Part shown: piece after piece, positions 1 to 64,000 of the stretch | Position numbering within the stretch: position 1 is the stretch's first letter | Layout: each line of letters opens with the position of its first letter | From: an uncultured bacterium | GTDB lineage: Bacteria > Abyssobacteria > SURF-5 | Reading direction: 5' to 3' | Assembly: GCA_964607485.1 (NCBI GenBank) | Contig: CAZSKP010000014.1 | Span: 49,441 to 113,440 of the forward strand | Length of the DNA: 64,000 nucleotides | Notes under the pieces: model-generated | Databases searched by the model: none | Told to the model about the DNA's origin: nothing | What the model saw: only the letters and a program-made list of their open reading frames with translations | Made by a program: the position numbers and the translations under genes

Positions 1-2727
1 CACGTCTTGTTCTGCTTTCAACTGTCCGATGGAAGCGACTGCACTATTGAGTGCCGCAGCAAGCGCCGGGAGCCGGTCCTTTGCATCGCCAATGCGTTTC
101 TTCTTGATGGCATCACTAATGTGGATTACGACATTAGCCACTTCTGTTATCCACAAATTGCCTGCCACCCCCTTAAGCGCATGGACATAACGGTAAGCGC
201 CATCTGTATCGCCTTCGTCAAAAAAGCGGCTCAAATCGGCGGCAGCGTTGCCGTAATCGCACGAGAATACCAGCAATGCCTTAGCATAGGCTTCCGGATT
301 CTGCCAGTGCTGTATGCCTTTTTCTATATCGACGCCATCAAGAGGTGGCAGTTCCAATACGGATTGGGGTCCGGTATCTGGTTGAATTTGCACAACCATT
401 TCGCCCACGCCTTCCGGGACCACGTCTTCCATTGTTCTAAAAAGCTTGCTAAAATCGATCGGCTTGGCCACAACAGCATCCATTCCCGCTTCGAAACACT
501 TGTCCTTTTCCCCTTTCATTATGCTGGCTGTTATGGCGATGACCGGCATATGTCCTCCGGTGCCGGCCTCCAGAGCGCGAATACGTGCCGTAGCCTCAAG
601 CCCGTCCATTTCTGGCATCTGTACATCCATGAGAACGACATCGATCTTCTCTCGCAAAAAAGCCTCCACGGCCTCACGGCCATTGCGGGCCACCGTAACC
701 TTGTGACCCTGCTGCTCGAGGCGAATTTTGGCTAGGGCAACATTCGTTGCCATGTCTTCAGCCAATAATACCTTGAAACCTCGTCGAGAACTTGGCGAAA
801 CAGCTCTGCCTGGAACGACAAACAGATCAGCCTCTTCCGGAACTAGGTCGGTAGGGGTCATGTTGACCGTGAAATGAAATGTGCTTCCTTTACCCACCTC
901 GCTCTCCGCCCAGATCCGGCCTCCCATCAGCTCAACCAACTCCCGCGCAATGGTGGTGCCCAGACCGGTACCGCCAAACCGGCGCGTAGTCGAAGTATCG
1001 GCCTGGGTAAACGGTTCGAATATCCGGCTCAACTCGTCAGTCGAGATGCCAATCCCCGTATCCTCGACCATGAAATGAAGTTGACCTTCCTCCTCAGCGG
1101 GAAGCAGTCGCATGGACACACTGCCCCTTTCCGTAAACTTGAGAGCGTTGCCCACCAGATTGATAATGATCTGCCTGAGGCGCAACGGGTCACCAATAAA
1201 CGCTCCCGACAAAGATGGGTGAATATCAAGCTGCAGCCCAAGTCCTTTCTCCCGCGCTTTCATGTTCATCGTCGCATGAATTTCCTGCATCAATCGGAGT
1301 ATACTGAAAGGACGATGTTCAATGGTCAACTTGCCGCTTTCCATTTTGCTGATATCAAGGATATCGTCTATCAATCTCAGGAGACCACTAGCGGAGATTT
1401 GTGCGATAGTGAGATGCTTGCGCTGATGTTCCGGTAGCGATGGGTCTTCCAATACCAGTTCCAAGAAACCGAGAATGGTATTCATCGGCGTTCGAATCTC
1501 ATGGGACATGTTGGCCAGAAAATTGCTCTTGGCCGCATTGGCCATTTCGGCCTGGACAGTGGCGAGCTCAGATTTCTTGCTCGCCTCTTCCGCCTCCTCA
1601 CGCGCCTTGACCAACTCCGTCACGTCAACGAAAGACGCGATGCCGCCTGTGACTTCACCCGAGGTGTCGCGAATAAGAGTGGCGTTCTTTAGAATCGTCA
1701 GGCGACGGCCATCCTTCGTGACGATCATGCATTGCCTGCGAAAAATGGGCTCTTTGGACTCAAGGACACAAAGCCCGCACTCCATCATGCACGACTCGCC
1801 CGACAGAATATTGCAGTGTTGGCCAACTGCTTCTTTCTCGCTAAAGCCTGTCAGCCGGCAAAACTCGCGGTTGACACTGGTGATGGTCTTGTCAGCGTCA
1901 ACCGTGAACATTGCGGTGGCCGCCGTATCCAGAATATGTTGCTGGAATTGGTTAATACGCAGGATTTCCGCACTCGCCTGTTCATGCTCAGCGGTCTGAT
2001 AAGCCAAGCGCTGCGCCCCCAGTCCGATTCCAGACAGCCCGATCATCAAAAACAGGGCATGGCCAATATATACCCCTCTAGTATGAGATTTCTTGATTGC
2101 CCACAGGGGTGCCATAGGTATTGAGATGCTTATTCCTCCACGTATGTCTCCCTCCCGGTACCCTTGTACGGCATGGCATTGTAGGCACTCCTTTGTAGTA
2201 ATTAATGGGCGCATCAAACGCATATAAGCCTTGCCTTCTATTTCTTCGATCGAACTAACTTCTTCCATTCCTTGTTCGAAAGCTTTTAAAGCCTGGATCT
2301 CCCAGGCGTCCGGCGCATTCTCCGGACGTATGGGATCAATGCTCGTAATATGGCCAATGGAACCATACTCTTCATGGCCCAACTCATGAACTTGGCGAGT
2401 CATATAAGCCGGATTGATTTTAGTCAGCCGGGTTCCCGAAGAAGTAGTGATTTCGCGCTCTGACGCCTTGAGGTAGGGATTAGGAGTTGCTATCTCAGAT
2501 ACCGGCACATAGACACCCCCATGTTTCGCATTCCATTCACGATAGACAACGTCTTTCTGATGCAGCGCTCTGGCCTCAGTGCGGGCCATAGAAAGGATTT
2601 CCTGTCTCGAAAGGTGGACATTCCAACCCAGTGATATCGCGACGATAACTGTCCAAACTGCCGCCATGATCCAACCGACTCGCTTCCATTGAATCGGATA
2701 CGCGCCTGTCCCTTCTAGCTTGTCCAT
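1..2727 (-). CDS. Hybrid sensor histidine kinase (DUF3365-type heme-c periplasmic domain, PAS, HisKA/HATPase, receiver, Hpt); runs off the left edge
   Basis: Absent from the ORF track because there is no stop in the window. Manual translation from ATG 2727 (AGGAAG RBS) gives WNAKHGGVYVP, CLQCH, FLANMSHEIRTPMN, NLVGNALKFT, DTGIG, GGTGLG, VLMDVQMPEMDG and HALKGVAGNL in one frame. Confidence 0.93.
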   Translation of the reverse strand, partial: MDKLEGTGAYPIQWKRVGWIMAAVWTVIVAISLGWNVHLSRQEILSMARTEARALHQKDVVYREWNAKHGGVYVPVSEIATPNPYLKASEREITTSSGTRLTKINPAYMTRQVHELGHEEYGSIGHITSIDPIRPENAPDAWEIQALKAFEQGMEEVSSIEEIEGKAYMRLMRPLITTKECLQCHAVQGYREGDIRGGISISIPMAPLWAIKKSHTRGVYIGHALFLMIGLSGIGLGAQRLAYQTAEHEQASAEILRINQFQQHILDTAATAMFTVDADKTITSVNREFCRLTGFSEKEAVGQHCNILSGESCMMECGLCVLESKEPIFRRQCMIVTKDGRRLTILKNATLIRDTSGEVTGGIASFVDVTELVKAREEAEEASKKSELATVQAEMANAAKSNFLANMSHEIRTPMNTILGFLELVLEDPSLPEHQRKHLTIAQISASGLLRLIDDILDISKMESGKLTIEHRPFSILRLMQEIHATMNMKAREKGLGLQLDIHPSLSGAFIGDPLRLRQIIINLVGNALKFTERGSVSMRLLPAEEEGQLHFMVEDTGIGISTDELSRIFEPFTQADTSTTRRFGGTGLGTTIARELVELMGGRIWAESEVGKGSTFHFTVNMTPTDLVPEEADLFVVPGRAVSPSSRRGFKVLLAEDMATNVALAKIRLEQQGHKVTVARNGREAVEAFLREKIDVVLMDVQMPEMDGLEATARIRALEAGTGGHMPVIAITASIMKGEKDKCFEAGMDAVVAKPIDFSKLFRTMEDVVPEGVGEMVVQIQPDTGPQSVLELPPLDGVDIEKGIQHWQNPEAYAKALLVFSCDYGNAAADLSRFFDEGDTDGAYRYVHALKGVAGNLWITEVANVVIHISDAIKKKRIGDAKDRLPALAAALNSAVASIGQLKAEQDV

Positions 2728-3000
2728 TGTTGTGCTTCCTTCACTTTTTCGTCCAAGTCAGGAATGTGTTCTTTTTGGCAACTCGGGCAAAGGGTAATTC
2801 TGTCTTTAGATACGAGAAAGAAAATTCTAAATCTTAGCACCTGGTATAAAGGATGCTCTGCAAGATCGGAAGCATATTTGCTCCCAGTCTTTTCCTCGTT
2901 TCGATAAGCCTCCATCTTGGCGCAGCCGTTGACAAATAGGATTGCCGCCGTATCCAGTGTCGCTGGAGTTGGCTAATACGCAGGATTCCCGCATTCACCT
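2715..3000 (-). pseudogene. Degenerate remnant paralogous to the kinase pre-PAS segment, followed by a short Cys-containing tail
   Basis: 2944-3000 aligns to 1919-1979 with a 4-nt deletion. The downstream frame is the 66-aa ORF ending ITLCPSCQKEHIPDL. Confidence 0.55.
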
Positions 3001-3071
3001 CATGCCCCCCTCATCAAAAGAGATTAGGTAATTTGCGTAAATACACTTCACCCTCTCCCCCAACAAATAGA

Positions 3072-3140
3072 TGCATCATGCGTGCCATGTCCAGGCACCA
3101 TTTCTGCAAGAAATCTCAAAGGCGATTTAACATATTGAAA
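3072..3140 (-). promoter_or_regulatory. Sigma-54 promoter with upstream IHF-like site
   Basis: Minus strand TGGCACGCATGATGCA (3087-3072) has correct GG-N10-GC spacing. TTTCAATATGTTA (3140-3128) resembles WATCAANNNNTTR. Confidence 0.55.
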
Positions 3141-3377
3141 TAACAGTTGTTACATTTAGGGGAACAGGGGCGGTCGGGGCTTGAATATAAATGGGTTGGG
3201 TGAGCTAGAATGTACATTATTGCTCGCTTTCTGCAAGCAATAAAGGATAATGCATTTTACCAAGAGTAAGATCGGGATAGAGTGCTCGGGGAGACATCTT
3301 CCACCCGTCCAATTATGGCGGTGATTGCCAGCTTGTGGCTGCACAAGCCATGTCACGGCAATATGTTATAAATATCA

Positions 3378-3424
3378 CTGGGGGGGGCAAGAGGTCGCTG
3401 GTTCAAGTCCAGTCGCCCCGACCA
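3378..3424 (+). mobile_element. 3' half of tRNA-Pro(GGG): probable att site of an integrated element
   Basis: CTGGGGGGGGCAAGAGGTCGCTGGTTCAAGTCCAGTCGCCCCGACCA contains the anticodon region, T-arm, 3' acceptor strand and CCA. The upstream sequence is AT-rich with no 5' acceptor strand or D-arm. Confidence 0.8.
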
Positions 3425-3439
3425 CATAACCATTTGAGC

Positions 3440-3473
3440 TGAGGCCGCTCAGAGAATCACCTGAGTGGCCTCA
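3440..3473. terminator. Hairpin directly after the tRNA fragment
   Basis: TGAGGCCGCTCAG-N8-CTGAGTGGCCTCA followed by a pyrimidine-rich tail. Confidence 0.5.
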
Positions 3474-3646
3474 TTCCTTCTGGATTTGACAAGTGCGGCC
3501 GTTATGGATCCTTAGTTGACAACCGACGAGAAGAATTGAACTCAGCGTGCGAGGTAATGCCGATTGGGTTCTTTCAAGTTGGCCTCGGGTCAGCAGTGGT
3601 ACGGTTTTTCGGGGACAATCTATGACTTCTCCAGGCACCGGAGGGC

Positions 3647-4870
3647 CTAAGGCCCAATGTCACCAATTTCCTGTTCCCTTTCTTTGGCCCACTCAATTTG
3701 AGAATCCTTGATTCTGGCAGCGACTGTTTCTGCCGCCAAGCGATGGCCTTCCGGCGACCAATGCGGGTCATTTTTCAGGAAGAGAGAAAAGGGTTCGGGA
3801 TGACCACGGAAGATTGGGGTAAGATCTATGCATGGAACGTCCAGGGCGGCGCATACCTCCGCCAGACGTTTTGAGGGGCGGTCCCAGTCGATATCCTCTG
3901 ACTCCGGATCCAACCCTGCATATCTGATACTGATGTCGAATATTTCCCTATCCGCATCCTCTTTTTTTGGAACGTAGAGCACGATTAAGCGTCCTCCACC
4001 TTCCATTGCCGATTCCTTCATGCGTGAAACCAAGAGACGCACCACGTCCCAAGCAAGGTCCATCTCAGGAGAGGGAGGACCATAGATGTCCACTATCGAA
4101 AAATCCATTGCGTCTTTCTTTGCAGGCCCCACTTGAGAAGCATCATCAGAAGGCTGATGCCTTGCCCTCAAAGCATTCGCCCGCCGTTGTAACTCGCGTT
4201 TGTCCTTCAGAATCCTCAGCCGGTACTCAATGAATCCGAATAGCCAGCTGTTATGACGAAACCACTGGGTTATCGGCGAACTGAGCACTTTCTTGACGGG
4301 TCGATTTCCTATCCGTAAGGTACCGTCCTCTGCAATCACGGCCACGGGGCGCGTGCCCTGTTGGTCATCGAAGTTATCCCTGAGGTCGTTCCAGACAAAG
4401 GCAAGCATGGTCAGGTCGGGCTTATATCGCACGCCTTCCATCTGGAGACGCACTAATTCCTGCACAGTGCTATAACCGCTGACTCCCAGGTTGATGGTCT
4501 GAGTGTCAGGAATCAATTCCTGAAGAATCGTGGAAAATGTATCTTCGTTATCCACTCCGAATCCCCACATGAAACTGTCACCCAGCACAACGATGCGTCG
4601 GGTTCCGAGAGGCTTTGCGAAATCTTTCTCGCTGTCCCGGAGCCCCCGGCTGTTGTTAGCTACATGCACGTCGAATCCTCCCGGAAGAAAGAAGCGCGCA
4701 TTAATATTGGGCAAACCCACCCACCCTGCATCAGGGTCGCTGCGGTGCAACTTCGCCGTCGAGATGACCATTATCCTGGGCTTCACAAGTCGTATGGCCC
4801 CTTCCAATATCAACAGGACAAGAATCGTGCTGATGACAACCAACGAAAGACGTTCCACCCACTGTCTCAT
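3647..4870 (-). CDS. Membrane-anchored SGNH/GDSL hydrolase family protein
   Basis: N-terminal TM helix; VLGDSFMWG, NLGVSGYS, WND, DPHWSPEGH motifs. Confidence 0.88.
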   Translation of the reverse strand: MRQWVERLSLVVISTILVLLILEGAIRLVKPRIMVISTAKLHRSDPDAGWVGLPNINARFFLPGGFDVHVANNSRGLRDSEKDFAKPLGTRRIVVLGDSFMWGFGVDNEDTFSTILQELIPDTQTINLGVSGYSTVQELVRLQMEGVRYKPDLTMLAFVWNDLRDNFDDQQGTRPVAVIAEDGTLRIGNRPVKKVLSSPITQWFRHNSWLFGFIEYRLRILKDKRELQRRANALRARHQPSDDASQVGPAKKDAMDFSIVDIYGPPSPEMDLAWDVVRLLVSRMKESAMEGGGRLIVLYVPKKEDADREIFDISIRYAGLDPESEDIDWDRPSKRLAEVCAALDVPCIDLTPIFRGHPEPFSLFLKNDPHWSPEGHRLAAETVAARIKDSQIEWAKEREQEIGDIGP

Positions 4871-4959
4871 AAGCTACGCTATCGTTCTTGTGTCGGTTAG
4901 TGGAAAGGATGTGCTTTTACCGATGATTATTATTGATATTACCGTCGCCATGAGCCTGC

Positions 4960-6819
4960 CTAATCCAACTCGAAGTCCTCTTTCCAATCGTGTGTTTCCT
5001 CCCACGTCGGCTGGGACGATTTGTCGAAGAGGTAATTCTCCATCACGAGGTAATCCATTTCCGTCCGCATGAAACAACGGTAGGCTTCCTCGGGAGTGCA
5101 CACGATGGGCTCGCCGCGCACATTAAAACTCGTATTGATCAGTACCGGGCAGCCCGTGTGTTTCTTGAAGGTATGAACAAGTTCCCAATAGCGTTCGTTG
5201 GTCTCACGATTCACGGTCTGTATTCGCGCCGAGTAATCGATGTGTGTGACGGCCGGGATGTCGGAGCGGCGGTAATAGAGGCGCTCGAAAAGCGGCAGGT
5301 CGTGGTAACCATTCGGCAATGGGTTGAGGCGGTCGGCCCTTACCGGCGCGACGAGGAGCATGTACGGCGAAGGTCGGTCAAGCTCGAAATAGTCTGCGCA
5401 ATCTTCTTCAAGCACGGAGGGCGCGAATGGCCGGAAACCCTCACGATACTTGATCTTCAGGTTGAGTCGCTTTTGCATGTCGGGGTCTCGCGGGTCCCCG
5501 AGGATGCTACGATTGCCCAATGCCCTTGGGCCGTATTCCATGCGCCCCTGGAACCATCCGACAACGTTCCCTGCCGCCAAGAGCCGGGCTACTTCCTCAC
5601 AGAGGAGTCGAAAATCCGGGTAATGGCGGTACGGCGCTTCGAACCTTCGGGCAACGCGCACGATGTCGGCTGAGCCATACTCGGGCCCCAGCAAAGAGCC
5701 TTGCATTTCGTCATGTCCGGGTGTGGGACAGCGCTTCTCATCTTTCCATATGTGCCAGGCCGCCAGCGCAGCCCCCAATGCGCCGCCGGCGTCGCCCGCA
5801 GCCGGCTGAACCCACAGATTCTTGAAAAGCCCGCGGCGCAGCAGCTTCCCATTGGCGACACAGTTGAGCGTCACTCCTCCCGCGAGCGCGATATTATCCG
5901 AGCCAGTCAGTTCAAGTGCCGTGGATGCGAGTCGCAGAAAGATTTCCTCCGTCACGTGCTGTATTGCCAACGCGAGGTCCATGTAGGACTGAGTGAGTTG
6001 GCCATTCAAGGGTCGTGGCGGAATGCCAAACAGTGCCTCCCATCGGTCGTCGTGACACATGGTGAGACCGGTGGCATAGTTGAAGTACTCCATGTTCAAC
6101 AGTATTGACCCGTCTTCGCGCAAGTCAACCAATTCGTCCAGAATCTGTTGCCGATACCGTTTGGTCCGGTCACTCTCCGGGTTGCCATAGGGGGCGAGGC
6201 CCATGAGCTTATACTCGCCGCTGTTGACTCTGAAACCGCAGTAGTAAGTAAATGCAGAGTAAAGGAGCCCGAGAGAATGAGGAAAATGCAATTCCTTGAG
6301 AATCCGAATCTCTTTTCCGCTGCCCTTCCCGATAGTCGTCGTGGCCCACTCTCCTACCCCGTCGATTGTCAAGATTGCCGCTTCCTCAAACGGTGAAGGG
6401 AAAAAAGCACTGGCTGCGTGGGAAAGGTGGTGCTCGGGGAATAATAGCGTTGGGTTGCCGTCACCCAGCTTGGCCAACTCCTTCTTCAAGAGCTGGCGCA
6501 TGAGCAGTTTCTCCTTGATCCAAACGGGCATGGCCGAAAGGAAGCTCTGCAGCCCCTTTGGAGAAAAGGCGTGATAGGTTTCAAGCAGTCGTTCGAATTT
6601 GATGTAGGGCTTATCGTAGAACGCGACGGCGGTCAATTCGGCAGGAGTGACATTCCCCTCCGCGAGCACGTAAGCTGCCGCTCGAGTGGGAAATGAGGCA
6701 TCGTACTTCTTCCTGCTGAAGCGCTCCTCCTGGGCTGCGGCTATGATGTTGCCGTCAATGATCAATGCGGCAGCGCTGTCGTGATAGTAGGCCGATATGC
6801 CCAAAATTGCTGATCGCAT
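4960..6819 (-). CDS. O-carbamoyltransferase (NodU/CmcH/SxtI family)
   Basis: ILGISAYYHDSAA, EHHLSHAASAF, DGVGE, EYKLMGLAPYG, GPRALGNRSIL, NTSFNVRGEP; start moved to MRSAILG. Confidence 0.95.
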   Translation of the reverse strand: MRSAILGISAYYHDSAAALIIDGNIIAAAQEERFSRKKYDASFPTRAAAYVLAEGNVTPAELTAVAFYDKPYIKFERLLETYHAFSPKGLQSFLSAMPVWIKEKLLMRQLLKKELAKLGDGNPTLLFPEHHLSHAASAFFPSPFEEAAILTIDGVGEWATTTIGKGSGKEIRILKELHFPHSLGLLYSAFTYYCGFRVNSGEYKLMGLAPYGNPESDRTKRYRQQILDELVDLREDGSILLNMEYFNYATGLTMCHDDRWEALFGIPPRPLNGQLTQSYMDLALAIQHVTEEIFLRLASTALELTGSDNIALAGGVTLNCVANGKLLRRGLFKNLWVQPAAGDAGGALGAALAAWHIWKDEKRCPTPGHDEMQGSLLGPEYGSADIVRVARRFEAPYRHYPDFRLLCEEVARLLAAGNVVGWFQGRMEYGPRALGNRSILGDPRDPDMQKRLNLKIKYREGFRPFAPSVLEEDCADYFELDRPSPYMLLVAPVRADRLNPLPNGYHDLPLFERLYYRRSDIPAVTHIDYSARIQTVNRETNERYWELVHTFKKHTGCPVLINTSFNVRGEPIVCTPEEAYRCFMRTEMDYLVMENYLFDKSSQPTWEETHDWKEDFELD

Positions 6820-6960
6820 CAGCCACTTAGTTCTTCCCGCACGCTTCGAGCCGTGATTGCTTCCGGGCTGTTCCACATTGTTGCCGATCTTGAGGTACAA
6901 AAAGACAGGGGGATTTTCCTGGGGCAAGTACCACTGGTTCTCTATAAGCGGAAGGCGGCA

Positions 6961-7110
6961 TCAGAATATTGTGTAAATAAAGGGGGCAATCGCCGAGCCA
7001 CTGGTGAGGAGAATCAAGGCGCCGAACAGCAACAGACTCAGAATGATCGGGAGCAACCAGAACTTCTTTCTGACTCTCAGATATCCCCACAAATCGCTCA
7101 GGAGCTCCAT
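6961..7110 (-). CDS. SxtK-like (DUF5989) 49-aa membrane protein
   Basis: Below the ORF-track cutoff. Translates as MELLSDLWGYLRVRKKFWLLPIILSLLLFGALILLTSGSAIAPFIYTIF, with the family-typical RKK.WL.P and APFIYT.F. Confidence 0.9.
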   Translation of the reverse strand: MELLSDLWGYLRVRKKFWLLPIILSLLLFGALILLTSGSAIAPFIYTIF

Positions 7111-7132
7111 AATCTTTTCCCACTTGGAGAAA

Positions 7133-7528
7133 CTAATAAGGTCGTTCGATATCTTCGGGTCCGTATCTATGGTCGCGCGTGGTAAAGACAGAGGTCTTTC
7201 CCTTTTTCCACTGATTCTTCCGCATAAGGTCGGAACCGCCCATCCGCCGCACCGCCCCCAGCGGAGTTACCACTCCGTAAAAGAGCACTGTCAGGACCAC
7301 TCTTGAGACTATCGTACCCATCAGATGGGCAATACCAAACCAGACTTTCGCCGGATAGAAGAAAAGGTTTGGCCACACCATATCAGCTACCAGGAGCAGC
7401 ATCGCCAGAAGCAAGAACCTTGGATGCTCTCCGAAGTAAGCCACGAAAAGGCAAATCAGGACTAATGCCATGCCTGTGTCTTTAGACTGGTCCCGACTTG
7501 TGATTTCGCTCGTGTTCCCTTTTCTCAT
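7133..7528 (-). CDS. SxtJ family membrane protein
   Basis: KDTGMALVL, W.G....MG...SRV.L...FY.VVTP.G...R pattern; adjacent to sxtK-like and carbamoyltransferase genes. Confidence 0.85.
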   Translation of the reverse strand: MRKGNTSEITSRDQSKDTGMALVLICLFVAYFGEHPRFLLLAMLLLVADMVWPNLFFYPAKVWFGIAHLMGTIVSRVVLTVLFYGVVTPLGAVRRMGGSDLMRKNQWKKGKTSVFTTRDHRYGPEDIERPY

Positions 7529-7570
7529 GAAAAGAAAAGTTTCCCCCCTTAGCCGAGGATTTGCGCGTAT

Positions 7571-7600
7571 ATTATATAGAGAGCTTCTGAAGCCTGTCAA
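7571..7600 (-). promoter_or_regulatory. Sigma-70 promoter for the sxtJ-like operon
   Basis: TTGACA-N18-TATAAT on the minus strand. Confidence 0.6.
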
Positions 7601-7859
7601 CTAACTGAGGGGTGGTCATAATGACACTTCTCCGAGGAGATGTGGACTTGTGTAAATCGTATGTATCAAAAAGATGCAGTTGTTGTATGGAAGGCGCAAG
7701 AAATGGGGGGGGGAAAGGTCTTCTTCTGGAAAGGTTAGTATTCTTCACTTGGGCATAGTGCCGCTTTTGGCAAAGCGAAAATAGACACCCAGTCCCGCAT
7801 ACGCACGCATCAAAATGGTAATGACACAGATTCTCATCGCTTCTTGACAATATGTTGAA

Positions 7860-10800
7860 TCAGCTCGATTCATCCTGCGTCCTCGGGCTTGCATTCGAGC
7901 CGGGCGACAGCTCCTCTTTCCACTGCAGATACGTGCTGTAATACTGCAGGATTTCCGATTCACATCCAGAGTCAACGGACGTTCCCTCAGGCTCGATGAT
8001 CTCAATCGCTCCGGCGAATACCTCTCCACTGGAGCCGTTGATGCTGATGGCGTCCGTCTCCCCGAACGCAAGCGAATCGGCCTGCAAAATCCTCGCGTGC
8101 TCGTCGATGATCAGCCCCTGACACCCGGTGATGCACGGCTTGCCCATGCGACGAGAGTTGATTGCCGCGTGGGAGGTCATCCCGCCCTCTCGCGTGAGCA
8201 CGCCCTTCGAGGATGCAATCCCGCCGATGTCCCTTGGAGTCGTGCGGTTCGCTACCAGGATAATGTCCTCGCCTGCCTGGGTTCGGATGATGGCGTCCTC
8301 ACTGTTGAACGCGAGGTGGCCGGTGGCCACTCCCGGCGATGCGGGATTTCCCTTCGCAAGCAAATGTCTCGATGCGCTCGGGTCGAACATGGGGAGAAAA
8401 AGCTGTCTGAGGCCGGTCTCGTCGAGCCTCCCGACGGCTGTCTGCTGGTCAATGATACCTTCGTTGGCAAGCTCGACTGCAATTCTCAAAGCCGCCAAAT
8501 CCGTCCGCTTCGCCGGCCGCGTCTGGAGCAGATAGAGCGCATTCCCCTCGACCGTGAACTCGATGTCTTGCACGTCGCGCAAGTGCGCCTCGAGCTTGCG
8601 TGCCACCGCCTCGAGCTCGCGAAACGTTTCCGGAAAACGATGTTCCAGCGAGAAAGAGGGGTCTGTGCCATCGCGTGCCGAGCTCAGCGGCAGCGGTTCG
8701 CCGTGGCCGCACACCAGCACCTCGCCTTGTGAACGCGGCAGATACTCTCCGAAAATTTGGCGGTCTCCGGTTACGGGATTGCGCGAGAAGACTACTCCCG
8801 AGCACGATTCCGGGCAGAGGTTGCCAAACACCATCTGCTGGATGGTGGCCGCCGTGCAGAACTGGTGGGGGATGTTGAAAATCTGGCGGTAAGTGATGGC
8901 GCTGTCGCTCTGCCATGACAAGAATATCGCTCTGAGCGCCCCCATGAGCTGTTCTCGCGGGTCCTGCGGGAGGGGAGCGCCGATGGCGTCCGCAACTCTC
9001 TTCAACAGGGTCTTCACCATCCGTTTCATCTCTTCCGCGGACGCGCACGCCGGATTACTCTCGGCAAGAGCCGGCTCGCGCGTGTCGGAATAGCCCATGA
9101 CGGAGGAGGCGTACTTTGATATCAGCCTGAAATAGCACTCGTACGCAAACAGAGAGTCACCGGTGATATGGGCCAAACCTTCGACTGTTTCGTCGTTAAG
9201 CCCAATATTCAAGACGGTGTCCAACATCCCCGGCATTGAAACGCACGCGCCCGCCCGCACCGCCAGCAGAAGCGGCTTCTCCGGAGAGCCGAGCCTGCAC
9301 CCGGTGATTTCTTCCAGCTCCTCGATGCTCTCGGACAGGAGCTTCTGGGTGCGGTTACACAAGACATGGCCGTCGGAGAAGAACATGTTGCACACTTTCG
9401 ATGTGAGCGTAAACCCGGGAGGCACATTCAGCCCCAGCCGGGCCATTTCGGCAAGGAATGCGCCTTTCTCCCCCAGTATCGGGTAATGCGCCACCTGCCC
9501 CTCGGCTGCTCCCGGCCGGAAGAAATAGGCGAGTTTGGCCGGGTCAACCTTTTTAGAGATTGCGTCCAGGTCGCGCCTGATTCGGGCCACCTTAATGGCG
9601 GAGATTTCCCTGATGGGCGGATGACGCACGCGCTTCATGAACTCGGCGATGCGCGCGCGAGAGAAATTGAGCAGCCTCAGCGTAAGCTCGGAAAGATGTT
9701 GCAGCGTCGTCTCGCGGAATAGGCCGTCCACGAACGCGCTCGCCGCCTCGTCGGCGTGCGGAATCTGGCGTGACGAAAGAATTTCGCGCGTGGTATCGTA
9801 ATAGGTCTGAACGATCTTGTCCGTCGCCGCTCCTATCTCGGCGTTGATACGCTCGACGATCGAATAGACGGTATAGAAGTTGAGGTCGCTCGATTCCTTG
9901 AGCGCGAGGAGCTGCCTGCCGTAGTCTCTGATTTTCTTCGTGCACTGTCCCTTGGCGCGCACGCTCAAAATCATCGAATGCATCACATCGATGGCCAGCG
10001 GAAGCGCCTCGACCGTGATGTCGGCCAGAATCACATTGCTCGCCTCGCCGTAGATAATGTAGCCGAGACGTTCGAGTGTCAGGTCGAGCCAGATGGCCTC
10101 CAGCGTTACCTCGATTGTCCGCGTTTGAACCAGCGGATTCTTGATTGTGTCGCGCAGCGATATCCGCACCTCGCCGAGCATCAAGGCGGCGTTGAGGATG
10201 TCCCGCGCTCGCAGATACCCGATGAATCGCTCGAGCGATTCGAACAGATGGGGGAAGAAGAGAGAAACCGCCTCGCGCCGCCATGAATCGATGAGGGCAT
10301 GTATCTCCTCCGGCTCCTTTTTGTCTGCGCTTGTCAGCCCGGCCCTCAAGTTCTCGAAAAGTCGTTTGACATTGGGATTCTCTGCGTCGAGAATCGATTC
10401 TTCGAGCAGATTGACGAGAATCTCCACATTGGTTTCAATCAACGATCTGTTCCGCTTCTCGATACTGCCGAGGAGATACCGAAGCTGGCTGTTGACCCGG
10501 GGCGATACAATCTGCGAAATGTTGCTGAGGAGTTGGTATATGTCTTCTACCCGGTCTTCGATGTTCCCCGGATGGGGCTCAAAAACATTTGCGAGTTCCC
10601 TCTCCAGCTCTTTCAACAAGCCGAGTATCGGCTGGAATTTGTCGGGGCGGTACTGAAACACTTTCTGATACTTGTTTATTGCGGTCAGAGGCTCGGAGTC
10701 GGCGTTCTCCACATAGGCGAGGAGCGCTCGCACGAGGTCGAGGTTGCGCGGAGAGAGCTTGCTGTGGATTTCTCCCCTGATATCCTCGGTGATGGGGGAT

Positions 10801-11204
10801 GGGAACGCGTATTCTATCTCTTCGGCGAGCCCGCGCAACGCCCGAATCTCGTCTTGCGACGCGCCGAAGAAGGGCAGGCTCTTGACCAGTTGCCGCACGA
10901 GCAGATACATGTCGTCCGAGGACAGGTCTATGCACATCAGTTCTTCGAGCTTCTCGCGCATCTGCTTCGAGAGCGCAATGCTATCGGCCTTCTCGGCGAA
11001 GCCGCTGCCCCGGTAGCCGGCCAGGCTGCCCGTCTCAACGCGCAGATTCACGTTGAGCGCCTTGATGAGGTCGGTGCTGCCGAGCGGGTCGGAGACAATT
11101 CGCTCGATGCAGGCGAACACCTTCTCCCAGCTATTGATGGGCTCAAACTCTGATTCTTTGACCTCAACACTCATTCTGCCGTCAGATGCTCCCTCAGCGT
11201 TCAT
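7860..11204 (-). CDS. Atypical dikinase: glucan-water-dikinase-like N-terminal region + PPDK ATP-grasp + phospho-His swivel domain, no PEP/pyruvate barrel
   Basis: LGEKGAFLAEM..LGLNVPPGF, VRAGACVSMPGMLDTVLNIG, QQMVFGN, QDIEFTVE..LYLLQTR, GGMTSHAA. The protein stops just after the PPDK linker helix. Alternative start at 11174. Confidence 0.85.
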   Translation of the reverse strand: MNAEGASDGRMSVEVKESEFEPINSWEKVFACIERIVSDPLGSTDLIKALNVNLRVETGSLAGYRGSGFAEKADSIALSKQMREKLEELMCIDLSSDDMYLLVRQLVKSLPFFGASQDEIRALRGLAEEIEYAFPSPITEDIRGEIHSKLSPRNLDLVRALLAYVENADSEPLTAINKYQKVFQYRPDKFQPILGLLKELERELANVFEPHPGNIEDRVEDIYQLLSNISQIVSPRVNSQLRYLLGSIEKRNRSLIETNVEILVNLLEESILDAENPNVKRLFENLRAGLTSADKKEPEEIHALIDSWRREAVSLFFPHLFESLERFIGYLRARDILNAALMLGEVRISLRDTIKNPLVQTRTIEVTLEAIWLDLTLERLGYIIYGEASNVILADITVEALPLAIDVMHSMILSVRAKGQCTKKIRDYGRQLLALKESSDLNFYTVYSIVERINAEIGAATDKIVQTYYDTTREILSSRQIPHADEAASAFVDGLFRETTLQHLSELTLRLLNFSRARIAEFMKRVRHPPIREISAIKVARIRRDLDAISKKVDPAKLAYFFRPGAAEGQVAHYPILGEKGAFLAEMARLGLNVPPGFTLTSKVCNMFFSDGHVLCNRTQKLLSESIEELEEITGCRLGSPEKPLLLAVRAGACVSMPGMLDTVLNIGLNDETVEGLAHITGDSLFAYECYFRLISKYASSVMGYSDTREPALAESNPACASAEEMKRMVKTLLKRVADAIGAPLPQDPREQLMGALRAIFLSWQSDSAITYRQIFNIPHQFCTAATIQQMVFGNLCPESCSGVVFSRNPVTGDRQIFGEYLPRSQGEVLVCGHGEPLPLSSARDGTDPSFSLEHRFPETFRELEAVARKLEAHLRDVQDIEFTVEGNALYLLQTRPAKRTDLAALRIAVELANEGIIDQQTAVGRLDETGLRQLFLPMFDPSASRHLLAKGNPASPGVATGHLAFNSEDAIIRTQAGEDIILVANRTTPRDIGGIASSKGVLTREGGMTSHAAINSRRMGKPCITGCQGLIIDEHARILQADSLAFGETDAISINGSSGEVFAGAIEIIEPEGTSVDSGCESEILQYYSTYLQWKEELSPGSNASPRTQDESS

Positions 11205-14200
11205 CCAGCCCGTCGAGCGCCGACAGCGTCCGCGTCGCCAGATACTTCAAGGCCGCGCCGCCGCCCGTACACAAGGTAAACTTCTCCTTCGCCGCCTCGA
11301 TTCCGCCCATGCGACGATTCACGGCGGCAACTCCGTCGCCGCCGACCACGAGCTTTGCCTTGGCCGGGCACTGCGCGATGGCGTCCACAATCCAGTTTGT
11401 TCCCTCAGCGAATTGCTCCACTTCGTAGAGCCCGACGGTTCCGTTGTAGATGATCGTGCCTGCTTCAGCGAGAATGGCTTGAATCTCGCCCGCCGTCCTT
11501 GTGGCGGCGCCGTCGCTCGCGGCCGCAATATCAAACAGGTATGAACCGAAAGGAATGCTTTCCGCATCAAGAACGCGCGAAGACACTCGCAGGAGCGGCC
11601 TGAACTTGTCGGGCAGCTCGAAGGCAACGTGCACGTCCTTGGGAATCACGACCTTGACGTCGAATTCAGCCGCCAGCTCTATCAGCCTGTGGGCGGCCGC
11701 CACCTCGCGCTCGACCTCGAGCACGTCGGCACCCGAGAGCGAGTTGCCGGCCGACAGGCCGCTCGCAACGAGAAAGGCCGGGGATGCCGTCACAAATGTC
11801 TGAATGGCGCCATGGCGTATCATTGCTTCGACCGCGGGAATCTTTTCGCTTATCTTTACGCCGCTGACGAAAGCGACGACGGGCCGGCTGGCCTCGCGCA
11901 GTATTCCATCGAGAGTTTCAAGCTCGCTCCCCGTCAGCAAACCCAACACTTTATGCCCGTGGACGAGGTTCATCAGCGGCAGAAACGAGGCGTGAAGCCC
12001 GCGATGGGAGGCGCCGAACGCGCTGTTGACATAGTTAACCCGTCGCTGCGAGTCCGGGTCGAGATGGCCGAAGAGCGTGTCAAAAATGGCCTTCGCGAAA
12101 TGCCGATTGCCCGACTCCTCTCCTTCGTGGAAACGCAGATTCTCGAGATAGAGAACCTGACCGGGCCCGAGGCCGCGCGCGAGTGACGCTGTCTGGGCAT
12201 CGACGACGCCGGGCGCCATGAAGAAATCCCTCTCGGGAACAAGGACATTCCGGTCCCGCAGTATTTCGGCGAACCGCTGGCCTGCAATCCTCAAACTGAA
12301 CAGGTCAATGACTTGACCGTCCTCCGTCTGGAGGAACTGGAAATCTCTCTTGCGCCCATTGTGCGACATCACAATGACTCTCGCGTTTCGCTTGATGAGG
12401 TGCGCAATGTCGTCCGCGCTTGCAAATATCCGATGGTCATCGATGATTGAAGGTCTTATGGTGTTGGTGGCCGGGTCATAAAGCGGCTCCACGACGTTAT
12501 GGTCAACCCGTACCATCCAGTACATGCCGTCGAACGCTTCGTCAGGCAGGTCGAGAAGCGAGGATTTCTTTGAATAGGGACTCTCGGATTTCGGGGGCAC
12601 GTCGGGCACATAGGGAAATTGTGTGAAATCCTTCTGGTACGCCTTTTCCGCAGGCAGCATCACTTCTTCGAGGAATTCGACGTACATTTTCGACGGTCGC
12701 CACTCGTTTTCGTACCAGCCGATCAACTGGATGACGGTCATTGGCTCGCCGCTGGGAGCCACGAAATGGACGACCTCGACGTTCCTCTTACACAGCGTTA
12801 CGCCCGCCTCCGCAAGCTCTCGCAGCAGTCTGATTTGCGTTGAGCGGTCGATTTCCTTGTCCCTGAGGAACTGAAATCTCTGATGGTCGCCCTCGCGGCA
12901 TGCATCCTCCAGCACTTTGGCGGCAGCCTCGATATCATCAATCGTGTAATGTCCTCGGAGCACATAGGTGGGAGCCATGATGGAAACAGTTTCTATCGGG
13001 AACCGTATCGAGTACACCGGCGTGTGTGAAGTTCCCGCGGCGTCCACGAGAGCGGTGCTGGCGCTTGCGCCCGACGTCGTCTCGAAGATGTTTCCTGTCG
13101 CGTCGGTGCCGCGCCGTATGTCTTTCTTGTACTCTATCGGGTCGATTATGTCGGGGCCGACGTGCTCGCCGGTGAGCGCGTGATAGGTCGGCCCGATTCC
13201 CTCGAGCACCATTGCGCCGGCAACCTCGTAGAATCCGTTCCAGTCAAACCGGCCCTCCTCGGCGCCGCGGTGCATTGCCACCTCGACGAGACGGTTCAGA
13301 TTGGCCAGACATCCAGTCGTGCACGAGGCCGGGGAAAGAAAGTAATGCTTCGCGGGATCATACTTGTGGTCATTGATGTGCCTTATGAAGGTGGCATCGC
13401 GCCACTCGTCTTCCTTGCTCGAGCCGGGCGCGGTGATCATTGCCCGCAGGGCGCCGGCGCGCCTGTGGCGGTTGACGCCGTCCAAGTTGTTGAAGCGGCC
13501 AGTCGCATCTATGGCGACGTGTACAGGCATCCCGGCCAGTATGAAGCATTTCCACGGATAGTTCGCCGGGTCTCTGAATACCGGGTGGCTGAACACGAGC
13601 GATCGCTTCCCGTCCAGCTCAATCCAATCACGACCGTATTGAACGGTGCCCGGATAGCGACCCTGAACATAATCCTTCTCGTTCATCAGCTCGGCGAGGC
13701 GCTTGGCATCGGGGCCGCCCACCGCGATGACGCGCAGCGTGTCGCTCTTCGAGGCTATGCGGAACGTGCAGCTTCCCATGCGGCCGCCCGGAGCGTTGAT
13801 GGTGATGTTGTACACTCCCGGCAGTGAGGGATACAGTATCGAGTTCGGCCTGCTGATGGTCTGCCATCGCTGTCGCTGTCCATCATACTGGTCGATCGAC
13901 AGAAAGGTCACCCGGTCGAAGAGCTCCGTCTTCTCGTTGTAATCCAGGTGATGAACCCGGATGGTCGCCCGGAGCTTGTCGCCGTATTCGTATACATCAT
14001 GTATCAGTATTTCCCAGTCGTATTCGCGGCTGAGCCGGAGCGCGTATTTGCGAAGCGCATCGTAGTATCGCCCCATCACATGATGCACATTCTCAAGCGA
14101 CGCGGCGGTGAGCAGCGAAGTCGCGTACAGCTTGTGCCGGTTCTCGTGGAGCGCGACCATCGCGACAGCCTCTCCCGTCTCGTCACGCAAAACCTCCTGC

Positions 14201-16482
14201 AGGATGATAGGCTGCGACTCGAGGAAGAGCAGCCTCACAGCGTCCTCGGTCAATTCGCGGTCGGATACGCGGATCGTGCCCGTGCCCCCCATGGAGCCTG
14301 CGTACATGCGGGCTCGACGTTTCGTGGCGTGCGCCTGCGTTTTCTGTTCATACTTCCGGGCAAGACGCGGGATGTGACGCTTTGAAAAGTCGGTCTGTTG
14401 AGCGATGTCAAGCTTTGCCCAGTGACGGCTTGCCGCGGGCATACCCGGCGTGAATGTGTCAGCCCTCTCTCCGAGCTCTCGCTTAAGAGAATGGCCGGCG
14501 ATGAGGCGCAGCGCTTCCTCGACATCCGCCACAGCCTCGTCGAGGAAAAAGGCGATGCTCACCTGGGTGCCGGCATCGTTCTGGCTGACATAGACCTGGT
14601 TAGGGTCGAACATAATTCTGGAACTTCCGAAATTGAGATTCGAGGTCAACTGCACCCACCATTCGGGCAGGCTGAGCACTTCAAGTTCCTGCGCTTTCGC
14701 CTTGAAGAGCGAGATTATCCTCTCTCGCGAGAGCCTCGAATCGACCACCGCGTTCAAGCGGAGAAGCTTGCCGCGCGGAATATTCGTCTTGAATTCGTTA
14801 GTGGCGAGCAGCTTTGTATCATCACCGGCCAGCCCCAGCATCCTCGCCACACCGGCGAAGCGCTTCGGATTCTTCTTATGGATGACCTGGTACACTCCGG
14901 CTACTCTGTATGTTGGCTGGACAACTGCCGGTTCGTCATGCTTCTCGACAATATCGGCTCCCAGCACAAAGATCTTCCCCATCTCGGAAAGGGCGGATAT
15001 CCCGAGCGCATACGCAACTTCTTCGGCAGGCATGATGCCGAACGCGCTTCTTCCTTCAGGGTATTTCTCATTTAAGAGGGAGTGGACGGTCGCATCGTCA
15101 CTTGTCTGTGTCCGAGCGACAACAAGTTGTGCCCCTTCTTTACGAATACGCTCCAGTAACTGCGGCTCAATCTTACGAGCGTGATCTTCGCTGATGAGGA
15201 TATAGTCGATGCCCAAAGCCTTCCAGGGAAGGGACTCAAGAACGGCCGGCGCTTCGGTCAGGCTCCCGTGATACACACTGATGGCAGATTTCTGTTTGCC
15301 GATAGAAAGGAAGCCTTTCTCATCACCCTCGACCTCTTCATAGATTCCAAGCTGCGAGTTGTACTTCAGCCACTGCATAATGTCTTTGGCTTTCTGCCCG
15401 ACAAAGACCACTGCCTCCAGCTCATTGACATACGCGCTGCCGATCCTGCGCAGAGCGGCGATAATGTTCTGGTTGTATCCGACAACCGCAATCCGGCGCG
15501 GTGCGTTTCCGGGTGAGAGATGCGCCAAGATACGGGAACGAATGGCCGCAAGATGTCCGGCCTCGAGCTCGAGGAAGGGCGATTCCGAAAGTCTGAACAC
15601 ATCGTAGAATTCATTCATCCCCGGAACAAACTTCGCTAACTCATCCAGCGAGCGCTTCCTCTTTTCGGGATCCCTCTGAAAACGATCCAACTGAGCGAGA
15701 AGCCTGTCGATTTCGCGAACTTCCGTTACCGGCGCTATCCTCATCCCTCGTTGCTCAATCAGTGCACGAACCGCGTCAAGCGAGGGATGGCCCACCTCCT
15801 CCATAACGTATGCTTCCTCGGAAAGTTCGGGGGTTTGCTTCTCGACTCTTCTCGCCATCGCGGCGAGTGCACCCGACCGAGCCTGCATGTTAAACATGAA
15901 CGAAGCTGCTTCCGACAGAATTCCTTCAGGCACGTGTCGATGAACACTGGGACGATTGAAGTCGTCACAGAACTCGGCGAAAAGATGGTAAACGCCGTCT
16001 TCGCCGTCAAATATGTTCGTCCCGTATGCCGCCTTGAACTCCTCTGCAAGAGCTTCCTCCCCGATTCCTTCCCTCGCCATGAACTCCCGGAGCCCGGAGT
16101 GGAGAAGGGGAAAGAGTTGGAGGCGTCGCGCCATCCACTCGACACCTTCGTGAACGAGCGTCCGGTTCAATACGCGGCGGCGACGATGCTGAAAGCTTTC
16201 GTTCGAGTTTTGAGCGGTTATCTCTGAGCGACAGATCCATTCGAGGAAGGAGTACGTGTCGAGGACATCGGAATAGATGATTCCCTGATTGTCGGCGAGT
16301 GTCGCTATAGGGAATTGTTCGAGGGCTGGTGCGAGATCTATGTCTTGAAGCGCCGGGTCGGCGCGCGCAGCTGTCTCCACAAGTCGATGAATGTAAGTTG
16401 AAGAGGGCCGGTGCAAAATTATCGGTATCTGAGAGAAGCCTTCGGGACGGGCGAGAAGCTCGGGTGGGCTTGGCAAAAGCAT
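11194..16482 (-). CDS. Giant fusion: unknown domain + degenerate GAPDH + linker + divergent GAPDH + phosphoglycerate kinase
   Basis: GAPDH motifs IDATGRF, ASCTTGCLA, YHALT, TTSGA, WYENEW. PGK motifs RVDHNV, SHNGR, LENLRF, AFGASHR, TGGGAAL. Start set at ATG 16482 with GAGGAG RBS. Confidence 0.88.
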   Translation of the reverse strand: MLLPSPPELLARPEGFSQIPIILHRPSSTYIHRLVETAARADPALQDIDLAPALEQFPIATLADNQGIIYSDVLDTYSFLEWICRSEITAQNSNESFQHRRRRVLNRTLVHEGVEWMARRLQLFPLLHSGLREFMAREGIGEEALAEEFKAAYGTNIFDGEDGVYHLFAEFCDDFNRPSVHRHVPEGILSEAASFMFNMQARSGALAAMARRVEKQTPELSEEAYVMEEVGHPSLDAVRALIEQRGMRIAPVTEVREIDRLLAQLDRFQRDPEKRKRSLDELAKFVPGMNEFYDVFRLSESPFLELEAGHLAAIRSRILAHLSPGNAPRRIAVVGYNQNIIAALRRIGSAYVNELEAVVFVGQKAKDIMQWLKYNSQLGIYEEVEGDEKGFLSIGKQKSAISVYHGSLTEAPAVLESLPWKALGIDYILISEDHARKIEPQLLERIRKEGAQLVVARTQTSDDATVHSLLNEKYPEGRSAFGIMPAEEVAYALGISALSEMGKIFVLGADIVEKHDEPAVVQPTYRVAGVYQVIHKKNPKRFAGVARMLGLAGDDTKLLATNEFKTNIPRGKLLRLNAVVDSRLSRERIISLFKAKAQELEVLSLPEWWVQLTSNLNFGSSRIMFDPNQVYVSQNDAGTQVSIAFFLDEAVADVEEALRLIAGHSLKRELGERADTFTPGMPAASRHWAKLDIAQQTDFSKRHIPRLARKYEQKTQAHATKRRARMYAGSMGGTGTIRVSDRELTEDAVRLLFLESQPIILQEVLRDETGEAVAMVALHENRHKLYATSLLTAASLENVHHVMGRYYDALRKYALRLSREYDWEILIHDVYEYGDKLRATIRVHHLDYNEKTELFDRVTFLSIDQYDGQRQRWQTISRPNSILYPSLPGVYNITINAPGGRMGSCTFRIASKSDTLRVIAVGGPDAKRLAELMNEKDYVQGRYPGTVQYGRDWIELDGKRSLVFSHPVFRDPANYPWKCFILAGMPVHVAIDATGRFNNLDGVNRHRRAGALRAMITAPGSSKEDEWRDATFIRHINDHKYDPAKHYFLSPASCTTGCLANLNRLVEVAMHRGAEEGRFDWNGFYEVAGAMVLEGIGPTYHALTGEHVGPDIIDPIEYKKDIRRGTDATGNIFETTSGASASTALVDAAGTSHTPVYSIRFPIETVSIMAPTYVLRGHYTIDDIEAAAKVLEDACREGDHQRFQFLRDKEIDRSTQIRLLRELAEAGVTLCKRNVEVVHFVAPSGEPMTVIQLIGWYENEWRPSKMYVEFLEEVMLPAEKAYQKDFTQFPYVPDVPPKSESPYSKKSSLLDLPDEAFDGMYWMVRVDHNVVEPLYDPATNTIRPSIIDDHRIFASADDIAHLIKRNARVIVMSHNGRKRDFQFLQTEDGQVIDLFSLRIAGQRFAEILRDRNVLVPERDFFMAPGVVDAQTASLARGLGPGQVLYLENLRFHEGEESGNRHFAKAIFDTLFGHLDPDSQRRVNYVNSAFGASHRGLHASFLPLMNLVHGHKVLGLLTGSELETLDGILREASRPVVAFVSGVKISEKIPAVEAMIRHGAIQTFVTASPAFLVASGLSAGNSLSGADVLEVEREVAAAHRLIELAAEFDVKVVIPKDVHVAFELPDKFRPLLRVSSRVLDAESIPFGSYLFDIAAASDGAATRTAGEIQAILAEAGTIIYNGTVGLYEVEQFAEGTNWIVDAIAQCPAKAKLVVGGDGVAAVNRRMGGIEAAKEKFTLCTGGGAALKYLATRTLSALDGLDER

Positions 16483-16589
16483 AATCGCGCTCCTCAGATG
16501 TAACACGCCTATACTTTTGGCAGCACAATACTTATGCAATCCGCGTCACAACCTGAAAGGTGGGAGCGAACAGAATTCAGCCTACGGTA

Positions 16590-16618
16590 ATTTTACCCTC
16601 ATTTCCGAGAATAGTCAA
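16590..16618 (-). promoter_or_regulatory. Sigma-70 promoter for the GAPDH-PGK/dikinase operon
   Basis: TTGACT-N17-TAAAAT on the minus strand, about 110 nt before the start. Confidence 0.6.
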
Positions 16619-16768
16619 CGGCGGGCCGGCGACAGGCTTATGGTGTGGAGGGTACTTGACTTGTGAAGGGACTCCTCTCATTGTGGCACTGTTTTTCAGG
16701 AGGCAAGTCACCCCACTGAGGAGGGTAAACGTTGCACCTGTTGCTGGATTAGACTGAGCTCGTCACGA

Positions 16769-18148
16769 TTAGTAGAGCCCGTCGTTTCTCATGTCAACCA
16801 ACGATGACTTCAGTGCGCCAATTATTGCATCGACATCGTCGGGCGTGTGCGCCGTTGACAGGAAGACGACGTGCATGTCAGGCATGAAAACGCCATGCCG
16901 CCGCATGTAGTAGGGGAGCAACTTCTCTGCTATCTCGTTGGCGTTCTGCTCCATCTGGCGCAAGTCTTGCGGGTCGTCTTCGAGGAATCTTGCGATCACC
17001 GCACTCTCCAATCCCATCAAGCAGAACGGCATGTTGTTCTCTCGGGCGTATTCGTTGACCTCTTTGGTAAGTCGTTCTCCCTGCTCTTTCAAATAGGGAT
17101 ATACGGCATCCTGATTCTCTTTGAGGTAACTCAGCAACGCGCTGCCCGCCGCGCATGAGACCATGTTTCCGGAATTGGTCCCGACGGCGTGGATCTTCGT
17201 GTTGAGGTCCTCCAGCGGGTTGCCCGTCGTAACGGCCACTTCCATGATGTCGCGCCTGCCGACGACAGCGCCAAGCGGCAGCCCTCCGCCGACAATCTTG
17301 CCGAATGTCGCCAAATCGGGCTTTATGTCCCATCGATCCTGCGCGCCCCCGTAACACGCCCGGAATCCCGTCACCACTTCATCAAAGATCAGTATCACGT
17401 CCTGTTCCTTCGTGACTTCTCGCAGCTTTTTCAGGAAGTCGATGTTCAGCTTCGGCCAGCCGGGCCCCATGGGCTCCACGATAACGCAGGCAAGGTCTTT
17501 CGCATTCTCGCGTATGATATCGAAGGCGGCCTCATGGTCGCGCGGAAGCACAATCGTCGTTTCCAGGATATGACGGCATATGCCCGGCGTATCGAGGACA
17601 CCCTCCGGTCTCTCTATCGGACCGCGGCGTTCGGTTCCTATGTTGGAGCTTACGCTGACATCCGGGTGGGTGCCATGATATCCGGCTTCAAATTTTGCGA
17701 TTTTCTCTTTCCCCGAAAACGCGCGGGCTATCTTGATTGCCTGCATCGTCGACTCAGTGCCGGAATTTGTAAACAGAGACCTCTCGGCGCATGCAACCGC
17801 GTCAATTATCAACTTTCCAAGCCTATGCTCCAACTCATGCCCGACAACCACGCTGGTGCCCCGCGTAACCGCTTCCTGCACCGCTCTTACGACGACCTCC
17901 GGCGAATGGCCCAGGATGTGCGGCCCGTAGCTCATCGCGATGTCGATAAACTCGTTTCCGTCAAGGTCGATGAATCGACAGCCCTTCGCCTGCTTGATGA
18001 TCATCGGGATGAAAGGAGAATTGCGCGGTCCCTCGGTGAAGAACGAGATTGTCCCGTCCTCTTGCCTCTGTGTGTGGGCCTCCATGCATTTCTTCTGCTT
18101 GACCATCAACTCCTGGATGATGGGAAGCTCCAGTACTTCTTTCATCAT
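16769..18148 (-). CDS. Class III aminotransferase (glutamate-1-semialdehyde aminomutase-like)
   Basis: DLDGNEFID, NSGTES, YHG, LIFDEVVTGFR, TFGKIVGGGLP. Confidence 0.9.
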   Translation of the reverse strand: MMKEVLELPIIQELMVKQKKCMEAHTQRQEDGTISFFTEGPRNSPFIPMIIKQAKGCRFIDLDGNEFIDIAMSYGPHILGHSPEVVVRAVQEAVTRGTSVVVGHELEHRLGKLIIDAVACAERSLFTNSGTESTMQAIKIARAFSGKEKIAKFEAGYHGTHPDVSVSSNIGTERRGPIERPEGVLDTPGICRHILETTIVLPRDHEAAFDIIRENAKDLACVIVEPMGPGWPKLNIDFLKKLREVTKEQDVILIFDEVVTGFRACYGGAQDRWDIKPDLATFGKIVGGGLPLGAVVGRRDIMEVAVTTGNPLEDLNTKIHAVGTNSGNMVSCAAGSALLSYLKENQDAVYPYLKEQGERLTKEVNEYARENNMPFCLMGLESAVIARFLEDDPQDLRQMEQNANEIAEKLLPYYMRRHGVFMPDMHVVFLSTAHTPDDVDAIIGALKSSLVDMRNDGLY

Positions 18149-18162
18149 GGCAGTATCCTCCC

Positions 18163-18768
18163 CTAATCCTTTGTTTTCTCGTCCAGGTAGAGCCGGACGA
18201 AGTTCTTCGTCAGCCTATGCATTCTTTCAAGGGATATATTCTTGTCATCAATGTGTTTCTGCAAGGATACCCCGTCCTGAATTGCCACGAGCATACTTGC
18301 GAGGTCGTGTGCCTCCTTGGATGACAGCCCCGCCGTCTTGCCGGTTTCCGTAAGCAGTCGAAGTACTGCGGCTCGATATCGACGGAACAATCTGGTCATG
18401 CTTTTTTGGACCCTTGGATTGCGTTGGGCTTCGACGATACAACTATAGTAGAAGCCGGGAGGTTCAGTGTTATTCATTTCAGGGCTGAACAAAAATTCGA
18501 GACCTTTTTCGAAACGCTTTTCCGGGTCCTCGTATTCACCCATCTGGGCGGAGTAAGAGTGCATGAGGTCATCTACGAGTTTTTCGACCAATTCCTCAAT
18601 CATATCGTCTCTGTCTTTGAAATAATGATAGAGAATGCTGGGTTGAACCCCCGCCTCCTTTGCTATCGTCTTGATGGGGCTATTCTGCAGGCCGTGTTTT
18701 GAGATGCACCGACGCAGCGCGTCCAAAATCTGGGCTCTTCGCTCATCCGCCAGGCTCTTCCTGCCCAT
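18163..18768 (-). CDS. TetR/AcrR family regulator
   Basis: N-terminal HTH IAKEAGVQPSILYHYFKDRD. Confidence 0.92.
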   Translation of the reverse strand: MGRKSLADERRAQILDALRRCISKHGLQNSPIKTIAKEAGVQPSILYHYFKDRDDMIEELVEKLVDDLMHSYSAQMGEYEDPEKRFEKGLEFLFSPEMNNTEPPGFYYSCIVEAQRNPRVQKSMTRLFRRYRAAVLRLLTETGKTAGLSSKEAHDLASMLVAIQDGVSLQKHIDDKNISLERMHRLTKNFVRLYLDEKTKD

Positions 18769-18789
18769 GCCGTCTCCTCGAATATTATA

Positions 18790-18838
18790 TAGATTGAATA
18801 TTCAATCTAATTATACCGCGAGCCTCTGCATTTGTCAA
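18790..18838 (-). promoter_or_regulatory. Consensus sigma-70 promoter with a perfect 20-bp palindromic operator
   Basis: TTGACA-N17-TATAAT (18838-18810) immediately followed by TAGATTGAATATTCAATCTA (18790-18809). Confidence 0.85.
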
Positions 18839-18956
18839 CAGTGTGCTTACGGGAGACTTCCGGGATCGGGAGAGTCCCAGGGTGAATATCGGAAAGGAGC
18901 GGGATGTTCGCAATTCCGGAGCAGAGACCTTGAATATTCCGCATGGCTGTCACTGA

Positions 18957-20060
18957 TCAGAGGTGGTTACCCGAGGCCGAAAAGTAGCGATGGAATTTCG
19001 GGGGAAGCGATTGAGGATTCGGTGCATTCTCAAGAAAAGGTTTCAGGTCCACGGAATTCAAGGTGTGCCAGAACAGGATTGTCTTCTCCGCGTTTTGGTT
19101 CTTTGCGACAAAACTCATGAGAGCCGCCATCGTCTTGCCCGTATAGGTCACGTCCAGGGGTAATCCCTCGTGTTCACGCGTTGTTTCGATGGCTGCTCTC
19201 CCTTCCACGGTGGGACCGGCGTACTCCTCTCCAAAGAAATCGTGGATGAGCATGATATCTTCTGCTCGGTACCGTGGGCAGCGTATCGGACAATTGCAAC
19301 GCTTGAGGAAGCGAACGGCGCGATTGATTTCCCAGGCAATGATGCGTTCATTGGAAAATATCCGGTCGAGCACTCGAACGCCGATGACCTTGCTCTCAAG
19401 GCCAGCCAGACGCAGACCGAGCTGAAGCCCGGCCATTGTCCCGCCGGTGCCGACCGTTATGAAAATGATGTCCGGCGCCGGCAGCAATCCTTCCTCTATT
19501 TGGTCTCTCAGTTCGAAGGCCGCATTCACGTAGCCCAGACAGCTCAGGGCGGAGGAGCCGACCATGGGAACGAGGTAAGGCCGCTTGCCGGTGAAAGGAT
19601 TCGTATGCTTGAGATACTGAAAGAGCAACTTCAAGACCAGGTCGGCTGAGGATTTCGCATAGTCCATCGTGGCTCCGAGCGCGGCGTCGATCAAGAGATT
19701 CCGGCGCACATAATCATGTATCGGTTGCTGTCTGAACACCGCCGAGATCTTGTCGAAGCCCAACTCGCGTCCATAGATGCACGAAGCCATGACCTGGTTT
19801 GAGCCGAGCGAACCCCAACAGATGAGGGCGCTCCGATTTTTCCTCTTCGCATCTGCAAGCACAAACTCCATCATGCGAACCTTGTTGCCACCGTAAATGG
19901 CGCTGCTTTCGTCGTCCCTCTTAATCCACAAGCCAGGACACTGAAGATGTCGGCCCAATTTCTCCAGCGGGTGAACTCTGGTAGGGTACTTGCCCATCGG
20001 GGTCCACGGAACCTCATCCTGAAGTACGGGATAGGCCCGAAACAGGGGTGGTTGATACAT
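18957..20060 (-). CDS. D-cysteine desulfhydrase / ACC deaminase family PLP enzyme
   Basis: LWIKRDD, GGNKVR, GTGGTMAGL, LDVTYTGK. Confidence 0.88.
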   Translation of the reverse strand: MYQPPLFRAYPVLQDEVPWTPMGKYPTRVHPLEKLGRHLQCPGLWIKRDDESSAIYGGNKVRMMEFVLADAKRKNRSALICWGSLGSNQVMASCIYGRELGFDKISAVFRQQPIHDYVRRNLLIDAALGATMDYAKSSADLVLKLLFQYLKHTNPFTGKRPYLVPMVGSSALSCLGYVNAAFELRDQIEEGLLPAPDIIFITVGTGGTMAGLQLGLRLAGLESKVIGVRVLDRIFSNERIIAWEINRAVRFLKRCNCPIRCPRYRAEDIMLIHDFFGEEYAGPTVEGRAAIETTREHEGLPLDVTYTGKTMAALMSFVAKNQNAEKTILFWHTLNSVDLKPFLENAPNPQSLPPKFHRYFSASGNHL

Positions 20061-20176
20061 ATTCTACTCGCTCCTCTGGCAGGTCTCGCGAGAATTAGTA
20101 TATCAGAATGCGGCGGGATTTTGGACCTAAAGGATTATTCTCTGCCGGCTGGTCCTGGCGGCAGTGCCACCGTGCT

Positions 20177-20878
20177 CTAGAGACGCCCATACTTCTCATA
20201 CACATCCCTGAGCGAAGCTCCTTTCCGGAGTTCCTCTCGCGAGCGTTTTTCGGCGCCGACGACCTCCTCGGCTTTTTCGACAATAAGCTTCAGGTCCGCG
20301 GAATGCGGAATGACGACGATGCCGTCGCGGTCGGCAAACACGATATCATTCGGGTTCACTTCGACTCCGCCGCATACGATCTTCTCGTTGATTGCCACCA
20401 GCTTTGACCGACCGACCGAATCGGTGGGTATGCTCCCCTTTGCCCACACGGGAAAGTTGACCTCCAGCACACGTCGGATGTCGCGCATCGGTCCATCGAC
20501 CACTGCGCCTCTTGCGCCCCCATAGTATTTTGTGGTCGTGGCCATGAGCTCTCCGTAGGCGCCCGCGCCCCAAAAACCGTTTGTGCTGACAACGATGACC
20601 TGCCCCTTATCCAGACTCTGGCAGAACGCATCCAGCAGTCCTACTACAAAAGAAGGGTCCATTTCGTCGAGCGTTATCTTTCGATCGTCCCTGTCCTCGG
20701 CCATGGTGAAAGCGGGGCCCGCTATGGCCGCATCGGGAATGATGGGGGCAAAGCCGACTTCCATCACTTGCGACCACATGCCGAGCTCGTCGAGGATGTC
20801 TGACACGGCGGCGGTGTAGAGCTTCTCCAGTCTGTCACAGAGCCGTAACACTTCATCCCTTGATAGGTCGTTTGCCAC
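20177..20878 (-). CDS. RraA family / HMG aldolase-like protein
   Basis: TAAVSDILD, GELMAT, VVDGPMRDI, DIVFADRDGIVVIP; GTG start with GGAG RBS. Confidence 0.88.
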   Translation of the reverse strand: MANDLSRDEVLRLCDRLEKLYTAAVSDILDELGMWSQVMEVGFAPIIPDAAIAGPAFTMAEDRDDRKITLDEMDPSFVVGLLDAFCQSLDKGQVIVVSTNGFWGAGAYGELMATTTKYYGGARGAVVDGPMRDIRRVLEVNFPVWAKGSIPTDSVGRSKLVAINEKIVCGGVEVNPNDIVFADRDGIVVIPHSADLKLIVEKAEEVVGAEKRSREELRKGASLRDVYEKYGRL

Positions 20879-20983
20879 TGTCTTTCTCCCGCGGTTATTG
20901 CAGTTGACCAAGCACGTCGCTTTCAATAGAATATCTGGCAAGCTGAGAGATATCTTATCAGATCGAGGAAAGAGGGGGCAAAG

Positions 20984-22600
20984 ATGTCGCTGAAGAAGAG
21001 AAGCAAGGTGCTGCTGGAGAATCAGGACAGGACCGCCACTGCAATAGTCAGGCGGGAGTTGCTCAAGGCGATAGGCCTGACCGACGAGGAGATAAATCTG
21101 CCGTTTGTTGGGATCGCCAATTCCTGGACGGAGCTGACTCCGGGCCATATGCACCTGCGAGAGATTGGAGAAGCGGTGAAGGCCGGCGTGAGGCTGGCCG
21201 GAGGCACGCCGCTTGAATTCAACACTCCCGCTCCCTGCGACGGATACGGAAATGGTTTAGAGGGGATGAAGTATGTGCTGCCGCAGCGAGACTTAACCGC
21301 TGATTTCATCGAGATGATGGTCCGCGCTCATCATCTGGACGCAGTTGTTTTCATTTCCTCATGCGACAAGATCGTTCCCGGCCAGCTCATGGCCGCCGCC
21401 AGGCTCGACATCCCATCTATTTTTGTCACCGGCGGACCGATGCTTCCCTTCGACATGTTCTTGCCGAAAGAGGCTCCGCGCATTCTCAGCCAGCTCTGCT
21501 GTCCCGGCGCGGGGGCCTGCTCCGGTATGGGGACCGCCAACACGATGCAGTTTCTCACTGAGGCCCTCGGGATGAGCCTTCCCGGGTCGGCCGCAACTCA
21601 TGCGGTCCATTCGGAGAAGACTCACGCGGCGAAAAGAAGCGGGATGCAGATCCTGAAGCTGCTCGAAGGGGACATAACGCCCAAGAAGATCCTGACGAAG
21701 AACGCACTCGAGAACGCCATCATGGTTCAGCAGGCCACCGGCGGCTCGACTAACGCCGTGCTTCATCTTCTGGCGCTCGCAAACGAATTGAGAATTGATT
21801 TGGACATCGAGATGTACAATGAGTTGGGCAGGCAAATACCTCACATCTGCGGCGGCATGCCGTCGGGCCCTTATTTCATACTGGACATCTACAAGGCCGG
21901 CGGCGTCCCGGCCGTGATGCTTCGGCTCAGGGACAAGCTTCATATCGACGCTTTGACAGTGACCGGACAGAACCTGGAAGCAAACCTGTCGCGAGCGCTG
22001 ATACTCGATGAGGAAGTAATCAGGCCGCTCGACAGGCCATTTCATGACGAAGGCGGAATTGCCATCCTGCATGGAAACCTCGCTCCCGAATCGGCCGTTG
22101 TCAAGCAAAGCGGTGTTCCGCAAGATATGCTGGTGCACAGGGGGCCGGCGCGAGTGTTCGACAGCGAAGCGGCAGCTATTGAGGCCGCCTTTGACAAGAA
22201 GTTTCAAGAAGGCGATGTTATCGTTATCCGCTACGAAGGTCCGAAGGGAGGACCCGGAATGCGAGAGATATTGACCGTGACTGAGCTCTTATTCCAGATG
22301 AATCTGGCGGACAGCGTGTCAATCGTAACTGACGCGCGCTTTTCCGGGTTCAGCCGCGGTCCGGCAGTGGGCCACGTGAGTCCGGAGGCCTTCGCAGGCG
22401 GGCCAATCGCGGTGGTTGAGGAGGGGGATATTATTGAAATCAATATCCCCGAAAGACGCCTTCAGGTCGAGTTGCCCGACGAGGAAATTCGCAGCCGGTT
22501 GGGACATTGGAAAAAGCCTGACAGAGAGACAGGGGGCTATCTTGACCGGTACCGGGCCCTCGTTTCATCCGCTCACTTCGGGGCGATCCTGAAGACATGA
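20984..22600 (+). CDS. ilvD: Dihydroxy-acid dehydratase (IlvD/Edd family)
   Basis: PCDG, CDKIVPG, GACSGMGTAN, GGSTNAVLHL, YEGPKGGPGM, TDARFSG, VGHVSPEA. Confidence 0.85.
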   Translation: MSLKKRSKVLLENQDRTATAIVRRELLKAIGLTDEEINLPFVGIANSWTELTPGHMHLREIGEAVKAGVRLAGGTPLEFNTPAPCDGYGNGLEGMKYVLPQRDLTADFIEMMVRAHHLDAVVFISSCDKIVPGQLMAAARLDIPSIFVTGGPMLPFDMFLPKEAPRILSQLCCPGAGACSGMGTANTMQFLTEALGMSLPGSAATHAVHSEKTHAAKRSGMQILKLLEGDITPKKILTKNALENAIMVQQATGGSTNAVLHLLALANELRIDLDIEMYNELGRQIPHICGGMPSGPYFILDIYKAGGVPAVMLRLRDKLHIDALTVTGQNLEANLSRALILDEEVIRPLDRPFHDEGGIAILHGNLAPESAVVKQSGVPQDMLVHRGPARVFDSEAAAIEAAFDKKFQEGDVIVIRYEGPKGGPGMREILTVTELLFQMNLADSVSIVTDARFSGFSRGPAVGHVSPEAFAGGPIAVVEEGDIIEINIPERRLQVELPDEEIRSRLGHWKKPDRETGGYLDRYRALVSSAHFGAILKT

Positions 22601-22685
22601 AAGACGGTGCCGTGAGAGATTCGTGCGGTTCGCAATTCTTGGTCCGAATATTCTTTTCCCCTTTTCTCCCTGAGACCTCGATCTC

Positions 22686-23837
22686 CTAACATCCCATCAG
22701 CCGGCCTATGATCTCCTTCATGACCTCCGAGGTGCCGCCTCCGATTGTGGTGAGTCGCGTATCGCGCCATGCGCGCGAGATGGGGTATTCGTTCATGTAG
22801 CCGTATCCGCCGTGAATCTGGAGACAGCGGTCGATTATCTTGAAAGCAGTCTCGCAGCAGAACAGCTTCGCCATCGAGACTTCCTTCACGCACTCGACCC
22901 CGTTGTTCACGAGATATGCCGCGTGATAGGCGAGCTGCCGGGCCGCCTCGAGTTCGGTCGCCATGTCGGCAAACTTGTGGCGCGTGACCTGGAACTTGGC
23001 GATGGGCCTGCCGAACTGGACGCGGTCCTGCGCGTAATTGAGCGTCATATCCAGCGCCCTCTGAGCGCCTGCGACGGAGGCGATAGCCGCAATCAGCCGC
23101 TCGCCCTGAAAATTTATCATGGCGGTGTAGAAACCCTGCCCTTCCACGCCGAGCAGGTGCGACGCGGGGATCCTGTAATCTTCGAACACGAGCTCGGCGG
23201 TGTCGGACACGCGGTTGCCGACCTTATCGAGCTTGCGGCCCACAGAGAAACCGGGCAGCTTGGTCGGCGCGACGAACATGCTGATGCCGCCGTGACCAGC
23301 CTCGGTGTCGGTCTTGGCCGCGAGCGCAATGAAGTCCGCCCGCGTTCCGTTGGTGATGAACATCTTGGTTCCGTTGATGACGTATTCGTCGCCGTCGCGA
23401 ACGGCGGTCGTCCTCATGCTCGCCACGTCCGAGCCCGCCCCGGGCTCCGTGATGCCCAGCGCGGCGATCATCTCGCCTCGAATCGCCGGCGCCAGATATG
23501 TGCGCTTGATCTCGTCCGATCCGATGAGGTGAAGGGGACCGGTGCCCATGTCGCTCTGCACGAGGACCGACATCACGAGCCCCGCGAGCCCGCACAGGGC
23601 GAGTTCCTCGGCAAACACGACCGAATAGAAATAATCGAGACCCGAGCCTCCGTATTCCTCCGGATATCGAATTCCCAGCAAGCCGAGTTCTCCCATGCGC
23701 CTGAATACTTCGCGCGGAAACTCTTCGGCTTTGTCCCACTCCTCGGCATGCGGCGCGAGCTCCTTCTGAACGAAGTCGCGCACCGTTTTGCGAAACATCT
23801 CATGCTCTTCGGTAAAATACGGGTATCTTGATGTCAT
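22686..23837 (-). CDS. Acyl-CoA dehydrogenase
   Basis: ITEPGAGSD, NGTKMFITNG, RVQFGRPIAKFQ, QIHGGYGY, IGGGTSE. Confidence 0.95.
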   Translation of the reverse strand: MTSRYPYFTEEHEMFRKTVRDFVQKELAPHAEEWDKAEEFPREVFRRMGELGLLGIRYPEEYGGSGLDYFYSVVFAEELALCGLAGLVMSVLVQSDMGTGPLHLIGSDEIKRTYLAPAIRGEMIAALGITEPGAGSDVASMRTTAVRDGDEYVINGTKMFITNGTRADFIALAAKTDTEAGHGGISMFVAPTKLPGFSVGRKLDKVGNRVSDTAELVFEDYRIPASHLLGVEGQGFYTAMINFQGERLIAAIASVAGAQRALDMTLNYAQDRVQFGRPIAKFQVTRHKFADMATELEAARQLAYHAAYLVNNGVECVKEVSMAKLFCCETAFKIIDRCLQIHGGYGYMNEYPISRAWRDTRLTTIGGGTSEVMKEIIGRLMGC

Positions 23838-23851
23838 CGATGATTTTCTCC

Positions 23852-24268
23852 TCAACACTTGCCGGCGGGCCTGAACTTTGGTATGGCGATCTCATCGGTA
23901 GCATGGTCGAAGAGTACCTCGACCTTCATCCCGACGCTTACCTCCTCCGGGACACAGCCAACCACGTTGCTCATCATGCGAACGCCCTCATCGAGCTCCA
24001 CAAGAGTGACAACGTACGGGATGTCCTGCACAAATGCCGCGCTGGGTGCGCGACGGATGATCGTATATGAATAAATCGTTCCCCTTCCGCTCGCCTCGAC
24101 CCAATTCAGACTCTCGGAAAGGCAGCTTCGACAGTGCGACTGTGGGAAAAATTGGAACACGCCGCAATCGCCGCATCGCTGCAGCAGCAGTTTGTGCTCC
24201 CTGGCGGCTTCCCAGAACCTCGCCGTAACGAGGTCCGGCACGGGAAGCGGTTTTGAATATTCCGTCAT
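23852..24268 (-). CDS. DUF35 Zn-ribbon/OB-fold protein (ChsH2-like)
   Basis: FWEAA..LLLQRCGDC...P...CRSC, G.IYSYT, VELDEGVRM. Confidence 0.92.
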   Translation of the reverse strand: MTEYSKPLPVPDLVTARFWEAAREHKLLLQRCGDCGVFQFFPQSHCRSCLSESLNWVEASGRGTIYSYTIIRRAPSAAFVQDIPYVVTLVELDEGVRMMSNVVGCVPEEVSVGMKVEVLFDHATDEIAIPKFRPAGKC

Positions 24269-24277
24269 GACATCGCC

Positions 24278-25474
24278 TCAATCGGTTCCTAGAACGAGCG
24301 CCGTATGCGAGGAGAAATGGCCGCCGAGCCCGTTTATCAATCCCCTCTTTGCGCCCCTCACCTGCCTTTTTCCCTCCACCTCGCCCCGCAGCTGCTTGAC
24401 TGCCTCGATGATGTGAAAGATGCCCGACGGCAGTCCGGGATGGCAGTGGGCATGACAGCCTCCGTGAGTAACAATCGGTATCTCGCCCCCGATTTCGATT
24501 CTCTGCCCTCCCTCGACGAACGGACCGCCCTCTCCCTCTTTGCAGAAACCGAAACTTTCAAGGAACAATATGGGCGTTATCGAAAAGCAGTCGTACAGCT
24601 GGGCGAAATCCATGTCCTTCGGCCCGAGGCCCGACATCTCGTACACCTGGTGGGCGGCATCGGCGCTGCCGTTGCGAAGGAGGTTGCCGGCCAGGGTGAC
24701 GTGCTCCTGCGTCGTGCGGGACCCCGCCCCGAGAACGAGTACCGGCTCCTTCTTCAGGTCGCGGGCCCTCTCGGCCGAAGTGACCACGATCGCGCCGCCT
24801 CCGTCGGATATGATCGAGCACATGTCTTTCGTCAGCGGCGAGGATATCTGCTTGGACGCAAGGACGTCGTCGATCGTGAGGGGGTCGCGCTTTTGCGCAT
24901 CGGGATGCATCGAGGCGTGTTTGCGAATGCTGACGGCCACCTGCGCCAGTTGCTCGAGCGTGGTGCCGTATTCGTGCATGTGCCTCGTCGCTGCAAGCGC
25001 ATACGTGCTGACCAGCGTAGGCCCGTAAGGGACCTCGAACTGCGAGTGGCCTATCCGCGAAAAAAGTTCGGTGATGCCCTCGCCGATCACTGCCATAAAC
25101 TCGCCGTAGCCCGTGAAAGAGCGGATCGTGTCGGCAGCCGCAATGAGGACGGCGCTGGCCATGCCGCTGTGTATGGCGTTGGCCGCGCTGATGACGAGCT
25201 GGATGTGGGTGGCGCCGCCTATCTGCATCGAGGTCGTAAAGCGAGGCCTGATGCCCACGTATTCGGAGAACATGACACTGTGCATCAGGATTAATTGGTT
25301 GGCAATACCGGCGGTGAGCACGCCGTCGATGTCGGCGTTCGTGAGCCCGCAGTCTTCGAGCGCGCGTTTCGCAGCCTGCGCGTGAAGCTGCATCGGGCCC
25401 TTGTCGTGAACCGTGCCGAGATCGCTTTCGCCTATGCCCACGATTGCGATCTCGCCGCTCCAGCCGTCACCCAT
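24278..25474 (-). CDS. Thiolase-superfamily protein (SCP2-thiolase/Ltp2-like)
   Basis: AIVGIGES, ISDGGGA, QLYDCF, THGG, EAVKQLRGE; partner DUF35 gene directly downstream. Confidence 0.9.
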   Translation of the reverse strand: MGDGWSGEIAIVGIGESDLGTVHDKGPMQLHAQAAKRALEDCGLTNADIDGVLTAGIANQLILMHSVMFSEYVGIRPRFTTSMQIGGATHIQLVISAANAIHSGMASAVLIAAADTIRSFTGYGEFMAVIGEGITELFSRIGHSQFEVPYGPTLVSTYALAATRHMHEYGTTLEQLAQVAVSIRKHASMHPDAQKRDPLTIDDVLASKQISSPLTKDMCSIISDGGGAIVVTSAERARDLKKEPVLVLGAGSRTTQEHVTLAGNLLRNGSADAAHQVYEMSGLGPKDMDFAQLYDCFSITPILFLESFGFCKEGEGGPFVEGGQRIEIGGEIPIVTHGGCHAHCHPGLPSGIFHIIEAVKQLRGEVEGKRQVRGAKRGLINGLGGHFSSHTALVLGTD

Positions 25475-25631
25475 TTTGAAGTCTTTATCCTGAACTATTC
25501 ATCCGCCGTCATTTGCAATGAGCACAATATAGCGGATTCTTGCCTGAAATTCAATTGAAGGGAATTATGCGGCTCCCCCCACCAGCCGTCGATTATATCT
25601 ATCTGCATATGTGATGCAAAACCGTTGTTTC

Positions 25632-25711
25632 CGTCATTCCCGTGGAAACGGGAATCCAGAATGTCAAAATGAGCGCAAGCCTGCTGGATGCCCGCTTTCG
25701 CGGGCATGACG
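25632..25711. repeat. Pair of inverted REP-like palindromes
   Basis: CGTCATTCCCGTGGAAACGGGAATCCAG ... CTGGATGCCCGCTTTCGCGGGCATGACG; partial copy at about 44835-44861. Confidence 0.8.
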
Positions 25712-25749
25712 ACATTTCTTGCATTACTCATGCAGGAATCAATGAGAGG

Positions 25750-28095
25750 CTATGAAAGTTCGGACTCGCTGAAGAACACTTTCGAATCGCCGATATCAGT
25801 AACGTCGCCAACTATCTGGAATGTGCCTTCCAGTCGTATGTCATCCGACGCCGCGCCTACCATGACCTCGACAGTTCCGGGCTCGACGACGTACTGCATA
25901 CCTGTGTCATGGAAGCCAAGCTGATTGACAAAGAGTGTGAAGGTCACCGTCCGATTCTCGCCGGGCTTCAGCGTAAGCCTTCTGAATCCCTTCAATTCTT
26001 TAACCGGCCGGGTGATATTCGATTCCGCGTCATGCACGTACAGTTGGACAACCTCGTCGCCATTGCGGTCGCCGACGTTCTTGACATCGACGCTTATCTC
26101 GACCCTTTCCCCGGCCTTAACCTCTCCGGAGCCGATTCGAAGGTTGCTGTACTCGAAGCTCGTATAACTCAATCCGTGACCGAACGCGAACAGCGGCGTG
26201 CAGCTTGTCGAGACATAGTCGCCGTAAATGACCGACCTCGCACCCGACGGCTTGTGATTGTAATAGAGAGGTATCTGCCCGACCGTCCGCGGAACGGTGA
26301 TCGGCAGCTTGCCGCCGGGATTGTAGTCGCCGAATAGCACGTCCGCCACCGCCTCGCCGCCCTCCTCGCCCGGCACCCATGCCTCGATAATTGCGGCGGC
26401 ATTCTCTGCAATCCATGAAATCGAAAGCGGCCTTCCGTTAATGAGAACGACAACCACGGGCCTGCCCGTTTCGCAAACCGCGCGAACCAATTCCTCCTGC
26501 ACGCCCGGAAGATTGAGGTCGGCGCGATCGCGGAACTCTCCGCTGGTGCAGTCCATCGCCAATCCGGATTTCTCGCCGACGACAACCACCGCGACATCCG
26601 CCTTGTTCGCAACCTCGACCGCCTCGGCGAAGCCCTCGGTCGAATCACCGTTGATTTCACAGCCCTTGGCGAAATGAACAACCGTCTCTGACGAGACTCG
26701 TCGCTTTATGGCTTCGAGAACGCTCGTCATCGATACCGTGATGGCTTCGCCCGTCAAATCGTCCGGCATGTTCCTGCCGCCTTGCAGCGCCATGGCGAGC
26801 GATGGCTGGGACGCGTGGGAATAGTCGCCGACCACGCTCCTGATGTTGTCGGCATTCGGACCGATGACGGCGATTGAAGGCACATCCTTCTTGAGAGGCA
26901 GCAGAGCGCCCGTGTTCTTCAGGAGCACGATCGATTTCTGCGCCAGTTCGCGTGCGAGCGCCCGCTGGTCGCCTGTCTCGAACACTGCCTCGATTTTATC
27001 GGTCGGCACATAGGGATTTTCGAACAGTCCCAGCTCGAGCTTCATCTTCAGGATTCGAGCGACAACCTTATCTATCAATTCCTCGGTGACCATGCCATCC
27101 TTTACAGCCTCGTGGAGCGGCCCGCCGTAGCAATCTGTGTGCGGAAGCTCGACGTCGATTCCGGCCTCGAGCGCCATCGCGGCGGCTTCGGCTTTGTCTT
27201 TAGCCACACGGTGATATTGTGCCAGGGTGGGTACCGTGTGATAGTCCGACACGACTATTCCGTTGAAGCCCCACTCGTTGCGAAGAATCTCCGTGAGCAG
27301 CTTCTTTGAGCAGCCGCATGGTATCCCGTCTAATTCGTGGTAGGCGTTCATCATCGAGGCGAGACCGGCCTCTTTCACCGCCGCCTCGAAGGGCATGAGG
27401 AATACATCGCGCAATTCCCTCGGCATAATCTTCGCGGGCGCCCAGTTGAGGCCGCCTTCCGGCACGCTGTATCCGACGAAATGTTTTCCCGTCGCAACAA
27501 TGCCATCCTTCAAGTTGGGCCCCTGCAACCCTTTCACGTATGAGACGCCCATCCGCGATATGAGGTACGGGTCCTCGCCAAAGGTCTCCTCGGTCCTGCC
27601 CCACCTGGGGTCGCGTGCGACATCGAGCACCGGCGAGAGTCCCTGGTGCGCGCCCGTGGCCTTCATTTGCTTTCTGATCACGGACGCCATCTGCTCGATG
27701 AGTTCCGGCGACCACGTGCCGGCAGCGCCTATTATTTGGGGGAAACACGTCGCCCCGGCGGCCATGTACCCGCTGCAGCATTCCTCGTGAACCATTGCCG
27801 GGATGCCCAGGCGAGTGTTTTCGGTTAAGTGCTTCTGGATCGAGTTCGTCAGCTCGGCGGCTTCAGTTGGTTGCAGATTGCTTGCCCCGGCGACACGAGT
27901 AAGTTGCCCGATGCCGTCTTTAATCCGCTCCTTTGTCATCTCCTCGGCGTACGCCATGTTTTCGTACAGCTCGACCGAGCCAAGCTGAGCGATTTTCTCA
28001 TCGAGCGTCATCCTCGCAAGAAGATCGGAGACCCGTCCTTCGACGGGAAAGGAGGCATCTTTGTAGACAGGCGTGCTGTCGGAAGTGTCACTCAT
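25750..28095 (-). CDS. GH3 beta-xylosidase/beta-glucosidase with Fn3-like C-terminus
   Basis: RDPRWGRTEETFGEDP, KHF, VVSDY, SIVLLKN, FGHGLSYT, EVVQLY; follows xylAB. Confidence 0.93.
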   Translation of the reverse strand: MSDTSDSTPVYKDASFPVEGRVSDLLARMTLDEKIAQLGSVELYENMAYAEEMTKERIKDGIGQLTRVAGASNLQPTEAAELTNSIQKHLTENTRLGIPAMVHEECCSGYMAAGATCFPQIIGAAGTWSPELIEQMASVIRKQMKATGAHQGLSPVLDVARDPRWGRTEETFGEDPYLISRMGVSYVKGLQGPNLKDGIVATGKHFVGYSVPEGGLNWAPAKIMPRELRDVFLMPFEAAVKEAGLASMMNAYHELDGIPCGCSKKLLTEILRNEWGFNGIVVSDYHTVPTLAQYHRVAKDKAEAAAMALEAGIDVELPHTDCYGGPLHEAVKDGMVTEELIDKVVARILKMKLELGLFENPYVPTDKIEAVFETGDQRALARELAQKSIVLLKNTGALLPLKKDVPSIAVIGPNADNIRSVVGDYSHASQPSLAMALQGGRNMPDDLTGEAITVSMTSVLEAIKRRVSSETVVHFAKGCEINGDSTEGFAEAVEVANKADVAVVVVGEKSGLAMDCTSGEFRDRADLNLPGVQEELVRAVCETGRPVVVVLINGRPLSISWIAENAAAIIEAWVPGEEGGEAVADVLFGDYNPGGKLPITVPRTVGQIPLYYNHKPSGARSVIYGDYVSTSCTPLFAFGHGLSYTSFEYSNLRIGSGEVKAGERVEISVDVKNVGDRNGDEVVQLYVHDAESNITRPVKELKGFRRLTLKPGENRTVTFTLFVNQLGFHDTGMQYVVEPGTVEVMVGAASDDIRLEGTFQIVGDVTDIGDSKVFFSESELS

Positions 28096-28172
28096 CGGAA
28101 TAATCTCCTCATCGTCCTTATTGATTGCTTAATAGACGGGGACAGTGTCAAACCTACGGGCGACTAGACTTG

Positions 28173-29705
28173 TTATTGCGTCGCATCAAGATTCGATAGC
28201 CGCCGGAAGTGTTCCTTGTTCGACGGATACAGCTCTCGGTAAATTGAATAAAGTCTTTTGTATAATTCGACGTTTTCGGATATCGGGATGGTTTCGGACG
28301 ACTTCCTGACGGTCGCCTTTGCAGCCTCTGCGCAACTTGAGAAAACACCCGCGCCCACACCCGCGAGCAGGGCCGCACCGAACGGGGCCGCGTCGGTCAC
28401 GCTCAGCGTGCACACCTTTTGTCCGAACACGTCGGCCTGTATCTGCCGCCACAAGGGACTCTTTGCGCCGCCGCCGGCGAGGACGATCTCCCCGACGTCC
28501 ACTCCGAGTTCCCGCACGAGCTCCAGACTGTCGCGCAGGCCGAATGCGACGCCTTCCATCACCGCGCGCACCATGTGAGCCTTCGTGTGCCGGAGGTTCA
28601 ATCCGACGAACATGCCCCGGGCGTCGGAGTCGGCATGCGGCGTCCTCTCGCCGCTGAGATAGGGCAAGAAGAGCAGTTCCCCGGCGCCGGGCGCCGCTGA
28701 GGAAGCCATGTCGGAGAGCAGGTCATATACGTCGATGCGGCCGGCTTGCGCGCGCTCGATTTCGACGCGGCAGAGATTATCCTTGAACCATTTGAGCGAA
28801 AGCCCGGCCGTGAGCATGACACCCATCAGGTACCACCTGTCCGGCACGGCGTGGTTCATGCAATGCAGCCGCATCCGCTCGTCCACGCGATGCTCCGAGA
28901 GCGCTGCGAGCACAACGCCCGACGACCCGATGCTCGACTGAAGCGTTCCCTCCTCGATGATTCCCGCGCCAACCGCAGCGCAGGCGTTGTCCGCGCCGCC
29001 GCCGACCACCGGCGTGCCTTCCCGGAGACCGGTCGCCTCGGCGGCCGCGCGAGTTATCCGGCCCGAGACCTCGTGCGAGCCGACGACACGCGGCATTATT
29101 TCGAGATCGATATCGAGCGCCGAGAGGATCTTCTCCGACCACTTGCGCTCGCCGACATTGAACAGAATGGTGCCCGCCGCGTCGGAGACGTCGGTCGCAA
29201 GCTCGCCCGTCAGTTTGTAGCGGATGTAGTCCTTCGCGATGAGCAGATGCCGAAGCTTGCCATAGTTCTCAGGCTCATTCTCGCGCAGCCATAGCACCTT
29301 CGGTGCGGTGAAGCCCTCGAGCGCCGGATTCGACGCCTCGTCGCGTAGCAGCTCAAATCCGACGCGCTCGTTTATCTCCTCGCACTGTTTAGTCGTCCGA
29401 ACATCGCACCACATGATTGCCGGGCGTATGACTCTACCGTTCTCATCGAGGAACACCGAGGTATGCATCTGTCCCGACAGCCCTACGGCCGCGATCTCGC
29501 CCGGCTCGACACCCTTCTCTATAGGCTGACGCGTCGCGACGCAGAAGGCGTCCCACCAATCGGCCGGATTCTGCTCGGCCCACTTCGCGCGCGGCGACGA
29601 GATCTCATAGCCCGAAAAACTCTCCGCCGCGATCGAGCCGTCCGGCCTGACAGCGAGCGCCTTCACCCCCGTCGTCCCGACGTCAACCCCGAGCATGATC
29701 GGCAT
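28173..29705 (-). CDS. xylB: Xylulokinase
   Basis: GVDVGTTGVK, SGQMH, FTAPK, PYLSGERTP, GGGAKS; directly downstream of xylA. Confidence 0.93.
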   Translation of the reverse strand: MPIMLGVDVGTTGVKALAVRPDGSIAAESFSGYEISSPRAKWAEQNPADWWDAFCVATRQPIEKGVEPGEIAAVGLSGQMHTSVFLDENGRVIRPAIMWCDVRTTKQCEEINERVGFELLRDEASNPALEGFTAPKVLWLRENEPENYGKLRHLLIAKDYIRYKLTGELATDVSDAAGTILFNVGERKWSEKILSALDIDLEIMPRVVGSHEVSGRITRAAAEATGLREGTPVVGGGADNACAAVGAGIIEEGTLQSSIGSSGVVLAALSEHRVDERMRLHCMNHAVPDRWYLMGVMLTAGLSLKWFKDNLCRVEIERAQAGRIDVYDLLSDMASSAAPGAGELLFLPYLSGERTPHADSDARGMFVGLNLRHTKAHMVRAVMEGVAFGLRDSLELVRELGVDVGEIVLAGGGAKSPLWRQIQADVFGQKVCTLSVTDAAPFGAALLAGVGAGVFSSCAEAAKATVRKSSETIPISENVELYKRLYSIYRELYPSNKEHFRRLSNLDATQ

Positions 29706-29741
29706 CTTAACTAATTTTCTCCGAAAGTTGTATTTGAACTG

Positions 29742-31064
29742 TCATGTTTTCCCAAAAATATATTTGTTCAGGATGTTTTCAAGGAGTTCTTGTCTGCCGC
29801 TTCTGGGCTCCGGCTCGCCCTTGCTGACAGCCCAATCCTCGAGTTCCGTCAGGGTGGTCTTGCGTTGGAGCGCTTTCTTGCCCATGCCGCGGGAATAGCC
29901 GGCGTAGCGGTCGCGCAGGGGCCGGCTGAGCGCGTTGTCTTCGACAAGCTTGTGCGCAACCTCCAGCGCTCTGGCAAAAGTATCCATCCCTCCAATGTGT
30001 GCGTGGAATAGATCAATCGTGTCGAAGGACCCTCTTCTGACCTTGGCGTCGAAATTCAATCCTCCAAATTTGAGCCCTCCCTGTTGAAGGATGATATACA
30101 TGGCCCACACCGCACCATAGATATCGGTAGGGAATTGATCGGTATCCCATCCAAGCGTCGGATCGCCGCGATTGATGTCCAAGCTGCCGAGCTTTTCCGC
30201 ACGTGACGCTACCATCAGTTCATGCTCGAACGAGTGGCCTGCAAGCGTTGCATGATTCGCCTCTATGTTCAGCATGAAGTGATCAATGAGGTCAAACTCT
30301 CTCAGAAAACCCAAACACGTCGAAGCATCGAAATCGTACTGGTGAGTCGAGGGTTCCTTGGGCTTGGGCTCGATAAAGAATTTCCCCTTGAACCCGGCTT
30401 TTTTGGCGTAATCGACAGCCATATGCAGCATGGCCGCAAGCTGTTCGAGTTCCTGGCCGATGTTTGTGTTAATCAGAGACACGTAGCCCTCGCGTCCGCC
30501 CCAGAAAACATATCCGGTCCCATCGAGTTCGACCGTCGCATCAATCGCTCGTCTGATCTGGCTTGCGGCATGAGCAAAGACGAGGGGATCGGGGTTGGTT
30601 GCGGCGCCGTGGGTATAGCGAGGATGGCTGAAGAGGTTGGCGGTCCCCCAAAGAAGTCTGACGCCTGTTTCGCGCTGAAGCTTTTTCGCCTTCTTCACCA
30701 TCTTCTGAAGGTTCCTGTTTGTTTCCTTTATCGTGTCGCCCTTGGGCGCGATGTCCCGATCATGGAAGCAATAGTGTTTCACTCCAAGCTTGGTGAAGAA
30801 CTCGAAGGCGGCTTCAAGGGTCTTTTCCGCAATATCCATCGGACTTGATCCCTCACGCCATCGCCGATCATAGGCCGGCCCGCCGAACGGGTCGGAGCCG
30901 GTACCCATAAAGGTATGCCAAAAGGCGACCGCGAATTTCAAGTGTTGCTCCATCGTCTTCCGACCGACCTTCTTCTTCGGATTGTAGTACTTGAATGACA
31001 GGGGATTCGCGGAATCGGGCCCTTCATATCTAATCTCTCTTACTTCGGGAAAGTAACCTGTCAT
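29742..31064 (-). CDS. xylA: Xylose isomerase (class II)
   Basis: FWHTF, FHDRD, LWGTANLF, WGGREGY, IEPKPKEP..HQYD, NIEANHA, WDTDQF, NFDAKVRR. Confidence 0.97.
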   Translation of the reverse strand: MTGYFPEVREIRYEGPDSANPLSFKYYNPKKKVGRKTMEQHLKFAVAFWHTFMGTGSDPFGGPAYDRRWREGSSPMDIAEKTLEAAFEFFTKLGVKHYCFHDRDIAPKGDTIKETNRNLQKMVKKAKKLQRETGVRLLWGTANLFSHPRYTHGAATNPDPLVFAHAASQIRRAIDATVELDGTGYVFWGGREGYVSLINTNIGQELEQLAAMLHMAVDYAKKAGFKGKFFIEPKPKEPSTHQYDFDASTCLGFLREFDLIDHFMLNIEANHATLAGHSFEHELMVASRAEKLGSLDINRGDPTLGWDTDQFPTDIYGAVWAMYIILQQGGLKFGGLNFDAKVRRGSFDTIDLFHAHIGGMDTFARALEVAHKLVEDNALSRPLRDRYAGYSRGMGKKALQRKTTLTELEDWAVSKGEPEPRSGRQELLENILNKYIFGKT

Positions 31065-31126
31065 GAACCGTTCCTTTCTCTATGTCTGGAATATGGAACA
31101 GCGAACACGAGCGGGTTCATTCGCAT

Positions 31127-32695
31127 TCATGGGATTATTTGGCGAAACTTGGCTTCAGAAACCAACGGAACAAGCCCAGCGAGGAACCCGTTGAATATGC
31201 TGACCCTAATCCACCAGGAGAGAAGCCAGTCGCCTGTCATCGTAAAGAGATAAGTAGCCGGAATCTCGCAGGCGGCCAGCAGCACAAACAAGGTCACTGA
31301 TCCGGCGACGAGAAACTGGCCCAATGGCGACCAGACGAAGAAAGACGCAACGGCGACGGAGGTCGCAGAGATAAGGCTCCCGGCGAGTCCCAGAGCAAGA
31401 CCCGTCTGCCAGTCGGTCGAACGTTGCACGCTCCTTCGCAGCAACTCGTCGCATGCAAAGTAAATCCCGCTGACCAGAAACGCCAGGCCGAACCAGAATA
31501 ATCGTCGGCCCGCAGGCAGTACACTCACCAGCCAACGATCGAAAAGAAACAGCATGAGCGTCGCTGCAAGGAGCGCCATTCGCGCTCCCCAAGGTCCCCG
31601 CGGTATCCCAATCCCAAATCCCGGCTTAATCATCACAAGAAGCAGGAGAGGGACAGCTGCAATCGCAAAAAGGACAAGGATTCTCCCATATGCCAAAAGC
31701 GGGATCTTTTGGACCGACGGGATTGAGTTACTGAAGATGGCGGCCATGCCCCAACCGGCTATGAATAGTAACAGCATTGCCCATGCAGGAATTCCTCGAC
31801 TGCCGCTTTCTTCAACCGTTCGCCAAAAGAACAGCCCTATGCCGGCCACCGCCATAGAGCCGCCCAGCAAGACTCCGATTGCCAATACCAGAAGTTGTGT
31901 CCAGTTCGTTACAAGTAATCGCTCGTTCGTGTTGCCGCTGATTTGGTTTATCCAGCGCAGGATTGTACGGTGGGAGGCCTTGTCGAGAATAATGCTGAAA
32001 TGGTTGGTCTCGGGCATGACCTGCGCCCTTCTTGCAGTTCCCTGTCCAATCTCGCCATATGTCTTGTTGAGTTCCGGACGCTTCACTCTTGTGCCGTTCG
32101 TGAGTGCAATGTGCGTCTGTCTCTTGACTGTTCCGAGATCGCGTTCCGCCACCAGAATTAGAACGTTCGAAGGTCGCTCTTTATCCAGTGCGGCTGAAAC
32201 CGTTGACAAGAGGACGACCCCATCAACGGACGGAGTCTCCCATGCCGTTTGCAAGGCGTAGCGCGTTCCCTCGCTATGGCCGATCAGGAAATGGCGCGAA
32301 TCGGGTCGGGCTTCAAGAAAAGGATGTGTGGCTTCCGATGATTCGATACCGTGAGATGTGTACGCCATCGTGACCTTGGAATTCGGCGAGCCGGAATTGG
32401 CCACAAGCCGGACAGCATAGCCGTCGCGAAGCAAGGAGAGAGCAAGAGGAAAATACGTTTGAATGCTCGAGCCGAATCCCGTGTAGATGACGACTCTTCC
32501 TAGCTCGGGTTCATCCGGTTGCAAATCGTAGCAGGCAATATCATAGTCAAGCTTGTCAGAAGGGACCGACTGCCATTTTCCTCCATAGCGGAGAAGATCC
32601 CAACTTCCCATCAGATGACAAGCCAGCGCCAATACCAGGCCTGCCGCAAACAGCGTCAACCCGAGCCTATGTCTTGTACGGGGATTATCCAACAT
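31127..32695 (-). CDS. Alpha/beta hydrolase fused to a multi-pass membrane domain
   Basis: GHSEG nucleophile elbow, N-terminal TM, hydrophobic C-terminal half. Confidence 0.75.
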   Translation of the reverse strand: MLDNPRTRHRLGLTLFAAGLVLALACHLMGSWDLLRYGGKWQSVPSDKLDYDIACYDLQPDEPELGRVVIYTGFGSSIQTYFPLALSLLRDGYAVRLVANSGSPNSKVTMAYTSHGIESSEATHPFLEARPDSRHFLIGHSEGTRYALQTAWETPSVDGVVLLSTVSAALDKERPSNVLILVAERDLGTVKRQTHIALTNGTRVKRPELNKTYGEIGQGTARRAQVMPETNHFSIILDKASHRTILRWINQISGNTNERLLVTNWTQLLVLAIGVLLGGSMAVAGIGLFFWRTVEESGSRGIPAWAMLLLFIAGWGMAAIFSNSIPSVQKIPLLAYGRILVLFAIAAVPLLLLVMIKPGFGIGIPRGPWGARMALLAATLMLFLFDRWLVSVLPAGRRLFWFGLAFLVSGIYFACDELLRRSVQRSTDWQTGLALGLAGSLISATSVAVASFFVWSPLGQFLVAGSVTLFVLLAACEIPATYLFTMTGDWLLSWWIRVSIFNGFLAGLVPLVSEAKFRQIIP

Positions 32696-32987
32696 GAGAA
32701 ACGAATTCGACCGTCCCGTTCCCTTGACGTGACGAGCACCGAAGGTTCACGGACAATCTTTGTTCCGTTGGACTGGGCCAACCTCACTGTTAATTCGAAA
32801 GGCTTTCCGTCCTCAATAGATTAGGGTTCAGCAAGAAATAAGTCAAGCTTCGGTGAGAAGGATGGGGTTCCCATGCGTACGCCCGCACCGAGACGTGGTC
32901 CGGGAAACGTGGGATAGAAAGGAGAAAGCGGAAGCTTCGCTCTTTCGGGACGGGTGAGAACTGAAGGCTTCCGTCCACGAAGTTCGT

Positions 32988-33509
32988 TTATCTGCTGAAA
33001 GCTTTCCGAATAATTGTCTCGACAACCGTTTCCAGGTCGATCTCACTAGGCAAATCTATCTCGATGTCGGCGTATTTTCTATAGAGAATCAATCGTTCGT
33101 CAAAAAGAGCCCTCAAGCCTTTCCTCTTGAGCCCGACGATTCCTCGTGTGTCCTTGTTTGCGAGCCTTCTCTCAATGCTTCTGAATGACATGTTCAGAAA
33201 AATGATCAGGGAATTTTCCGCCAACAATTTCATCGCTTTTTCAGAGTAAATTACGCTTCCGCCCGGGGAGATTATGCATTTATCCAGCTTCCCCATTTCC
33301 AATATGGCGTTCTCCTCGGTCTCCATGAATTTTTCGTCGCCAAAATCGTCCAGAATTTGTTGCAGCTTCAGCCCGAGGCGCTGCTCAATTATCTCGTCGG
33401 TATCTATGAACACGTATTCCAACCTCCTGGCCAATTCTCGGCCGAGCATGCTTTTCCCCACGCCGGGCATGCCAATCAGGGTCGCGTTCATTCTCTCTGT
33501 TCGGTCCAT
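32988..33509 (-). CDS. aroK: Shikimate kinase
   Basis: LIGMPGVGKS, DTD..IE, SPGGS, ER..LYRKYAD. Confidence 0.88.
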   Translation of the reverse strand: MDRTERMNATLIGMPGVGKSMLGRELARRLEYVFIDTDEIIEQRLGLKLQQILDDFGDEKFMETEENAILEMGKLDKCIISPGGSVIYSEKAMKLLAENSLIIFLNMSFRSIERRLANKDTRGIVGLKRKGLRALFDERLILYRKYADIEIDLPSEIDLETVVETIIRKAFSR

Positions 33510-33673
33510 TTCGCGCGATAATAAAATAGGCAGTGGTCACATGAATGGGCAGGCCCCGCACCTGCTCACGCTCGATGGCTGCGCGTTGGGGCCAACCTCG
33601 AGGTGTTGTCCGCACAAGAGCGTATCAGTGAGTTAGCCGGAAACCGCGCATTGTCGTGGGCTGCGACGGATGG

Positions 33674-34111
33674 TTACTGCAACACGAGGTCCGCCCGCCC
33701 GATATCTTGCAAATACTGGGGATAGGCGTCGTATAACGGCTTGATCGCTGGCAAGAGCTTCAGGATTTTGGGAATAGGACCCTTGGCTATGATCTTCTTC
33801 TTGGTAAGCGCGACCGGCAAGTTCACCTTTCCGTGCCAGAACTCGTGCGCCGTGTCGCCGCTGAGCGTGAACGTCGCGACGGGCTCGTTCGTGTTGTCGT
33901 TGACGAGAACGCCCATCGGGTTCGTTGTGGCATCGAGGGTGAGGCTCAGCTCGGGATCGCGCCATACAAACTTGAGAATGAGGTTGGCCTTGCTCATGGA
34001 TTCATAGGCGGGCTGCATGACGGGGTCGCCCTCCGCCGCGAGCTTCGAGACCTTCTTGAAGAAGCCTCCCATGATTTCCGCCATTTCGTCCGCGTCCTTG
34101 AAAACGGCCAT
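33674..34111 (-). CDS. SCP2 sterol/lipid-binding domain protein
   Basis: D.AH.FW.GKVNL..AL....I.AKGP..KILKL pattern. Confidence 0.82.
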   Translation of the reverse strand: MAVFKDADEMAEIMGGFFKKVSKLAAEGDPVMQPAYESMSKANLILKFVWRDPELSLTLDATTNPMGVLVNDNTNEPVATFTLSGDTAHEFWHGKVNLPVALTKKKIIAKGPIPKILKLLPAIKPLYDAYPQYLQDIGRADLVLQ

Positions 34112-34149
34112 TTCGTTGCCTCCTTTGTCATCCTGGATTCGAGTCGGTC

Positions 34150-34944
34150 CTACGCGCGGATCTTCTCACTTGCCACGCACGCCGCCCCCAGTGCGCCAAT
34201 TATCTGAGGGTCGATGCCGTCGGGGAAGCTCTTCAGGTCGAATTTCAGTTTCTTTTGCAGAGCGTCTAATACCCCTCGATTCTTTGCGACGCCGCCCGTG
34301 ACCGCGATGGCTTCCTTCAACCCGACCCTGCCAACCATAGTGCTCACACGATTTGCGAGCGAGATGTGCAGGCCTTTCACGATGCTCGGGAGCGGAACTT
34401 CTTCGTTTATGAGGTTTATCACTTCCGACTCGGCGAAGACGCTGCACATGCTGCTGATGGTCGTCGGGTCTCCCTCCTGGAAATGGAGCTCGGACAGCTC
34501 TTCCAGCTCGATGCCCATGCTGCGCGCCATCATTTCGAGGAAACGTCCCGTGCCCGCGGCGCACTTGTCGTTCATGGCGAAATCGAGCAGGTTGCCCTCG
34601 TCGTCGAGCCGTATCGCCTTGGTGTCCTGGCCTCCGATATCGATAATCGTGCGGACATCGTTCAGGAGCATGTAGGCGCCTTTCCCGTGGCAGGAGATTT
34701 CCGAGACGTTGACATGCGCGAAATCCACTTTTGCACGGCCGTATCCTGTGCCCACGATGTAGGCGACGTCCGCTTCGCCGCATCCGGCCCTTTTGAGCGC
34801 TTCGTGGAAAACCTCCCTGGCGGTCTTCGTGGGATTGGTGGTGCTCGGGCCGGTCACATAGCTCAGGATGTGGCCGTCGTTCAAGATCAGGGCCTTGCTC
34901 GCAGTGGAGCCGATGTCGACGCCCGCCGTTATTGTTGTTGACAT
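34150..34944 (-). CDS. 2-hydroxyacyl-CoA dehydratase activator (HgdC/BcrA-D type ASKHA ATPase)
   Basis: GVDIGST, TGYGR, EISCH, DIGGQD, MNDKCAAGTGRF, CSVFAESE, TGGVAKN. Confidence 0.95.
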   Translation of the reverse strand: MSTTITAGVDIGSTASKALILNDGHILSYVTGPSTTNPTKTAREVFHEALKRAGCGEADVAYIVGTGYGRAKVDFAHVNVSEISCHGKGAYMLLNDVRTIIDIGGQDTKAIRLDDEGNLLDFAMNDKCAAGTGRFLEMMARSMGIELEELSELHFQEGDPTTISSMCSVFAESEVINLINEEVPLPSIVKGLHISLANRVSTMVGRVGLKEAIAVTGGVAKNRGVLDALQKKLKFDLKSFPDGIDPQIIGALGAACVASEKIRA

Positions 34945-34970
34945 TTTCCCCTCTCCTCAAACAGCCGCAC

Positions 34971-36293
34971 TCACGCTCTCTCCTTTTTCATCTCCACTCT
35001 GGGGAGCACGATGTCGTTCACAAAGCGCGAGAATTCTTCCTGAATCGCCTCGACAGGAGTTACCCTCGGGTCGAACATGTCGTATTCGAACACGAGCAGC
35101 GGCACTCCTTCCTCGCGAGACGCTTCCTTGAACAGGCCGAGTCCGCCCCACGCATGTTTGCACGCGACATGGCCGGCGAAAATGCCGCAGTCGCCCTTGA
35201 ACTCGCGACACAACTGGAGGTAATCATCGACATACGCCTCGATGGGCCCTTTGAACTGACGCGACATGGGCATGAGCCTGATCAGCTTCCTGGCCAAACC
35301 CTCCAGCATTGCGTCGGGACTGGAGGTGTCGATGTACCCTTCCGGCGCGTAGTAGCCGAACAGGTCCATCGGAATGCACATCTTCAGTTCGAACTCGAGC
35401 CAGTCGTAAAACGACAGGTCGAACCAGATGGGGTCTTGATACCAGATTCCGCGGATGGCCTCGCCGCCTTCGACCGCCGATTCGCCCCTCTCGATTCTCT
35501 CCCTGCATTCAATCGCAAGCTCCTCGGCTACGTGGCATCCGGCCTCGGAACCCGACGCCACAATGACCAGCCCCGTCATGAGCGACGAAACCTTGCTGGC
35601 CTGCGGGCATGGGACATGTTTCCTGCCTTCGTTCCACTCCCACAGGTGCGTTGACATCCGGTTCGAGAGCTCGCACACCTCAGCCAGCTTGTCCCAGGAG
35701 AACTTGAGGCCCGTGTGTTCCTCGAGATAGGGAATCGCGTTGCGAAGCTGCTTGGCGACATACCTGATTTCCCGCTCGCCGTAAAGGTAGGGGATGTCAA
35801 TCAGGCGAAGCGGCTTGCCGGTCACATGCATGAGGGTCTGTGACGCCGCTATCTGCGAGTCGCACGGCGTGTTGGCGAAGAACAAGCATGTTGGGTCGGG
35901 CATCACTTTTTTCAGGGCGGCGCCGAGCGCACCCTTGTCGATTGAGCATACCTCGGGCGCCAGGCCGTGGGCCTCCGCCTTATCAATATTCTCGATGTTG
36001 AAATTCAAATCGCCCACGAGCGTGTTGAATCCGGTGACCATCTCGATGGGATAGCTTTGGACGGGCCCGTCGAGCGCACGAATGATTTCGGGGCTGATGC
36101 CGCAGTTGTGCCAGACCATCGGCACGTTGTCGTCCATCGCCTGGAAAACGTCTTCGATAAACTGCTTAAACGTCGAGAAATGCGCCCTCAGCCCTCTGGA
36201 TGCCGGGTCGGCTTCGTAGAGTGCGATCAGGCCTTCGACCCCTTCGTATATGGATTCCCATTCGTCCCAGCGATCTTTTCCCAGAATTGCCAT
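34971..36293 (-). CDS. 2-hydroxyacyl-CoA dehydratase subunit (HgdA/BcrB-like)
   Basis: EVCS, PCD, ACKH FeS cysteines; EYDMFDPR C-terminus. Confidence 0.87.
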   Translation of the reverse strand: MAILGKDRWDEWESIYEGVEGLIALYEADPASRGLRAHFSTFKQFIEDVFQAMDDNVPMVWHNCGISPEIIRALDGPVQSYPIEMVTGFNTLVGDLNFNIENIDKAEAHGLAPEVCSIDKGALGAALKKVMPDPTCLFFANTPCDSQIAASQTLMHVTGKPLRLIDIPYLYGEREIRYVAKQLRNAIPYLEEHTGLKFSWDKLAEVCELSNRMSTHLWEWNEGRKHVPCPQASKVSSLMTGLVIVASGSEAGCHVAEELAIECRERIERGESAVEGGEAIRGIWYQDPIWFDLSFYDWLEFELKMCIPMDLFGYYAPEGYIDTSSPDAMLEGLARKLIRLMPMSRQFKGPIEAYVDDYLQLCREFKGDCGIFAGHVACKHAWGGLGLFKEASREEGVPLLVFEYDMFDPRVTPVEAIQEEFSRFVNDIVLPRVEMKKERA

Positions 36294-36311
36294 GACCCGA
36301 TACCTCCCTTT

Positions 36312-37442
36312 CTACTTCCCGATCTTTTCCAGGAACGCCTGGACGCGCGTTTTCACCTGTCCTGCCGCCGTGACCCCATACTCCCTGTCCAGCACCAGGA
36401 TGGGGATATTCTCTTCCTTCAATGTCCATTGCAGATTGTGACCGTCGCTGGCCCACGGGTCGCAGAATTTCATGCGCTGAAAGACGACTCCGTCTGCGCT
36501 GAAATCCTTCACGAGGCCCTTGAGGATTTCCGCTCTCTTGGGAAATTCGCCGACCGTTCTCGCGCACGGCACATGGTAGAAATAGCGGTGAAGGAGATTT
36601 TCCATGATGTCGCCGTCCTCGTTCACCAGTTCTGAGAAATAGCGCGCGCCGAAGCAGACATCTTCCGCGACGACGAGGCCTCCCTGCTCCTCGATGTTGC
36701 GCAAATATGCGGGCTCGTCGAATTCTCCGCCGGTGAGTATCAAGCGCGCCCGGTAGGAGCTCCTTGTCTCTCCGTCGCCAAGTTCCGCGAGGAGCCGTTC
36801 CAGCATCGGGTTGAAATCTTCCTTCGGCATCACGTGTGCGGCGACGGAAACCGTAAGGGCGTCGGCTCCCGTGATGGGCGGATTGGCCTTCTTCCTGATG
36901 TCAGCGAGCCGCAGCAAGAGCCTGCGCGTTTCGTTGTGGAGCTTGACGGCTGCCTTCAAGCTGTCGTCTTCGATCTTGACGGAGAAGTGCTCCTCGATGC
37001 TCGCTGCCAGGTTTGCAATCTCTTCCTTATACCAATCGAAAACGTGTTCCTCAAACGTCCGCGGAATGGACATGAACGCCTTGAACGGGATGTCCACCTT
37101 GTTTTTCCACACGTCGAACGCCCTTCGCACGTGGTCGCATGTGTTCGCCAGAATCACGCCGCCGAGGAACTTCATCTCTCCTTCGAGAGCCAGATTGACG
37201 CTGTGCCTCACGAACGTGCACAGGCGGGCGCTGAGGTACGTGTCGGCGATGGAGGTATCCTTGCTGCCCGCTCCCCGAACGCGATAGGGAAGCATTCCGG
37301 CCGCCGTGATCAGTTCCTCGGGAATGTATGAGCAATAATACCCAACGACCTTTTTGCCGCTGTTGAGCCAGCGGTCGAGGTACTCATTTCGGGGCGAGGA
37401 GATCGCCTCTCGAAATGTGTTCATGATTTCCTGTTCGTTCAT
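36312..37442 (-). CDS. 2-hydroxyacyl-CoA dehydratase subunit (HgdB/BcrC-like)
   Basis: YCSYIPEELITAAG, LCTF, TCD, KFCDP, TRVQAFLE. Confidence 0.9.
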   Translation of the reverse strand: MNEQEIMNTFREAISSPRNEYLDRWLNSGKKVVGYYCSYIPEELITAAGMLPYRVRGAGSKDTSIADTYLSARLCTFVRHSVNLALEGEMKFLGGVILANTCDHVRRAFDVWKNKVDIPFKAFMSIPRTFEEHVFDWYKEEIANLAASIEEHFSVKIEDDSLKAAVKLHNETRRLLLRLADIRKKANPPITGADALTVSVAAHVMPKEDFNPMLERLLAELGDGETRSSYRARLILTGGEFDEPAYLRNIEEQGGLVVAEDVCFGARYFSELVNEDGDIMENLLHRYFYHVPCARTVGEFPKRAEILKGLVKDFSADGVVFQRMKFCDPWASDGHNLQWTLKEENIPILVLDREYGVTAAGQVKTRVQAFLEKIGK

Positions 37443-38215
37443 GCTGACACCTCTTCCTTCTTTGACCACAATCGTCGCACGATGTTCTGCACGTCGGCAA
37501 GAAAAGGAGCACTTGCCGGTATTTCGAAGATCGTTCTCCCTTCCCTATCGTTTTTTCTCAGCGTTGCGTCCTCCCGGATCATCCCCCAGGAGCCCAAGTT
37601 CATCCTGCTCAGCGTTTCGTTCGGGCAAGAATCCTCTTCGTCCATCCGATTGATGATAGTCCCCACTTGGCAGTTCATTCCCAAATCGCCCGCAACCTCG
37701 ACGAGTTTCTCCGCGGTCTGGACGCTGCGGAGGGAACAGTCCATCAGAAGAACGAGGTAGTCAACGTGTCTCATGACATCGCGGTACACCTGCTCCAGCC
37801 CGGCCTCGGCGTCGATGAGAACGATGTCGTAATTGCCCGCCAGAGTCTCCACGGCATCTCTCAGCAGCCGATTCACAGGGCAGAAACAGCCTTTGAACCG
37901 CGAATGTCCCATCCCCAGGAAGTCAAACGAGGGGGTCTCGATGAGCGATTCCATCAGCAGGTAATTGAATGATGCAGCGATTTCCTCTTTCCGCTTGTTG
38001 GATTTGGCGTCCTGGATAAGCCGATCCCTGACAGTTCCGATGGTTGCCGTCTCGCGGGCGATTCCCAGGAGTTGCTGGAGCCCACCGGCGGGGTCGGCGT
38101 CGATTGCGAGAGCTTTCCTCTTTTCTTCGGAGAACACGCGCACGCAAGCCGCCGTGAAAGCGCTCTTTCCCACGCCTCCTTTGCCGCAGGCGGCAATCAC
38201 CGTCGCACCCGCCAC
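37439..38215 (-). CDS. CooC/AcsF-like MinD-family ATPase
   Basis: GKGGVGKS, IDADP, GCFC.VN, IDAEAGLEQ. Confidence 0.87.
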   Translation of the reverse strand: MAGATVIAACGKGGVGKSAFTAACVRVFSEEKRKALAIDADPAGGLQQLLGIARETATIGTVRDRLIQDAKSNKRKEEIAASFNYLLMESLIETPSFDFLGMGHSRFKGCFCPVNRLLRDAVETLAGNYDIVLIDAEAGLEQVYRDVMRHVDYLVLLMDCSLRSVQTAEKLVEVAGDLGMNCQVGTIINRMDEEDSCPNETLSRMNLGSWGMIREDATLRKNDREGRTIFEIPASAPFLADVQNIVRRLWSKKEEVSA

Positions 38216-38989
38216 TTACTTCCCTCCCTCACTGAATGTTTCCGCATGCAGGTTGCGTCTCTTCACTTCCTGCGCCACATCCCTCAGCGCGTCGCACTCC
38301 GGCTTATCGGGACACGAGTCGCAGTCGTAAGGGTTTTCGCATTCATAGTCTTTGCCGGTCCTCTTCCTGGCTTTTTCGAGCTGCTCGTCGCGTCGCCTCT
38401 CGTTCACACGCCTGGCTATCCGCATAATTTCCTTCACCCGGTCATGCATGCCCACGACGAAGATCGCTTCAGCGGCTTCGACGACCGGCGCCGAGTCATG
38501 TATCGTTTGAAGAAGATACTCGCCCCAGACCTGCAGCGAGAAGCCGTCCTGCACAGCTTTAGTGCTCACCCTGGCCCATATCTTTTCGTCCATCAACCGT
38601 ACCATGCAGCCGTCCAACTGGCCGGCGGCGGGCAGCGCCATTCTGAGTTTGGACAGATGTTCCGGCTTGATGCCGGCGCCGCCGACAAGCGCGACGTGCG
38701 CGAAGGGATAGCGCCCGCGCTCAAGGTGTCCGAGGTCGGTGCCGACTATGAGGATTCGGCCGTCATCGATAAGAGATGTATCGTTCGTGCTGAGAACGAG
38801 CGCCGCCGAGGGAACCGAAGGGTGTCCTAACTCCAGATGCGTTTCCGACTGAGAAACAATCCGCGACGTGCCTTGAGGTCGCATGAAACGTTCGGGCGCA
38901 GACGACGACCCACTGCTGAAGCTCGATCCACGGGCATGCTCGGGGATTCTTTCGAGCACGCTTCTTATTTCTCCAATGCAGCCGTCCAT
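38216..38989 (-). CDS. Protein resembling an isolated middle domain of acetyl-CoA synthase beta subunit, with a C-terminal four-Cys motif
   Basis: ELGHP, DGRI.IVG.DL, PFA, IWARVS..AV..GFSL..WG; tail CENPYDCDSCPDKPEC. Confidence 0.65.
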   Translation of the reverse strand: MDGCIGEIRSVLERIPEHARGSSFSSGSSSAPERFMRPQGTSRIVSQSETHLELGHPSVPSAALVLSTNDTSLIDDGRILIVGTDLGHLERGRYPFAHVALVGGAGIKPEHLSKLRMALPAAGQLDGCMVRLMDEKIWARVSTKAVQDGFSLQVWGEYLLQTIHDSAPVVEAAEAIFVVGMHDRVKEIMRIARRVNERRRDEQLEKARKRTGKDYECENPYDCDSCPDKPECDALRDVAQEVKRRNLHAETFSEGGK

Positions 38990-39036
38990 TGTGTCCTCAC
39001 AAAATCCGGAGCGTCGATGGTGTCAGATGCCGGAGT

Positions 39037-40356
39037 TCAGCTCGTCAGATGCTTCGCCAGTCGCTTTCCAAGGCCGATGCAGGTCAGCACCGGCGGCAAT
39101 CCCCACGGCTGCGGGATAACGCTGGTATCGCACACGTAGAGGTTCTCGATTTTCGTTTGCAGGTTCTTGTCCACCACGAGTCCGATGGGGGCCGTGCCGC
39201 CCGGATGCGCGCCCCTGTCGACCGAATAGAAGATGTCAGAAGCGTCGCAGCCGGCCTTCTCGAGGACCCGTTCCGCGATCCGGGTTCCCTTATCGAGTTT
39301 GAGCCGGTCATCGTAGCTCAACGGCTTCGAGAACGAGCCGTCAAGGTTCAGGCGTCCGCCCATGTCGTCGCGAATCTTGACCATGATGCCCAGCACCGAG
39401 TTGTAGTTTCGCACCTTGGGCAAATACGACGGGTTGCGCAGGCCGACAGACAGCGCAAACAGGAGGCTCGGCTCGACCAGCGGCGAGAGGACGAAGCCTT
39501 CTTCCACATGCTCGTAGGTGCCGACGCTCATCGGCGGGACAGACGACGTGCCCCTTCCCTTGTCGCGTGGAACTCCATAGACCATCCGCAGCGGGTCGCA
39601 GAAGAATCCCTGGCCGGCTTCCGGTATGCCCGACCGCTGAAGAATGACGGGCGTGCCCATGCCGCCGCTGGCAACAATCACCACCTTGGCGAACACTTCC
39701 ACGGGTACACCGGAGGCATTTCTGCCTCTCACGCCAACGGCCGTTCCATTCTCCGTGATGACTTCTCTGATATTGACTTTCTTGAGCAAGATGGCGCCCT
39801 TTTCGACTGCCTCGGCCACGTACTCCTTCGCCGTCCACTTCGCCCCGCGCTTGCATCCGAGGATGCAGTCGGAACAGCCGGGCTCGCATTTTGCGGGGTC
39901 TATGAACTTCCTGAACGGCTCCCAGTTGTACCCCAGGTCGTTGGCGGCGGACATCAGACGCATGCTGGGAGGGCCAAGCAACTCGTCCGGCAGAGTGGTG
40001 ATTCTCAGTTCCTCTTCCGCCTCGTTCACTTCATACTCGAGGTCAACGCCGTATTTCTCCTTGAGCCAAGCAGGCGGCCGTGTCGCCGTTGCAGTAAAAA
40101 CAAGGGACGAACCCCCTATCGCGAGCGCCCGGACGACGTTCAGCCCCTCTTCGGAATAGACAAAGCCCGCGCGATCCACGTGCCTCACGAGTGAGAAGTG
40201 GTTGCCCAGGCGTTTGGGCTGCGTGCCCCGGTCGATGAACACCACGCGCTTTCCGGCTTTTGTGAGCTCACGGCCGACGGTTGCGCCGCCCGGTCCCGTT
40301 CCGACGACCACGACGTCAGCTTCTAATCTGATATTTTGGCTGGTGGTAGAGTTCAT
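39037..40356 (-). CDS. GMC family FAD oxidoreductase
   Basis: VVVGTGPGG, IGGSS, C..C..GC..GAKW, TPVILQRSG, HPGGT, NLYVCDTS. Confidence 0.9.
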   Translation of the reverse strand: MNSTTSQNIRLEADVVVVGTGPGGATVGRELTKAGKRVVFIDRGTQPKRLGNHFSLVRHVDRAGFVYSEEGLNVVRALAIGGSSLVFTATATRPPAWLKEKYGVDLEYEVNEAEEELRITTLPDELLGPPSMRLMSAANDLGYNWEPFRKFIDPAKCEPGCSDCILGCKRGAKWTAKEYVAEAVEKGAILLKKVNIREVITENGTAVGVRGRNASGVPVEVFAKVVIVASGGMGTPVILQRSGIPEAGQGFFCDPLRMVYGVPRDKGRGTSSVPPMSVGTYEHVEEGFVLSPLVEPSLLFALSVGLRNPSYLPKVRNYNSVLGIMVKIRDDMGGRLNLDGSFSKPLSYDDRLKLDKGTRIAERVLEKAGCDASDIFYSVDRGAHPGGTAPIGLVVDKNLQTKIENLYVCDTSVIPQPWGLPPVLTCIGLGKRLAKHLTS

Positions 40357-40402
40357 TGTGCACCCTCCTGCGTGCCCCGCACGGACATGACCAATGTTTC
40401 TC

Positions 40403-41194
40403 CTATGACCGGTTCCTCTCCTGTTCTTTGGCGACCTCATTCAAAGCGGCGACGCCACCCTCGGAAAAGGCGCGGACGGCCTCCAAGAGTTTCTTCCGTC
40501 GAATGTTGGATATGAAGGCTTCGACGGTCTTCACCGAGTTCTCCGCGATCTTGGGGAGCAGTTCCTGGGCCTGCTCGGGAAAGCGTTTGGCGAATTTTCT
40601 GGCAAACACTTTCACCTCTTCCAGCGCGAGCATGCTGATGATGTCGCTCTGAAGGCGGAAATCCTCAACGGAGAATCCCGCCTCCACTGTGAGACCTCCC
40701 TTGCGGACCTCGGAGAAAGCCTCCACTATCCTGATATCTATTCCCTCATACATTTTCTCCCCGGCTTCGTTTGTCGTCGAGGAGATCATCTCGCATCGCT
40801 CCATCTCTTGTATTTCTTCCGGCGATAGCCCCGTCCGCTCACTGAGCTCCGCCAGACCGAAAGGCCCGAGAGCCGGCGCGATATCGAGCAGGCGTTCAGG
40901 TTCGCTGCCGGTCGCTCTGATGACATCAATTTCGGAGAGGGACAGGTTGCCATTGGCTTGATCGATAATCTGCTTGATAATATCCAGCGGAAGGAACCGC
41001 TTCAGTTGCAGTTCCTTGATGAGCCTGATGCGTTCCACGTAGCTTTCGTCATAGTAGGCCATATTCCTCTTTGTCTTGAGCGGTCGTGGAAGGAGTCCTT
41101 TATTGATATAGAAGTGGATGGCCTGCCTGTCTAATCCTGTCCTTCTCACGAGGTCCGACATTTTCATGAGTTTGTTTGTACTCTTGGCTGGCAT
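40403..41194 (-). CDS. MerR family regulator with tandem HTH domains
   Basis: MSDLVRRTG..RQAIHFYINKGLLP; second repeat LAELSERTGL; GGAG RBS. Confidence 0.9.
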   Translation of the reverse strand: MPAKSTNKLMKMSDLVRRTGLDRQAIHFYINKGLLPRPLKTKRNMAYYDESYVERIRLIKELQLKRFLPLDIIKQIIDQANGNLSLSEIDVIRATGSEPERLLDIAPALGPFGLAELSERTGLSPEEIQEMERCEMISSTTNEAGEKMYEGIDIRIVEAFSEVRKGGLTVEAGFSVEDFRLQSDIISMLALEEVKVFARKFAKRFPEQAQELLPKIAENSVKTVEAFISNIRRKKLLEAVRAFSEGGVAALNEVAKEQERNRS

Positions 41195-41233
41195 TGTTAT
41201 CTCCGATTGGCCCGAGCATTCATATAGTATATA

Positions 41234-41276
41234 GTGTAACTTTACACATTGTATCACCGGCCTCGGAATCTGTCAA
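41234..41276 (-). promoter_or_regulatory. Sigma-70 promoter with palindromic operator
   Basis: TTGACA-N17-TACAAT (41276-41248), then GTGTAA-N2-TTACAC (41234-41247). Confidence 0.75.
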
Positions 41277-41346
41277 GAAAAAAATGAGGCCTCGACAGCT
41301 TGGCCGCTCAACGACTCTGGCAAAAGGCCGAAGTTCGGAAAACCAA

Positions 41347-42297
41347 TTATCTCCGGGGCAGAGCGTTCGTCGCTCTGCCGAGCTGGCGGCCGGAGAGGGC
41401 TATCAGCAGGACAGAGAGGGTCAAGAACGGCAAGCATCTTGTGAGTTGATGATAGGGAGTCAGCGCGGTGTTCAGGTTGGCGAACCCAGACAGACCGGCG
41501 GCGTCGTTGGTGAGGCCGTGAACCATAATGGCGGGAATGACGCTGCCTCCCGTGCGGTTCATGAAGTAGCAAGCAATGATAGAGGCGGTCACCGTGCCCA
41601 CAAAGAAGGCGGGCAGGTACATGAAGAGGTACTGGAGCAGGCCCAGTCGTTGTATGACTCCTTCTACGATGTCGCGTGGGACGTGCCAGAGTCCCCAGGC
41701 TAACCCAACCACGAGCGCGGCCGTCAGCGGGGTGGTGAGATTCGTTTGGATCGCCGATTGGGCGTAGCCGCGCCAACCGAGTTCTTCGAGGACGCCGCCC
41801 TGGTCGAGGAAAGCGCCGCTCAGAAGGGCGATGAGAAGCGCCGGACCGAATATCCCTTCGGGTTGGGCATACTTGGCGCCGCCCGGGATGGCCGAGCGGA
41901 TGCCATATACGGCGATGAGGCATATGGGGATGAGGATAAAGAGAAGGATGTAGGCGCTGAGCGCCTGACTCCAGCGAGTATCCGGCCCGATCGGTTTGAA
42001 GCGTGTAAGGAGCTGCCGGAGGCTGGGGCGACGTGTCCAGCCGCACATTATCAAGGCTGCGATGCTCGGGACACTGGATCCAAGTATCAGCAGCCACAGT
42101 GCCGGTTCGGCAAGGGCAAGACGAACGACGGCGAGAAGATTGGAGGTCTGTTCGATACCCGTCTTTTCGGTGGCGCTTGCCGCTGCCGCGCCGAAGTCCA
42201 TTGTGGCGCCGGTGAGCGTGCTGAGGATGGGCACGAGGGCGAGGAGCAGGACAGTGAGGACGAAAAAGATGACGATGGGTTTCCACGTGGTCGGCAT
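41347..42297 (-). CDS. CPBP (CAAX protease/Abi family) intramembrane metalloprotease
   Basis: EELGWRGY, WGLWH, HGLTN. Confidence 0.9.
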   Translation of the reverse strand: MPTTWKPIVIFFVLTVLLLALVPILSTLTGATMDFGAAAASATEKTGIEQTSNLLAVVRLALAEPALWLLILGSSVPSIAALIMCGWTRRPSLRQLLTRFKPIGPDTRWSQALSAYILLFILIPICLIAVYGIRSAIPGGAKYAQPEGIFGPALLIALLSGAFLDQGGVLEELGWRGYAQSAIQTNLTTPLTAALVVGLAWGLWHVPRDIVEGVIQRLGLLQYLFMYLPAFFVGTVTASIIACYFMNRTGGSVIPAIMVHGLTNDAAGLSGFANLNTALTPYHQLTRCLPFLTLSVLLIALSGRQLGRATNALPRR

Positions 42298-42534
42298 ATC
42301 TGGAGCGACTTCCGCGTTAGGGTAATGGGGACAGTGGAACGATCATCTATCAGGGTGATACGGCATCAATCCGCATCGTTGCCCCGCCGATTGCATGAAC
42401 GAATGCTCATGGACGCCCCGGATGCGCTTGTGTCCATCCGACACGACGGCCTCTGCACTTGCCAGCAGGAGATATTATAAGTCAGCGGAATTTGAATTTC
42501 TAGTGAATAGTGGAAATGGAGGAGCAGACTTTCA

Positions 42535-43080
42535 TCATACATCCCTTCTACGACGCCTTCTGGCCTGATCAAGAACCATTATGCCAACAATCAGCAAAGG
42601 GACCCCCGCTGCAACCGGCAACACCCGAGTTGTCTGCAGAACCGGTTTCTGCCGGACGTGAAATTGGATGGTCGGACTGGTAAACACTATATGGCTGCCA
42701 CGGTCGGTGACGCTCACCACCACCCGGTAGTCGCCGCCCTTGATCAGCCGCATGGGCCAGTCGGTCCGCAGCGACTCACCCGGTCCGAGGGCCGCACCGG
42801 TAATGGCCTTGTGTGCGCTCCAATCTTCCAGATCCACCGGCTGCTCATTTCCCGGGTCGATCTCTACGAGGCTGATCCAAGCGACCAAGCCTTCGATGGG
42901 TTTTGCGCCCGTATTGGTGATCGTGCTCCAGAATCGCAGGTGATCCCCCATGATGGGCGCCGGTGGGTTTTGCTCATCCGGCCGCAGATCAAGGGTCAAC
43001 GGCGCCTGGGCCGCGAATGCGACCGGTGCGAGCAAGGCCGTCACCATAAAAGCTGGCAGAAGATATTTCCACATATTCAT
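42535..43080 (-). CDS. Exported, C-terminally anchored protein of the ABC operon
   Basis: Signal peptide, beta-rich body, C-terminal TM plus RRRRR. Confidence 0.7.
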   Translation of the reverse strand: MNMWKYLLPAFMVTALLAPVAFAAQAPLTLDLRPDEQNPPAPIMGDHLRFWSTITNTGAKPIEGLVAWISLVEIDPGNEQPVDLEDWSAHKAITGAALGPGESLRTDWPMRLIKGGDYRVVVSVTDRGSHIVFTSPTIQFHVRQKPVLQTTRVLPVAAGVPLLIVGIMVLDQARRRRRRDV

Positions 43081-43092
43081 GATAGTTTCCTC

Positions 43093-43848
43093 TCATAGAA
43101 AATTGGGGTGGCGGGCACTGCGTCGGGCCGCCAGCAGACAAAGAACCAACCACGCCGCCACCAGGGTAAGTCTTGCCAGTTGGGCGGAAAACGGTTCGCT
43201 GTCAATAATGACGCTGTCGAAGGTGTTGAGCGCCCCGGCGAACGGGTTTACCGCGTCCAGGCCGCGTCCGATGGCCGAGCCCCGCAGACCCGGGCCGAGC
43301 AGAAGCGGACTTGCGGTCAGCATCAGCAAGGTGACCGCGCTCAACAGCGACGCCAACACACTGCCCGTGCGGGCGGATAGAGCCATGGCCAAATAGCCGA
43401 ATCCCAGCACCACGGGCGTTCCAAAAAGGGCCAGGTAGAATATGGCCGCTCCAAGATTCTGGCCGCTCGCGCCCACGGCCCATAGATAAGGCATCGCCAC
43501 CACAAACATGAAAACCCATGCACTCAGCAAGCCCAGGACCTTGCCGCTAAGCAAAGCGTTTGCGTCGACCGGCGCGCAGAGCAGCGGCACCAGCGTGCCT
43601 CGCTCCCTTTCACCGGCGTAAGCGTCGCTGCCTAGAATGGCTGCAAGCAGGGCTCCGGCCGCCAAGACCGTCCCGGTCATCATGTAAACTACTTCGGCAT
43701 TGTCGAGCAGGCTGAGCTCGGTATTGCTGACCAAGAGCAGACTGAAAGCGGACAGAAGGCCGCTATAAGCTATCAGCCACAACAGGCCGCGCTGGCTACG
43801 CAGCATCTTCGCGCTCTCTTGGTAAGCGATTGTCCAATGCGCTTTCAT
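43093..43848 (-). CDS. ABC-2 type permease
   Basis: AGERERGTL..LLCAP...LLSGK; start overlaps the ATPase stop. Confidence 0.88.
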   Translation of the reverse strand: MKAHWTIAYQESAKMLRSQRGLLWLIAYSGLLSAFSLLLVSNTELSLLDNAEVVYMMTGTVLAAGALLAAILGSDAYAGERERGTLVPLLCAPVDANALLSGKVLGLLSAWVFMFVVAMPYLWAVGASGQNLGAAIFYLALFGTPVVLGFGYLAMALSARTGSVLASLLSAVTLLMLTASPLLLGPGLRGSAIGRGLDAVNPFAGALNTFDSVIIDSEPFSAQLARLTLVAAWLVLCLLAARRSARHPNFL

Positions 43849-44780
43849 ATTGCCGCCTCCTGTGCGTGAGCGGAATCCGGTGCGGTGATGTTCAAGTAGA
43901 GTTCTTCCAAGCTCGACGCTTCGGAGCGAATCTCCAGGACGCGCCAGCCGCGTTGCCACAGTTTTCCCCAGATGGCGGAAGGTCCGCCGGGGATTCCAGA
44001 TTGGAGCTGAACGCGCCACCAGCCGCCTTCGATGGCCAGCAGGGAAACCCCGGCCGGAAGATTGGAAGTATCCGGCGTACCTTCCATGCGCAGACGATAA
44101 GAGTATCCGGCCCCCCGTTCCGCCAGTAAATCGCCAAGGCCGCCCTCGAGGCGGGTGCGGCCCTGATCGATAATTCCAATGCGGCTGCACAGGCGGTCCA
44201 CATCGTCGAGCAGGTGCGTGCACAACAGTACTCCGGTCTTGCCATCGGCCGCAAAATTCAATAACAGATCGTGAATCTCGCGCCGTCCCTTGGGGTCGAG
44301 CCCATTGGTGGGTTCGTCCAGAATCAGGAGCCTGGGATGCGGCGCCAAGGCTCTGGCCACGGCCAGGCGCTGCTTCATTCCTCTGGAATATGTCCCTATG
44401 GGACGATGCCTCACCGAGCCGAGCCCCACCTCTTCCAGCAGCTCCCGAATGTCCTTCTCGTTTTGAGGCTGTCCATACAAACAGCTATACCAGTCCAGGT
44501 AGGCGGGCGCCGTCATCCAATCATAAAACCCCGCCTGCTCCGGCATGACACCGACGTCTCGGCGGATATCCAGGGCATGGTCAGCGGGATCGTGATTCAG
44601 CACGCGGATTCGGCCGCCGCTGCGCTCGCGCAAGCCCAACAAAGCGAAAATGGTTGTGGACTTGCCGGCCCCGTTGGGCCCCAGCAAACCGTAGATATCA
44701 CCGGGTTGCAGGTGCAGATCGACACCCTTAAGGATTTCCTTTCCCTCAATATGTAACTGCAGGTTCTCGATGCTTATCAT
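43845..44780 (-). CDS. ABC transporter ATP-binding protein
   Basis: GPNGAGKS, YSRGMKQR, LILDEPTNGLDP. Confidence 0.95.
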   Translation of the reverse strand: MISIENLQLHIEGKEILKGVDLHLQPGDIYGLLGPNGAGKSTTIFALLGLRERSGGRIRVLNHDPADHALDIRRDVGVMPEQAGFYDWMTAPAYLDWYSCLYGQPQNEKDIRELLEEVGLGSVRHRPIGTYSRGMKQRLAVARALAPHPRLLILDEPTNGLDPKGRREIHDLLLNFAADGKTGVLLCTHLLDDVDRLCSRIGIIDQGRTRLEGGLGDLLAERGAGYSYRLRMEGTPDTSNLPAGVSLLAIEGGWWRVQLQSGIPGGPSAIWGKLWQRGWRVLEIRSEASSLEELYLNITAPDSAHAQEAAI

Positions 44781-45199
44781 GGCGTTAGCCTCACAAAATG
44801 GAATCAAAGTTGAGCGATTTTGCCCGCAACCACCCGTCATGCCTGCGAAAGCAGGCCGGGATCGGCGTATCCCCTCTGCCAGATACTATATCACTGATGA
44901 ATGAAAATGGTATACTGTGCACAAATCGGCCTTACGATACAGGAGCTTATTCTCCCTATAAGCCTTGATGTGCTGCACATTTACGAGGTCTTGAATGAGA
45001 ACGTTGAATGCTGTGGGCGAATCCGAAGGTACAGGCTTCAAATGGTTGGGCGTTTGGCCAAGACCCCTTTTCTTGGAATTGGAGGCCCCACGGACTACTG
45101 TGGGAAGCGGCGCTTTACTAAATACAATAAACATGATATGTTCTCTGGAGCTTGGAGCAGCCCAAAACGCACCGAGGAAACGAAAGAGAGTGAGCCGGA

Positions 45200-46606
45200 A
45201 TGACGTCATCAATCATAAGAACACTGCAGAAGGCATTGGGGCCTGAGAAGGTCCTCACCGACTCAAACACGCTGAGCGAGAGAAGACACGACTACTGGGT
45301 GCTGAGCCAGTTGGAGGACATGCAGGGACGCGGCGCGCCCAACCCCGCGTGCGTCGTACAGCCGGCCGAAACCGCCGACGTGGTCGCCGTCGTGAACGCC
45401 TGCCGCGAGAGCGCGACGCCGCTCGTGCCGTTCGGGCTGGGTTCGGGCGTATGCGGAGGGGTGAAGGTGGACGCCGCCACCGTGCTGTTGGACATGAGCG
45501 CGATGAATCGGACCCGCAAAATCGACGTGGACAACCTGCTCGCCACGTTCGAGGCAGGAGTCAGAGGGGCCGACGCGGAAGCGGCCCTGGCCAAGCGCGG
45601 GCTGATGTCGGGCCACTACCCCCAATCTATCGACGTGAGCAGCGTTGGCGGCTGGGTGGCTACCCGCTCGGCCGGGCAGTTCTCGAGCGCTTATGGCAGC
45701 ATAGAGGACGTGCTGCTCGGGCTGGAAGTCGTCCTGCCAAACGGAGAAGTGCTGGAGACGCGCCTGACCCCCCGCTCCTCCACGGGACCCGACCTGAAAA
45801 ACATCTTCCTGGGCAGCGAGGGGACTCTGGGCGTAATCACCGCGGTCACGCTTTCCGTCCGCTGGAAACCCGAGAAGCAGGACTACAGCGTCTATCACGC
45901 GCCGAGCATGGATGCCGGCTTCGATGTCCAGCGCCTCATCGTCCAGTCGGGGTGGGCCCCGCCCGTGATGCGGCAATACGACACGGCGGAGGCATGGCGC
46001 CTGTTTCCCGACCAGGCCCGGGGCAACGACGCCCTGCTGGTCCTCGTGCACGAGGGGCCCGCGGTCAGAGTCGAGGCGGAAAAAGCGGCATGCGCCACCT
46101 TGGCCGCCGGAGCCGACTGCGAGCCAGCGCCGACGGCGGCCGCGGAAAAGTGGATGGAAGAACGCAACGATGTCCCCACGTTTGAAGAGTTTCTGAAGAA
46201 CGGCGTCATTCTCGATACGATCGAAATAGCCGCCACGTGGGACCGCATCGGCGCCATCTATCGCGACGCCGTGGCTTCGCTCAGCGAGGTCGAGAACATA
46301 TTGAACGCGTCCGCCCATAGTTCCCACTCGTATCGCTCGGGCACGAATCTCTATTTCACGTTCGCCGCTCGGCCCGACGACCCGAACGACATGGCCGCGA
46401 CGTACAACGAATGCTGGCGTCGAACGCTGGAGGCCACCGTCGCGAACGGCGGCGGAATCTCGCACCACCACGGCATAGGACGCCTGCGCCGCGACTGGCT
46501 GCCCAGGGAACTGGGAGGGGCGGGCGTCGGAGTGCTTCGGAGCATCAAACAGGCCCTGGACCCGACCAACTTCATGAATCCGGGGGTGCTGATACCAGAC
46601 AGGTGA
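45200..46606 (+). CDS. FAD-linked oxidase, alkyl-DHAP synthase-like
   Basis: GHYPQS...SSVGGWVATR, GPDL...FLGSEGTLG, HSSHSY, ISHHHGIG. Confidence 0.87.
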   Translation: MTSSIIRTLQKALGPEKVLTDSNTLSERRHDYWVLSQLEDMQGRGAPNPACVVQPAETADVVAVVNACRESATPLVPFGLGSGVCGGVKVDAATVLLDMSAMNRTRKIDVDNLLATFEAGVRGADAEAALAKRGLMSGHYPQSIDVSSVGGWVATRSAGQFSSAYGSIEDVLLGLEVVLPNGEVLETRLTPRSSTGPDLKNIFLGSEGTLGVITAVTLSVRWKPEKQDYSVYHAPSMDAGFDVQRLIVQSGWAPPVMRQYDTAEAWRLFPDQARGNDALLVLVHEGPAVRVEAEKAACATLAAGADCEPAPTAAAEKWMEERNDVPTFEEFLKNGVILDTIEIAATWDRIGAIYRDAVASLSEVENILNASAHSSHSYRSGTNLYFTFAARPDDPNDMAATYNECWRRTLEATVANGGGISHHHGIGRLRRDWLPRELGGAGVGVLRSIKQALDPTNFMNPGVLIPDR

Positions 46607-46620
46607 GAAGGAGACGGGAC

Positions 46621-47517
46621 ATGACACAGGCGAAGGCAAACGACATTCAATTAGAGTACGACACATTCGGCGACATTTCATCGCCGCCGCTCGTGTTAAT
46701 CATGGGCCTCGGCGTTCAAATGATAATGTGGGACGAGGAGTTCTGCCGGCAGCTTGCTCAGAAAGGGCATTACGTGATCCGGTTCGACAATCGGGACATC
46801 GGCCTTTCAACCAAGTTCGACGACGCCGGAGCGCCGGACGTGATGAAGGCATTGAGCGCCCTGATGCAAGGCAAAAAGGTCGATGCCCCTTACTCGCTGG
46901 ACGATATGGCCGACGACACGGTCGGACTGATGGACGCGCTCGGCATCGACACGGCTCACGTCTGCGGCGCGTCGATGGGAGGGATGATCGCCCAGACCAT
47001 TGCCATCCGCCATCCGGCGCGCGTCAGGAGCCTCACCTCGATAATGTCCACCACGGGCGCCCTCGACCTGCCCCAGCCCAAGCCGGAGATCATGGCCTTC
47101 CTGCTCACACCGCCGCCGCAAGAGCGCGAGGCGAACATAGAACACGGCCTGAAACTGTGGCGAACGATCGGAAGCCCCGGTTTTCCCCCCGATGAGGAGC
47201 GGATACGAAGAATGGCGGCGCTTTCCTACGACCGATGTTTTCATCCTGAAGGCGTCGCCCGACAGATTATGGCAGTCTGGGCGCAAGGCGACAGGACGCC
47301 GGCGCTCAAGTCGGTGACGACGCCCACCCTGGTCATCCACGGAGCCGCCGACCCGCTGCTTCTGGTCGAGTGCGGCGAGGCCACGGCAAGGGCCGTGCCC
47401 GGCTCATCGCTCCTCGTCATCGAGGGCATGGGCCACGACCTCCCCGTCGGCGCCTGGCCGCAAATCATCGATGCAATCGCCGCGCACACAAGCAAAGCGG
47501 GTCAAGCGGTTGCGTGA
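46621..47517 (+). CDS. Alpha/beta hydrolase
   Basis: FDNRDIGLS, GASMGG, HG..DPL, GMGHD; AGGAG RBS before 46621. Confidence 0.9.
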   Translation: MTQAKANDIQLEYDTFGDISSPPLVLIMGLGVQMIMWDEEFCRQLAQKGHYVIRFDNRDIGLSTKFDDAGAPDVMKALSALMQGKKVDAPYSLDDMADDTVGLMDALGIDTAHVCGASMGGMIAQTIAIRHPARVRSLTSIMSTTGALDLPQPKPEIMAFLLTPPPQEREANIEHGLKLWRTIGSPGFPPDEERIRRMAALSYDRCFHPEGVARQIMAVWAQGDRTPALKSVTTPTLVIHGAADPLLLVECGEATARAVPGSSLLVIEGMGHDLPVGAWPQIIDAIAAHTSKAGQAVA

Positions 47518-47558
47518 AGGCGCCGGGCAGCTTCATACGCTGAAGCGAGGCTCAGAGA

Positions 47559-48311
47559 GTGCCGGCTGAAAAATCAGAGGCCATAGTTCTGCACACGTAT
47601 AACCTCACGGAGTCGAGCAAGATAGTCGTGTTGCTCACTCCGCTCAGAGGCAAGGTGCGCGCCGTGGCCAAGGGCGTGAGGCGCACAAAGAGCAAGTTCG
47701 GGAGCGCGCTCGAGCCCATGACCCATGTGGAGGTGCAGGTCCACTTCAAGGAGGGCCGCGACCTCCAGACGCTTTCGCAGGCGGAGACCCGCGAATCTTT
47801 TCCAACCATTCGTTCGGACCTTTCGCGGCTGGGACTGGCCTCGGTGATGTGCGAGCTGATGGAGCAGTTCGTCCAGGAGGGCGAGGAATCCGCCCGATTG
47901 TTCGTGCTCCTGCTCATCTCGCTGAAGACGCTTGCGTGCACGTCGAAAAACTATGAGAGCCTGCTGATTTCCTTCTACATGAAACTTCTCGACATCTCCG
48001 GCCTTCTGCCCGAACTGAGCCAGTGCGTTCGCTGCAAGGGCGGGCTTCGGGAACGCGCCTATCTCGATGCGAGCGCGGGCGGCGCGCTGTGCGGGAAGTG
48101 CAGCGGCGGCGCGGGAGAGAAGGTGTCCGCCGGTTCGCTCACAATAATGCGCCGGCTGTTGTCCTCGGACTGGACCATGCTCGAGCGCATCCGTCTCGGG
48201 GCGGCGTCTGCCGAGGAGATTCTGAGCGCGCTCAACGCGTACATACTCCATCATACCGGCCGCGAGCTCAGGTCGGCCAAGTTCCTCCGCAGCCTGTCGA
48301 AACTGAGGTGA
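47559..48311 (+). CDS. recO: DNA repair protein RecO
   Basis: AIVL, GKV.AVAKGVRR..SKFG.ALEP, C..C / C..C zinc finger. Confidence 0.93.
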   Translation: MPAEKSEAIVLHTYNLTESSKIVVLLTPLRGKVRAVAKGVRRTKSKFGSALEPMTHVEVQVHFKEGRDLQTLSQAETRESFPTIRSDLSRLGLASVMCELMEQFVQEGEESARLFVLLLISLKTLACTSKNYESLLISFYMKLLDISGLLPELSQCVRCKGGLRERAYLDASAGGALCGKCSGGAGEKVSAGSLTIMRRLLSSDWTMLERIRLGAASAEEILSALNAYILHHTGRELRSAKFLRSLSKLR

Positions 48312-48451
48312 CGGAGCGCGCCGGGGCCGCTTGCAAAAATCAGCGGACTGTGTTATATAAAGCTATCAACTATTCACAGCATAACGGTCCTTAGGATCGG
48401 CCAAACCCACACCTTAGCGTCGGGCCTGCCCGTTTTCACGGAGAAGTCCAC

Positions 48452-49534
48452 TTGGCAGAAGTTGACAGAATACTTGCCGAAGCCGTCAAGCTAGGGGCAT
48501 CGGACATACACCTTTGTGCCAACACGGTTCCCATGATTCGCCTCTGGGGCGAGATAAAGCCCTTGCCCGCCCACTCGGAGGTGCCGGCGGAGGAAAACAA
48601 GCGGCGTCTGTTCGAGATACTCACGACCAGACAGATTGAGGACCTGGGCCGAAACCTCGCCATAGACATCTCGTACGTCGTGGAAAAGCTCGGGCGGTTC
48701 AGGGTCAACATTCATCACGAGGATAGAGGCATCTCCGGCTCGTTCCGGGTGGTTCCTTCGAAGATAAGAACGGTGGAAGAGCTGAGCCTGCCCGAGGCGG
48801 CGAAGAATCTCACGCGGCTTCATCAGGGGCTTGTGCTCGTGACAGGTCCGTCGGGCTGCGGCAAGTCCACAACGCTGGCCGCATTGATCGACCTGATTAA
48901 CAGGGAATCCCGCCGTCACATCATTTGCATCGAGGACCCGGTCGAATTCGTGCACAGGAGCGGCCTGTCCCACATCGACCAGCGCGAGGTGGGGGTGCAT
49001 ACGCGCAGCTTCACCACCGCGTTGAGGGCGGCCTTGCGCGAGGACCCCGACGTGATTCTCGTGGGCGAGATGCGCGACCTGGAGACCATCGCGATGGCGA
49101 TAACCGCCTCCGAGACGGGGCACCTCGTGTTCAGCACCCTCCACACCCGCAACGCGGCGAAAACGATCGAGCGGATAATAAACGTGTTTCCCCCCGACCA
49201 GATTGCGCAGATACGCACGATGCTGGCGGAATCGCTGGCCGGAGTCATCTCGCAACAGCTCATCCGAAATTCAAGGGGCACGGGCCGCGTGCTGGCTCTG
49301 GAGATCCTGCTGCGCACGACGGCGCTCGCCACACTCATACGCGAAGGCAACACGTATCGCATTCCTTCGCTCATGCAGACCGGCAAGAGATACGGGATGA
49401 TGCTCATGGACGACCACATTGCGTCTCTTTACAAGAGCGGCCTCATCGACCCGAAGCACGCTCTCGAGAAGGTGATCGACCGTGAGGAGTTCTTAAGCCT
49501 GATGGGGGGCAAGACAAGCCCTGCCAAAACCTAG
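48452..49534 (+). CDS. pilT: Type IV pilus retraction ATPase PilT/PilU family
   Basis: ASDIHL, GPSGCGKST, EDPVE, LREDPDVILVGEMRD, TGHLVFSTLHT. Confidence 0.88.
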   Translation: MAEVDRILAEAVKLGASDIHLCANTVPMIRLWGEIKPLPAHSEVPAEENKRRLFEILTTRQIEDLGRNLAIDISYVVEKLGRFRVNIHHEDRGISGSFRVVPSKIRTVEELSLPEAAKNLTRLHQGLVLVTGPSGCGKSTTLAALIDLINRESRRHIICIEDPVEFVHRSGLSHIDQREVGVHTRSFTTALRAALREDPDVILVGEMRDLETIAMAITASETGHLVFSTLHTRNAAKTIERIINVFPPDQIAQIRTMLAESLAGVISQQLIRNSRGTGRVLALEILLRTTALATLIREGNTYRIPSLMQTGKRYGMMLMDDHIASLYKSGLIDPKHALEKVIDREEFLSLMGGKTSPAKT

Positions 49535-49555
49535 AACGACTTTTCGGGAGGCTCT

Positions 49556-50614
49556 TTGCCCGCGGAGATCGACAGATTCCTGAGGTTCCTGGTCAAACAC
49601 GACGGCTCCGACCTGATGCTTGCCTCGGGCTCGAAGCCGATGGCGCGCGTGCACGGCGACTTGTTCGCGCTCGATTTCGGACAAGACAGCTCGGTGCTCA
49701 CTACCGACAACACCCGTAACCTCATCTACGAGATACTCACCGACGAACAGATACGACGCTTCGAGCGTTCGGGCGACCTGGATTTCGCCTACGAAGTGCC
49801 TGACTGCGCACGTTTCAGATGCAACGCGTACAAACAGACGAAGGGCGTGGGCATCGTCCTGCGGACCATCCCGACCAAGATCAAGACCATCGAGGAGCTC
49901 GGTCTGCCTTCGGGAGTGAAGCAGCTTGCCCGCTCCACGCGAGGGTTCATCCTCGTCACGGGACCGACCGGAAGCGGGAAGACGACCACGCTGGCCGCAA
50001 TGATAGACCTCATAAACCATGAGCGCCGCACCCACATAGTCACGATCGAGGAACCGATCGAGTATGTTCACAAGAATATCCGATCCCTGATAACACAGCG
50101 CGAGGTGGGACCGCACACGCATAGTTTCAAGGCGGCTTTGCGGGGAGCCGTCAGGCAGGACCCCGACATCATACTCGTCGGCGAGATGCGCGACCTCGAC
50201 ACCATCTCGATGGCGCTGACGACGGCCGAGATGGGCGCGCTCGTGTTCGGAACGCTTCACACGACGAGCGCCGCAAAGACAGTCAACAGGATCATCGACG
50301 TGTTCCCGTTCGAAGAGCGCAACCGCATCCGCGCCCTGCTTGCCGAGGCCCTCACGGGCGTGGTGGCGCAGCAGCTTGTCAGGAGGGCGGACAAGAAGGG
50401 CCGCGTCGCCGTGGCGGAAATATTGATAGGCACATCCGCAATTTCGAACACGATCAGGGAGGGAAAAATTGAGCAGATGGTCTCGCTCATGGAGACCGGG
50501 AAGAAATACGGAATGCAGATGTTAGACGAGCACCTGACGCAGCTCGTTCAAAAGATGGTCATCACCCCCTCCTCCGCGCGCAAGGTCGCAACCAACAAGA
50601 GCCTGTTCCGCTAA
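49556..50614 (+). CDS. pilT: Second PilT/PilU family ATPase
   Basis: GPTGSGKTT, EEPIE, RQDPDIILVGEMRD, GTLHT. Confidence 0.85.
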   Translation: MPAEIDRFLRFLVKHDGSDLMLASGSKPMARVHGDLFALDFGQDSSVLTTDNTRNLIYEILTDEQIRRFERSGDLDFAYEVPDCARFRCNAYKQTKGVGIVLRTIPTKIKTIEELGLPSGVKQLARSTRGFILVTGPTGSGKTTTLAAMIDLINHERRTHIVTIEEPIEYVHKNIRSLITQREVGPHTHSFKAALRGAVRQDPDIILVGEMRDLDTISMALTTAEMGALVFGTLHTTSAAKTVNRIIDVFPFEERNRIRALLAEALTGVVAQQLVRRADKKGRVAVAEILIGTSAISNTIREGKIEQMVSLMETGKKYGMQMLDEHLTQLVQKMVITPSSARKVATNKSLFR

Positions 50615-50910
50615 TGGTCGCGCGAGAAGCGGATGTGGTCAAACGCGGGCGGCTTCTCGCGCTCGCGTTCGTTCTTGCTCACTCTGAGTTCCATGGAGAC
50701 ATCGTTGAAATCAAAGTCCTCGGGCAGCGTCTCTGTCTCCTCCACCTGCTCCTTGGGAATCGAGATGGCCATTGGGTCCAAAATGTACGTCTCCTCGTCC
50801 TCACAGTAGTTCATCACTCTGCCGATTATGACCATTTTTGCCTGGCTGCCGCGCCCGGAGTCGCCCCCCCCGGAGAGGCGCATCTTCACCAAATCGCCCT
50901 TCGATATCAT
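50611..50910 (-). CDS. Small acidic hypothetical protein
   Basis: GAGGAG RBS, upstream consensus promoter, host-like codon usage. Confidence 0.7.
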   Translation of the reverse strand: MISKGDLVKMRLSGGGDSGRGSQAKMVIIGRVMNYCEDEETYILDPMAISIPKEQVEETETLPEDFDFNDVSMELRVSKNEREREKPPAFDHIRFSRDH

Positions 50911-50951
50911 GTCTCACTCCTCTTAATTTCCGTTGCTCACAATGCAAGCAG

Positions 50952-50981
50952 ATTATAGGACGCGCGAGACGGTTGTGTCAA
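50952..50981 (-). promoter_or_regulatory. Sigma-70 promoter
   Basis: TTGACA-N18-TATAAT on the minus strand. Confidence 0.7.
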
Positions 50982-51085
50982 TCGCGCAACAAAACACGAG
51001 ATTCCCCGAGTATGTTGGCCGACACCTACCCACTCCAAAAACTCTTCAAACCGAAGAGGTTCTTGCCATAAGATGGGACATGTGC

Positions 51086-51757
51086 TTAACAGAATAGGAG
51101 GAGGGAATGATAGATAGTAATTGGCCTACCGAGCTGAGGCCGATTATGCCTCGAACAATAACAATGGTCACAATTTGGAACGATTCTTACGGATATCCAC
51201 CCGCCTCCATAGCAGACGTTTAAGTTCTCATCATTATCGTCGAACCGCTGCTTGATCTTGTCTTGCCAATATTCTTGTGTATGAGACTGCACATAGCCCA
51301 GCATGCCCGCTTCGCTCGCATTGCGAGCATATCTACCGTCAAGAAAACATCCAAGGCCGTCATTCCCAAGATACTGGGTAACACCCCTTCTGTTTGCAGA
51401 AAGGCGTTTAGCTTCAAATTCGTATCGTGGACGAGGACCACGGCGAACAAGCTCAAATTGAATGTCTACCCTAGGCCTTTGTTTGCCATGTTGGCCAGGT
51501 ATATTAAGCGGGGGATCTTCGTGAAGTGTGTAATGCGTTTTCCAATCAGGTGGTGAAGGATCCTCCAGAATCTTTCTTATTGCTTTCACTAACTCTTCGG
51601 TGATAACGGTCTCCTCCGAGCTATTATGCACTTTATGGTTTATGCAATCGTATCCCATCTTAAGCAGGGAAAACACATGAACTCTGAAGCTGGTTTTGTA
51701 GTGTTCTGACAGTTCTGGAGAGGGAACATCTTTATGAATGTGATCGCCTATGGCCAT
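51086..51757 (-). CDS. Putative PD-(D/E)xK nuclease
   Basis: E...RVDI....FEAKRL catalytic-like pattern; abuts the methyltransferase gene. Confidence 0.65.
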   Translation of the reverse strand: MAIGDHIHKDVPSPELSEHYKTSFRVHVFSLLKMGYDCINHKVHNSSEETVITEELVKAIRKILEDPSPPDWKTHYTLHEDPPLNIPGQHGKQRPRVDIQFELVRRGPRPRYEFEAKRLSANRRGVTQYLGNDGLGCFLDGRYARNASEAGMLGYVQSHTQEYWQDKIKQRFDDNDENLNVCYGGGWISVRIVPNCDHCYCSRHNRPQLGRPITIYHSLLLFC

Positions 51758-54700
51758 TTATGTGTTGCTATCCACAGATGTTGCCAGCATGTCTGCTATA
51801 TATTCATCTGCATCAACGAGAGCTTGGCTCCTAAGCCAATGAAGCTTTTCCCTGGGTTTAAATAGATATGTGAACCGACCGTCAGCGTCATAGACCCTCA
51901 GGCTTTTGTTAAAATAGAGCCACTGACCTCGCCCCTCCAGTACTTTTTCTCGATTATTCCTGTTCCACTCATCAACCTTTTCAACTCTAACTGGGATTTC
52001 CGAGATACTTTGAGAAAGCGTTATCTTTACAACTGCCTCCATATTAGAGTAAAAAATCTCTATAGAATGTCTATCTATTGTTTGACCGCCAAGGAACAAT
52101 TCTAGTTCACTTCTCAATACTCTCCCATATTCAAACATTTCCTTCTTGCTGGCAGGTGACAACAATTCGTTGGGAATTCTTCCTTCATTCAACTTGCTTC
52201 GAGCACGAAGCAAGTCATGGATGAGCCAACGCTCTGTGTGTTTCAGCCCGAGCACGTCATATACCTGTCTGTTCAGTGATTCGAGCAGGCAGTCTGTTGG
52301 AGTGCTAGAAGAAGAGGCTGATTCAAATAAGAATCCTTCTCCTTTATCTGATCTTTGTTGCATTTTTGCAAGCTCGTCGTACAATCCTGCCCATTTTGCA
52401 ATTTCGTCTGGTGTCAGCTTGTCAATTGGAACTGGAATCTTTTCAAGGTCTTTCTTCCGAGGATTGTCACGTTCGATTCCCAATACAGTGAGAAGGAATT
52501 GGTGATAATACGCAAAATCTGAACTTAGGTATAGAGCAAGGGCTTTCAGCAGATCAATTTGTGCGGGATCGCCAGCAATCCCAACCTTCCGGGGAGGAAC
52601 CAATATGAATTCGTTGGAGAACACCGCGAACCTTCTCGATTCATCAACGATTACATGCGGAGGTTTGCATATTCTTAGCGCCTTCTCGCCACGACCTTTT
52701 CGCGCGTAATGTAATGACATATCAATGGTTTCCAAAGCCTGATCTGGGAATCTGAAGATCTTTCCCAGCCCCCTAAGCTTTGTCATATTAAGCTTAAGCG
52801 CATTCTTTCTTCTTATGGCTTGCGGGAAAGGCTCAAGCTTTTCGAACAGAGATTCGGGATCATCCCTATTCTCCCCAAGCTCATGGTCGAGTTGCTTGGG
52901 CGATCTTAATTTGCGTAGTTGCGGGCCCTCGCGAATCTCCAATTGATGCTTTTCTCCAAAACTCTGCAACGAAGGGAACCGCGCATCGAGGGATATCAGA
53001 AGATGCCTATCTCGTGGAGAACCCCACATGGCAATCTTCCAAGGAGCCTGACTGCCTGTCTTGGCATCAGCAACCGGAATTTCCCTGATTTCGTCGGCGC
53101 TTATGCTGATAGCCCATGTTGTTCTATTGCCTTTGGAACTGCGACTTGTCAGTTGGTTAATGGCAAACGGTGCGTAGGTCAAGATGGTTTCTGTACGGGA
53201 GCTGTTGTCGAGTTTCGGTAGTGAGTAAAAGAAAACTGAGGCGGGACTGATAGCATCCTTGAATAGAACATGCCGAAGATTGGCGAAGTTCACGACACAC
53301 CATACACTCATTCTTTTAAAAAACTCACGCCGGAACGATTCGCCTCTGGTTTTAATAAGCGTTGTGGCAGGCATTAGAAGACCAATTATGCCCTTCTCGG
53401 AAACATATTTTGTGACCTCCCAGGCGAAAGCCTCGGCAATTTGATTATACGAGACCGGAAAAGATTTTTTATTTTTCCTAATCCAATTGAGTGCGGTCTT
53501 GTCAGCCTTTCCCGTTCTATTAGATTCCAAGTTTTCCAAGCTGAGTTCTTTCCAAGGTGGATTACCCACAATCCAGTCGAATCCACTTTTCGGCTTCTCT
53601 TTTTCCCATTCAGGACCAGGCGCAAAAAATCCCTCCTCGCAGTGGAAAACGTTCTTATTTCTTAGCACCGGAAGTCTAAAGGTGTAATAGCCACGCTTTT
53701 CCAAATCAGGAGGCTTGACATAATCCAGCAAACTCATAGTAAGACTAAGTTCTGTAATACCACAGGCGTCTGCGTCAACGTCCATTCCATAAATATGATT
53801 TGTAAGTAGTTCACGCAATTCTGTGGGCTGGAGATAATTATTCGTTGCGGACCTGAGTTCGCGCTCCACGAGTCTGCGATAACATTGCACGAGAAAGGCG
53901 CCGGAACCACATGCAGCGTCGAACACCTTCATCCCTCTTTCAAGAGGCTTTTTGCTATCGAGTTCGTCGAGAATGAGGTTCACTAGGTGAAGTGGCGTAT
54001 AGTAAGCGCCGGACCTTCGACCCGTACCTTCAGCATGCAAGAACTGCTGGTAAACAACTGATAACGTCTCAATTGGGATATGCGCGAAATCATAGGCCTT
54101 GAAGTCCAAATGCATTTGACCGGAAGCTGGATCATCACCCTTGAATGCGGATGCAACTTTCCGAATATGGTCAATGGTTGGAGCGTCTTTCCCTTCAAGA
54201 GAAACAGGAAAAATCGAGCCATTCAACCAATCATTGAGTTCCTTTAAAATCTGCCGAAGTCCCTTTTTTGTGGCATTGCGGCCAAATACGGAATCTGGAT
54301 GGATATGCCATTTATTCAACTTTTCATCAGAAAGAATATCTCTGTCTCTTAAATAATGAAGATAGACATATTGGCCAATGAGCGAATGCGCGATGTTTCG
54401 TACTAAATTATCTTTCAGCAGACAAGAGCCAAGCTGATTGAGATTGCGAAGGAGGGTCCAGTCCACCCTGCCCTGTGGATCAAGTCTGTGACCCCATTGG
54501 GGCCAGATTTCACCATTATCAATTGACTCGGCCTTGAATGCTCCGAACTTCTCTAATACATCATCTGCACTCTTTTCGGCTGTACAAATCGCCTGATCTC
54601 TGTCATTGAAATACATTTTCGGATCGAATTTGAAGCCCAAGTAAAGCCGTATCGATCTCTGGGTCAAAACGAAAAGGAAAGGCACAATATTTTGGTTCCA

Positions 54701-54952
54701 TACTAGCCGGTGGATTTCCCTGGCATCTTTCTCAGTGTCAGCTTTACATACATATACCAAAGGAATGAGAGATTGGCTGGATGATTCTCCGCCCAACTTC
54801 TCCCGCAAAGTGTAAACTCCCTCCAAACTGCAGTCACGCATCGCACGGGAGAAGATAAACGAATATGCGGGATAGTCGCGGAGTTGGGTATCTCTCAGAA
54901 AAGCAGGAGAGTCTTCGTACTCGAGGGTGGAAAGAAGGCCGTCTATATCCAT
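51758..54952 (-). CDS. Large N6-adenine DNA methyltransferase (type IIG/Eco57I-like architecture)
   Basis: LSVVYQQFL, GAYYTP, DAACGSGAFL, IYGMD, IVGNPPW; long C-terminal TRD-like region. Confidence 0.92.
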   Translation of the reverse strand: MDIDGLLSTLEYEDSPAFLRDTQLRDYPAYSFIFSRAMRDCSLEGVYTLREKLGGESSSQSLIPLVYVCKADTEKDAREIHRLVWNQNIVPFLFVLTQRSIRLYLGFKFDPKMYFNDRDQAICTAEKSADDVLEKFGAFKAESIDNGEIWPQWGHRLDPQGRVDWTLLRNLNQLGSCLLKDNLVRNIAHSLIGQYVYLHYLRDRDILSDEKLNKWHIHPDSVFGRNATKKGLRQILKELNDWLNGSIFPVSLEGKDAPTIDHIRKVASAFKGDDPASGQMHLDFKAYDFAHIPIETLSVVYQQFLHAEGTGRRSGAYYTPLHLVNLILDELDSKKPLERGMKVFDAACGSGAFLVQCYRRLVERELRSATNNYLQPTELRELLTNHIYGMDVDADACGITELSLTMSLLDYVKPPDLEKRGYYTFRLPVLRNKNVFHCEEGFFAPGPEWEKEKPKSGFDWIVGNPPWKELSLENLESNRTGKADKTALNWIRKNKKSFPVSYNQIAEAFAWEVTKYVSEKGIIGLLMPATTLIKTRGESFRREFFKRMSVWCVVNFANLRHVLFKDAISPASVFFYSLPKLDNSSRTETILTYAPFAINQLTSRSSKGNRTTWAISISADEIREIPVADAKTGSQAPWKIAMWGSPRDRHLLISLDARFPSLQSFGEKHQLEIREGPQLRKLRSPKQLDHELGENRDDPESLFEKLEPFPQAIRRKNALKLNMTKLRGLGKIFRFPDQALETIDMSLHYARKGRGEKALRICKPPHVIVDESRRFAVFSNEFILVPPRKVGIAGDPAQIDLLKALALYLSSDFAYYHQFLLTVLGIERDNPRKKDLEKIPVPIDKLTPDEIAKWAGLYDELAKMQQRSDKGEGFLFESASSSSTPTDCLLESLNRQVYDVLGLKHTERWLIHDLLRARSKLNEGRIPNELLSPASKKEMFEYGRVLRSELELFLGGQTIDRHSIEIFYSNMEAVVKITLSQSISEIPVRVEKVDEWNRNNREKVLEGRGQWLYFNKSLRVYDADGRFTYLFKPREKLHWLRSQALVDADEYIADMLATSVDSNT

Positions 54953-54976
54953 TTAGAAGCGTGCCTTTTTGTTTGC

Positions 54977-55005
54977 ATTATACAACGGTCAAAACAATTT
55001 TTCAA
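54977..55005 (-). promoter_or_regulatory. Sigma-70 promoter of the methyltransferase cassette
   Basis: TTGAAA-N17-TATAAT on the minus strand. Confidence 0.6.
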
Positions 55006-55061
55006 CTATTGCCTGGCCACAGACAGGAGAGAGGAGAAAGGATCGGCTGAAAGTGTTTCCT

Positions 55062-56591
55062 CTACCTCGGGTGGCGAAGGTGCATGCGGGTGAGCACGTC
55101 CCAGAGCTGTTCGGCCACGCGGCCCTCCGAGTAGGTGGAGGCGACCACTTCCCGGTTTCTCTCGATGAGCGCGCTGCTCTTGCCGGGCGTGAGGAAGGAG
55201 ACCATCCCGCCGATGGTGTACTCGTTGGCCTCTATCAGCTTCCTTACGTACGAGACGTTCTTGAGCTTCAGAATCTCCTGGAGGCGCCTTCCCAGCCCGA
55301 TGTTCTCCCTGTCCTGGTACCCGATGGAATGGTAGTCCTGGCCGTCGATTCTCAGGACGTTGTACATGTGGTCGAGGTTCACGCCCGCTCGTTGGAAGTC
55401 ATGCGTGATAGTGGAAATGTTTCTGCCGATGACCGCCTTGCCGAGGAACCACGGCTCGATGAACGCGAAGCCGAACCCCTCGAGATAGCTGGTGGTGACG
55501 ACGATGTCGGCCATGTTGAACGCGTCGCCGAGCGCGAATCTTACGATCTCCATCTTCCTCGGGTCTATTTCCCGCTCGAACGAGACGATGTTCTGGAGGC
55601 CTATCGTCACGGGCAGCTTGTGTTTCTCGCAGAACGCTTCGATTTTCTTCGCATACGCGAGGTCCTCGCCCGCGTCGGGCATGACTCCGACGAACAGGTG
55701 AAACTTTCCCTCGAGCGGCATCCCCTGCACCTTTATCTTCTTCTGGGAGATCGTGTTGAACAGGCAGGTGAGGAACACGGCCTCTTCGACGTTCTTCCTC
55801 TTCACGCACCGGACCGGATAGAGAACGAATCTCACGTTGGGGTCCAGTCCCTTCTCGTCGATGATGCGCTTGCGCAGGTTCTTGTGCTCGTCGTCGTCGA
55901 TGATGAGGCTCCCGTTGATGCAGTTGGGCACGTAGGCGATCCGGTCGCGGTCGATTCCGTGCTCGATCAGGCGGGAGATGTCGTGAGTGTTTATCGTTAT
56001 ATACCCCAGGTTCGGATAGTTGGGATATATGACCTCGTGCCAGTTGGGGATAAGGGGAATCTCGGTGTCCTGGAACTTCTTGAGGTTCTCGAAATTCTTG
56101 GCGCGCTGCTGGAGAAAATCGTGGGCCCGGTAGAAGATGCGTTTCCGGGGGTGATGATGATGACAGTACTGAAGATAGAGGTAGAAGGCGTACGTCACCG
56201 CGGGGTTTATCCCTATTCCCAGGTTCTCGGCCAGCACGACGTCCACAGTCCTGAGCTTCTGAGCCAGTATTTCCATGATGTTCGTGCCGTGCCAGATGTA
56301 GTCCTGTATCTTCTGCTGGCTTGGGGTTTTTCGAGCGAGGCCGGGAATCTCGTAGTCGGGGTCGAACTCATCGATGTTAATATAATCGATTTTGCCGGGG
56401 ATCGACTTCACGAACTTGTCCGGGTCGCTCGCCAGCTTCCCGAAGAGGGTGATTCTCGTCTCGGGATGTATCGCGAGCAGACTCTCGACATTGCGCATGA
56501 TGACGACGTTGACGCCGTCGCGCTTGCCGATCCAGAAGTGAGCTATGCCGAGGTGAAGCGGCTTCTTCCTGTTTTTCGTCGTGGCGATCAT
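55062..56591 (-). CDS. GT-B (GT4-like) glycosyltransferase
   Basis: DGVNVV, HDF, PVRCVKRKNVEEA, TTSYLEGFGFAFIEPW; ATGA overlap with the upstream gene. Confidence 0.85.
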   Translation of the reverse strand: MIATTKNRKKPLHLGIAHFWIGKRDGVNVVIMRNVESLLAIHPETRITLFGKLASDPDKFVKSIPGKIDYINIDEFDPDYEIPGLARKTPSQQKIQDYIWHGTNIMEILAQKLRTVDVVLAENLGIGINPAVTYAFYLYLQYCHHHHPRKRIFYRAHDFLQQRAKNFENLKKFQDTEIPLIPNWHEVIYPNYPNLGYITINTHDISRLIEHGIDRDRIAYVPNCINGSLIIDDDEHKNLRKRIIDEKGLDPNVRFVLYPVRCVKRKNVEEAVFLTCLFNTISQKKIKVQGMPLEGKFHLFVGVMPDAGEDLAYAKKIEAFCEKHKLPVTIGLQNIVSFEREIDPRKMEIVRFALGDAFNMADIVVTTSYLEGFGFAFIEPWFLGKAVIGRNISTITHDFQRAGVNLDHMYNVLRIDGQDYHSIGYQDRENIGLGRRLQEILKLKNVSYVRKLIEANEYTIGGMVSFLTPGKSSALIERNREVVASTYSEGRVAEQLWDVLTRMHLRHPR

Positions 56592-57820
56592 CTTTTCTCC
56601 CACCTGTCCAGCAGATACGGTTTTTCTTTTTCATAAAGCTCCGCGACGCCTTCTATCACCTTCTCGGCCTCGGCGGTGCTCATCTTCTCGGTCTCCCTCA
56701 CAAACCCGCCGGTGCGGCCGAAGTACAGGGGCGTGAGCGAGTCCATGAGTTTGCCGGGCTCAAGCGCCTCCGAGTTGTATGCAACGGCGAACTCGTACAC
56801 GAGCCTGACCCACAACCGCGCGGGAAAGGAGAACGAGCCCTCGTCGAGCCGGGCGGCGGCTTCCACGTTCGACAGCGTGTCCTTCGATAGGAATTCTTTC
56901 CACAGCGCTCTGTTGGCTTTCACGCCATCCTTGAACTTCTGAATGAGAGGACCCGGCGCGACGGTGACGGGTTCCGGCTCCTGGTCGAAGGAAGGTCCGA
57001 CGGCCGGCACCGGCCGGCTGCCTTTCACGCCGACCCACTTGTCCTCGTATCTTCCCATCATTGCGAACATCGTGCCGACCACCTGCCTGAACATCGGCGC
57101 GAGGTCGCTTGGATTTTTCGGGTCGTGTATTTTCGCGCCGAGGTTCGCCTGCCGGATGTCGAAGCCTTCGTTGACGGCGGTGGTCGTCATGAAGATGTCG
57201 ATGCCGTAGCGGGCCGTCTCGGTGCCCCAGACGTCTTTTCCCAAATACGACTCGGCCAGCTTCATCGATACTCCGAAATCGCCCCCGATGGGCTGCCGGA
57301 CGCGTTTGCCGTAGAGCGCTCGCGTGAGCGGATAGGCGAGGCTGTTCGTGATAGTGCCGTCGTATTTGTGCCTGAGATAGAGGGGAGTCACGTAACCGGC
57401 CCCATCCTTCACGATGGGTTCCGCGAGCAGCTTAATCCATTCTGGCGTGATGCTTCTCAGGTCCGAATCAACGACGACGCAGCCGCGGGCTCCCAGCATC
57501 ACGCACGCCTCGAAAATGGCCTTGAGCGCTGTCCCCTTGCCGGGCATGCCCTGATACTCGGCGGCCAGTTTGTGCACGTGCCCGGGAGCGGGCGCCTTCA
57601 GGAACACATCGCGCGTGTCGTCGAACGAGCCACCGTCGGAATTCATCAGGAGCGCCTTCGCGCCGGAGAAATGCTTGGCGAGCCCGTCGGCGGCGGATTG
57701 GGCGACGCGGCCTATGGTGTGGGCATTATTGTAGCTGGGAACGCCTACCACGACGTCGGCGCTTCCGATTTTCTCAAGGAACGCTCTCGCTTGATTGTCA
57801 AGAGCCGACTGAGCTGTCAT
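56588..57820 (-). CDS. GT2/GT-A glycosyltransferase, glucosylglycerate synthase (Ggs)-like
   Basis: VGVPSYNN, DGGS.D.T, GKGTA, VDSDLRSITPEW, RHKYDGTITN, RQPIGGDFG, GIDI, KIHD.K. Confidence 0.8.
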   Translation of the reverse strand: MTAQSALDNQARAFLEKIGSADVVVGVPSYNNAHTIGRVAQSAADGLAKHFSGAKALLMNSDGGSFDDTRDVFLKAPAPGHVHKLAAEYQGMPGKGTALKAIFEACVMLGARGCVVVDSDLRSITPEWIKLLAEPIVKDGAGYVTPLYLRHKYDGTITNSLAYPLTRALYGKRVRQPIGGDFGVSMKLAESYLGKDVWGTETARYGIDIFMTTTAVNEGFDIRQANLGAKIHDPKNPSDLAPMFRQVVGTMFAMMGRYEDKWVGVKGSRPVPAVGPSFDQEPEPVTVAPGPLIQKFKDGVKANRALWKEFLSKDTLSNVEAAARLDEGSFSFPARLWVRLVYEFAVAYNSEALEPGKLMDSLTPLYFGRTGGFVRETEKMSTAEAEKVIEGVAELYEKEKPYLLDRWEKR

Positions 57821-57892
57821 CGGGATTGCCTCCTGACTGGATAGAGTTTGCCAAGGATATTACGGTATCCAAGAATCAGTCGTCTCACACGG

Positions 57893-59104
57893 CTAGGCAT
57901 TGTCCTCTCTTACCGTTTCGAGCAGCATATCCAGGAAGTCCGGGATGGCGGAGGTCACGCGGCTCCAGTTGGGTATCTGTGGAGCTCCGAGCGGGTCTTC
58001 CAGAAACGTTTTTCCGGAAATTTCGATTCCCCGCGTGAACGCTTCGACTGCGGTTACCTCGCTGTGCATGTCGAAATTCAGTTTGTTTATCTTGGCATCG
58101 TCGTGGTACCTCTTGACCGTCTCCTGAGCGATCCTCAGATAGCTGGCGATGAGGGTTTTGAAAAAGGCTTCCGAGAAGACCACGCCCTCGCTTGCCAGCG
58201 TGCGGAAGAGAACCTTGCCTATGTCGATGCTCATCTTGAGCAGCCCCTTGGCCGGGTCGTCGGGCGAAAGCGGCTGATGTTTGTGTTCGTAGTTTTCGCA
58301 GAGGTCCGCCTGACAGATACGTTTCATCGAGCAGTTGCGATACACCTCGGCCAGCGTGCCCACCTCGAGGCCCCAGTCGCCTGGCACCCTGTTTACGCGG
58401 GCGATGTCGGTTATCATCGAGAACTCCCCCGCCAGCGGATACCGGAAGCTGTTGAGATAATCGAGAAACGGCAGATAGCCGAGAATATTTATGAGCGACC
58501 TCACCATCGGAAAAACGTAAAGGCGCGTCACTCGCCCGTGCATGCGGTCGGACACGCGGCCGTAGAAGCCTTTGCAGAATTCATAATCCATGTCCGGGTT
58601 CGTGCAGGGGTAGCAGAGCCGGCCCAGCAATTCGCGGGTGTAGTTGACGATGTCGCAGTCATGGAGCGCGATTACCCAGCATTCGCCCTTCGCTATGACG
58701 TATCCGTAAGCGGTCCAGGCCGAGCGCCCCTTTCCGTCCCCGCCGACTTTCAGGTCGTGCTTTTCAAGCAGCTTGTAAAGCTTCTGCATTCGGGGGCCAT
58801 TGCACCAGATGAGCACACGGTTTGGTGGAAGGGCGGAGGCAAGTTTCCTGGCCTCCTCGAACTGTTCCCTATTTTTCGTCAATCCGAGAGTAATGACGAA
58901 CTCCTTTACGTACTTGATGTTACTGAGCTCCCGAAAAATGTCCTTGCACGCCGGCGCATGAAGGTCCGAGTACGTGACCGGAAGCACGAGCGCAATCGGG
59001 CGGTGGCGCGACATACGCTCGAGCTCCAGCTCCAGTTGCTCGATCTGCGGTTCTCCCAACCTGTGCAGGGTCGACACGATCCCGGTCTGATAGAAATCGC
59101 TCAT
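57893..59104 (-). CDS. gpgS: Glucosyl-3-phosphoglycerate synthase-like glycosyltransferase
   Basis: MSDFYQ.G.VSTLH, GKGR.AW, LHDCDI, FCKGFY, GRVTRL, FRYPLAGEF, WGLEVG.L.EV, YEHKHQ. Confidence 0.82.
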   Translation of the reverse strand: MSDFYQTGIVSTLHRLGEPQIEQLELELERMSRHRPIALVLPVTYSDLHAPACKDIFRELSNIKYVKEFVITLGLTKNREQFEEARKLASALPPNRVLIWCNGPRMQKLYKLLEKHDLKVGGDGKGRSAWTAYGYVIAKGECWVIALHDCDIVNYTRELLGRLCYPCTNPDMDYEFCKGFYGRVSDRMHGRVTRLYVFPMVRSLINILGYLPFLDYLNSFRYPLAGEFSMITDIARVNRVPGDWGLEVGTLAEVYRNCSMKRICQADLCENYEHKHQPLSPDDPAKGLLKMSIDIGKVLFRTLASEGVVFSEAFFKTLIASYLRIAQETVKRYHDDAKINKLNFDMHSEVTAVEAFTRGIEISGKTFLEDPLGAPQIPNWSRVTSAIPDFLDMLLETVREDNA

Positions 59105-59157
59105 TCACGACCTCCTCTCCGTCCCGTCCCACATCCGCCGTGTCGGCGAGCGCGGAA

Positions 59158-60978
59158 CTAAAAGAGCAGCCTTATTCTTTCAGGCGTGCGATATCTCTCA
59201 ATGAGCGCCGCGTGGCTTTCAGGCCCGAGCGAAACGGACGCGCACGGCTTCCTGTACAGCGAGTCCCCCAGCTCGAAAAGATGTTCCAGACGCCGGGCCA
59301 TTGCTTCCAGAGAATATTTCGAGCACACGCCCGCGCGATTCCTCTCAATCAAATCGGAGGCGCCGTCATCAAGCAGGCGAAATGTGGTCCCGACCGCCGG
59401 ATTGCGGTCAATAAACCGGCCCCCCAGAGCCGGCTCACCGGCGAGCCGGTCGAGCTGCTCGAGCTGCATTTCGACGCCGAGGTCGGCGAAATCGACGCAA
59501 TCGTCCCCTCCGGAGCGGAATACTTTCTCTTCTATTATTGCGGCAATCGCCGGGCGTGTCAACTTGTCAACCCGACTCCGGCCGCCGACCAATTTGTTCA
59601 TCTTCTTTTCGTATGCTTCGAGCAACCTGTCGCGCAAGCCGGGCAGGTCGGCGAGCGAAACGGCGAGCCGGTCGTACAGGTGATCGAAGCTCATGCCGTT
59701 GTTCTCAAAGTCGAGCACTATTTCGGCGATCCTTCTCCCGACCACGAGCTTGCGGCTGAGCCAGCCTTCGTGGTACATGAGTCCGAATCCTTCCACAATC
59801 GAAGTCGTCACGACGGCTGTGCAGAGCGCATGCAGGTCGCTCATGCTGAACGCTTTGACCGACCCATTCTTTATCGTCCTCCGACCCGTCCCGGATACGA
59901 TGTCCCTTCCGAAGCCGATGACGACCGGCATGCCCCGGCTGACGGCAAACTTCTTCAGCCGCCGCGAGTAGGCGATGTCGGGCGGCGAGTTGGCGTCGAG
60001 CGTTATGAGGAGCTGGTAGCCGCGTCCCAGATGTTTGAAAAGCGTCAGCAGCAGGAGCGATTCAACGATGTTCTTTCTCCTCATCGCTTTGACGGGTGAG
60101 AGCAGGATGGATAGAGAGTCGTCGAAGACCTGATTCGACGACGAAGCGCAGTCCGCGAGCCTCTTCAACATCATCTTCTTGTAGTCTGCGCGCGGGAGCC
60201 CCAGTTCCGCAAGCTCACGCTCGTCTTGCTCCCACAGAGGCTTCTGCTCAAATTGGCTCACGTCGATCGGGTCGGGCAAGAGGAAGATCCTGTCGCCGGG
60301 GATGCCGATTCGGAGCAGGTTCTCCGTGTCCGCGCTGTTTATGGTGAGGTACACAACATTAGAGCCGATGGGATACATGAAGCTGCGCGCGAACGCCTCG
60401 TCGCGACGACCGGTGCATGTGAAGAACGCCTTCAACTGCTCCGGCCGATTGTTTTCGGCAAAGTCGTGAACCTGGTTGACAAGCCAGAGCGGCAGCGACC
60501 GGTCTGTCGCCATCTCCGCGATTCGCTTGAACGCCATCGTCGCGACGGGATTCTTGCCGAGGGAGATGTTATGCGCGTGGAGCACATATGGACAATCCGG
60601 CCCGGCTTCCCGGAGGTCGAGCCAGCGAAGAATGTCCCCGGCGAGCTTATCCGCGGCTCTCAGGAACGATGCGCGGTCCGGATAGGGCTTGCTGCGATAG
60701 GCGAGCGATGGCACATCCACTATTCTCACTTCCCCCCGGTCGCCCTCGGTCCCGGCGGGCTCAAACGTTTTCTTTGCGCGAGAGTCGGAGCCGACGCCGG
60801 CTATCACGTCAATTTGAAGCGACTCATACCTCGAATGCCTCCGGAGCGCATTCGCCGTGTCGCGCATGACTGACACGACGCCGCCCGGCTTGAGGTGGTA
60901 GTGCATCATGCCCAACCTGAGCCGTTTCCTGCGTGGCCGCACAGGCTTAATGTCGAGCAGGTCTTTCGCCATCTTCAC
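59158..60978 (-). CDS. GT-B (GT4-like) glycosyltransferase
   Basis: HYHLKPGGV, HAHNISLGKN, HDFAENNR, PVKAMRRKN, TTSIVEGFG. Confidence 0.85.
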   Translation of the reverse strand: MKMAKDLLDIKPVRPRRKRLRLGMMHYHLKPGGVVSVMRDTANALRRHSRYESLQIDVIAGVGSDSRAKKTFEPAGTEGDRGEVRIVDVPSLAYRSKPYPDRASFLRAADKLAGDILRWLDLREAGPDCPYVLHAHNISLGKNPVATMAFKRIAEMATDRSLPLWLVNQVHDFAENNRPEQLKAFFTCTGRRDEAFARSFMYPIGSNVVYLTINSADTENLLRIGIPGDRIFLLPDPIDVSQFEQKPLWEQDERELAELGLPRADYKKMMLKRLADCASSSNQVFDDSLSILLSPVKAMRRKNIVESLLLLTLFKHLGRGYQLLITLDANSPPDIAYSRRLKKFAVSRGMPVVIGFGRDIVSGTGRRTIKNGSVKAFSMSDLHALCTAVVTTSIVEGFGLMYHEGWLSRKLVVGRRIAEIVLDFENNGMSFDHLYDRLAVSLADLPGLRDRLLEAYEKKMNKLVGGRSRVDKLTRPAIAAIIEEKVFRSGGDDCVDFADLGVEMQLEQLDRLAGEPALGGRFIDRNPAVGTTFRLLDDGASDLIERNRAGVCSKYSLEAMARRLEHLFELGDSLYRKPCASVSLGPESHAALIERYRTPERIRLLF

Positions 60979-61009
60979 GATCGCCCTTCGGCCGGCTTCG
61001 TGCCGAGCT

Positions 61010-61957
61010 TCATCCGACGATTTTCAGAAGCTGCGGCAGCGACTCTATCACGCCGTCCGGCTCGAAGCCTGCGCACTCCGGACGGTCTTCCCTCATGGTG
61101 AGGCTCTCTCTGTCCCCCGCGAAGAGCACGCACTTGAAGCCGACCCTGCGTGCCGGAACCATGTCGTTGAGAACGTCGTTGCCCACGTACAGGACGCGGG
61201 CCGGCTCGATCCCCATTCTCCGGAGGCGGTCGCGGGCGCGCTCGAACGCAAGCGGGTTCGGCTTGGACACGCCGAGGCGGTACGAAAAGAACACGAGCCG
61301 TCTGTCGAAGAGGTCGCGCATCGGTTCGGCCGCCCGACTGCCCGCCCGGCGAAGGAGCATGTTGATGGCGATGGGAGTGTAGAACTGGGCGTTCGATATG
61401 ATTCCCTGCCGGAGCCCGAGCCCTTTAACGCCCTCGAGGGTCTGGCGAGCGCCCGGGTAGAGGACCTTGGTCTGATAGACATCGTCGAAGAAATAGGCGA
61501 CTCTGAGGGCCAGGTCAAGCTCGGTCTCACCCCTGCTGATTCTCGGCTTGTACCCTTTCGTTTCCAGCTTCTTCAGTATTTTCAGCCATGTCCGCTCGAT
61601 GTTCACCTCCGGCGAGAACACGCCTCGGCTTTGCTTGCGCCGGTGGGTCCTTTCAATTTCCCGGAAATACAGTTCCATGAGCTTTTGCGCCGGGTCGCCG
61701 TCCAAGTACCTCTCAAGCCCAAACTCCCTCGCGGTCAGCCTGAACGTGCCTCGCATCGTCTCCTTCTTCGTGAGGAAGTCCTCCAAGTCAACCGCCGACA
61801 GCGCCAACAGCGTGCCGTACACGTCCCACAGGACGGCCCGCACATCCTTCATCCTCGGGAGCCGGCTGGGAACGCTGGCCGGCACAACCGCGTATTTTCT
61901 CCGCCGGAACGGCCTTCTGGCCTGCCGCTCCGCATATTTTTCAATCGATGTGTTCAT
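61010..61957 (-). CDS. HAD-superfamily phosphatase
   Basis: WDVYGTL, ISNAQFYT, SKP, YVGNDVLND. Confidence 0.88.
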   Translation of the reverse strand: MNTSIEKYAERQARRPFRRRKYAVVPASVPSRLPRMKDVRAVLWDVYGTLLALSAVDLEDFLTKKETMRGTFRLTAREFGLERYLDGDPAQKLMELYFREIERTHRRKQSRGVFSPEVNIERTWLKILKKLETKGYKPRISRGETELDLALRVAYFFDDVYQTKVLYPGARQTLEGVKGLGLRQGIISNAQFYTPIAINMLLRRAGSRAAEPMRDLFDRRLVFFSYRLGVSKPNPLAFERARDRLRRMGIEPARVLYVGNDVLNDMVPARRVGFKCVLFAGDRESLTMREDRPECAGFEPDGVIESLPQLLKIVG

Positions 61958-62354
61958 AATCCGGGAAAGAAGTTCAGCGCCGATGATGTATGATGACAGG
62001 TCGCCTCAGCCGACGTTCACACTTACATTACTATAACCCGAACGCCGCAAGCCATCTACCGTGTTCGGCCTCATTATAGGGGCGGCTGATTGTGTTGTCA
62101 ATTTGCAGGATTGTGGCATTTCACACACCGTTGGTCTGAAAGTGGGCAAATACCCCAGTGGCATGCGGGAGCCGCAAAGATACCGAATGTCGGAATCGTC
62201 GGGAAAATCAAGGAGTTGCGTTATTCCCTCATGGCGTCGCGTCCCGGGCACGGAAATTGCCTTGATAGTCCCCGACAATGCTTGTCTTCGGTGGGCCTTC
62301 AATAATCGATGACGCCGCCGAATCCGAAATTTTCATGTCCGTAAGGAGAACACC

Positions 62355-62804
62355 ATGCAGAAAAAGTGGAGAACTTGGCTGCTCGCAGGAGCGGGAATAG
62401 CGATATTCGTACTGGGGACCCCGCTGGCTCAGAAGGTAGCGGCCAGCGCGGGCGATGCGGTCGCGAAGACCGAGAAGGCCCCTGCGGCGGCCCCCGAGGC
62501 CCCGCACTCTCAGGCGATCCGGGTGGGCGACCGATACCTTCGAATCATGCCTATGAAAGACGGATCACTCGGCGCGTTCCTGTACGATTCGGCGTTCAGG
62601 TTGATAGCCGCCAACGAGAACGATGCGGCTCTGACGTTTGCCCTGCCGAATGGGGAGAAACAGACGATAAAGATTACTGCGCCCGTCATGTCCTCAACGT
62701 GCTCGATGGAAGAACATGCCGGCGACGCCGACTGCTGCGCGACCGAGCCGGGCGGCGTACCCCACGAAAACTGCGACCACGAGAAACAGGCTCCGCAGGA
62801 ATAG
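62355..62804 (+). CDS. Secreted hypothetical protein with a Cys/His-rich tail
   Basis: AAGGAG RBS, signal peptide, tail CSMEEHAGDADCC...HENCDH. Confidence 0.7.
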   Translation: MQKKWRTWLLAGAGIAIFVLGTPLAQKVAASAGDAVAKTEKAPAAAPEAPHSQAIRVGDRYLRIMPMKDGSLGAFLYDSAFRLIAANENDAALTFALPNGEKQTIKITAPVMSSTCSMEEHAGDADCCATEPGGVPHENCDHEKQAPQE

Positions 62805-62810
62805 GCGACG

Positions 62811-64000
62811 CTATCTAACAACCTCGGGTCTAGGAAGCGGCTCCGAGTTTGCCTCGAATGTGAATGCGGCGCGGAGGAGCGTCGCCTCGTCGAACGCCTT
62901 GCCGACGAGTTGAAACCCTATCGGCAATCCTTCCTTCGTGAGCCCGCAGGGGAGCGATATCGCGGGCAGCCCGGTCAGGTTGGACGGGCAGGCGAAACGA
63001 AGAAGAGTCATATCCACGTCGGCTTCCATCCCTCCGACCGACACGGTGGTTGCGCCTATGGGCGGGGCAGGAATGGCCGCCCCGGGCAGCGCGAACACGT
63101 CGATTTTCTTGAAGGCCTCGGCGAATTCCTTCCGGATAATGCTCCGGAGGCGCTGCGCCTTCAGGTAATGGATCGCCGAGAACGCCGCGCCCGCCTCCAG
63201 CAGCCTGCGCACGTCGTCGCCGTAATCCGCGCCCCGATTCCTCAGGTTGTCCTCGTGATACGAGGCCGCCTCGGTCGTGATGAGGACCGACTCGACGGCG
63301 GAAGTGAGCTCGACGCTCGGCAGGCTGACCTCGACGATGCGGGCGCCGAGTTTTTCGAACAGCTTCAGCGCGCGCTTGACACCCTCCGCAACCTCTTCGT
63401 CCACGCTCCCGAAACAGAAAGGTGGTTCTATTCCGACCTTGAGCTTCTTGACGCCGTCCTTGAGCGTTCTCGCAAAGTTTGGAACCCTCTCTCGCGCGCT
63501 CGATGGGTCGTTGGGGTCGTGACCCGCCATCGCCGAGAGCATGACGGCCGCGTCGCGCACGCACTTCGTCATCGGGCCCGCGTGGTCGAGCGACCATGCG
63601 AGTGGAACGACGCCGTGCACGCTCACGCGCCCAAAGGTCGGCTTGAGCCCGACGATTCCGCAGAGGGCCGAAGGCGTGCGAATCGAGCCGCCCGTGTCGC
63701 TGCCGGTGGAGGCGATGCACATGTCGGCCGCCACGGCCGCCGCCGAGCCGCCGCTCGAGCCGCCGGGGATGCGTCCCGTGTTGTACGGATTGCGCGTGCC
63801 TCCGAAGTGCGGGTTCTGCGTGGTGCCGCCGAATGCGAATTCGTGCATGTTCGTCTTTCCGATTATGACCGCGCCTGCCGCCCGCAGTTTCGACACGGCG
63901 GTCGCATCGGCGTCGGGAATCCAGTCGCGCAATATCTTCGAGCCGGCGGTCGTGCGCAATCCCTTTGTCTGATACAAGTCCTTGTGGGAAATCGGAATGC
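62811..64000 (-). CDS. Amidase signature family protein (GatA-like); 5' end outside the window
   Basis: GIPISHKD at the edge, GKTNMHEFA, PGGSSGGS, GSDTGGSIR. Confidence 0.93.
   Translation of the reverse strand, partial: IPISHKDLYQTKGLRTTAGSKILRDWIPDADATAVSKLRAAGAVIIGKTNMHEFAFGGTTQNPHFGGTRNPYNTGRIPGGSSGGSAAAVAADMCIASTGSDTGGSIRTPSALCGIVGLKPTFGRVSVHGVVPLAWSLDHAGPMTKCVRDAAVMLSAMAGHDPNDPSSARERVPNFARTLKDGVKKLKVGIEPPFCFGSVDEEVAEGVKRALKLFEKLGARIVEVSLPSVELTSAVESVLITTEAASYHEDNLRNRGADYGDDVRRLLEAGAAFSAIHYLKAQRLRSIIRKEFAEAFKKIDVFALPGAAIPAPPIGATTVSVGGMEADVDMTLLRFACPSNLTGLPAISLPCGLTKEGLPIGFQLVGKAFDEATLLRAAFTFEANSEPLPRPEVVR

What the first reader, a model, noticed from the sequence alone, without database searches (positions are those of the whole stretch)
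14490..15500. Second, catalytically dead GAPDH-like domain inside the same polypeptide
Seen: RRIAVVGY, WLKYNSQLG (cf. LLKYDS.HG), LPWKALGIDYIL (cf. LPW..LGVD.V), NIPRGKLLRLN (cf. P.P.GS..DL), IMFD and VSIAFFLDE (cf. VK...WYDNE) occur in GAPDH order, but there is no SCTT cysteine or catalytic His. Inference: a pseudo-enzyme that may pair with the active domain to mimic the GAPDH dimer/tetramer, or act as a scaffold or ligand sensor.
Basis: partly seen in the sequence, partly recalled or inferred. Interest (0 to 1): 0.7.

Follow-up and report, generated by a model that had tools for sequence, protein, structure and literature searches.

The report
Dead GAPDH partnered with live GAPDH
This bacterial protein carries a conserved copy of the sugar-splitting enzyme GAPDH that lacks its catalytic residues and sits in the same chain as an intact copy, where it is predicted to stand in for half of the enzyme's usual four subunits, an arrangement shared by a family of giant fused glycolysis proteins.

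Summary
Confirmed. Window 14491-15498 (-) is a full two-lobed type I GAPDH fold (Foldseek E 2.8e-17, VIA Z 18.4) with no cysteine. It lies inside a 1,762-aa protein: N-domain, dead GAPDH, linker domain, intact GAPDH, PGK. It is under purifying selection (catalytic lobe dN/dS 0.08, like the intact copy). It is old: 24 of 25 homologs carry an intact GAPDH 702-749 residues downstream, and the 25th is truncated. Twelve are signal-peptide-like glycolysis polyproteins, two named Omnitrophota. A complex prediction pairs dead and intact domains sheet-to-sheet (0.77, best control 0.00); this may reflect memory of GAPDH tetramers. Ser48 survives in dead copies (24/25) and Asp186 in intact ones (23/24); both are lost in the same protein. 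This suggests two chains form a half-active tetramer. Against: a 957-aa model was inconclusive and the interface is not extra-conserved at depth. NAD sensing is unlikely. The scan noted this gene before, but not on other DNA.

The parts
11194..16482 (-). Whole gene, 1,762 aa from the ATG at 16482 (GAGGAG 7 nt upstream); the ORF is open to a TTG at 16539
   Evidence: (P0003)
15751..16482 (-). N-terminal region of no known family (residues 1-244); no signal-peptide-like hydrophobic stretch; found in the close clade and P0013 only
15511..15750 (-). Conserved cap (residues 245-324) directly before the dead domain, detected in all 12 distant homologs and P0013
   Evidence: HMM i-E 4e-15 to 2e-5 in distant members
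14491..15498 (-). Catalytically dead GAPDH-fold domain (residues 329-664), the finding: Rossmann lobe plus catalytic/oligomerisation lobe
15355..15357 (-). Ser52 of the segment (Ser48 position of GAPDH, in KYNSQLG), kept in 24 of 25 dead domains and 0 of 24 intact domains
14944..14946 (-). Glu189 of the segment, at the inferred catalytic His176 position
14263..14460 (-). Stalk, predicted as a long helix at low confidence
13843..14265 (-). Folded alpha/beta linker domain of unknown family, confidently modelled (block pLDDT mostly 65-90); present in all 12 distant homologs, three copies in P0024
12640..13818 (-). Divergent but intact GAPDH: Cys1054 (13321-13323), His1101 (13180-13182), Asp186-equivalent (13150-13152); Asp32 replaced by Gly in 24 of 24
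11203..12576 (-). Phosphoglycerate kinase domain with substrate-binding motifs present
7860..11204 (-). Overlapping downstream gene: helical N-terminal half plus PPDK ATP-binding and phospho-His domains, without the pyruvate-binding domain; follows the fusion in the window and in L006, L010 and L014

Best explanation
The segment is a GAPDH-fold domain that lacks the catalytic cysteine and histidine and likely serves as a built-in structural subunit for the intact GAPDH in the same polypeptide. Shown: the fold, the loss of catalytic and NAD-binding residues, purifying selection, and fixed linkage to an intact GAPDH. Predicted: the catalytic-lobe beta-sheets of the dead and intact domains pack face to face, as in the large O-P interface of the GAPDH tetramer. 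Inferred: two polypeptides complete a half-active tetramer in which intact domains sit diagonally (O and Q) and each neighbours two dead ones; the dead Rossmann lobe (Ser48, plus Arg13 in distant members) would grip the intact domain's S-loop (Asp186), and the dead domain's shortened S-loop (conserved Pro-x-Tyr) would complete the intact domain's adenosine pocket. Inferred purpose: a polyprotein that strings several oligomeric enzymes together needs only two chains, not four, to build its GAPDH.
For: Fold. Dead. Selection against L006: dN/dS 0.083 for the dead catalytic lobe, 0.175 for its Rossmann lobe, 0.088 intact GAPDH, 0.104 PGK; against L014 0.092 versus 0.068. Linkage: 24 of 25 homologs have an SCTTG-type GAPDH 702-749 residues from the dead domain's start, the other is truncated in the linker, while flanking enzymes vary (TIM, aldolase, PFK, PGK, enolase). 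All 14 hits among 1.84 billion representatives are such fusions or frameshifted fragments of them. Dead and intact domains each form one group, with P0013 sister to the window's clade in both (quick tree). Complex: score 0.77, best of 3 controls 0.00; runs agree in at least 91% of contacts, partner pLDDT at least 74; the mark was reached by 116 of 157 solved complexes and 2 of 215 mismatched pairs; the interface is the catalytic-lobe sheet of both chains. Residue split: Ser48 in 13/13 ordinary, 0/24 intact, 24/25 dead; Asp186 in 13/13, 23/24, 0/25; Arg13 in 13/13, 0/24, 12/25. The only dead domain without Ser48 and the only intact domain without Asp186 are in the same protein, P0031. In 13 close homologs the predicted interface is more conserved than the rest of the domain (0.89 vs 0.77, p 4e-5; vs rest of the lobe 0.81, p 0.005). 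That the S-loop Leu/Asp/Pro contact the R-axis neighbour and its NAD pocket is from PMC6400076 (section read).
Against: The complex pass may come from memory of solved GAPDH tetramers, and no dead-dead, intact-intact or ordinary-GAPDH control was run. The 957-aa single-chain AlphaFold2 model did not resolve the pair: pLDDT 49.5, pTM 0.41. Across 14 diverse homologs the predicted interface is no more conserved than the rest (1.62 vs 1.70, p 0.86), and in the close set the count of invariant sites versus the rest of the lobe is not significant (21/45 vs 43/135, p 0.10). The Ser48-Asp186 and Arg13-Asp186 contacts are recalled; two paper searches did not retrieve them. The co-loss in P0031 is one event and depends on a one-residue gap. 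The dead S-loop register is uncertain (model pLDDT under 50 at 192-208). The window's own clade has lost Arg13 (0 of 13). Activity of the intact domain is itself inferred from motifs.
Confidence: 0.65

Rival explanations
1. The dead domain is mainly an allosteric sensor: it binds a nucleotide or phosphorylated metabolite and switches the intact GAPDH or the PGK.
For: GYNQN and KYNSQLG are near-invariant in 13 close homologs; Lys replaces Arg231 in 21 of 25 and Asp312 is kept in 25 of 25; a predicted contact with the intact domain would allow coupling.
Against: NAD contacts listed in PMC6400076 are lost: Arg10, Gly12, Asp32, Asn313 in 25 of 25, Gly9 in 23 of 25; phosphate-site Thr150, Thr179 and Gly209 in 25 of 25. 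The Rossmann lobe is among the faster-evolving parts (dN/dS 0.175). GYNQN is not kept in the 12 distant members.
Confidence: 0.14
2. The dead domain is a docking scaffold for other modules (PGK, the PPDK-like partner, TIM or the linker domain) and does not occupy a GAPDH subunit position.
For: The fusion is followed by the PPDK-like gene in 4 of 4 loci with enough downstream DNA; interface conservation disappears at depth; the single-chain model did not pack the two domains.
Against: The flanking enzymes change across the family while the dead-linker-intact triplet does not; the predicted mixed interface passed its controls.
Confidence: 0.11
3. The domain has gained a different catalytic activity that does not use a cysteine.
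For: Invariant or near-invariant polar residues at the former active-site cleft: Asp324 and Glu325 in 25 of 25, Gln208 in 14 of 14, Glu189 in 20 of 25.
Against: No cofactor pocket; the residue at the Cys position varies freely (Ala, Ser, Thr, Val, Gly); no non-cysteine enzyme outranks GAPDH in the fold search.
Confidence: 0.07
4. The domain is a decaying leftover of a recent tandem duplication.
For: Weak sequence similarity to GAPDH.
Against: dN/dS 0.08-0.18; full length kept in 25 homologs down to 24% identity; it is less similar to its own intact partner (hhalign E 0.0065) than to ordinary GAPDH (E 3.2e-5); dead domains form one deep group.
Confidence: 0.02

Closest known systems
Type I phosphorylating GAPDH (TIGR01534; PDB 7c5o, 5vmt, 7bex, 8jb1)
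   Same: Two-lobed fold over the whole length; KYDS-like, LPW and terminal strand-helix motifs; predicted sheet-to-sheet dimer.
   Different: No catalytic Cys or His, no NAD pocket residues, S-loop about 7 residues shorter by the interface register; fused in one chain with an intact GAPDH.
Trypanosomatid GAPDH-like protein TbGAPDHL (PMC4106842; abstract and section 10 read)
   Same: A GAPDH homolog with the nucleophilic Cys replaced, kept for a presumed structural role.
   Different: TbGAPDHL is a separate eukaryotic flagellar protein, keeps GINGFG and is poorly conserved; this one is bacterial, has lost the glycine loop, is as constrained in its catalytic lobe as the intact enzyme, and is fused to it.
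Petunia benzaldehyde synthase alpha2beta2 (PMC13418739; abstract only)
   Same: Works like the proposed model: catalytically dead paralogous subunits needed for a heterotetramer and contributing to the live subunit's pocket.
   Different: SDR family, two separate genes, plant, shown by structure; here GAPDH family, one chain, predicted only.
Chloroplast A2B2-GAPDH (bioRxiv 10.1101/2021.11.21.469434; passages read)
   Same: A 2+2 GAPDH tetramer with like subunits at O and Q.
   Different: A and B are about 81% identical, separate chains, both with active sites; regulation is by a C-terminal extension.
Omnitrophota giant proteins, Archaeovorins (bioRxiv 10.1101/2023.11.21.568195, section 8 and passages; bioRxiv 10.64898/2026.06.07.730766, passages)
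   Same: Signal-peptide-bearing multi-enzyme chains with glycolytic and PPDK domains; two distant homologs here are named Omnitrophota.
   Different: Those are 10,000 aa or more; the text read names TIM, PGI, FBPase, PGM, aldolase and PPDK but no dead/live GAPDH pair ('GAPDH' occurs 0 times in the 2023 preprint). The window's clade has no signal-like stretch.
PGK-TIM fusion of Thermotoga maritima (PMC7729029; passages)
   Same: Glycolytic enzymes fused in one bacterial chain.
   Different: No GAPDH and no dead domain.

Membership tests
Type I GAPDH (enzyme) | Rossmann lobe plus catalytic lobe of the GAPDH fold | tested here: met
Type I GAPDH (enzyme) | Catalytic Cys at the start of the first catalytic-lobe helix | tested here: not met
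   no Cys in the segment; 0 of 25 homologs
Type I GAPDH (enzyme) | Catalytic His176 and Arg231 | tested here: not met
   Glu/Gln/Lys/Leu at 176 in 25 of 25; Arg at 231 in 1 of 25, Lys in 21; register inferred
Type I GAPDH (enzyme) | NAD pocket: GxGRIG loop, Asp32, Asn313 | tested here: not met
   residue list from PMC6400076
Type I GAPDH (enzyme) | Pi and Ps phosphate sites (Thr150, Thr179, Thr208, Gly209) | tested here: not met
   Thr208 kept in 1 of 25, the others in 0 of 25
Type I GAPDH (enzyme) | Family score over the curated cut-off | tested here: not met
   Pfam Gp_dh_N 13.2 bits against 31.7; no TIGR01534 hit on the segment
Pseudoenzyme structural subunit (dead paralog in a mixed oligomer) | Fold kept, catalytic residues lost | tested here: met
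Pseudoenzyme structural subunit (dead paralog in a mixed oligomer) | Kept by purifying selection | tested here: met
Pseudoenzyme structural subunit (dead paralog in a mixed oligomer) | Binds the active paralog at a native subunit interface | tested here: inconclusive
   passes prediction (0.77 vs 0.00) but may be from memory; single-chain model unresolved
Pseudoenzyme structural subunit (dead paralog in a mixed oligomer) | Needed for assembly or activity of the active partner; no activity of its own | not testable with these tools
   needs biochemistry
Archaeal (type II) GAPDH / ASADH / ArgC | Closer structural match than type I GAPDH | tested here: not met
   Z 13.3 or less against 18.4 and 17.4; Atlas features did list type II clusters
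Omnitrophota giant multi-enzyme proteins | Signal peptide or membrane helices, length of 10,000 aa or more | tested here: not met
   window protein 1,762 aa, best 15-residue hydropathy 0.91 in the first 50 residues; distant homologs have a signal-like stretch but are 988-2,680 aa

The most novel reading that the evidence does not exclude
An old, undescribed family of bacterial glycolysis polyproteins, apparently exported in Omnitrophota-type members and kept in the cytoplasm in this lineage, builds GAPDH as a two-chain, half-active tetramer. In it a dead copy supplies the neighbouring S-loop and so sets the cofactor preference and activity of the live copy, the first GAPDH whose tetramer is completed by its own pseudo-enzyme.
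Probability: 0.35. Interest if true: 0.78.

Novelty: new variant of a known kind. Interest (0 to 1): 0.6.

Why it matters
GAPDH is a textbook homotetramer whose cofactor pocket is completed by a neighbouring subunit. A natural version that hard-wires a dead and a live copy into one chain would separate the structural from the catalytic job of a subunit and offer a direct test of what each interface does. It would also explain how multi-enzyme chains in Omnitrophota-type bacteria can carry oligomeric enzymes, and it gives a small, expressible handle (about 960 aa) on those otherwise intractable proteins. Automatic annotation misses the dead domain: databases name these proteins 'phosphoglycerate kinase' or 'triose-phosphate isomerase'.

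Tried and rejected
Sequence-only searches of the segment were not significant. Global hhalign misaligned; local mode worked. Recent tandem duplication: rejected; the tree is the quick IQ-TREE run on 37 rows, the careful run did not finish, and it has no outgroup. Single-chain fold of dead-linker-intact: low confidence, no verdict; its viral fold search gave nothing meaningful. Linker domain: best Atlas score 0.75 and weak GNAT-like matches at Z 5.5-5.8, below the level of trust; it was not folded alone. My first idea that Tyr46-Glu276 and Arg197-Asp293 pairs are also split between the two domains was dropped: the registers are unsure and Tyr46 is kept in only 13 of 25. A recalled likeness of the partner gene's N-terminal half to glucan water dikinase found no support. 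No match in plasmids. No RNA holder listed; contigs laid were too sparse to inform. Genomes behind L013-L016 are not held. A standalone dead domain was not found, but the word-based searches covered only 614-3,618 aa; only the phmmer search had no length limit. Paper searches that found no report of a fused dead/live GAPDH pair; the library lacks most subscription journals, and preprint supplements could not be seen and may list such domain architectures.
Full report
Setting. The finding lies in a minus-strand ORF at 11194-16539. The likely start is the ATG at 16482, behind GAGGAG, giving 1,762 aa. Pfam and NCBIfam see a GAPDH at about residues 890-1280 and a PGK at the C-terminus, but almost nothing on the segment in question. 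The genome also has an ordinary gap-pgk pair on C15, an ordinary PPDK on C35 and an ordinary TIM on C3, so this gene is an extra. The nearest relative with a title is a Ca. Abyssobacteria SURF_17 contig at 84% identity. Three of 11 genomes of the phylum match the segment, the window's own included; all 11 have an ordinary GAPDH.

The observation. The six motifs are present in order. A profile of 12 segments aligns to 13 ordinary GAPDHs with E 3.2e-5. An AlphaFold2 model built only from the family's own 12 sequences (pLDDT 68.2, pTM 0.53) matches type I GAPDHs over both lobes: Foldseek E 2.8e-17, VIA Z 18.4 at rmsd 5.3 over 297 residues. The segment has no cysteine. Using conventional GAPDH numbering (recalled) and the functional residues listed in PMC6400076, the dead domains have lost Cys149, Thr150, His176, Thr179, Gly209, Arg10, Gly12, Asp32 and Asn313 in 25 of 25, Thr208 and Arg231 in 24 of 25, and Gly9 in 23 of 25; the partner domains keep Cys149, Thr150, His176, Thr179, Gly209, Arg231, Gly12 and Asn313 in 24 of 24. 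Positions around the catalytic helix and S-loop are placed with an uncertainty of a residue or two, as the model is weak there; the register of the strands comes from the symmetric predicted interface.

It is kept, and it is old. Against L006, dN/dS is 0.083 for the dead catalytic lobe, 0.175 for its Rossmann lobe, 0.088 for the intact GAPDH and 0.104 for PGK; more distant pairs are partly saturated but agree. Word-based searches gave 11 hits each (the window's protein included) and 10; an unfiltered phmmer search of 1.84 billion representatives gave 14 hits. Nine of these are distant (24-33% identity, 988-2,680 aa) and are glycolysis polyproteins: TIM, aldolase or PFK in front, then the dead domain, linker and intact GAPDH, then sometimes PGK and enolase. 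Two distant members are named Ca. Omnitrophota. Eleven of 12 distant members and P0013 begin with a hydrophobic, signal-peptide-like stretch (best 15-residue hydropathy 1.96-2.63); the twelfth has one in its longer cluster mate; seven close-clade proteins tested do not (no signal-peptide predictor was available). I analysed 25 proteins (13 close, 12 distant) and left out partial, split or frameshifted records and three near-duplicates (P0006, P0014-P0016, P0018, P0020, P0022, P0023, P0033-P0035). In 24 of 25 an intact GAPDH motif follows 702-749 residues after the dead domain's start; P0025 ends inside the linker. An 80-residue cap before the dead domain and the linker domain after it are detected in all 12 distant members. 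In a quick tree of 37 rows, dead, intact and ordinary domains each form one group, and P0013 is sister to the window's clade in both the dead and the intact group. The dead domain is further from its own partner (E 0.0065) than from ordinary GAPDH. So the triplet has been inherited as a unit while its neighbours were swapped.

How it likely works. A complex prediction of the intact domain with the dead one scored 0.77 against 0.00 for the best of three controls; runs agree in at least 91% of contacts and the partner's pLDDT is at least 74; the mark was reached by 116 of 157 solved complexes and 2 of 215 mismatched pairs. The contacts are alternate residues of the catalytic-lobe strands of both chains, which I recognise (recalled) as the O-P interface, the largest of the three (PMC10318897, passages). 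Because GAPDH tetramers are solved, the pass shows likeness, not binding. A second sign concerns the R-axis interface, where a subunit's S-loop (Leu, Asp186, Pro188) reaches its neighbour's cofactor pocket (PMC3728087, passages). Ser48, which I recall as the partner of Asp186 across this axis (not retrieved), is kept in 24 of 25 dead and 0 of 24 intact domains; Asp186 is kept in 23 of 24 intact domains and is not seen in dead ones; the two exceptions fall in the same protein, P0031. Arg13 shows the same split in the 12 distant members but is lost in the window's clade. Two domains of one chain can share only one of these interfaces, so signs of both imply two chains: a half-active tetramer with like domains on the diagonal, the geometry of A2B2-GAPDH and the logic of petunia benzaldehyde synthase. 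The dead S-loop keeps a Pro (21 of 25) and a Tyr two residues on, which would complete the live adenosine pocket. The live domain lacks Asp32 (Gly in 24 of 24), a residue tied to NAD versus NADP binding, so its cofactor preference is open. The benefit, fewer chains needed per GAPDH in a multi-enzyme polyprotein, is my inference.

Against this reading. The 957-aa single-chain model was poor (pLDDT 49.5, pTM 0.41) and gives no verdict. The predicted interface is more conserved than the rest of the domain among 13 close homologs (p 4e-5) but not among 14 diverse ones (p 0.86). The P0031 co-loss is a single event. No like-with-like control complex could be run. Activity of the intact GAPDH and PGK is read from motifs only. 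No RNA evidence bears on expression.

Rivals. A ligand sensor is possible, as GYNQN is near-invariant in the close clade, but the NAD and phosphate contacts are gone and that motif is not kept at depth. A scaffold for other modules fits the steady link to the PPDK-like gene (window, L006, L010, L014) but not the changing flanks. A new activity is not excluded (invariant Asp324, Glu325, Gln208). Decay is excluded.

What is known. Dead GAPDH homologs exist in trypanosomes, dead subunits in mixed dehydrogenase tetramers exist, and Omnitrophota giant proteins carry glycolytic domains. Six searches found no fused dead/live GAPDH. It is not a member of the GAPDH enzyme family; it works, most likely, like a pseudo-enzyme subunit. 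Earlier scan notes cover this same gene and its partner; none matched by sequence on other DNA. Verdict: real, conserved, a new variant of a known kind; interest 0.6.

Noticed in passing
P0025, P0026, P0027, P0030, P0031, P0036, P0037, P0038, N-terminal 450 residues: The TIM domain of the distant polyproteins looks circularly permuted: the NWK motif that starts ordinary TIM comes after the C-terminal half, and a helical insert follows the HSE-R motif (motif order in 8 of 8; profile matches of the two small pieces only E 0.02-0.04). It may be another way to change oligomer state.
   Followed up: partly
window 13843-14265 (-); P0024 residues about 1539-1615, 2120-2221, 2306-2400: The linker domain is a separately folding alpha/beta module of unknown family, present three times in P0024; only weak GNAT-like structural matches.
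   Followed up: partly
window 7860-11204 (-); L006 5528-8827; L010 5484-8855; L014 6264-9539: A PPDK-like gene without the pyruvate-binding domain and with a 550-aa helical N-terminal half overlaps the fusion's stop and travels with it; its acceptor is unknown.
   Followed up: partly
window 12640-13818 (-): The intact GAPDH lacks Asp32 in 24 of 24 family members and has an insertion after the catalytic helix; it may accept NADP.
   Followed up: partly
window 11203-12576 (-): The PGK domain has TASPAF where ordinary PGK has a glycine-rich GGGM stretch, and GGDG for GGGD; nucleotide preference may differ.
   Followed up: no
P0013 (2,199 aa): A link between the two groups: signal-like N-terminus like the distant polyproteins, but dead and intact GAPDH and PGK closest to the window's clade, which suggests the window's clade lost an export signal.
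   Followed up: partly
P0024-P0032, C-terminal 150-250 residues: The distant polyproteins appear to share a C-terminal tail of no Pfam family (seen by eye; not tested).
   Followed up: no
P0006 and P0016; P0022, P0023, P0033: Split or frameshifted copies of the fusion; assembly error or decay was not told apart.
   Followed up: no
L014 about 8-466 (-) and 10334-10642 (+): Extra PPDK-like pieces flank the two-gene module in this locus.
   Followed up: no
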